DNA of 64,000 nucleotides from contig NW_002060963.1 of assembly GCF_000150275.1 (NCBI RefSeq), positions 19,669 through 83,668 of the forward strand. Direction: 5' to 3'. The notes beneath the pieces were generated by a model. That model did no database searches, was not told the origin of the DNA, and saw only the letters and a list, made by a program, of their open reading frames with translations. The translations under genes and the position numbers were made by a program. Below, one piece after another: positions 1-64,000 of the stretch. How positions within the stretch are numbered: the stretch's first letter is position 1; every line of letters starts with the position of its first letter. The DNA comes from Trichoplax adhaerens (lineage: Eukaryota > Animalia > Placozoa).

Positions 1-238
1 CGATTTACTGCCTTATAATGGCTTATATCAACTGACTGTCGATGATAGAGATTTGTTCGACCAATTGACCCAGTGGATTAGACTGGTATATGATCAAAAC
101 GCTATTGGAGTATTTTTTCCGATTTCGAATTTTACTCCTCATATAAACAGTCGAAAACGGCTAAGATAAACCGGATAATCGGTCTTTGAAATTTCCTTAA
201 CAATTGTTTCTCGCATGCGCAGTATCAATTTAGATTGT
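1..238 (-). promoter_or_regulatory. Promoter/5'ETS end of an adjacent rDNA unit lying to the left of the window
   Basis: Near-identical to 15054-15292, which lies directly upstream of the 18S 5' end on the minus strand; similarity decays after ~238/15292. Confidence 0.85.
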
Positions 239-490
239 CAGGGACGGTTACGAACTATAAGCTTTTATGCAGTAAAACAGATGTCGTAGATTAAGGAGAA
301 GAGTTTCAGTATTGCATAAAGATTTACATGAGGTTATACGACATCTATTTTACATATTGTAAACTTTATTCTGTAATTCTGTGCTATAGACTGTAGTCAT
401 GATATTAGATATCATCGTTAGAAATGCGTAAATGGATCTCCACAATTATCCACTTATCTCCAATTTCATTTGCAATAGTAGAATAGTATC

Positions 491-984
491 TTTCTACTAT
501 ATAAAGTACTACAATATCTAGAATGATTATTACGGATGTATTTTTATTACAAATCTCCTTAGTAACAAGAAACCAGGTCTTAAACACTATCTTCACTAGT
601 ACTCGTGTTCCCAACTAACTTAGGGACCTATCGTAGTTGAACTAACTCTCAGCTACGCAAATAAGCTACTAATGAGTAATAGGTTTAAATGCTTCACTTT
701 ATTTTCGTTAAATTTAGTCGTAAAATGTACTAAAGAAAAACGTAAGAATAGTCTTAGCAATAATAGTCAAAAGATCCTGCAAGTGACTAATTGGAACTGA
801 GAAGCTAAGCTAGTGCTCCGCTTTTTTATAGTCTCGGCTCTTACCGATGGTACACTTGTGAATATTCTTGACATAGCGACTTACACTGTACAGTATACAT
901 ATCCTAGTATAGCAACGGCATTAATAATATTTTTCTACAATATAAAGTACTACAATATCTAGAATGATTATTACGGATGTATTT
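491..984. repeat. 53-bp direct repeat (491-543 and 932-984), possibly U5 fragments of a minus-strand LTR
   Basis: tttctac(t/a)atataaagtactacaatatctagaatgattattacggatgtattt occurs twice with 1 mismatch. The minus strand shows TATA-like ctataaaaa (~815-823) and ttgtaataaa (~542-551). Confidence 0.7.
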
Positions 985-1984
985 CGTAGTCAAAATTGTG
1001 TTTGTGTAGATCAGTAATCGTTGATTATATTTTATACAGACTGATAGTCTCCACAAACGGTTACTTTTAATGATTGTCGTCAGATGTTTAATTCTAATAG
1101 TCGATATATCATAGACTATGTTAATTCCTGTTAGGATACGGCAATTAAGGAAAATTAGACTTGTAGATCCTTCAAATATTTATTAAATGTATTTAGTTAT
1201 GTAAAATTAGAAGCTATCGAAAACTCTACGACCTTCATACAATAAGCCTCCCTCTGCTTTTTATCTGCTATTCTAGCTTACAGAAGCCTTGAGTACTGTA
1301 TTTTATGCAGGCATACTCAAAATAAATTACTACTTTTACCTTAAGACAACTGAGCTANNNNNNNNNNNNNNNNNNNNNNNNNNNNNNNNNNNNNNNNNNN
1401 NNNNNNNTGTACAGTACTACCTGAAAAAAGAAAAGCCTAGTGGGTATGAGGATCCCCATATCCTTGGATATCCTTACCGAAAATTGAAAATATAGAGATA
1501 ACTTAGTTCTATCCTTGCAGTGTTCAATTAATTAGACAGTACGTTGTAGTATTTGCGTAAGTAAACATCGAAAAAAGTAGGATATACGTTGACTATACCT
1601 GTTCATGATTTGGTTTCAGTTAAAATCAAACTGAAACTTTAAAAATAATAAGCAGATCAAATCGGCTTCAAATAAAATCTTTGCATATTAAATATGAAAG
1701 ATATAAACCATGTAATGCTGCTGCATCATACATGATCAACCAATCAATTAAATGTAAAGGCAATTTATAAGGCGCTGTATTGGCCACTGCATGGAGTTAT
1801 GTCAGTTACAGGCTTACAGTGCTCTGTACGCAAACTATTCTTTTACTACATCATCACAAGCCTTTATGTTTCCAAATTACTGTGCTTTGAATCAATTTTA
1901 CATCTTCCTCTTACATTTTGCAGTTCCATATCTAGTCATAAGTTTCTAAAGAAATGATTTAGTTAACTGTGAGGGAGATATATA

Positions 1985-3050
1985 CAACGCTAAACTAAGT
2001 GGAACATAATAAACAATAAATTATGTGGAACATAATAACGATAAACTATGTGGAGCAGTAGTGATACACCCATATTTGATATAGTTACGTTATTCTGAAT
2101 AGATATTATAGTGAAGCTAATATTAGATGATTGCTAACTACTATATTAGAAATTGTTGATGACTAATAGTAGCCAGTTGACTAATTATGGTACAAGATTT
2201 ATGTAGCTAGAAACACTGTAGTGGTTAAGATGCCCTTCGAAGAAAGGGCCTAGACGTTAATAGAAGAGTAGTGACATCTCAAGTAGAATGATTTAGATTG
2301 TAAAAAATAATGATGTACGATTAGAGAAAAGTATTTTGTTAGATGACTCATGTCTGATTGTTATAAATAGATTTAAGGAAATGTTTATAAGAAATGCAGA
2401 GATGAGCTCACAGAGGAGAAGAGACTTCACTTCGCTTTGAGCTCGGAATACTTTTAGAATTTAGACTAGATTCTTGTGGTAATTAATTATTGCTCTACTA
2501 TACCTAAAAACCTTGTAATAAAAGCCTTTTAGAAAATATCATTTGACTAAGATAGTTATTGTGAAACGTATTTATTACAGGAACATAATAACGATAAACT
2601 ATATGGAATATAATAACTATGTGGAACATAGTAAGAATAAATTACAGTATGTGGAATATAATTACTATAAAATTATTTGGAACATAACGAGAAACTGCGT
2701 AGAACATAGTAACGATAAACTATGTGGAAGTTAAATAACTATAAACTATGTAGAATAAAATAACAATAAATTGTGTGGAATATAATAACGATAAACTATG
2801 TGGAACATAACAGCCATGAACTATTTGGAACATAATTAATAAACTACGTGAAATAATAACGACAAACTACAGTACAGTACAGTATATGGAACATGGAAAT
2901 AATACACTATGTGGAGCATAATACCCATAAACTATGTAGATGATAATAAAAGAGATGGAATATAATAGTAAATTATGTGAAACTGCTTTAAGGTTGATAA
3001 ACTACCGTACGTCGAACACAACGATATACGTTTTAACGATAAACTACCAT
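1985..3050 (+). repeat. Degenerate 25/26-bp satellite (core acgataaactatgtggaacat), interrupted by a solo LTR
   Basis: aactatgtggaacata recurs at ~25-bp period in 1985-2056 and 2580-3050. Confidence 0.9.
2057..2579 (+). mobile_element. Solo LTR, family B (523 bp)
   Basis: Interrupts one satellite monomer exactly. Flanks are ggagc (2052-2056) and ggaac (2580-2584). Ends are agtagt...ttattaca (decayed TG...CA). TATA ttataaat at ~2361 and aataaa at ~2517. Confidence 0.7.
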
Positions 3051-3172
3051 GGTAGAACATACAAACAACTGGTACCGTACGGTATTTATATTAACAACAC
3101 AGCGACGAACCATGTACTTCATCTTAACTCTCTCTTTAAAACTTCCGGATTTTATACCGTCGACGGCAAATT

Positions 3173-3413
3173 ATACCGCAGGGTATCTGCAGAATCATAC
3201 CCTCAATGGCAGATCATACCGTAGGGTATCTGCAGAATCTACAGTAAATATCCCTAACACTTACTGTAGAAGTTCTAACCATTGTAGTTCTTCCCTATGG
3301 TCCCAACATAGCTATTCTGTGTAATGCTATAGGTTTCTGCACTATTTATATACAGTAAGCCTTCCTAACACTTGCAAGTCCTAATCATTGTAGTTCATCC
3401 CTATGGTCCTAAC
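3173..3413 (+). repeat. Local spacer subrepeats (24-bp pair and ~52-bp pair)
   Basis: ataccg(c/t)agggtatctgcagaatc at 3173 and 3216; cctaacactt...cattgtagttc(t/a)tccctatggtcc at ~3253 and ~3364. Confidence 0.8.
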
Positions 3414-3710
3414 TAAGGAACGTGAGTGAAGTTTAGATTTTGAAACTTCACCAAGTGCACATTATATACTACTGTATACTGAGTGTATAGTATACAGTAT
3501 AGTACACTATACAGTAGCATACTGTACTGTATAGGGGACTGTATAGTGTACAACGTATAACGTGATCTTTTTCCTATCCGATTCTTTAATATGAAGTTAA
3601 ACACTTTAGTATTAACCAATGTAACATAATATACCGTATGCATACACTGTATACCAGTGTGCTGCTGTGACAGTATTATATAATATACTGTATTAGAGTA
3701 GAAATATCTA

Positions 3711-4390
3711 TGTTAGGATAATTTTGTTAGCCTGTCCTTATTTAGTTAACTTCTAATTTAGATATGCTGTGTTTTAATATAACACTGACTTTTAATGGCA
3801 GTGGCATATATACATATACTGAAATTAATAGTTACGGTATATTAGAGAATGCGAATTATCTACTCACAGTTCGAATCATTGTGATTGTAACTTACTTCTG
3901 GTAGGTTGTAAATTATCGTGAAAATGTCTCGTGATAGGACATATCGTAATCTGACTATTCTGTATTAGTCATCAGATGTCTATGTTCGTAAATACTGTTA
4001 TCTGCATTTGGGAGCAGTAGCTAAAATTAATGTCTTGTTCAGTGAATGATTTCAAAGTTAATTCGTACTAACGATGACTCGTGAACTATTGAGGAAGAGT
4101 ATATAAATGCAATATATCGTGTAATAAAGTTAATTCTTAAACTTAGTGTTTAACGTAAAATATGAGGCGTCTAAGTCTTTGTGCAGTCTGCTAGTAGAGC
4201 AAAAGATAGATAGATTTGCTAAGTTGAGATTACTAGATTAACATTCTACTATTAGCTATAGCCTTTTTATTGCTAATGTTCTGTAAACCTTTTTATGACC
4301 GCAATAAAGTTATTCTTGTCCTAAGGCATTCAGTCTCAGCATTATTGTAAACTAGTGCTTCGGAACAGTTTAGAAATAACAATTATTACA
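3711..4390 (+). mobile_element. Probable LTR remnant, family C (boundaries uncertain)
   Basis: tgttag start, tatataaa at 4100-4107, aataaa at ~4303, ttattaca end at 4390. No TSD identified. Confidence 0.4.
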
Positions 4391-4541
4391 AGCACTGTAC
4401 TGCATAGTGATGAGAACGATGTTAGAGACCCACAATGCAGTTGTTACAAAACAGCTTTGCAACGAAATGACGTAATGTACGATCAATAAGTCAATTCCTT
4501 CAACCACGTATCGAGGAACGATATTTGCGCTATCAGGAATA

Positions 4542-4995
4542 CTTTTGCTCTACTAGCAGACAGCACAAAGACTTAGACGCCTCATATTTTACGTTAAACA
4601 CTAAGTTTAAGAATTAGAGAGGCTACTTTAGCTCTCTCTAAGATCCTTTTATACTATCCGGGCTCATCTTATTTGTCAACATATTTTGAACAAAACTCTA
4701 ACATAAATATTCTCATACGGGAACTATTATTTATTAATATTTTACTATAAACTTTGGCCACTGCTAGCCGCGCCATGTTTTCTTCCTCTTGACTCTTGCT
4801 TTGCCCTTTCGGAGCCTATCAGGTTACCCACCGGGCTCACAACTTCATCTCCCGCTAAGTAGGTAATTCTCGGCCTGCGGTGTGACTAATCTGAGCCCAA
4901 TCATCGCAGCTAAAAAACAGTCTCGCGACCGATCCAACATAGCGCTAACATAAAATCTAAAAATATCTAATTCTAATAGAGATCACATTATTACA
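4542..4995 (-). mobile_element. Truncated LTR, family D, sharing a 75-bp block with family C
   Basis: Minus strand starts tgtaat at 4995 and has tataaaa at 4647-4653. It shares the 14-mer tatgttagcgctat with family A near its 5' end. 4542-4616 is the reverse complement of 4131-4205. Confidence 0.5.
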
Positions 4996-6246
4996 ATACT
5001 ATATACTGTAGGAGAGGGTCTACCATAGAGGTAAAATGATTTTTTCTTTTACCTCCTGATATCTATAATATGGAGGGCACTCGCTTCAGGAACATAGCGT
5101 TGTGTTAATACAAGGAGGGAGAGTGTAAGACTTACCTGGCGTTCGAGGAGTATACGATCTAACGTAGAATTAATAGCTCAAGTTTTGCATTACATGAGCA
5201 TAAATAACAGCAAATTGTCGTGAGTGCATTATAACATCTTCAATTAGCAATTATCGCTTTAATCCAACGAATTGAAACATTCTATTCTGTTTGTTTGATA
5301 AGACTTTCTCAGAAAACTATTACGTTCACAATTGTCTTAAATTAGGTGTATATATGTAAGATATATTATCAGAAATTCCAAAATTGAAACGAAGCCTCAC
5401 GTTAGGTCCGTTACAACGTCAACTGTAGTACTTTAATTGTAAAACTTTCAACCTGGCTTCAAGATTAAGGTGTTTGCTGTGGCTATTACTGATGATACTC
5501 AGCGATTGTATACTGACGCTACTGGAATACTACACATTTCTGAGGTATTCTTTCAAGATGTGCGAAATCTGTATATTTAATTTTAAACAACATTGGCTTT
5601 AAAGAATGTAACACTGTAATTTTAAAAATTTTGCAGAAGTAAACACTTTTCGCTCGTAATGTCTGATACATAGAGTATTTTGGTGATGTACTATTTTGTT
5701 TTACGGATGGGAGGACCATAGCGATATGGATTAAAGAAAAATAGTTAAACCCTTAGAGTTTTACAACTTATTATTCTCTTCAATCATTAATATACAGTAT
5801 ACAGTCAATGAGAATCATTACAACAAGCTAACACATTTTCTTGTAAGGATCCAGAACTACAATAAAAAACATAAAATGGGAGTATTCGAAGAGTTAAGCT
5901 GTTGACAATGTATGATTAGCGTATTAAGCATTAGAATAAACATAACGTAAAAGGTAATTAACATTTTAAATAAAACTGATCTGTATCGTATTATAAGGTA
6001 CTCAAATAACCAGAAATAAACTATACAAAACAGGATAACGATAGACTATGTGGAACATTAGAACTATACAAAATAAGGTAACAGTAGACTACGTGGAACA
6101 TTACAACGATAAATTATACTATACAAAACAAGATAACGATAGACTATGTAGAACATTAGAACGAGAAGCTATACTATACAAAACAAGATACGATAGACTA
6201 TGTAGAACACTGTTACCAAGAAATTGATGAGAAAATGGCAAATTGT

Positions 6247-6936
6247 CCGCGTCAAATTGTACTAGACCCTGAAAAACATTACGGAACTATTACGGTAATA
6301 TTAAATTGTCTCTAGTTGTGTGGAACATGGTGTCAGTTCCTCCTATGTTAGCGCTATATATATACTATTGATTATCTATTGGTGGGAATCGGAAAGATGT
6401 AGCGGTGTTAATGGGCCTCTTGGCGAGAAGTGCAGCTGGAAGTCCTAGAAGATTGACTATTGGTCGAGGAGCTGAGAAACAAGGTTCGAGGCGATATAAA
6501 CAAGACGTGGATCATGTTAAAGGGCTTCTATACTGTAGCCGTTACGATATACTATTTTGTATAGGGAAAATTGTGATAGAGTTTTGATGTAAATATTTAC
6601 ATCAAAGATAGATATATAAGGAGGCTAATTTAATTGTAGAAATAGATAGATTCATTCATAGGTTAGCTTGAAGAAGTCATAGTGGATATTCTTTTGATAT
6701 TATATCTGTAGTTTCTAATGCCTGTATTTTAACATCGTAATAAACTTTTTATATTAACCGAGTCTTACTCATTCTTGTGAGTCGATTGTAGTTAATATAG
6801 GGAAGTAGTATTACAGGAACATTCCTGGATTACTAGAAAATACTGCTTACTTTCCTCTTTCTAGTAGTCCTTAAAATAAACACAGTATATTGATAAACCA
6901 GGTGGAGAACGGTCTAGGACAACTTGACGCGGCTGT
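6247..6936. mobile_element. Possible small MITE (~155 bp without the nested LTR)
   Basis: 22-bp inverted repeat at 6247-6268 and 6911-6932 (2 mismatches). The right end continues ...gcggCTG-TA, resembling a Tc1/mariner terminus. Confidence 0.4.
6288..6815 (+). mobile_element. Solo LTR, family A copy 1 (528 bp)
   Basis: 5-bp TSD ggaac (6283-6287 and 6816-6820). Ends are tattac...ttaca (5' TG decayed). TATA at ~6613 and aataaa at 6739. Near-identical to the two reverse copies. Confidence 0.88.
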
Positions 6937-8484
6937 ACAAGGTAATAGTATAGGATGGAAACAATATCAATATAGATTTGATATTTACAAGGGTGAATTG
7001 CATACTTTACAGCGTTAAATCCTATACACCGTAAAATTAATCCAATGCAGTAAACTTTCTGTTTTGATATTACGAGGGTGGATTTAATATTTTACAGCGT
7101 GAAATTAATTTAATGCGGTAAATTATCCGGTTTCGAGTAGAGCATTACAATAGTAAACTATATACAGTACATGAAATATAAAACAATCAACTACGTGAAA
7201 CATATAAACGATAAGGTGTGTGGAACATTAAAACTATACTGTAAACTACAGAATGCAGAATATAAAACGATCAACTATGTGAAACCAAAGAACGATAACC
7301 TATGTAGAATATAAATACGATAAACTAAGTGGAACGTTGAAACTATGGACTATGTGGAATATAATTACTATAAACTATGTGGAACATTAAAGCCATACTA
7401 TAAACAAAGAATGCCGAATAACGAACGATTAACTACGTGAAACATAGAAACGATAACCTATGTGGAATATAAATACGATAAACTATGTGGAACATACATA
7501 CGATAAACCATGTGAAACATTGAAACTATCCTGTGAACTAAAGAATGCGGAATATAAAACGCTCAACTATGTAAAACACAAAAACGATAACCTATGTGGA
7601 AGATGAATACGATAAAGTAAAGAATGCGGAACATAAAACCATCAACTAATTGGAACATAAAAAGGATAACCTATGTAAAATATCAATACGATAAACTATG
7701 TGGAACATTCAAACTATTAATTATTTGGAAAATAAATACCATAAACTATGTGAAAAATAGTAACGATAAGCTCTATGCTACCAATCAAGACAAACCATGT
7801 GAAATATCGTTACCAAGAACTGATATGAAAATGTTCAAGTTTATGGGCTAATTGAACTATGTGGAACATACATACGTTAAACTATGTAAAACATTTAAAC
7901 TACACTGTAAACTAATATACTGTATACGGAATATGAAACCATCAACTAGAGTATATAATGTATAAATACGATAACCTACGTGGAAAATATATACGATAAG
8001 CTACGTGGAACATACGAGCGATCAACTATGTGGAACATCGTTACTATAGACTATTTGGAACACAAAGCTTTAAACTATGTGGAACATTAAAACTATACTG
8101 TAAACTAAAGAGTGCAACTATACTGTAAATTACAGAATGTAGGAAAAAAACGATCAACTATGTGAAACATAAGAACGACAACCTATGTGGAACATTGAAA
8201 CTATGGACTATGTGGAACATAATTACTATAAACTATGTGGAACATAGAAACCGTACTATAAACTAAAGAATGCTAAATGTAAAACGATTAACTACGTGAA
8301 ACATAAAAACGATAACCTATGTGGAAAATAAAATAGGATAGACTATGTGGAACATTAAAACTATACTATAAACTAATATAAACATGATAAACTAGTTGGA
8401 ATATATATACGATAAACTATGTGGAACATTGGAACTATATTGTAAACTAAAGAATGCGGAATACAAAACCATCAACTATGTAAC

Positions 8485-9008
8485 TGTAATACTACTTCCC
8501 TATATTAACTACAATCGACTCACAAGAATGAGTAAGACTCGGTTAATATAAAAAGTTTATTACGATGTTAAAATACAGGCATTAGAAACTACAGATATAA
8601 TATCAAAAGAATATCCACTATGACTTCTTCAAGCTAACCTATGAGTAAATCTGTCTCTACAATTATATTAGCCTCCTTATATATCTATCTTTGATGTAAA
8701 TATTTACATCAAAACTCTATCACAATTTTCCCTATACAAAATAGTATATCGTAACGGCTACAGTATAGAAGCCCTTTAACATCATCCGCGTCTTGTTTAT
8801 ATCGCCTCGAACCTTGTTTCTCAGCTCCTCGACCAATAGTCAATCTTCTAGGACTTCCAGCTGCGCTTTTCGCCAAGAGGCCCATTAACACCGCTACATC
8901 TTTCCGATTCCCACCAATAGATAATCAATAGTATATATATAGCGCTAACATAGGAGGAACTGAAATCATGTTCCACACAACTAGAGACAATTTAATATTA
9001 CCGTTACA
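8485..9008 (-). mobile_element. Solo LTR, family A copy 2 (524 bp)
   Basis: TGTAA...TTACA termini and a perfect 5-bp TSD gtaac (8480-8484 and 9009-9013). Confidence 0.92.
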
Positions 9009-9515
9009 GTAACGCACAAAAACGATAACCTATGTAAAACAGAAAATACGATAAACTATGTGGAACATTAAAACGATAAACTAAGAGGAACATGAAGACT
9101 ATGAGCTATGTAGAACATAGATACCATAAACTATGCGAAACATTAAAACTATACTGTAAACTATAGAGTGCAGAAGATAAAACCCATAACCTATCTGGAA
9201 CAAACATCAATACGATAAACTATGTGGGACATTAAAACTATACTGTAAGCTAAAGAATGCGGAATATAAAACCATCAAGTAATTGGAACATAAATACTGT
9301 AAACTGTATGGAATATTAAAACTATAAACTATGTGAAACATAGTAACGATGAGCTATGTAGTACAAATCAAGAAAACTATGTGGAACACCAGTACCAAGA
9401 AATGATATGAAAATGTCCAAGTTTATAATCTAATTGAGCTATGTGGAAATAAATACGATAAAGTATGTGGAACATTAAAACTACACTGTAAACTAATGTA
9501 TACGGAATATAAAAC

Positions 9516-10041
9516 TGTAATACGACTTCCCTATATTAACTACAATCGACTCACAAGAATGAGTAAGACTCGGTTAATATAAAAAGTTTATTACGATGTT
9601 AAAATACAGGCATTAGAAACTACAGATATAATATCAAAAGAATATCTACTATGTCTTCTTCAAGCTAACCTATGAATGAATCTATCTACCTCTACAATTA
9701 TATTAGCCTCCTTATATATCTATCTTTGATGTAAATATTTACATCAAAACTCTATCACAATTTTCCCTATACAAAATAGTATATCGTAACGGCTACAGTA
9801 TAGAAGCCCTTTAACATGATCCACGTCTTGTTTATATCGCCTCGAACCTTGTTTCTCAGCTCCTCGACCAATAGTCAATCTTCTAGGACTTCCAGCTGCA
9901 CTTCTCGCCAAGAGGCCCATTAACACCGCTACATCTTTCCGATTCCCACCAATAGATAATCAATAGTATATATAGCGCTAACATAGGAGGAACTGACACC
10001 ATGTTCCACACAACTAGAGACAATTTAATATTACCGTTACA
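9516..10041 (-). mobile_element. Solo LTR, family A copy 3 (526 bp)
   Basis: TGTAA...TTACA termini. Flanks are aaaac (9511-9515) and aaacc (10042-10046), a TSD with one mismatch. Confidence 0.9.
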
Positions 10042-10660
10042 AAACCCATCAACTACAGTATGTTATACATAAAAACGATAACCTACAGTAAGTGGAACAT
10101 TGTAACTATGAGCTATGTGGAACATAAATACTGTAAACTATAAATAATAAAACACGACAAACTATGTGGAACATTAAAACTATACTATAAACTAAAGAGT
10201 GCGAAATATAAACGCTGAATTATGTGGAACATAGATACTATGCACTACGTAAAAAATTGAAACTATACTGTAAACTAAACAATGCGGAATATAAAACCAT
10301 CCACTAATTAGAATATAAAAACGATAACCTATAGTAAGTAGAACATCGTTACGATAAACTATGTGGAACATAAATACTGTAAACTTTATGCAATAGCCTA
10401 ACTATAAGCTAACCTCAGAAACTATATGGATTAGCGTAACTATAAACTATGTGGAACATCGTTACTAAGAAACGATATGAAAATATCGCAAGTTTATAGA
10501 CTATGTGGAACATTGAAACTATACTGTAAACTAAACAATGCGTAATATAAAACCAACAACTATTTAGAACATAAAAAACGATAACCTACAGTAAGTGGAA
10601 CATTGTAACTATGAGCTATGTGGAACATAAATACTGTAAACTATATGGAATATGAAAACT

Positions 10661-11045
10661 ATAAACTATGTGGAACATCGTTACTAAGAAACGATATGGA
10701 ATAACCAATCTATAAACTATGTGGAACATCGTTACTAAGAAACGATATGGAATAGCCTATATATAAACTATGTGGAACATCGCTACTAACAAACGATATG
10801 GAATTGCCTATCTATAAACTATGTGGAACATCGTTACTAAGAAACGATATGAACATTGCTACTAAGAAACGATATGGAATAGCCAATCTATAAACTATGT
10901 GGAACATCGTTACTAAGAAACGATATGGAATAGCCAATCTATAAACTATGTGGAACATCCTTACTAAGAAACTATATGGAACAGCTTAACTATAAACTAT
11001 GTGGAACATCGTTACTAAGAAACGATAAGGAACAACCTAACTATA
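10661..11045 (+). repeat. 51-bp tandem repeat (25+26 dimer)
   Basis: ataaactatgtggaacatcgttactaagaaacgatatggaatagccaatct, about 7 copies, with one internal deletion near 10850. Confidence 0.92.
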
Positions 11046-11742
11046 CACTATGTGGAACATCGTTACTTAGATTAACTATAAACTATGTGGAACATCGTTA
11101 CTTAGATTAACTATAAACTATGTGGAACATCGTTACTTAGATTAACTATAAACTATGTGGAACATCGTTACTTAGATTAACTATAAACTATGTGGAACAT
11201 CGTTACTTAGATTAACTATAAACTATGTGGAACATCGTTACTTAGATTAACTATAAACTATGTGGAACATCGTTACTTAGATTAACTATAAACTATGTGG
11301 AACATCGTTACTTAGATTAACTATAAACTATGTGGAACATCGTTACTTAGATTAACTATAAACTATGTGGAACATCGTTACTTAGATTAACTATAAACTA
11401 TGTGGAACATCGTTACTTAGATTAACTATAAACTATGTGGAACATCGTTACTTAGATTAACTATAAACTATGTGGAACATCGTTACTTAGATTAACTATA
11501 AACTATGTGGAACATCGTTACTTAGATTAACTATAAACTATGTGGAACATCGTTACTTAGATTAACTATAAACTATGTGGAACATCGTTACTTAGATTAA
11601 CTATAAACTATGTGGAACATCGTTACTTAGATTAACTATAAACTATGTGGAACATCGTTACTTAGATTAACTATAAACTATGTGGAACATCGTTACTTAG
11701 ATTAACTATAAACTATGTGGAACATCGTTACTTAGATTAACT
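11046..11742 (+). repeat. Perfect 35-bp tandem repeat, ~20 copies, running into a gap
   Basis: aactatgtggaacatcgttacttagattaactata repeated identically. Confidence 0.98.
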
Positions 11743-11792
11743 NNNNNNNNNNNNNNNNNNNNNNNNNNNNNNNNNNNNNNNNNNNNNNNNNN

Positions 11793-11973
11793 AGCGCATT
11801 ATCACAAGTGCGCCGATAATTCAATCGACAATGATAGATGAAGTCGTGAGATCAACATACCACCACATCAACTAACTTATCAGCTGAATGTCAATAATAC
11901 ATTGCTAGCTACATGCGTTTCCCTTTTAACGGTTTCACGTACTATTTAACTCTCTTTTCAAAGTTCTTTTCAT

Positions 11974-12007
<34 letters not shown>

Positions 12008-25122: not shown

Positions 25123-28100
25123 TCAATTTTGTAAAGAATACTGAAAACCGTTATCTTGCTTATCGGGTAGCTCATGGGGATTTAATATGCCAGGCACAGC
25201 CATTTGCCTTTTTCTTTTCTCTTCATCTGCTTTAGCCAATTCTGCTTCTCTTTCACTCAAAAATAAATCACTTACATCTTCCCCGCAATATTCCTTCGCC
25301 GAAAGTAATAAGTAATTAGATGAGGCTCAATTTTTAACAATTTCCCAAAACACGTATTTGATCTAAATCTAAACCACAAATACCTTTATTTGGACTAGAA
25401 AATCGCGCAGATGTTCTCGAAAAGCGTTTGTGTCTTCGTTGAGATCAAATAGGCCTTTCACGATAATGTGAATTTGTGAACTATACACAGTCAAAAAACA
25501 TTATTGTTACAGAAAAATTTCGATCAATATCCCAAAATTATAACAATAGTTCATAATTGTATTTCTTACTCTAGTAAATGAGGGTAAGCCTGCTTCAGCA
25601 AACCACCAATAAACTCCAACAAATACGTTCTGTTATCCATATTAGGGTTAGGAGCATTGCTAGGATCATACAGTGGAATTTTAACTTTACCATTTTCGAC
25701 AATACGGAACATATAAGCCAGTATCTTTGCCTGCTTGTTCAAACCTAAAAGAGAAGTACTTTCTTCATAATCTGAACTCTAACAGTCAAAAATCTCTATC
25801 AAACAGCAAACGTACTTGCAACATGGGATGAATCTGTTAGCACAGAAAAGACATGTTGCAGTAAAGATACATAAAAAGCTTGATAGAAACCCTGCTTAGC
25901 AGCATCGGCGGCTTGCAATTGCACATTTTCCAGAAATGTCTGCAGCATGTCCAGAGCTGTTACAGAATTGTATGATTACATTAGCACGGTATTATACAGA
26001 AATAATAAATGCATGGCAAATGTTATAACGTTTCAATCGATAAGCAACAAATAGAGATCTAACGATAATAAACGAACCTGTGTCTGCGACATTGCGCATC
26101 GTATGCTTCATACCCCAAATTATAGAATTAATTACCAAAGAAAATTCATCCGGTGGTATATGAAAAAAGGCTAGACATATATGCCAAGAAAGAGTCTTAC
26201 TTAGACTATCCAACTCAACTCAATGATCTTATCGTAATGAAATATTTCTATACTCATAAATAGTACCTTCAAAAGTATGTTTCGTAATAGCTTGTAACAG
26301 CAAGTAAAAGTTTACACGATGTTCTGGGTATTCTTCGAAGTCCTTCAATCAGCGTATATATAAATTGACATTAGTAATAGAAAGAGCTATACAGACCACT
26401 GTCATACTATGCATACCTTATTGATCATATTTAATGTACATTGAAAGCTAGCGGTAAATATAACAGGAATATGGCCCATGATATGATTCTAAAATATGAA
26501 CGTTTTGACAAATGTTAAAGAAGTAACGTCTTGGAGAATTAAAAATTAAATAGTCTAATCATTACTATGAGACTTACTTCTAATCGGTTTATAATTATAG
26601 CAAAGGAGTTTAAAACTTCCGGTTCTCTTGCAGCAGGAATACTCCTTTGATAATCACCAAGTACGGCATTCATTAAAGGAGGGATGAAGTTTTCGCAGAC
26701 CTAAATATTTGGAGGTATGAAATTAAGCTATGTAGGTTAGAATTATTATAGTAGATATTATAAAACGTACGGTTTTAGGATCATGCGATTGCTCTATCCA
26801 CTTCGATATCAATTTAAGGATTTCTTTCTTGATGGCTCGCATAGTTTTAATAACAGGTTCTTTAACAGCCGCTTCTCCTACAATTCATAACACGGAACAG
26901 TTAACTTATGATTTTTACTACGCCAGTGCAGAACAGAGTTCTTACCCCTAGTTGCAACACATGACAGGATACTTTCGCCTAAGGTGCTATATAAATTCAG
27001 CATTTCCAAATAATTTCGTCTCAACTGGACGATAAAGTCATGCCCAATCGATTTACAAGCTCTTCCATTCGTTTTTAGGATGCTGTATATGGTTTTTAAA
27101 TTTTCTGGATCTTTAAGAATATCAGGATTCTATATACATAAATAGAATAAAATGATTGGAGATAATGATATAACAACAAGGGTAACCTCTAAATAACAAT
27201 TGTTGTACTTTTGAAGCTTCGTTCAGAATTGTATCCCAGCTGCTATTTGGTAATGACATCAATTTCTCTATGAGTCTTTCCATTACGACCTTATCCTGTT
27301 TATTATCAACCCAATGTTGCATTTTGTCAATAGAAGTTGCCATAGGGCATAAAAATAAATCCAAATATTTGATAACTTACAGGTTGAGCGCTTATCATAT
27401 ACCCAACTGCTTCGTAAAATGTTTGAACCTAAGATAAGAAGTATTTTACAACGTTTCAAATACTTATACAACACATTAAAAAGAATTAGCACTACGAAAT
27501 TCTATACAATCACAAATCACGAAACAAGCCGGTTACTTAATTCGAACCTGTTGAGGTTGCAAGTCACATATAATACTACTAAGGTCATTCAATATTGTCT
27601 CAATAAACGGCATAACTTCAGCTGATTGAACCTAAGGAAGAAGTTATAGAAAAATCGTATTCAATTCAGATTGTATTACATTAACAGTAGATAGATAACA
27701 GCAGCAAATATGAATTACATGTATAAAATGAGGTCTGCATTTCTGAGCAATCTTGATAAATGTATCGCATGCCATGTCCTGGACTCCATCATGTGTTTCT
27801 GTTTATAGAATAAACTTCAGTTAGTCTCGATATGCGCAGATGTGAAGCATTACTAAAATTCGTAATACAAACCGTGCATAAACTCGAAAAGTTTGTTAAC
27901 AACAGTTTTCAAAAACTTCCAATGAGCCCTGAAAATAAGCTTCTGGGTTTAATGACATGTCTATTTTGTACTAACATTAACAGAGCAAAAGTAAACAAAC
28001 CTTAAGAATCTTGGATATTGTCCAACAATGTACATAATGTTTGAAGCTATGATCGCTTTATTGTCTTTGCCTCTCTTTACTTCACACAATCCTAGTAAAT

Positions 28101-31100
28101 CCTAAATAGTAGTCAACGATACTACTGTTACGATATTAAACATACCGAATGTTGGCAGAACTTTATACGTACCTTAATAACCGCAACAAGGAAGCGTTTT
28201 TCGCCTTCTTCATGCATTGCGCCGCTAATAGAGCCAATGGCCCAGCATAGCTAAGGCCATCAATAACAATCCCATTTAATAATAGAGAATCATTAAGATT
28301 ATTACAATTAACTCTAATAACCTCTTTGCAAGTAATGGGACATTTTAAATATTTATCTTACCGTATTTAAATTTTTCCAAGACCATTCTGTGCCATTCAC
28401 TTGGTTTTGCAACTTTTCGGTCATTATTCTCTCAATATCCGTATAGTCCAAGTGTGTTAAATATACTGGTAGATAAAAAATCGGTGCAGTTATAATTTCA
28501 AGATACATCTAATAAAATATATAGTATAGGAAAGAAAAGAGCTTCATCGGTACCTAATGTTTCTCTCATGCTCTTGTACATATTAATCGCATCAGTATCC
28601 TTCATAAATTCTCGTACTACTTCTCCATGCTCATTCTCAACTACTAATACCTTTAAAAGATTTAAAGCGTTAGTCATAATAATATGAGGTTTTAACAAAT
28701 GACTCAGCACCAATAAATTGCGGAGATGATACTATAGTACATACCTCTTCAGGTTTGGCCATTCGGGAAATCATTATATATCGCACCTTTAGATAATACG
28801 ATAGATTATTTTTAATATGACACAAGTATTTCTTAGCTATCTATCATTCTAAAATTACCTTCGATAGAACAGATTGGTAAAGTTGGCGCCTAGGCGTTTG
28901 ATGCGTCGGTAGGCCTAAGATTGGGCTGGCAGTTGCAAGAGGACTCTCTCGATATAAATCAGCTGCCAATGTGTTCCAATATTCTAAGCAAATCTTAAAT
29001 ATCTCAGTTTCTTCCACTTCAGATATTAATACCAAGTAATGCAATGCCTGAGTTAAATAAAAGGAGTACCAAAAATTCGAATTTAACGAGACGCGTTTCA
29101 ATATTTTAGGTCTAATATCTTTATAAGGAAATTACCTCAAGTAAGGGAGTGTGGAGGTCGACCTATAAAGTAGGTAAAACGGTTACAATTAGCAACATAC
29201 CAATCAATACAGTCTTTCAAGATAACACAACGAAGTATGAGACTGACCAAATAAAGCATGGATGGAATACTATACAAATATTGTTATGAAAGCTTGACTT
29301 ACTTTTGCCTCTAAAACATCTCCATGTTCACTGAGAAAGGTATGCAGGAATAAACTTAAATTTTGAATAAAGTATTGTTCATCATTTGTTCCATTTCCAT
29401 ACGCTTCCTTAATGTTAATTGATAAAGGAAGAATCTGCGATAACAAAACAAAAATCGAACCCAATAAGAAATTGTATATAAAGCGTTCATGTATGTAAAT
29501 ATCTGTTAATCATACTATCTATGCATACCTGTTTTAGATTTGCTAGAGTAGACGTAAACAGTTCTATAAACTGCCCTTCGTACTGCGAAGCTTTGATTCC
29601 AGCTATTTCAGCAAAAAAACAGTCAAATCAAGTAATGAACGAAAACATCTCATATTACTCAAGCTATTTGTGAGTTCTGTAGTTCTTACAAATTTCCGTA
29701 AGACATTTTAACGTTGCATTTCTGAATAACGGGACATTCAAGAACTATTTAATAGTTAAAATCGAAAACATCAGTTAATAAATGACGACTAATTATGTTA
29801 ATAACGAAGAAAGTGAAACAAACTTTATAAATCATTGTGTTGATCAAGTTGGTTTCAAATATGTAGCCAAGCGGTATCCAACTTAGGAAGCGCAATAACG
29901 TCTAAATTATAAAATTTTTCGTATTAAATAAATCCAAGCATTTCAGCTACTATTAATCTCAAACTAAAATCAACTCACATTCAAAGTTGTACATATAAGC
30001 TGTGGATTTTGCGATGTTTCCTAATGTTGTTAAATGAAATACAATTACACTTATTAAGAATAAAGTATTACTTGATTTATTATTTTAAGTCTGTACTAAC
30101 CATAATATGCTGGCACAATGCATATACTTCTGAAAATTCGTTGCACATGCTACATAAGAGTCTATATTAGTATTCGTAGCATTCAAATAAAAGAATAATT
30201 GCTACTACCAACCTGTCCTTTAAATGCTTAATTTTTCCTTGCGTCATTTGGCCTAGAGAGAACTCGAAAACATCCTCACTATAAAAAATGCGAGATCGGT
30301 CAACATTTATCATAATACCATTATAAGGATACATGCTTCAAATTTTAATCAATATAATTATAAGCCGCTATTGTCGACGAAAATACCTTAAGAGTTTCAG
30401 AATTACCAAATTGTTTTGACATAGTGACTGATTTGTACGACAAGATCCACAAATGTCACTGATAAAGGTTGGCCAGTTTTTGGGCCATTCTTTCTTTAAA
30501 ATCTATAAATTATTACGATCTTATTACTACAATACTGAAAACAATTCAACGAGGTTGTCCTATATTAATATTGCGTTTACCTGTACCAGGATAATGTTCA
30601 TCTTATTTAAGAAAGTTTTCTGTTTCTGGATATAATTTTAAGAATTGAATACAGAATATTCAGTTGTAACCAGGACAGAAATCAAGACAACTTTGATATT
30701 AACTATCTACGTACTTCTGCTAATTCCGTGTCAGAAGAGATCTTTATTATTTGGCCAACAGTGAAGTCTTTTATACCTGATAATATAATTCATAATCATT
30801 TAAAAATTTCGAAACAGTGATCTTGAAGGCAACCAAGTCAGTTACCTTGTCTTTGCTGTGGTGGCAAGACTTTCCATCTAGTTTGAATGACATACTCGAG
30901 AATTTGCAAAGCAAAATACTGAAACAAGTAGAACAAAGTAATTATGTTTATTATAAAATAATAATAATGTATAAAATTAACAGATCTTATTTATGCTTTC
31001 GTTGAAAACCTTCGAGTGGTCATAAGTTGACAGTTCTAAAATAGCTTCAACGACAGTCCAAGAATGCGGATGTTGCTTCAGTTCATCCAAGACCTTTTGT

Positions 31101-32744
31101 AAATATTGCCTCTACAAGAGTTATTTTGATAATAGCATTAAATATATGCTTTAATAAATCTCTCCATTAGTAAATAAAATATTTTGATTTAAGCTAAATA
31201 GACGGCGAAAACTATTTTATTATCTATTCATTATAGTCTACAATTATATTATGCCGGCAAAACGCATACCATTTACAATTTATACATACATTCTTTTTAA
31301 GTTTACTTGTCAAGTTGAAGGACTATCAAATATTGTATATTGATACTAGAATTTAACCGTTAAAATGAAAACATGAGTCCTGAAAGATATTTCTCATATA
31401 GAAATAATTTTATTCTACCATGTATCTGCTCTAATAATAACATTTTGTTGGGCTATTGTTATCGGAGGCAAAATTTGGCAATTAGTAAGGTATCAAGTTG
31501 CAAACATGCGACTGATACAAAGCGTTGATAGTTTTTTTTCAAGAAGATGAAGTTACAGTAATGTAGTCCATACAGGACTCTAACACTTGATATGAATTAT
31601 ACATAATTAATGGAACACATCTACATTTTCTTATCAACGGCGCATTAAAACGTTGGCTACAATAATGGTGACAGTAAAAATAAGCAACAGCCTATAGCTC
31701 AAACATTCGTCCACTTTAACGAAAGCATTACTATAAATGCAAATACTAGCTCTATATTGACGGCGGCGTAGAAATGACAAAAAAATGTCCATGATGATAG
31801 ATGATAGCTACTTGATTTTATAATCAAATAGTCCAAAAGCTTACTACTCATATGCGAAAGCATATCGCTATATATCAATGATATATAACAAAAAAGTAAT
31901 GGAGGACTTTAATTTCGATATGTATTCCGATGCGTAGTCATGCAATACAAATTGCGTACTTTTACTTTGTAATATACATGTTAGAGCATTTACACTTGCA
32001 GCAAGACTTAAATGAAAGACCTATTAGCATCTTGCTAGACAGGTTCAATGACTTAGGTATTGTACACATTTTCATACCAAGAGTATGCCAATTCGCTGAA
32101 GAGCCGTAATAAGGATATACATAGAGGAAGATAATATAAGGTAGATAAAACTACAACTATAGCACATCATGCCCATGAGTTGGTAGAGAATGCACATAGC
32201 AAGTTCAATAAAAGTAAATCAGCAGACGTGACATTAGTAATTTAGTATTACGCATAATAATAACGACTAAACTAGAATAGAAATACGCATTTACATCATT
32301 CATAACACAACTTAGCATTGTCTTTCGAACACGAGATATTCATGGCTACATCGTGAAGAAACGTGAAATAAAACGGTTGAAAGCCATTTCCAGAAGCAAT
32401 AACAATAAAAATTTTTACTTCTAAAGTATAAAGTATCGTATAGTATGAATATAATTATTAATACGCGTATAGTACCGCAAGTCAACAATAATACCAATTA
32501 CGTTGCTTGTAATTCATAAGTTTTACTGTAATATAGATCAAAGGAATGTACAATAAAACTAACTAAATGACAAATTACAGTATGATTATATAGTAAAGGA
32601 ATATAAGTTACAAAATACCTGAGGCAATTCTCCGATGCACATGTTAACGCTAGCTAGTGTGCGATCCAAAATGTCAACAGGAAACTTTTGATTAAAATCG
32701 AGAAGTCTCTTTGCTTCATCCTCGTTGGGTAAGATAATGGCCAT
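25123..32744 (-). CDS. XPO1: Exportin-1 / CRM1 (many short exons)
   Basis: N-terminus [27 protein letters not shown]. Motifs [67 protein letters not shown] and [14 protein letters not shown]-terminus [25 protein letters not shown]. Confidence 0.96.
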
Positions 32745-35700
32745 CCTTGATTTTATCTTAAGCGTAGCTATCTCGTAGTTTTGATGAAATCGTAATCACT
32801 CTAAATATTATGATAGAAGATTATCACTTTACATGCTGGTCAGAGCATCAATTAAGTTGTCAAAGCCGACAAAGAATTACAAATTTAACGTTAAGCAGCT
32901 CACTAACATGCAAGAGTAGGTAAAGCTTACTATCTGCGTATTGCAACAGCCTTGCCAGCTATGTACAGTGCAGCGATCAATGTACATGCTTATTAATATT
33001 AATGAGTGTAATAATAATTCGCCGATACGCTTAAACAGTATAAACCTAGTCGAGACAATGCTATTTTTGGCTAAACGATTAAATTCTAGGATAATTCGTT
33101 TACTCTCGCAACGCCTATTTGTTACAACGTATGATACCTGGTTTATTCTATGATGTTAATTACCGAAATTTTACTCTAGCAATAAAATAATTAGTAACCT
33201 GATAAAATAATCATATTTTCCTTTGGATGCAAATCACTTTCGCACCGTATAATCTCTTGCATAGGAAACTAATGTATGCTACGAAAGCGATCGTTGTAAA
33301 GAATGATGGTTAATAAATACCAGGTTTGAGATCCATAAGGTGCTACGACAATATCTACAGTTGGTAGAGAGCAAATAGATTCAGGCATGAACAAATTGCA
33401 TACTCTGGTTGCAAGCTTCGTAGCACAGCTTGATATCATTACGAACTTTTAGCCATTACCAATGACACTAAAACAGTGTTTAAAATAATAGCCACTGAAT
33501 AGTCACACATATGTTGATACCCGACTAATGGGTGATTTGTATTTATATAGTGACTCCTACACTAAGTTGTCGCAGATCCTGTTTAGGGCACAAAACCTGC
33601 AAAGATGTCGACTACATGCAGTACTTGTATGAAACGAATACTGATACTGCACGATATGTTTATTTAAGATTTCAATTCAGTTTATAACCATAACGTAATA
33701 TCATTCATTAACCCACCCCACCCCCATCGAAAGAAATAACATTATTAATACTATATTAAATATCATGGAAAGAATTTCAATATTATTCCAAGAATAATAA
33801 CATTCAGGTAGGTATTTCACTGTAATAACGGGTTTTGAGGGTTACTGTATAATGATAAGCATATCAACCAAGGGTTAAATTTGTTGTCAATTCCTATAAT
33901 TGATGGAATACATAGTATGATATAGTAATATGTATTCATAGTCACTATAAGTCATATCTGCACCGTTGAAGTAGGCTGAAGAGAATATTACACGTTACAA
34001 CTCTTACTCTGTGGACGCGATCATTAGTAATTGAACTATAAAAATCTTAACGGTCAAGCGGCGATATCTTACGAAGTGTCCAGTCGAACTTATTATGCAA
34101 TCATAACTAAAGTGCGTGATATTCAAGCAATCTACATCAAGTACCGTTACTTACACGATCTTAGACGTAGACAGCAAACTATAAATCAAATCATCTACGT
34201 CAATGGCACATATTTTATTACAATTTAACTACCATTGGCAAGTTATTTCTGTTCCTGTAGTCTAGTAGAGTAGATACAGTACCTCAATTTGACAGCTTTC
34301 AGTATTGGACTGATGCTGCTAACCGTAATTTCTGATGTTTAGGATAAGATTATCATCAAGGTGGATGACTTTGCATCGGAAAAACTAATAATATCCGTAA
34401 TTAAAATAACCTCTTCAATACTTTAATACTACTATCTTTTACGTATACTCTGATGGAAATGCAGCATATTAATAACACTCGATTGCATTAAAACTGTAAC
34501 AACTCGTATAGTGCAGATGGTGCAGACGTAAAACTACCAATAGAGTGTCCAATAGCTAGATAGTAACTGATATATATTAACCCTATTATAATAATAATTA
34601 TTGTATGAAATTGGAGAACGATCGGTGTACCATACTGGCAAGTACAGTACTTCTTCAATCCGATATTGATATTAACTCATCACTGTACTGCAATGATATC
34701 AATAGCTCATGGATTAACAATTTTGTTAACACTCTTACTGTACAGTATAAGTCTAACATTTCATGATAATCATTAATTAACGTGTATATCAATAAATTCA
34801 ATGCTATCAATCAGGCATCGGTACATCAGTGGATTAATAACACTATAACGTAGTAGGGCTGGGTGCATTATGATTTGGAATTCAATAAAAATTAATTGAA
34901 CTATATTATCGGCAGGCGATACTACTGACCATTAATGATTTATCTGCAGTGGCTTCGAAGCAATAACAACGACAACGTTCTACTTAAACGCTAACTTCAG
35001 TTACCTCGATCAAATGATAGTCATTTCAATTTCTGCATAATCAACTTGTTAATGCTTAGTACTGCATCGATGATAAGGAGCAAGTTGGAATTATGCCAAA
35101 TACAATCGATTCAACTACAAGTTTTACTTGTTTCATGCTCAAATGTAACAATCCAGCATTGATTTCCTTCATCATGGTAGTCATGACTTCACGGTCGAGT
35201 CATCACTATCTGCTCACCATCATCAATTGCAACAACAATGACTACAAGTAAAAAGATTCAACGAGCTTGTGATGAAAAAAATTTGAAATGTTATTTCCGG
35301 GGATACCAGAAGTACAATCGCAATCATCATGGACAGTTATTTTCTCCAATGAATGTCAGCCATAAACGAACGCTACGTTATGATGAATAACTGCATTCTA
35401 AGCCTATATCGATGTCATGGACTAAACAAATTGATAATGGTCCAAATTGAAATCAAATTACCAATTGGAAAATCGTTGTTGGAATGTCAAGTGAAGTACT
35501 GATACTATGGCATCCTACTACTGTATTGAGAAGAAGCATTTGCTCCTTATCATAGCTGCTAGAGCTGATCGACACCAAAGAACGTCATCAAACTACTCGT
35601 CTTCACTCGATATTTCCATGCATTTAACACTTGCATATCGTTGAATTGGAATGAATGCAATATGCCACCACGCAAACTACATTATTGACACTAGGAAAGT

Positions 35701-36359
35701 AAGATTAGCAACGCAAAAGTGCTTACTTTCAATCACTTATTGTCATTGCCATACTGTACAGTACTGTAGATGGGTCATTAGGAGGAGTCATGAACGTACA
35801 ACATACTTACTAGGTTGAACTGTCTTTTTGCGCGCTCTGGCTTTATCACTTTCAAGATTGGTGAACGTCTCTTATCCAAATTCAACTCAATTTTCAAGCC
35901 AGGCTATTTTGCAGCTTGTATCTTTACAGCGTAAGCCAATCCTCTGGACAATTTAGACGTAATAATCCAGCAAATACCTATGGAATAGTGTTGCTTTTTT
36001 CTCTTTCTGGACTGATCACTGACTAAAATTCAACTCGATGACTGATATTGTACCTACTGGAGCTTTGAAAATTGCTTACTGAACTCGACCAACGACTGCC
36101 TTAGTCTTTGTGTTCATGGCTTTGGTGCAAAGCGCAAGCTCGTCAAACTGGCTTGACGGGTTTTAAATACGTGCGCGCGCGCATTGCTTCCATTGTTTTC
36201 GTTTTGTCCGGTACAGCAACGTCATTCAAACTTTTCATTTCATTTCGGTTATGTCAGCTCTAAGTTGGCACATGTGCAGTGTAAATGATGACACCCCAAA
36301 TATGGACTTTCAAGATACATACAATACAGTATGCAAATAATTCATAGTTATTATTGATT

Positions 36360-38540
36360 AGCTCTACAGTACTGTCATCCTCAGTCAGTCAAGTCAAGAA
36401 TAGTAAAGACTGTAAACTTGCAGACACTACGCTACTGTTACTCTACAGTATTGTACTGTAGACTGTACACTGTACTGTACTGTACGGTGCTCTCCAGTAG
36501 ACATGTTTATTGACCGTAAGATTATTATCGACGGTTGGTACATATTTACCGTACCGCCAACGTCAATACAAGAGATACTACTGGACAGTATACAGTATTC
36601 CACTATAGTATTAGTATTAGTCTAGGCTTATAGTGTACAGTATTGGAAATATCATTTGGAATGACTTTTATGCTCAAGATGGACGACATCCATGACTTCC
36701 ATCATGATGCAGCATTATTGCTACATGATTCGTACTCAGAGAGATTTCTATGCGTATCTCGAAATAGAGCGACTCAAGACAATCATCATCGACATCGACA
36801 CTTCCATAGGGCTGCCTTAGTGAAAGCTATGAACGCAGTCTGTCCTAAGTCATTTGAATTACTGACTACTATACTGAGAACTCAGTGAGATGTAAAAAGT
36901 CCTTTTGAACTTATGCCTTCGAATCAGGAATGCCTTCTTCTCACGTGTTGTACCGCTATACTACACTGTACAGTGCAGTACAGTACATCATCATAATGGT
37001 CACACTGTACTGTACTGTACTGTACTGTATGACTCACATACAGTACTGTACAGTACAGTACAGTAGCACAGTACAGTGTACAGTACACCAAAACTGCTTC
37101 TGCATGATACTGTAGATTTAGTAGTGTACAGTACAGTATAATGTACTGTACTCAGTGACGACATAGATTTGATACGACTACGTCACGAACAGAAAATTCA
37201 AACTGTTTACGCGATTATTCGAACGTGAAAGAATAATTAATTACGCTGTACAGTACAGTTAGTGTTGTTGCGGAACACTAACTACTGTATAGTACTGTAC
37301 TTTGAAATTAAACGCGAAAATAGTATTATAATCATCATCACTTGAAATACCGGTTACGCCGGTGGAACTATGGAATCATAGTACATTGAAGATCACCATG
37401 GTGCGCAGTGACGTAGTCACTTTTAGGTTAATTTAAAGATGAAAATTTTTTCTTTGACAGCAAATCAAATCCTGGTTGTCATGTCGAAAAAAAATGACGA
37501 TCGAAAATAAAAATTGGATTGAGTTCATCACACCGATCTGACTTGTAGTCTACAGTACTGTACTGTACAGTACAGCACAAACTGCACATGTACCCGTTGC
37601 TTGTTGTAGGCTGTACTGCTGTAGTAATGTCCGATCGTCCGCATTTCCCTCACCTTCAGTGCTATACTTACAGTGCATACAGTACTGTACGTACGTACAG
37701 TACTGTAGAATTGCGAACAGGGCAAAATTACGAGACGACAAGGCACGATTGCTCATTGGCCTGATCCCCACGATAAACAAGAGAAACTAGGGAAAATCGT
37801 GGAGATCAGGCCAATGAGCATTGAGCAATCGTGTCTAGTTGTCTCGTCATTTTGCCCTCCTGAACATCAAGTTAAAATCTACAGTACTGTATGGAAAAGC
37901 CGGAGTTGCGGTACAGTATAGTACACTAGTACAGTGTGAACCAGTTCGAATCAGAGTACTGGTGCCCTAAAATCACGAGAGCGAATAGAAATGTAATAAA
38001 AATTATTAATTATACGAATATACTGTAAAGCTGAATAATAGCACTCTTTAGAGTGCTATCGGCAAAATACAGTAAATTGTTGTAAAGCTGCAAAATTTTG
38101 TACTGTACTGTACTGTACTGTACAGTACTGTACTTGGTTAAGTGCCCATACGCAACTGTACAGTACTGTAATTTGAAATTCATACTTGGCATGTACAGTA
38201 CAGTACAGTACAGTACAGTACAGTACAGTACTGTAGTTGTACTGTACAGTACAGTACAGTGGCTGATTATAATAATTTGAAAAGAGAGGCACGTGATACC
38301 TTCTGGCTATTGTTGTTTTCGGCCTTGGTATGTCTAGTTTCGAACGTGACGGAGTGCGCTGTAAAGCCTGTACAGCTCAAGCGTCAATTTACCGGATTTA
38401 CCAGTTATTTGCGCAAGTTATTTATACTCGTGCTAGTACCGTAATGCCTGTATTGTACGGTACAGTGCGATACGTGAATTTCCAGTCTCACATCCGGTGG
38501 CCGGTACCGGTACCGGTACCTGTGACCTATATCCAGTTAC
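36360..38540. repeat. Clustered (TACAG)n/(CTGTA)n pentamer tracts in both orientations
   Basis: Examples at 36450-36486, 37005-37088, 37550-37575, 38098-38133 and 38192-38259. Confidence 0.9.
37696..37891. repeat. Long imperfect inverted repeat (MITE-like hairpin)
   Basis: Arms at 37719-37774 and 37796-37858 (56 bp, 5 substitutions, one 7-bp duplication). The outer ends tacagtactgtaga/tctacagtactgta are also complementary. Confidence 0.85.
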
Positions 38541-40433
38541 TTGATTCAGGTTGCATAGTTACGGTACTCTTGTTTTTTTTTCTTCTACCCTCCTCCCTAT
38601 GATCATGGAGCGTTGAATCTTCTTCATCTGCCTTCCTGGATACTACTGTTGTAAAGCTGAATAGAAATGACTTTAGCAAGCAATAACTACTAATATGCTT
38701 ACTAATTTATTAACTAATCAGTTGGGGCCGATCGATAGGACCAACCTCGCTTTAAATATCCCATTCGATATTCGATATTAGCGCACAGTATTACTGAACA
38801 GTACTGGATTCAGTTGTCGTGATTGAAGTAGCCCAATATAGTTATTACAACATTCAATATCAAAAGGCAGCAAAAACTACAGCCTATTGTGCAATAACAG
38901 CGTAAAGTACAGTATATGGAGGAGCCGCTCGATTTACTCATTTCTTCATATGAGATATTGCAGTGGGTTCTGTATACTGTATTTGCACATTGGGTATACT
39001 TTACACGCACTTACAGGTGTACAATGGCGACCTGTACAGTCATTAATCATGAAAAGAAATGAATGGATAAACTAAAACCAGTCAAAAAAAGTGATTAGGT
39101 ATTATTATTTTTTGTCGAAAAATTGAATAACTGCTTAATCATCGCGTTACAATATATCGTATGTAAGACTTTCATATTCATGCGCTGCTTTCAGTATTTG
39201 TCATCTTTATTGATGACCAACGAGTTCGGTTACCAAATACCCGTCCAGTTCATGAATAAGAATAAAATATCATTTTTATATCATTCAATTAGAAACGTAT
39301 AGTAAATATATAGTGGATAATATTAATCAATTATAAATTAATTATCAATGGAGCTTAAGTATACTCCAACCTCGAAAATATCGACCATTTCTACATGATA
39401 TATCTAAATTAAAAATCCTCTGTACTCAACCATACATACGCGTACAGTAGTTCAGTCTAAAGCACATTTTAGCCTTATTAGGTTTCCATAGACCATAGAT
39501 AACACGTATACCCGGTCAAACCCCAAATATTAGTCTAAATCGTCCATACTAATAATAAAATATTGTTCTAGTCTTCAAGAAACCTATTTTTAACTAAAAA
39601 AATTTCAAGCACACCTTATCAAGGGAGTTTGAAAAAAATAGGTGCTAATCTTGGAATATCGATCATTTCAAGGTTCTGTGTTTATGCAATTTATTTAAGC
39701 CCAATCTGAAATGTTGTTTATTCCATTCCAATATACTACCGGCAACAATCTATTGTCGCCAAAAACATTTGAAAATAAGATTGGTTATACCGAGCATAAA
39801 GACAATATGGATATTTTCATCGAGATGGAGTAAAGTTGAGGTAGAAGCACATTCTTATATGATTTAATGTGTTTATTGGATACTTTTCAAGTTTAGATTA
39901 GATATACTTAAAAGTGTTTGCAACATTATACGATATAATAGTGCTAACTTAAAAACACTATAAAGTAAAGACTTTCAAACTGTAATAACTGATCAATATT
40001 TATAAGGTAGAAGTTATAGTGTTACTGTATTACGACATAGAACATGATGGATCGAGTTTCCACCATAATTTTGATCGTAAAGTGACGGTAAATCGTCTAG
40101 TCATGGCACAGTATAATACTATACTGCTACTCGATGCGAAAGAATCACATTTTCTTCATAAATAACATATTAAAAATTGATTATAGCTAAAAAAAAATGA
40201 CAAGAGACGATTTGTATCATATCCTAATGAACACGATATTATCGACTATATTTGATCACAGCTTGTACTTAAGCATCAATTTATAATATTACTACAATAT
40301 ATGTAAAGTTATAATTATAAAGATATTCATAACCATATTCTTACACGTCTATAAATTAATTAAATAGCAATAGCTTGAAGTACATACGCAAAATTAATCA
40401 TCCAATGCCAATAATTTAGCCCTAGATAGAGAA

Positions 40434-40488
40434 TGTAATGGTGTACCATCATTTGTTGTAATGGTGTACCATCATTTGTTGAAATGGT
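40434..40488 (+). repeat. 23-bp tandem duplication
   Basis: tgtaatggtgtaccatcatttgt twice plus a partial third copy. Confidence 0.9.
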
Positions 40489-41520
40489 TGATCAAATTGT
40501 GTAGATACTCATTCTTCTACACATGATAATTAATTAATCATACCATAGGCCCCAATAGTAGATAGTATAACTTTAAAATAAGTAAGATTGACAGAGTAAA
40601 ATTGCATAATTAAAGATTTGTTATTAAAGCCACGAAATAGGATTATCACCCATGACTGATTACATGCGTAGAAGTAAGCAATTTTAAGAGAATGGATATA
40701 AGTCGATATAGACCGCCTATTGTTAATACATAGTTACCTAAGATTGTATGAGAATAGTTTAACTTATATGTTAGACAATAAGATAATTGTTTATAAATCG
40801 TGAATTTAGCAGAGTAATTTAGATAGTCTAATTACAGCTAGATAGTACTTGGTTGTTGTAAGACCAGTCTAATTTGTGTAATAAAGTGTAGTTTACAAGA
40901 AATTGTAGTTCTTGTTTTATTTTTTTGAAGACACTTTATCATATACTACTAGCCTGTAATATATTAAGTCTCTACTTAGTTGGTGACTAAAATCACATAA
41001 TTAAGGCAAGATATTATGAATAGGTAGGATACATCCTCATTAGGACTACTTTATCATTAAAATACATCTTATATATGCCATATCTGCATATTAAACACAC
41101 ATTCATATTGAGAGAGATAGAAAGAGTTTTACACATAGACATATAGATCCAGACACGCATCTATGCTGTATACACTACAAGAATTTTTAACTTGTAGAAT
41201 AGATATAATAACGCCCAAATAATTGAGGAGAAAAATTATTTTTATTGCACTATGTATAATATAAATTCTATCCATTCTACCATTAGTATACATGCAATCG
41301 TAAAAACCTAGTAGTAATTGATTATTATTTTACTTAAGGCCCACATTGGGCTTATATGAACATTAGCTCATACTCTTTATAATTATAAGACATATCATAG
41401 AAAGAAAAATACGCCTCATAACTATACAGTAATTTGCCGTCATTTATGACTTGACAGTTGAGAAAAATTGCAGATTTTTACTAATTAATTTCTGCCTGGG
41501 TAAAAGACTGAGAATGAGTA

Positions 41521-42342
41521 TTACACATTTGTAACATTTATCTCAGTAGAATTTTGGTGGTTATGTGTAGACGTTAAATCGCTGTCGGTTTTATCTTTAG
41601 GTTTATGCCAACGACGATGAGATGCTAAGTTAGCTGGGCAATTAAATACTTTCCCACATTCGGGACATTTGTGTTGAACATGCACAATTTTAGGACATTT
41701 ATGCTGAGCCAAACCTAACGGATTTGGAAATGTATTCTTACATAGTTGACATATGTATTCGTTGGGGATACTAGAACTTTTTTTACTAATACAACTATCA
41801 GCGTTCGATTGGACGGTAATATCACTATCCGTAGGACTACTGCTACGGCATTTTCGGAACTGGTGCTCAAATTCTTCTTTTGGACAACTTGGATAGACAG
41901 CATTAGGTGATTCAATTTTAGAGGACAATTTTTCAAACTTTTGACTTGTTGGGAATGAAGTAGAGACAGGCGAGATTGTTTTCTCGCATGTATTCATTGG
42001 TAAAATAGACGAAAATTGGCCAAGATTGTGTAAAAAGGCATTGTCCAATTGAAGTTTAAGAGCTTGCTGCTGATTTGCCATCATAGCGGCGGCAGCTGCA
42101 GCAGCAGCGGTAGCGGCATGATGTTGCAATGGATATGCAGATGATCTATAAAGTGGACTATCTAGTAAAGGCATCATACCTAGCCCTGATGGTGAAAGCA
42201 TAGGATAATTATATTCTGGATAGGTATTGTTGAATAAAGCAGCTTTACTTGGATTTTCATACATATAGTTGTTAACATATGGAACCGATTTGAAAGGATG
42301 ATATAAATAAGGTCGATCTTTCATTACATAGACTTTCGGCAT
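41521..42342 (-). CDS. INSM1: Insulinoma-associated (INSM/IA-1/Nerfin/EGL-46) zinc-finger transcription factor, 273 aa, intronless
   Basis: SNAG-like N-terminus MPKVYVMK, a poly-Ala tract, and the family-diagnostic YICQLCK...[38 protein letters not shown]. The ATG at 42342 is preferred over the TTG in the ORF track. Confidence 0.92.
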
Positions 42343-45300
42343 CTTTTCTTTTCTTTTTCGTCGGTTTTTTGTAAATGGACAAAAAAATTGATTCGTAGTA
42401 CGTTCACTATACGTGAATGAAACAAGTAAACGTAGATTACAGTAACAATAACTTGATATCAAGGGGTTAATATAGCGCCCAACCAGTTCCTGTGCTAGCT
42501 ATTTTTCTTTTCTTTTCTAATCACAAGCTGCGGATGTCGAAAAGAGATGCAATGCGGGAGGAAAATAAAAAAAGAAAAAAATTGAATATGAACATTAATT
42601 GACCTTTGCACTAACAGATACTATGATCTCCTTTCCTCTCTTATTTCAATATTTTGTTGGTTTTACATAGATAACACGAGGAAGAGATTATCAATACCAT
42701 CATCATTATGGCCTATAAAAAATTCACGCTTCCAGTGTATGCTATCTCTTAGATATAATTATTCGCGGTAAGGTAGGATAAGAATAAGTAACTGGTCTAG
42801 TTAAAATAACTGATATATCTACACAGCTAATTAAGTTTCCACCTATTTCGGTTAATAAATATTCAATTATTGACCTACCTCGCTAATTTTGAACGATCTT
42901 GATGAGGATAGACTTCCGTAGAACAGTAATAAATCAACTATTCTGTTAAAAGAGAAAATAAGAAAAAATGAATTGTTAAAAGTAAGTGATACATTCTTCT
43001 TTAGAAAGACCTGGCGACAAATTTAGAATTTTACATTAAATTGGTATTGGCTTTTTCCAAAAAAGATTTCTCTATTTTCTTTCTTATGTATTGTCGCCCC
43101 CGCCCATTAAAAATAATAATAGTTACACCGACAAGATTGGCAATTTTTATGACTACATTGATAGTAAACGCATGATTGAATTTCCATTTGAATAGGTCTA
43201 CCATAACAACAATAGCTACAGCAGAAAATTTTCTTTTTATTTCATGCTATTCAATAATTGTGTCACGCTTGATAATTTTAAAATATTACCTTGAAATTAA
43301 AACGTTGGGTTTTTTGTTACTATTGTCAGGCTGATATTACTCATTACTAATTTTCGCTTTCGTCAGCTTAATTGTGATAGAAATGAATTCTCTTTTTCTA
43401 TCCATCTTCATCTATTGCATTTTACCTAATTTTTTTATCTATGTAAAGCCAACACTAGTCCGTTATTTGGATAAAACTATCAATTTTTACTACAAGAGGG
43501 TGATGATTCTATTAATAAGATGCTGTGATTTATACTAATCTCTCGACAAAATGTTAATTTCTTTCTTTTATAGGTCGTTTCGTAACTAGCGATTACATAA
43601 ATTAATTATTTCTTAAATTTAAAATTTAAGCTACAGTATTCCATATTAGTAGAAGAATCCAATTCGTTGAACCTGAATTTCAATCACGGTAATGCTATCA
43701 AGGATAGAATTACGATACATCGAAATTAAGATTGTGGGTATGCTTAGGTGGATTATTATAAAATATTATAGAAATATTCTAACCTTTGGATTATAATATA
43801 AATTAAGTGTGAATTTATACTGTATTAACTAGAAATTGAGATAGTACATCAACAGCCTCTCATTAAATTTGTAATCGTTGATAGCAATGCCTGCAATATG
43901 GGATACGGCACCGGTATATTTTTTACTTAAACAAGTTTATAAAACACCTTATCTTCCCTTACCTTTCAGTGTGAGTGATATTAACAAAATCCAGTTTAAT
44001 AAGAATTTTCAATTTGATTTTTTCCCAGTTTATCTGTAACAGTAGTTGAAATATCGAGAAAATCAATTGAAATGCTTAATAATAACCATGAAAATAAGAA
44101 TTTCATTAAATTTAATTATAAGGTAGCGACTGAAATATATAGCAAGAATTAAAAGAAAAATTAAATAACTAGAAGCTAGTTAGTAATAAGTAGTAGAATA
44201 AGTTAGAAATAGAGAATTTCTATTCTTGCAAACGTTAAGGAAAAAAAAATTGACCCAGACCTAGTCAATCGAACTGGAGTAGAATCTAATCTGTCGCTGA
44301 AGGATGCAAGACGCAACTGATCGAAAAATAGCGAAGAAGGAGTTTATTAAATGATATTGCTATTGATGATTAGTGTGACTGGATATCATCATTCGTATTG
44401 TTATGGTGACGATGATGCCTGTAATTATAACGAAATCAAAAAGAAAGAGAAAAATGCGCGAGATATCCTATAGAAGGAAATCAGATCTACCAGGTGGGAG
44501 AAATTCTTTACATTAAATTGTGTTTTCCATAAGTTGAGCATTACTTTGTGATTATTTCTCTCCGCCTACTTGTTATTGTTATTTTTCCATTTGGTCCTAA
44601 TTGTGCAATACCTTTACCAAATTTATTCTAATCATGACATGCTATAGAGGAGTTGCGTTTTAATAGATGAAGTTTGCTTAGAAATAAATCAATTCTAAAC
44701 AATACCAACTGACGATAGTAAAAAAAATATGTTGAAAAGACTAGAATAATAGTAGGTGACGAGTTGAGAGAAGTATTGACACTAATTGAACTATAGGATG
44801 ACGACATTATTATTAGGGGAAATAAAAAAAAGGAAAAAATAGCTTTGGGATAAAAAAAATACGTATAGTTATTGTTGAAGTAAATACATGTCATAAATAA
44901 TGTAATAGAATCAAAATATTCGATTGAAGTCTACAATCTATATTTATAGTTTAATATACTCTATAAAGCTATATAGTAGATTGTGTAACAGTCAGTAACT
45001 CTTGCTATCGAATTTTGTAATAAAGTTGGCATATACGCTAATATTAAAATTCAATAATTTCAAAATTCTACTATTAAACAATATATGTACATTATAGACA
45101 TTGTGTGTCGACAAATATCTACATGGGTTGTATTATATTAGGTAGAGAATTATTTTATTATATGTATGTATGTATGTATATTGTATATTTTTACAAAGAA
45201 TGTGATGGAATCAAAATACTCGATTAAAAAATCCACAATTGAAATATTAATCTAAATTTTGACCAACAAAATGCGTGAGTTATGCCCACTCTAAGAGTAG

Positions 45301-48300
45301 TGTAATAGAATCAAATGCGTTTTATCGATTATTATGTTTTGTAGATATTTTAACCTTCAATACTGATAAATTTATTAAATGGAATATATTTAGATTTGTT
45401 CATGTTTTCGTCCTTGTTAAATTACATTGATGTTCATTGGAAGATGAAAAGAGTCAATTGATTTCTATAGGCGTTATACCACTTTGAATTTTTACCTAAC
45501 GTATACTTATTGTAGATTATATAATATTAAATTGATCATATCCAGCTCAATTTGGATATTATTCCTCTATCTACATGTCTATACTAATGAATAAATGTAA
45601 TTTAAGCACATCACATCATTAGGTAAGAAAGGGTAAGAAGCTGGAATACTACATTTGTATCTCACCAGTTTTTTTCTCTCTGTCTTTCAATAATATCAAT
45701 TATATGTATACATTTATACAACATAGATATGTAAGAATTCTTGGGAAATTTAAATTTTGATTAACCATATATTTTTAATTAATGATAATTGTCGTCGTCA
45801 TGCAAGCAAACAGTACCAGCTGGAATTAAAGCCTTTCACAGTATGATAGAATAATAGCTATTTTATTTATCCTGAAAAATAATATCATTAGGGTTATATT
45901 ATATATTTCTATCTATGACTGCCAGACTTATGCAACCAATCAGCCATAATATTATCATCATTATCATTTGGATACTGTCTCGACCGGAGACGTCCTTACG
46001 TTGGATAGAAAGGCACGATAATATAGTCATTCATATTCAACATCCGTCATATTTTACTCTTGCCGGCAAAGCATTATCTTCTTCCTCACGATAAATAATA
46101 AAATCCAATACAATCGATCTATCGCTATTTGTGTATTTATTTTTCCTTTCTTTAAGTTTACTCGCGATTTAAAATGTCTGCACATAATGTCTGAATAGTC
46201 TTAAAATAATATAGCGTCGCTATAACATTACCTGTACAGTATTTACTTTATGTTAGTTAGTTCGGTAATGTATAATATTTATTCTGATTTTAAAATTTCT
46301 ATTTTAAAGTCTACACTGGCATAGTATTGAACACAGCGGCTTAATGTAGCCATCGATTTACGTTAAATAAATTAAAATGGTCAATTCCACTATCCAGCTG
46401 TAACTGGTAAAATTATGGGATATCACTCTCCACGAAAGGTATCGTTGATGATATCTGTACCATTGACATACTTTTATATCTACACGGCTATAGTTTTTCA
46501 GGTTATACATGAAATATTTGCTAATTTACTATACTATACTCACTAATATTATTGTATTATTGTTATCAAAGATCATACAAATTCAGGTGATTTTTAGCAT
46601 TACTCATTAATAAGTGAAATAAGAGAAAAAATGTATCGAAAATGTCAAGATAATTGTTTTTTAAAGCTGAGATTTTATACCATAGACAACTAAAAGTTGA
46701 TGGCAATAGAAATAGAATAAAAAAATATTTTATTCACTGGAAATGTATACAACTCATTATTATCCATTCAAATTCTATTATAATTGCTAAGAGAAGCATA
46801 ATAAATAATTTAGTAAATGTCCATAAATGCTCATCAAATTAGATAACTAGGGAGTGATAGCACAGAATCAATTGTCAAAAAATAAAATTACTAACTGTAT
46901 ACTCCAAATATCAATAGATTGATAGCTTCAGTTGAGCAAGTACGCCTAAAATTGCTGGAAATATGATTTATTCTTGTATCAATATTGGTATAATGTATTT
47001 AGGACATAATGAAAATAAAATGATAGATCCTGTGATATTGGTTTGATTGACAATTGAGGTGGTGTTAAATTAAATTTATTTTTTCTCGTTTTTTATATAT
47101 CTAGTAAAAGCTAAGGATAAATATTATCATTCTTTATAGGATGTTGCTTGTCATGTGAGTACAATTAGAATTATAGTCAACCATGCTTGAAAAAAATTAG
47201 ATATGGTAAAATTTTATAATACATTTTATAAAAATAGAGCTGCTCAATAGATCAATCTATCCATGTCCGATAAGAAAGGAACCAAGGGGAGTGATGTACG
47301 TTGTAAAAATATGGAGAATTACGGATATCTAAGGGACAATTTCATCCAAGTAGAAGATGGTTTGATTTTTACTTTTTCCACGCATCAAATAGATCAGACG
47401 GTAATGATACTCAAGGGCTAAAAGAAGGTAGAAAATAGAGTAGTCCTAACGTGATACCAGTAAGTAGTCATTTTGTTTTAACTTGACGCTAAACAAATGA
47501 GAGACGTAAAAAATCTCTCCCACTCTCTACATATTAATAATTTCCGTGGTTAGAACAGATTGGGCTTGGTTAATGTTTTTTTCTTAATTATGATACGTAT
47601 TGATAGTAACGACTCGATAGATACCGGACCAAAATATAACTATTGTCGTTGACAACATTCCTGCATCGTACTAAATAATTGCAATTGTGTTGTTGGTATC
47701 CAAAGAAAATAAGATAAAGTCAAAAATAAATCATTTACTGATGTACTTTGGACTTATTAACGTCATGTTTTTCAACTTGACAATTGTACTCAGAAGAATA
47801 GAATATAACAATTAGCCATGTCGACTTTATTTTAATGTCTATGGACTGATTTGATAGAAAGTTAATGATGGCTATGTAACAAAATCATCCTGGCGGAAGA
47901 AGCGCTATTATCTTCTTATTCGTACAATGGCATGACCATCTAGAAGGTTAGTAAATGCCAAAGGATGTACCATACAAAGTAGAATCAGTTGTAAATGAAT
48001 TGGAGTAAAATAGATTGTAACGCTTTATCATTCATATTCTAATAACAACCAGGTAAAGGAGGTGTGGAGGATTTTCCTATTTACTTCTATTGAATTGAAC
48101 TTCAATCTCGCTCGGGATTATTTTACAAACTTTACCTTTAACTTTCTATTTTTTTTCACCTCTTTCCTGATTAATTGACATATCTATTATATTCGGTTGG
48201 AAACCATTGGCTAGTCTTCTTATTTTTTGAATATTAATTAAACGTATTAGCTGCTATTCTTTATTAGCATCTAACTGGAAATTTTTCAACTTTCTTACAG

Positions 48301-48511
48301 CTGAACTTGACGACGATGCTCGTACTATTGATTGAATCGATAATATCGACGTAATCAAGTAATTTACTTTTCTACACTAGATAGTATCCAAGTTTTCAAT
48401 ATTTGTGTTTTATTGGATGATAAATTACGTCTAATCGGTGTCATGGCTTTAGCGGATAGTAGAAGATGAGAAATAAACCATCCTATTTCCATTTCTTTCT
48501 AGATCATTCAA

Positions 48512-48811
48512 GTGGTGATTCGATTGGAAATGGTGATTGAGTTACTATTGAGGCATCAAGAATAGTATTTTTTAAGATTTTATTTTTTATTGCATGACAT
48601 TAAAATTGTTATGACGATTGAAGTCAAGAAGAGTTGATGTGGAACAAAATGGATCATCTCCGTGGTGATTCGATTGGAAATGGTGATTGAGTTACTATTG
48701 AGGCATCAAGAATAGTATTTTTTAAGATTTTATTTTTTATTGCATGACATTAAAATTGTTATGACGATTGAAGTCAAGAAGAGTTGATGTGGAACAAAAT
48801 GGATCATCTCC
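48512..48811 (+). repeat. Perfect 150-bp tandem duplication
   Basis: 48512-48661 is identical to 48662-48811. Confidence 0.95.
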
Positions 48812-51697
48812 GGTTTAACGATATTTTAAAAGTTGATGTTATTCATTTTTAGCCTGAATCTGTCATTGGATTCAATTGCTATTTCTACATCGAGAATAAA
48901 ATGTCAATATACTGTCGACATAGGCCGAGAAATTGTTAAGAATAGTTTTACTTTTCGACTTTGTCTATTAAAATGTTAATTTTCATTGTAGGATAGTATC
49001 CATACAATATGGAATGATTCGAATAATTAGTTAAACCATAGCTTAGCTTACTCCTTGATCACCTTGACATGACAAGTATTTAAATAGCTAAATAAAGAAT
49101 TATGCTATTTACATGGTTGGCTTGACTACTTCATTTCTCACCTAATTTAAACTGCGATTTTTTCACCATTCTAAATATTCCATTGGTCCACTGGTCATTC
49201 TTTCTTAGATTTAACGGAGACTTTGAGTCAATAAAAATCCATGACAACTTGCTAGGACAATGTAGATAGGCATTATTATTAGTATACAGTTAAAAAATTG
49301 AAAATGTTATTCTCATAGAATGGATTATTCCACATTTGTAAAATGGAAGATTTTGATTTAAGCTATTGATATCCTAAACGGCATAGTTGCCTTAAAAAGA
49401 ATAATAATGAAATATTCAAGCTACATCATCCATGGTTATATATTATATTTTACTGTCAAGGCGTTATTCTATGAGGTAAGAGATCAAGTCAGAACAGTGA
49501 TAGTAAAATGGACTGAAAACCAAAACGATGACATTTTCCTTCTTTACAATTGATCAATGCAATCTATTAGGATATTGTGCTAGTTGATACTGATTCAGTA
49601 GATGATATTGTCTACTGGATATAAAAGCCATAATTAAAATAATTTCACCACTATCGTTCAGAATTTCCAAGGCTGTTCAAAGGCTGTTGGTGCAATAACT
49701 GCATCATCCTAGGTAATATCGTCCTTGAAATAAACCCAACTATTTTGACTAAACAACAAGATGAACTATGTTGATACAGAAAAGCGTGATCTTAATCATC
49801 CATAACATTATGGCAATTTAATAGGTATTCCATAAAGACATAAAATTAATCAATATCGCCAATAAGACCCTTGATAAAAGAGATTGATTTTGAAAGGCGA
49901 CAAAAAATCTGCGCATCCTTTCTCTACAATAAAAATATAACGTATTAGCTATATTGTTCTAATCGACGAAAAGTATTCTTTTCTATCTGTTTATTCTGTC
50001 AAACAGTAATAGTAAACACATTTAGGAATTATTTCTATTGCGATCAATGGATTCAATTCGAATTGAAGAATTGAAATGGAGTTAAAAAGGTGTTGAATTA
50101 ACGCTTTTAGCTATAAATCGCGCTAGATTGTATTTTAATAGGTAAAAAATATGCAGAGTTCATTTTTTACTCTATTCTAAAGACATTGAATGGAGTGAAA
50201 TGGACGATCAAGTTGCAAAATTCAAAATTACATAGGAGTATGATGGTCAAGAGGATGGAACTATTTTATAGATGGATTCTGTAGGATATTGCTATGGAAA
50301 ATAGCGACCATCCAATGTTGTATTACCTCTCTATTGCGCTCCCATTACTGCATACTCCTTTACCACTTTCATCCTTTCAACTTTCTACGTCTACAATAAA
50401 TTGCCTATTTGCGCTTTCTTAGTGAATAAATGTCATCCTTTTATTGCCGTATTATTCCATATTGAAAAGTATTTTGATGGCGTATTATAGAAAGCATTCT
50501 TACTCAGTTGTTTTTTTACAGTAAAATGAGACTTTAAATGATGAATTCAATTTGAATTATTTTTTCTTATCCCCATATTTTCTTGAACAACTATTTCAAG
50601 AAATAAAATGATAATGAAAGAATCCTGACAGTAGTATTCCACTTTGACCAAAGCATTATCGACAGCTATTGAAGTTAATTTAGAATAGAATGAAATCGAG
50701 CCAAAAACAATATGAAATGTGGTTGATATTCTATTGAATCTGCTGCATCATTTTCAAAAATTAATATCGTATTAATTTATGTCGGTGGAATAAAATTAAG
50801 TCGTGTGATTCTTAACGTAATAAGGCATAATGAAACACTCTGATGACAAATTCTCTACTATATAGTAGATTACTAGATAATAAAATGTGTAATATTGCCA
50901 AGGAATTCTTTTTAGTAGAAAATAAATGAGTAGATCGGAAATGTTTAGTTCGATCAATATTACTCAGTAAATTAAAATCATAAAAACTACTAGCATCCCA
51001 TTGGGGAAATTAAGTGTTATTATAATCGTTGTGCTTTTTTTTCACCAAGGATTGCAGTTCAATTTTTGCAATAAGCCAGCATTGCATTTTCCTCTATCGT
51101 CAACTCAATAAATATGTTAGAATAACTAAATAGTCCTGCTCTATCATCATCGCCTAGAATCAATGTAGACAGAAAGAAATTAGAACGAGAAAAAGTGTAG
51201 AATGAATGTCCAAGCTTAATGTCTTTCTAATCATCTTATGATCGATTAAGCGTATGTAACTTGTAGGGATCATTCATAACTCCATTCTAAGCTGCAGTTA
51301 TCAAGACGTATCGAAAGAGAAAAGTAAAATAGCGAAGTATTGTCATTATGTACTTGTTTTAAACTTTCTATCTATTGAAATTTTTATTTTTTAAAGCGAT
51401 AAAAAAACTAATTATTGTTTGTTTAATTTCTAGTGGGCAGTTATTGAAGTCAAGGCGCGTTTGTATTGTGGATGAAATGAATATAAAGAATAGCAACAGC
51501 ATTTCTCGGAAAAAAATCCACTATAATAAGTAGATGGGTTGTTCTAACCGATCTCAGCCAATAATAAATTAAAATTTTTGAAACACAAATGGTTAGACAG
51601 GAAGGCTTCTCGGACTTGATAATACAGGTTAGATAGTAATTTTGAAGTAGAGTGATTTTTATGAGGATGGAGCTTTAATAAACTCTTCTATATTGAC

Positions 51698-51929
51698 TTG
51701 AAGTGGTACTAGGAATTGATTTTTGAAAATAGGAAATAATTAATTTATTGCAGCTTGAAGTGGAACAAAGTGTACATCGTCTATTAACGGTTATCAGACT
51801 GCCCTTTTGGTTGAAAATGGTACTAGGAATTGATTTTTGAAAATAGGAAATAATAAATTTAATGCAGTCTGAAAAGGAACAAAGGGTGCATCGTCTATTA
51901 ACGGTTATCAGACTGCACTTTTGGTTGAA
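51698..51929 (+). repeat. Diverged ~114-bp tandem duplication
   Basis: tggtactaggaattgattttt...catcgtctattaacggttatcagactgc at 51704 and 51818. Confidence 0.9.
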
Positions 51930-54900
51930 TGATCAATTTATATGATAGGTCATATTTTATCCTTGTAGAAGCTAGATTTATCCATTCACTATGGGTTACC
52001 GTAAGGAAGGAGAAAAATATGACATAGAAAATGATAATTGTATTTCAAAATAGAGCAGATAATGAATTGAGAAATTTTAAATTAAATCAAAATTACGATA
52101 CCAATACTCACTTTTAGAAATTACAATGTAAGCACAGCTGGTTATTTTTTGAAACGGTATCTGGTACAGTTATATTTCTTTTGAAAATATTTATCATCCA
52201 AGTAGTTACCATAGCCATTCCATTACTGATGATCCAGTAAGAAAAGATTTTTAATAAGCAAGGTAAAACAATCATTTCCCACTTTGATGGCTTAACAGTA
52301 TCCTATTTCTTCAATGTTTGATGACAATAGGTGCAATCCAGTTATTAGTAAACATAGCAATTTTTTAAATCTTTGATTTTAAATATTATCAGCTTTAGAA
52401 ATTGCTTACAGCTAGCTAATCATAATTATAACGATGGAAAATAACAAAGCGCAAGTTGATCGCCTCGGATTATTAAAGGGTTGTAAAGTTTCTATTTGAA
52501 AATTGTCGATGCGTAGTATATTGGCTAGAGCAAAACCTGTGGAGCAGGATATAATTGGCCACTCCTTCCCTATATACTTTATCCATTACTGTGTTTAGAA
52601 TGCGATCGATTCATAAAGCTATAGTATCCAAAAAAAAATACTAATGACAATGCGGATGAATAGATTGTTGTTGAAATGCATTAATAGCTCTAGTGTCAAG
52701 ATTAAAATATTAAAAAAATGTGATCATATTTGGCAAGAGAATATGCCGTAGAGGGCAATCATAGAAAGAGGAATGATTTAAAAAGTGGCCTGATTGATGT
52801 CAGAGTGTCTTATTGCCATCAGTAGTTGAATATCTTTAATCTATTTTATAATTTTCAATAGTATTATTGCTGCCTCGGCTCACTGACAGATTAATTCCTT
52901 ATTTTTAAGAAATTTTAATTATCAAGATATGTCTCAAGTCAAATATGTAGACACGTAATGTAGGTAAGGCACGTATGTGACGGATTTTATTTGCCATTGA
53001 AGAAGAAAATTAAATATTTTTATCCTGTCTACAGAGATATTAATTGGATCTTTACTACCTTACTTGTGATGTCTAGATTGAGAAATTAATAGTTATAGAA
53101 GGAAAAATCTACACGTAGACACATATTTCGGTTATGAAATTTCCTTATCGATCCTAATTTGATGAGTATATTAGGGAATTAATTCTTGCGTTTGTCAATA
53201 AATATTTTCTATAAACGAAAGGTATAAGTGCATAAGTATCGTATGACTACTTGCAAGCCAATCATGAATACCGTAGAGTAGAAATAAATACATTTCAAAA
53301 AGTGTAGTATTGTATTTCAGTGTCAAAGACTTTTGATAGTTATGAATAAATTATTCGTATTTTATTCTTATTGATCACCTGGATTTCTATCGGTTAATCG
53401 ATATTGTATACCTTTACTATTACCATAGCAAATTTCAATTCTGCTTGCTCACTCATAGCATGATAGGTATTTTACCTCAAGCTATTTCTTAAAAGTTTTT
53501 ATTACTTATTTATGAAATGAATTTTCATCATCAATCTCCTTTATAGGCAATGTTCAATTCCTTATAAAAGTGCGCTGCTGTATTTCAGTAGAGTAAATAA
53601 CACCCAAATTTTAATTATTTTTCTGAAGTTAATGTGAAAAATATCCAAAATTTCTATAAATACCATCCTGTAGAAAAGAATATTCAGATGAACATATTAC
53701 ATTTTGCATGTTCATCATAGAATAGCTTTGTCAAGAATAAAACAATGGCATAATTTTTACGGTTAGCTTTGACTACCGAACTGAGTAGAGCTTACACTAG
53801 TTGCGATATTGAACGAGCGACATTTTTTGTTAGCTATTAATGTTATACTAAGTGGTTTTTTTTAATAAAAGTTAGCCAATCATAAAATTAAGTACATTAT
53901 TTAAGTATTGCAATAATAAAAAATGTTTTACAATAATTGGATTTCCTGGAAATAGAAATAAAGTTTTCCGATATAAGCAAATTTATAACTATATTATTAA
54001 TTGAAGGTATTATATTGCCATTTACTGTTAATTCCAACCTTAATATGACCGATTTTATTCATTTAAGCTACACTTTATTCTTAGTTAATTAAGTTGCTGT
54101 TAGTCCAGTTTTAGTCTTTTTGCCGATCTGTGATTGCATTCTGAAGCAAAAGAATTAAATGATATCAATTAATAATTTACATAATTAGATAAATCACTCA
54201 AATTAGTGAAGCTAAACGGAATTTATGTTGATAAGGAACTGAGCTTAGATGTAAACCCTTAGCAATGAGGAAAAGAATATCCAGCAATACTAACAATTGA
54301 ATTTAAGGAGTGTGACGGACGTAATTATATAGCTTTATTACTTGCATGTTTAGCAGTATTAAATTTACAGCATGGTATTCAGCATTACATAGTCAAATAG
54401 TTGCGAAGCGAACGATTATTTCATGAAATACTAGTAACATAAAAGCAAATAGACGATCTATTTGTTGACAGGCATATCTTTTTTATTATTTTCGATGGAT
54501 AATTTGTGAGTATATCAACTTTTTTAACGCATAAAGCATTACTTTAGAATCTTTTACACGATTAAGTTTACCCTAAAGCAGTTAGTTTCTTTACATACGT
54601 CAATATAGTTTTACGATAATGATACAATACGAGATGATTATTGCGGCTGTGTTAAACTTGAAAATTAAGTTTAATTTCATACGAGTGGTATAAATGGTAT
54701 AATTAAGAAATTGTATAATAGAAAATTAAGTGTTCTAACGTTTGTCATGAACTGAGAAATGCTGATTGATGCTAATGGGAAGTGTAATACGGATAGTCCT
54801 ATGATGCATTAACTAGTACAACATCTTTTCTTTTTTGTGTGGCGAAGAAAATTCCTTACTACGCCCTTATTAATGGTAATTAAATAATAAAAAGTCTTAC

Positions 54901-55655
54901 TGCCAGGTAGATACATTCGCGGGTCTTGATTCAATTCAATTTTACTACTGAATTACGAGAGAAAGGAAGCGAGTGTTGAACTTTCGGAGGCCGTATCACT
55001 AGTATGTATCATCTGCATTGGACTTTGTAAACTTTCTCCAGAAAGAACAACTACAGTAACTTCTCCAAGATCACTCTAAAACCCATAAACTTTTGTATCG
55101 AGATCCACAAAATTTTATATACAACTTGTAATAAAAGTATCTGACAACGAAGTCATTTATTGCTAAGTTAAATACTAAAAAGATAGCATTTGCTGCTTTA
55201 AGAAATGTATAAAGATTTTTATTAAATCCTTTAAAGCAATTTTTTGGGGTGGTCATTACCAGGTGTATCATTAATAAGATCTACGATAGAGGCAGAAAAG
55301 TATGATGCAAAATTGATGGTGCTGTGTGCACGTGTTCGTTTTTAATCTACAGACTAAATACCGGAGGGAACAGCAGGCGATATACCGTCATATTTTTACT
55401 TTATTCTAATTGATCGCAATCGTTGCTATTACATTTCTAATACGGTTAGAATAATGATATGAATTTAATCGAACAACGATTATCATTAACTAGTCCATTT
55501 ATGCCTGTAATGAGTGAAATAGTGAATCAATAAGAAGTTGCAGGTGCTTGAATAATATCCGTACACCTTTAGGATTGTATGATTATCTAATTTAGTATGC
55601 TCTATTTGCTTGAGATGTACTACATAAGGTAGTAGTATAATTATAATTAAATATA

Positions 55656-58139
55656 TTATACAAGAAACAGCATACCTTTAATTTCACTCTCATCTTCAAG
55701 TGGCTTGTTTAAGGCAACATCAAGTGGTAAATCGAAAGAAATGCACATCATGTGTTTATCGGGAGCGACATCTCGTACGTCGTAGACATGATAACTTCCT
55801 TCCTTAAGCGATGTATTAAGAACATTTTCTACTTGATGAATTACATCAATTTTTCTATCTTCTGCTTTAGAAAAGCAATAGCAATGTATACGTGGTAAAT
55901 AACGCCTATCAATTTCGATTGAGTTTGACTTATGTAGCGGGCTATTTTTATAGAGACCGCGGAAGACATCTAAAAATTCGATTGCTGACGCCGGCAAATT
56001 CATAATAATGTGATTGATAACGAGTAAATTCTTGCTCTCCGTTGTTCCTTCATTTATAATTTTATCTCTTACAATTTGTTGGATAAAATCTCGACCATCT
56101 AAATTAAACGTATAAAATTGTTTTCCTAGTTTATTTGTTTTGCTATTATGGAGTAGCCAGTGATAAGAATCCGGATTTAAATCGTTTGCATATACAATAC
56201 AATTTTTCCTTGCTGCAGGGATAGCAAACGGTCCCACGCCGGCAAAAACGTCGACAATAACTTGTTTTGGCTGGAGTAAATCAATAATTCGGCGATGCTC
56301 CGTATGTAATCGAGAATTCCAGTAAACTTTACTATAATCGAACCGGAATTGGCATTCATTCTCTTTCACTGTAGTGATCATGCAATCGTCACCTGCTAAA
56401 ATTTCCAACGGCGCTACTCGAAATTGATTGTCGATTTCACTGGTCTTATTGACAACAGTTTTTAAGTGTGGATTTTTATCTAGTATAACTTGGCCTAAGT
56501 GAAATTAATAGATAAAATTTGTAATGGACGTGTATTATAATATGCACAGTAGTAAACTATGCAAAATCCTATCATAGCCTAGAAATTTAGACACAAGACT
56601 TGGTCATCAATGACTAGCTAAGAAGTTCTATGATGGCACTAACTAGAATGTCTAAGCTATAATTGAGTTGAAAATAATTGATAGCTCATCGATTTATTAT
56701 GTTCTAGTACAATTTCATATCACATCATACACTTGTACTATAATAATTAAGCCTAGAAATTAACGTTGTTATGGTTCATTAATTGCTGAAATTTAAGAAA
56801 TTTCTGTAAGAATTTAATGATACTGCATCATTGCTAGCTGATACTTTGATATAAAATCTACTGTACTCCTGTATCATATGCAGTATATAAAATAGGTTGA
56901 ATAAAAGTTTTAGCATATTCTCTAGATTGAAAGAGTTGGGGAAGGGGGTAAAGGGAATGAAGGAATTGTGTTTGAAGTTTCTGATCAACACTGAGGTATC
57001 CCATCGTTGAGCTTGCAAGGTAATACTTTGGCTAATTATTTATCACGTTCTAGGTACATTACAACTACGGTATATCAGTATCAAGATGTGGGAAAGGAGG
57101 GCGAATAGGTACGAATTGATTCATGATAAACAACAAATCGTTCAATTCTCAGGAATTGAACGATATTTTTTAGTTTCTAACGTCAAAAGTATTCATTAAT
57201 TAATCATGCTATTACAAAATCCTACCATGGCCTGCGTGACTTAATGCATAACTAGTTGTAGAATTAATAAGTTATCACAAGATGGGAAATGTAGTACTAG
57301 TGATAGCTAAAAGTTCTGATGGCTCGAATCGAAGTAACATCTGGGCTAATAAATTAATTTTAACTGCGGGAAATGCTTGCGAGTAATTGTAGAGTCTCTA
57401 CTTTCTAGTCCACCTATAGTACAGTCTAAGAGCCATATCACTTGTAGCAGTAGCTAAATATTCTGGCTCCAACAAAAGTAACATCTTCGTTAATTCACTT
57501 TTGTAATGGACTTTAAACATGAATGTCATCTTAATCTATTAATCTATCGTAAGTTATCAAGATCTACCTAAGGTAATTCTAAATTTTGAGATTGATATCA
57601 AGGATTAACAGCAACTGGAATGCTTCATAGTTCGTGTCAAAACCATGATTCAATACTGACAATTGCTTACCGATTAATTTCTTATAATTCTGCATAGGAG
57701 GACGTAAATTTAAATGGGCTATTTGACCAACACTTTCAAATGATGTAATAGCTTGGTCTGTATCAGGCCTTAAAATCGCTCTTAGGACATCCTTGACCGA
57801 CCAATGATCGTAGTTAACCGGTAGATGATGACTACATAATTCACCATGATGATCACGAACAAATTGCAACTCCTTGTCATCGAATTGGGCCTGAGGGTGG
57901 AGTAAGACAATTTTTTTAAATTTATCGGTTTGATCCAGTTGGATATTAGGAATACGCTGTTGATTGAATGTCTTAGATTGTAATTGTCGAAGGAAAAGCG
58001 AGCATAATTTCGGTTGGATACGAATAGCCGGCAATTGAAATACTTGATTAAATGCAGCTCTATTTAATTCCGTCATTCCAGCTACCTGTGCTGGAGGTGA
58101 CCAATTGAAAGCGGTTCTCTGCAAGACGTTGGCCATCAT
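55656..58139 (-). CDS. TRMT5: tRNA (guanine-37-N1)-methyltransferase; exons 58139-57671 and 56494-55676, C-terminal exon(s) uncertain
   Basis: TSFESVGQIAHLNLR; IG|QVILDKNPHLKTVVNK; FDYSKVYWNSRLHTEH; DVFAGVGPFAIPAA; ANDLNP; FNLDGRDFI; IMNLPASAIEFLD; VRDVAPDKHMMCISF. Confidence 0.95.
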
Positions 58140-60295
58140 CGGGCTATCTATAGCCTATTAGAACTAGATTTCTTTACTTACTTTAGTGTTGTTGATTTCA
58201 GTTAGTCAATATTCAGTGGAAGTGATGGATTAATTTGGATTTAATCGTAAGCAGAGGCGCAGCATCTAGGCAACCATCGATCGGTGGTGCTGCAGCAACG
58301 ATTAGACTCGTTCGCTATATTGGTGCCTAAGGTGCTCACAATACTATAACGCTCAGTATAGAGGGGTTTTACGTGATGCTCAGCTAGTGTAAGGTTTTGT
58401 AGTCAGTTTGTTGGTGAGCAGGATACTGTATAATGAACGTCGATGTTAGGTAATATACAGTATGGACAATTCTTCACGATGCCGCTACTGCACTTGTTTA
58501 AAAGTCCCACCAATCTTCATCGGCCGGAAGGCTAAACTATCTACGTCCTAGACCAAGACGTTTGATATTGATCAAATTGATTAGATGGCAAGCCAAATTG
58601 GTCAATGGAGATCTACAACTACAGTATTTGAGCTGACGAGGTGCAGCATCGACTGAAGTCAATCAGTAGATCAAGAGAACTCGAAACAGTGCTACCAATC
58701 AGGGCACGATATACACGGAGGTGCTGCTGCCACTACTCGCTTGGAACAGTTATCTTGTCCATAAATAAAAGTAGTCTATAAATTCCTTCAAAGGCCTTCC
58801 CAGGGACGACTGTATAAAGTAGATCTCCGCCCACCGGACCGTTCTAAAGCCTACAGGATAGACTACCGATATTTGGTATAGATCGATTTGATTTGATAGC
58901 TAGCAAAGCTGATCATGAGCAACATAAACTGCAGCATTTAGTGAACTGAATCAGTACTAATGGTACTTGAAACAGCGCTACAACGTAGAGCATGGTATGC
59001 AAGATTCGATTTATTTTGATGGAGTTTAGGTGAGGAATGCAATCCGTCGATGAAGAATGACTTTTGTAGACCTCTGCTATAAAATAAACACACTAGCCTA
59101 CGGTACCGAATGATATTAGATTTAATCTACGGGACTGCCAATATGTTTACAATACAAATAAATGTTTACTAGTCCTGTAGAATATAGGAGGAAGAAGAAG
59201 GATTGTTGTTGAGAAATACAAGGCCATTGCTGTTATAAAGCAACGTAATGAAGAAAGGAGATATCCCCAAGACTCAGTGCGATATAAAATATCCATTCAG
59301 AGATTAACTCTACATTTCTAGATCATACGTAAGTACTGTACGCATCAAATTCAAGCGATCTGTGAGTAAAGGATCAGATTGCAAGGGTAAGAAAATAAAT
59401 GAACTCTAGAAACTGACGAGGCTTGTGTGTAAAGAGCAAGCCCTCAATATACTAATATATACCAATCAAAGCAATAGCATTGAGAACCCTAATAAATTGA
59501 TCACTAAGCCACTAGGCTTGACAATTTATTTACTGTGATTTAGATCTGTAAAAATTTTGGACAACATGGTTTATAAAAGTTCACTTGAAACATTGGCTAA
59601 TACTGACGATTTTATCACCACTGACGTTTCCACAAGCTACGATTCTACGAAATTTATTGAGACATGCACGTAGCATATGTACAATTGTACATACGTATTT
59701 AAAAGAATAGTATCCAATAATATTAATATATTGACCAACAGTTAGACTACCTTAGCCATAGCAATTCTATCAAAATATTAACAAAGTAACTATAGCATAT
59801 ACGAATACTCTATTACATACAAGTAATACTTGCAGAGATCAATATATACCCTACACATATTAGATACGAGTCGTATCTATGCGTATGCGTATGTGTATTA
59901 CAATAATGACTACTAATAATAATTAGTATAAATTTGGACCTAAATATAAACAGTACTATCCAATTCTATCGGAGATAGTTGATGTTATCCAAATAATATA
60001 TCCAATTTTACAATTTACCCAAAATCTATATACGTTTACCATGGGTTATGGTCAAATGATAGCCAACCAATTGCTATACAAATATAACAATATATTACAC
60101 TAAGGTAAGGTAACTCAATTATAGCTTTCGTTATATTCACGACGTTAATTTGAGACTTTGATATATAAATACAATAATCTCCTTAGTACAAGGTACAATT
60201 AATATTTAATTCAATTCAATTCTAAAAAACTACGATCTAAATGTCAGCAATTGATTGCTTTTAAAGAAAACAGTGTTCAGTTTCAAGTCCCATTC

Positions 60296-64000
<3,705 letters not shown>

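Follow-up and report, generated by a model that had tools for sequence, protein, structure and literature searches.

Safe-haven targeting of mobile elements is already known from yeasts and plants, and it is known in Dictyostelium too. The Galadriel-clade chromoviruses of plants, including TRRT of tomato, Monkey of banana and Beon of beet, target or accumulate in the 35S rDNA and have further copies elsewhere (PMC10946416). In Schizosaccharomyces pombe, the protein Sap1 binds the Tf1 integrase, a conserved site in the LTR and the fork barrier Ter1 of the rDNA spacer (PMC5371812). As for Trichoplax adhaerens, published surveys give an LTR retrotransposon content of 0.04-0.16% and leave solo LTRs undescribed (PMC2871265, PMC6057997); the word "solo" occurs zero times in the former, and most interspersed repeats are left unclassified in the latter.

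This report deals with a stretch of 64,000 nucleotides of T. adhaerens DNA (the window), for which an earlier note had proposed that several LTR retrotransposon families target the rDNA-spacer satellite at NNAAC sites. The host DNA of the four elements concerned is the rDNA spacer, that is, the long intergenic spacer of one unit (Table 1), and window positions 15070-15306 are a repeat of positions 16-252. The satellite core TGTGGAACAT occurs about 540 times in the spacer satellite, and the satellite totals an estimated 45 kb or so in the whole assembly. The MITE-like insert measures about 160 bp without its LTR. At least four different mobile elements lie in this one spacer, namely families A and B described below, the foldback/MITE and the small insert with terminal inverted repeats.

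Table 1. Coordinates of the elements and of their host DNA in the window (TSD, 5-bp duplication at the target site).
Feature	Positions	Strand	Remarks
Family B solo LTR, 523 bp	2057-2579	+	TSD GGAGC 2052-2056, GGAAC 2580-2584; inside satellite core
Family A solo LTR	6288-6815	+	TSD GGAAC 6283-6287, 6816-6820; within MITE-like insert
Family A solo LTR	8485-9008	-	TSD GTAAC 8480-8484, 9009-9013; satellite monomer split
Family A solo LTR	9516-10041	-	TSD AAAAC 9511-9515, AAACC 10042-10046, one mismatch; satellite monomer split
rDNA-spacer satellite, smaller blocks	1990-3000; 6000-6230		
rDNA-spacer satellite, main block	7140-11742	+	A-rich, 25-35 bp, core TGTGGAACAT
35-bp satellite array	11038 to gap at 11743		Perfectly homogeneous
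Foldback/MITE-like dispersed repeat	3663-4616		733 candidate places genome-wide
MITE-like insert	6247-6932		22-nt terminal inverted repeats at 6247-6268, 6911-6932; carries the 6288 LTR
rDNA genes (28S 5' part, 5.8S, 18S 5' part)	11666-14564	-	Remainder masked by N runs
28S 5' part	11666-12318	-	
5.8S	12574-12727	-	
18S 5' part	13966-14564	-	

All four elements lie where the earlier note had placed them and measure 523-528 bp, with TG..CA-type ends, TATA and AATAAA motifs and their own 5-bp duplications. In the window, family A is represented by the copies at 6288, 8485 and 9516, which share 96.6-100% identity (BLAST); the copy at 9516-10041 served as its reference. The copy at 2057 is unrelated to these three and belongs to family B. 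More than one family is therefore present, as had been proposed, but "several" comes down to two, mutually unrelated in sequence. The 5' end is mutated in two window copies, to AG at 2057 and to TA at 6288, where their relatives begin with TG; relative to its own relatives, the 2057 copy carries T>A at base 1 and an internal deletion of about 22 bp. The LTR termini are TGTAA...TTACA in family A and, in the relatives of the window copy, TGTAG...TTACA in family B, that is, 5-bp inverted ends, and by motif match only, a TATA-like motif stands at 324 and AATAAA at 450 in family A, and at 306 and 461, respectively, in family B. A 5-bp TSD is present in most full-length copies of family A, and among 28 copies of family B it is perfect in 11 and has one mismatch in 8. 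Inverted TG..CA ends, copy-specific 5-bp duplications and a TATA motif followed by a polyadenylation signal are the marks of solo LTRs, and both families are solo LTRs left by extinct LTR retrotransposons, an assignment made by LTR anatomy alone, since the parents are absent from the assembly. A TRIM-like reading of the pair at 8485 and 9516, which lie 507 bp apart in the same orientation, was rejected because the two have separate TSDs and mismatched outer flanks.

A search of the assembly for gag/pol-bearing parents found no full-length one for either family, and the reading of the elements as solo LTRs, with their LTR anatomy and TSDs, stands. The whole assembly contains 13 reverse transcriptase (PF00078) and 11 integrase (PF00665) matches, and none of them has an LTR of family A or B within 1.5 kb. 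A Ty3/gypsy fragment (C890/C39), a gag-PR-IN-RT element (C1162), Polinton-type integrases (C1366, C681, C1389) and bacterial IS3-type genes (C1329) were rejected as parents on the same ground, having no such LTR within 1.5 kb. The sole link was an ORF resembling gag at a distance of 1.1 kb from the C999 copy; this ORF lies on the opposite strand and is therefore not the interior of that LTR. No PBS- or PPT-like flank was present at the LTR copies among the flanks examined; a word resembling a PBS, which follows a copy of a diverged subfamily (C1414, C314), was rejected, as it led to no coding interior. In addition, no family A coding sequence was found in the assembly. LTR-LTR recombination of the extinct retrotransposons would have given the solo LTRs of the two unrelated families.

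Comparison with empty paralogous monomers of the same array shows that every flank pair is a true 5-bp duplication of a once-continuous monomer. The 9516 copy sits 13 bp upstream of the equivalent monomer site of the 8485 copy, and since the two lie 13 bp apart in one monomer type, in two different higher-order repeats, each with its own TSD, they are independent insertions and not products of array duplication, in agreement with the earlier note. The genic part of the window (16-64 kb) is, as also claimed, free of copies of either family.

Family A was scored completely (31/31 candidate places genome-wide), and grouping by flanks gave about 22 independent insertions. With C1394, C1377, C1383, C1296, C1367 and C838 taken as the rDNA-type contigs from 18S positions, 11 of the roughly 22 events fall on these contigs, 7 in satellite (4 sense and 3 antisense) and 4 in non-satellite spacer, and the others are divided between large scaffolds (7 events) and small unplaced contigs (4 events). 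It is very improbable that recombination in the satellite (unequal crossing-over, gene conversion) multiplied and moved one or two original insertions. Orthologous copies do occur between units, such as the 6288 insertion, shared with identical flanks by C1383:16124 and C1296:5434, and several C1377/C1394 pairs, and gene conversion inside a unit is evident from homogenised LTR copies; however, the eleven events differ in their junctions and occur in both orientations, and most of those with both ends kept have their own 5-bp duplication, which recombination does not create.

The eleven rDNA events lie within about 0.1-0.4% of the assembly. From spacer-type DNA of about 121 kb and satellite of about 45 kb in an assembly of 105.6 Mb, 0.03-0.09 events are expected, so that the enrichment over a uniform distribution is about 120-440-fold (Poisson p < 1e-19); the target size and, for some truncated copies, their independence are estimates, as the rDNA assembly is poor, gapped, split into small contigs and limited to few units. 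Family B is quite different. It has at least 269 candidate copies genome-wide, satellite flanks are lacking at 29 of 30 sampled loci (29/29 of the other sampled copies), and its duplications elsewhere are 5 bp long and unrelated to one another. Its spacer insertion is orthologous in C1367, C1383 and C1296 (96-97% identity), and it goes back to one old event that four rDNA units in total have inherited. Family B has two events on rDNA, about 6-fold over the uniform expectation, and its rDNA share differs from that of family A (Fisher p = 1e-4). The foldback/MITE, used as a control family for rDNA concentration, has the window copy alone on an rDNA-type contig among 40 scored places (of 733 candidates), that is, about 1-fold. 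Thus, family B is not targeted; it integrated genome-wide, and one old spacer copy then passed to several rDNA units. Enrichment in one compartment relative to other families is found in family A only. Of the targeted system proposed in the earlier note, the concentration in rDNA spacers is upheld for family A, but the extension to family B is not, and neither is satellite specificity: half of the family A insertions fall elsewhere than on rDNA-type contigs, and of the 11 on such contigs, 4 occupy spacer that is not satellite.

As the rDNA excess of family A is shared neither by family B nor by the MITE, we consider it probable (roughly 55%) that family A favoured one region, the chromatin of the rDNA spacer. 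The small and less diverged family A would have integrated preferentially into the rDNA spacer, satellite and non-satellite alike, its integrase likeliest being tethered to some chromatin feature of the spacer and not to a DNA word. That integration bias caused the enrichment is inferred from surviving copies only.

Homing to a short word of the satellite, NNAAC or the GTTCCAC core, is largely refuted. The four TSDs in the window all read NNAAC on the plus strand, as the earlier note had observed, but this reflects largely satellite composition and not a target rule. NNAAC makes up 7% of the 5-mers in the satellite versus 1.5% in the genic part, and 82% of satellite GNNNC sites end in AAC. In both orientations of the element the motif is invariably on the A-rich strand of the satellite, which makes it a property of the target DNA rather than of the integrase. 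The nucleotide preference of family A itself is weak, for G as the first and C as the last duplicated base (G at position 1 in 9/13, p = 3e-5), and because G1/C5 sites in the A-rich satellite are nearly always GGAAC, GAAAC or GTAAC, an apparent NNAAC rule results. Of the family A insertions outside the window, 8 have a duplication that can be read, and NNAAC is absent from all 8 in both orientations. In favour of the core, the TSD falls within the 10-bp core-equivalent in 6 of 8 satellite insertions, with a p value of 0.002-0.03 depending on the definition; however, the core insertions are mutually offset by 2-4 bp, three lie outside the core, the core comprises the few G/C bases of the satellite and so matches the weak G1/C5 preference, and the TSDs of family B copies elsewhere are unrelated. 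Moreover, the core is absent within 100 bp of the non-rDNA family A copies, and within 1.5 kb of them there was no match to any Rfam family, tRNA and 5S included. Family A does not occupy a single fixed rDNA coordinate, by which R1/R2 are defined, but eleven junctions in satellite and non-satellite spacer.

The enrichment could also have arisen passively, if integration was near-random and the spacer was a tolerant, poorly purged haven in which selection and drift concentrated family A. This account, which we regard as doubtful, agrees with the presence of four or more kinds of mobile-element remnant in one spacer and with the modest, about 6-fold excess of family B. Against it, family B and the MITE survive at hundreds of non-rDNA places, so that solo LTRs are tolerated outside the rDNA, and the less diverged family A is enriched 100-400-fold, versus about 6-fold for the older family B and about 1-fold for the MITE. 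Pairwise identity is 90-100% within family A and 85-89% between family B copies and the window copy; since family A copies are the less diverged, longer purging cannot explain their confinement, an argument against selective retention whose age estimates are blurred by gene conversion. Furthermore, concerted evolution, if neutral, does not raise the insertion density per bp.

As to what the preferred regional integration of family A may have depended on, TGTGGAACAT occupies positions 32-41 of the family A U3, where it is conserved, and is doubled in one subfamily; the probability that the U3 and the satellite share this core 10-mer by chance is about 1e-3. Derivation of the satellite from LTR A, or the reverse, was rejected, as beyond the core there are only matches of 12-16 bp, no better than in control repeats. 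Homing to the spacer by way of a host DNA-binding protein recognising TGTGGAACAT would be an improbable, though specific, form of the preference, and if it were true, the fission yeast system of Sap1, Tf1 and rDNA Ter1 would have a counterpart in an animal. Any tether was not obligatory, because half of family A lies outside rDNA-type contigs, with no core within 100 bp.

Trichoplax is a textbook example of an animal genome poor in transposable elements. The two solo-LTR families add at least 300 copies, or about 0.15% of the genome, and hence past LTR activity was larger than homology searches had suggested, with essentially every element reduced to a solo LTR. In addition, one compact genome contains both a dispersed family and one concentrated in rDNA, and this contrast would be a clean illustration, from nature, of safe-haven targeting.

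Among known systems, R1/R2 and other rDNA-specific non-LTR elements, and the piggyBac element Pokey, share rDNA residence with the window elements, but they occupy one fixed 28S position and insert by target-primed reverse transcription or TTAA cut-and-paste, whereas the window elements have LTR anatomy, variable sites and a spacer location. The Tf1/Tf2-Sap1 system resembles family A in being regional and not word-specific, and the family A U3 carries the satellite core 10-mer; unlike family A, Tf1 hits mainly Pol II promoters, and the 10-mer shared by the U3 and the satellite may be due to chance. The Galadriel clade (Ty3/gypsy, plants) is like family A in consisting of LTR retrotransposons concentrated in rDNA with other copies outside, but its members occur chiefly within or at the 18S gene, and intact ones with an integrase chromodomain are known, whereas families A and B are solo LTRs alone, in the spacer of an animal host. 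LTR remnants in the 28S-18S spacer, some of them also outside rDNA, are represented by Hideaway in Ascobolus, a Ty1/copia element in Allium cernuum and a Ty3/gypsy element in Hepialus humuli; each of these is an isolated case, with no enrichment measured across the genome, whereas family A is enriched more than 100-fold and family B is not.

The window is C1394:19669-83668. The G + C content is about 32%, and the commonest repeats of the window are ACAGT pentamers, a reported hallmark of Trichoplax (PMC2871265). N runs conceal part of the rDNA gene sequence in the window, but the placement of the genes, together with a 97% repeat of positions 16-252 at 15070-15306, delimits the intergenic spacer of one rDNA unit as 253-11742. 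The features are collected in the table.

Features of the rDNA unit, occurrences of the satellite core word in family A LTRs, and reverse transcriptase (RT) and integrase matches
Feature	Position	Strand	Description
18S, 5' part	13966-14564	minus	Rfam
5.8S	12574-12727	minus	Rfam
28S, 5' part	11666-12318	minus	Rfam
Spacer satellite	1990-3000, 6000-6230, 7140-11742		A-rich, 25-35 bp, core TGTGGAACAT
Core word in family A LTR	LTR positions 32-41 of 6288-6815, 8485-9008, 9516-10041; loci L015, L016, L018		
RT/integrase match			Ty3/gypsy fragment
L062	C1162:4053-7340		gag(CCHC)-protease-integrase-RT order; open frames of 202, 578 and 366 aa
L067	C1366:25852-29118		Polinton/Maverick-type integrase, C-terminal chromodomain, adenovirus-type protease frame alongside
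L063, L064			As L067
L060, L065	C1329:9911-16940		IS3-type integrase with HTH_21 domain, a bacterial insertion-sequence signature

Within the satellite, a 35-bp tandem array at 11038-11742 (at least 20 identical units) is perfectly homogeneous and adjoins a 50-N gap beside the truncated 28S, unlike the satellite farther out, which is diverged; this suggests a very recent expansion or an assembly collapse. At 3663-4616 lies a foldback/MITE-like repeat of about 530 bp with an inverted arm of a further 175 bp or so. Across the genome it has 733 candidate places, at 85-90% identity, and the window copy bears an additional internal segment. On contig C1383 an extra insert of about 370 bp (L010:2286-2996), starting with TGTTACAAC, ending in ATCACA and belonging to neither LTR family described below, breaks the satellite directly after a GTTCCAC core; it may represent another LTR-like family. 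While the 18S segments of the units on C1377, C1383, C1367, C1296 and C1025 are 99-100% identical to each other, the spacers of the assembled units are about 70-92% alike and carry differing insertions, so homogenisation of spacers between units is poor. About 100 kb separates the 18S copies on scaffold C1377.

The four elements of the earlier note were found at its coordinates with the same flanking 5-mers, and the uninterrupted monomers elsewhere in the array show that each pair duplicates a once-continuous monomer. Instead of several families only two are present, namely family A (the copies at 6288, 8485 and 9516, with 96.6-100% BLAST identity to the 9516 reference copy) and family B (the copy at 2057, unrelated in sequence). 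In both, the LTRs are 523-560 bp long, have the termini TGTAA/TGTAG...TTACA and are flanked by 5-bp duplications; a TATA-like box lies near 306-324 and AATAAA near 450-461. The 6288 copy is hosted by a small insert whose inverted ends are 22 nt long. The copies at 8485 and 9516 are identically oriented and spaced 507 bp apart, but each has its own duplication and, in the equivalent monomer, their sites differ by 13 bp; they are therefore two independent insertions, as had been proposed, and one duplicated block or TRIM-like unit is ruled out. The noted absence of both families from the 48-kb genic part was confirmed, but it is uninformative, the expected number in that part being below 0.2 copies.

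The assembly (105.6 Mb, 1414 contigs) was then the basis of a census. All 31 family A candidates were scored, grouped into events by junction sequence and flank similarity to the window spacer, and placed against the 18S positions on C1394, C1367, C1377 (four times), C1383, C1296 and C1025. Eleven independent events fall on rDNA-type contigs, seven of them within satellite, and the others comprise seven on large scaffolds and four on tiny unplaced contigs. The target was sized with a satellite 15-mer (at most one mismatch), which has 615 occurrences genome-wide compared with 16 for a control. The window contains 57 of them and has satellite totalling 4.27 kb and spacer totalling 11.5 kb; scaled up, these counts put the satellite at about 45 kb and spacer-type DNA at about 121 kb in the 105.6-Mb assembly. 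Against the 11 spacer insertions observed, 0.03 are expected, or 0.09 if the target is 450 kb (Poisson p < 1e-19). The foldback/MITE control showed no rDNA excess in the 40 places scored.

Family B, in contrast with family A in its rDNA concentration (Fisher p = 1e-4), is a dispersed family. It has at least 269 candidates genome-wide, of which 40 were scored, and satellite was absent from the flanks of all 29 sampled loci other than the window copy. A perfect or one-mismatch 5-bp duplication was found in 19 of 28 copies, the duplicated words bearing no resemblance to each other. Near its 5' end the window copy lacks about 22 bp, and its first base is mutated; the same insertion recurs in C1367, C1383 and C1296 at 96-97% identity in equivalent spacer context, so it is a single old event that several rDNA units have inherited. 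The rDNA scaffold C1377 carries one more copy, and any spacer excess is at most modest (about 6-fold, p = 0.04).

Longer purging of harmful copies cannot account for the stronger confinement of family A, because its copies (pairwise 90-100% identity) are less diverged than those of family B, which match the window copy at 85-89%. Passive accumulation is less likely than an integration bias: along the lineage of a unit, neutral insertions do not become denser per bp through concerted evolution. Spread within the array by recombination would make no new duplications. Given the enrichment, the controls and the lower divergence, the best reading is that family A had a regional integration preference for rDNA spacer chromatin, a view drawn from surviving copies and held at slightly better than even odds (about 0.55). 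Thus, of the proposed targeting to the rDNA spacer, a regional bias of family A is supported, but family B is dispersed and homing to a satellite word is not supported. The 6288 LTR is orthologous, with shared flanks, to loci L010 (C1383:16124) and L012 (C1296:5434), and it is 98% like its non-orthologous window neighbours but only 95-96% like these orthologues, which indicates gene conversion between LTR copies within one rDNA unit.

The NNAAC target was not upheld. Family A duplications outside the window, in LTR sense, read GTGGC, CCTGG, AGACC, AGTAT, GTACT, GCGAA, GCTAC, GGTCC, TACGT and GATAT, and NNAAC is absent from all of them in both orientations. AAC-ending 5-mers already make up 7% of the satellite plus strand versus 1.5% in the genic part, and NNAAC lies on the same satellite strand whichever way the element points (orientations are 4 to 3), so it points to target composition. 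The family A duplications in LTR sense begin with G in 9/13 (p = 3e-5) and end with C in 6/13 (p = 0.01), and 82% of the GNNNC sites of the satellite are GGAAC, GAAAC or GTAAC. Because the core contains G/C, this end preference explains why six of eight satellite insertions lie within it, at positions differing by 2-4 bp. Around the non-rDNA family A sites, there was no core word within 100 bp and no Rfam family within 1.5 kb.

The core 10-mer TGTGGAACAT also occurs inside nearly all full family A LTRs, at positions 32-41 (U3), and is doubled in tandem in subfamily A2. Its chance of occurrence in one 526-bp LTR is about 1e-3, and LTR A and satellite share no similarity beyond 12-16 bp; genome-wide, the excess of the word (731 matches versus 188 for the reversed control) is the satellite. 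In fission yeast, Sap1 binds Tf1 integrase and predicts Tf1 insertion sites, and it also binds a conserved Tf LTR site and the rDNA spacer barrier Ter1 (PMC5371812). By analogy, a hypothetical tether of this kind would account for the spacer preference of family A.

The entire assembly gave 13 RT and 11 integrase matches, a low count in line with published surveys (PMC2871265; PMC6057997). L062 has a Gmr1-like arrangement of gypsy-type domains, and the IS3-type genes probably derive from symbiont or contaminant DNA. Some 2 kb separates the Polinton-type copy on C1366 from a stretch of rDNA-spacer satellite (C1366:24163-25239). No match has family A or B LTRs within 1.5 kb, so full-length parents were not found among them, and PBS- or PPT-like sequence is absent from the flanks of all copies; in both families the copies observed are all solo, in agreement with the earlier note.

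Targeting of rDNA by LTR elements, or their accumulation there, is known from Galadriel chromoviruses, Hideaway and spacer copia and gypsy cases, and spacer TE remnants are described as widespread (PMC10946416). The phenomenon itself is already known, and the present finding adds a placozoan instance.
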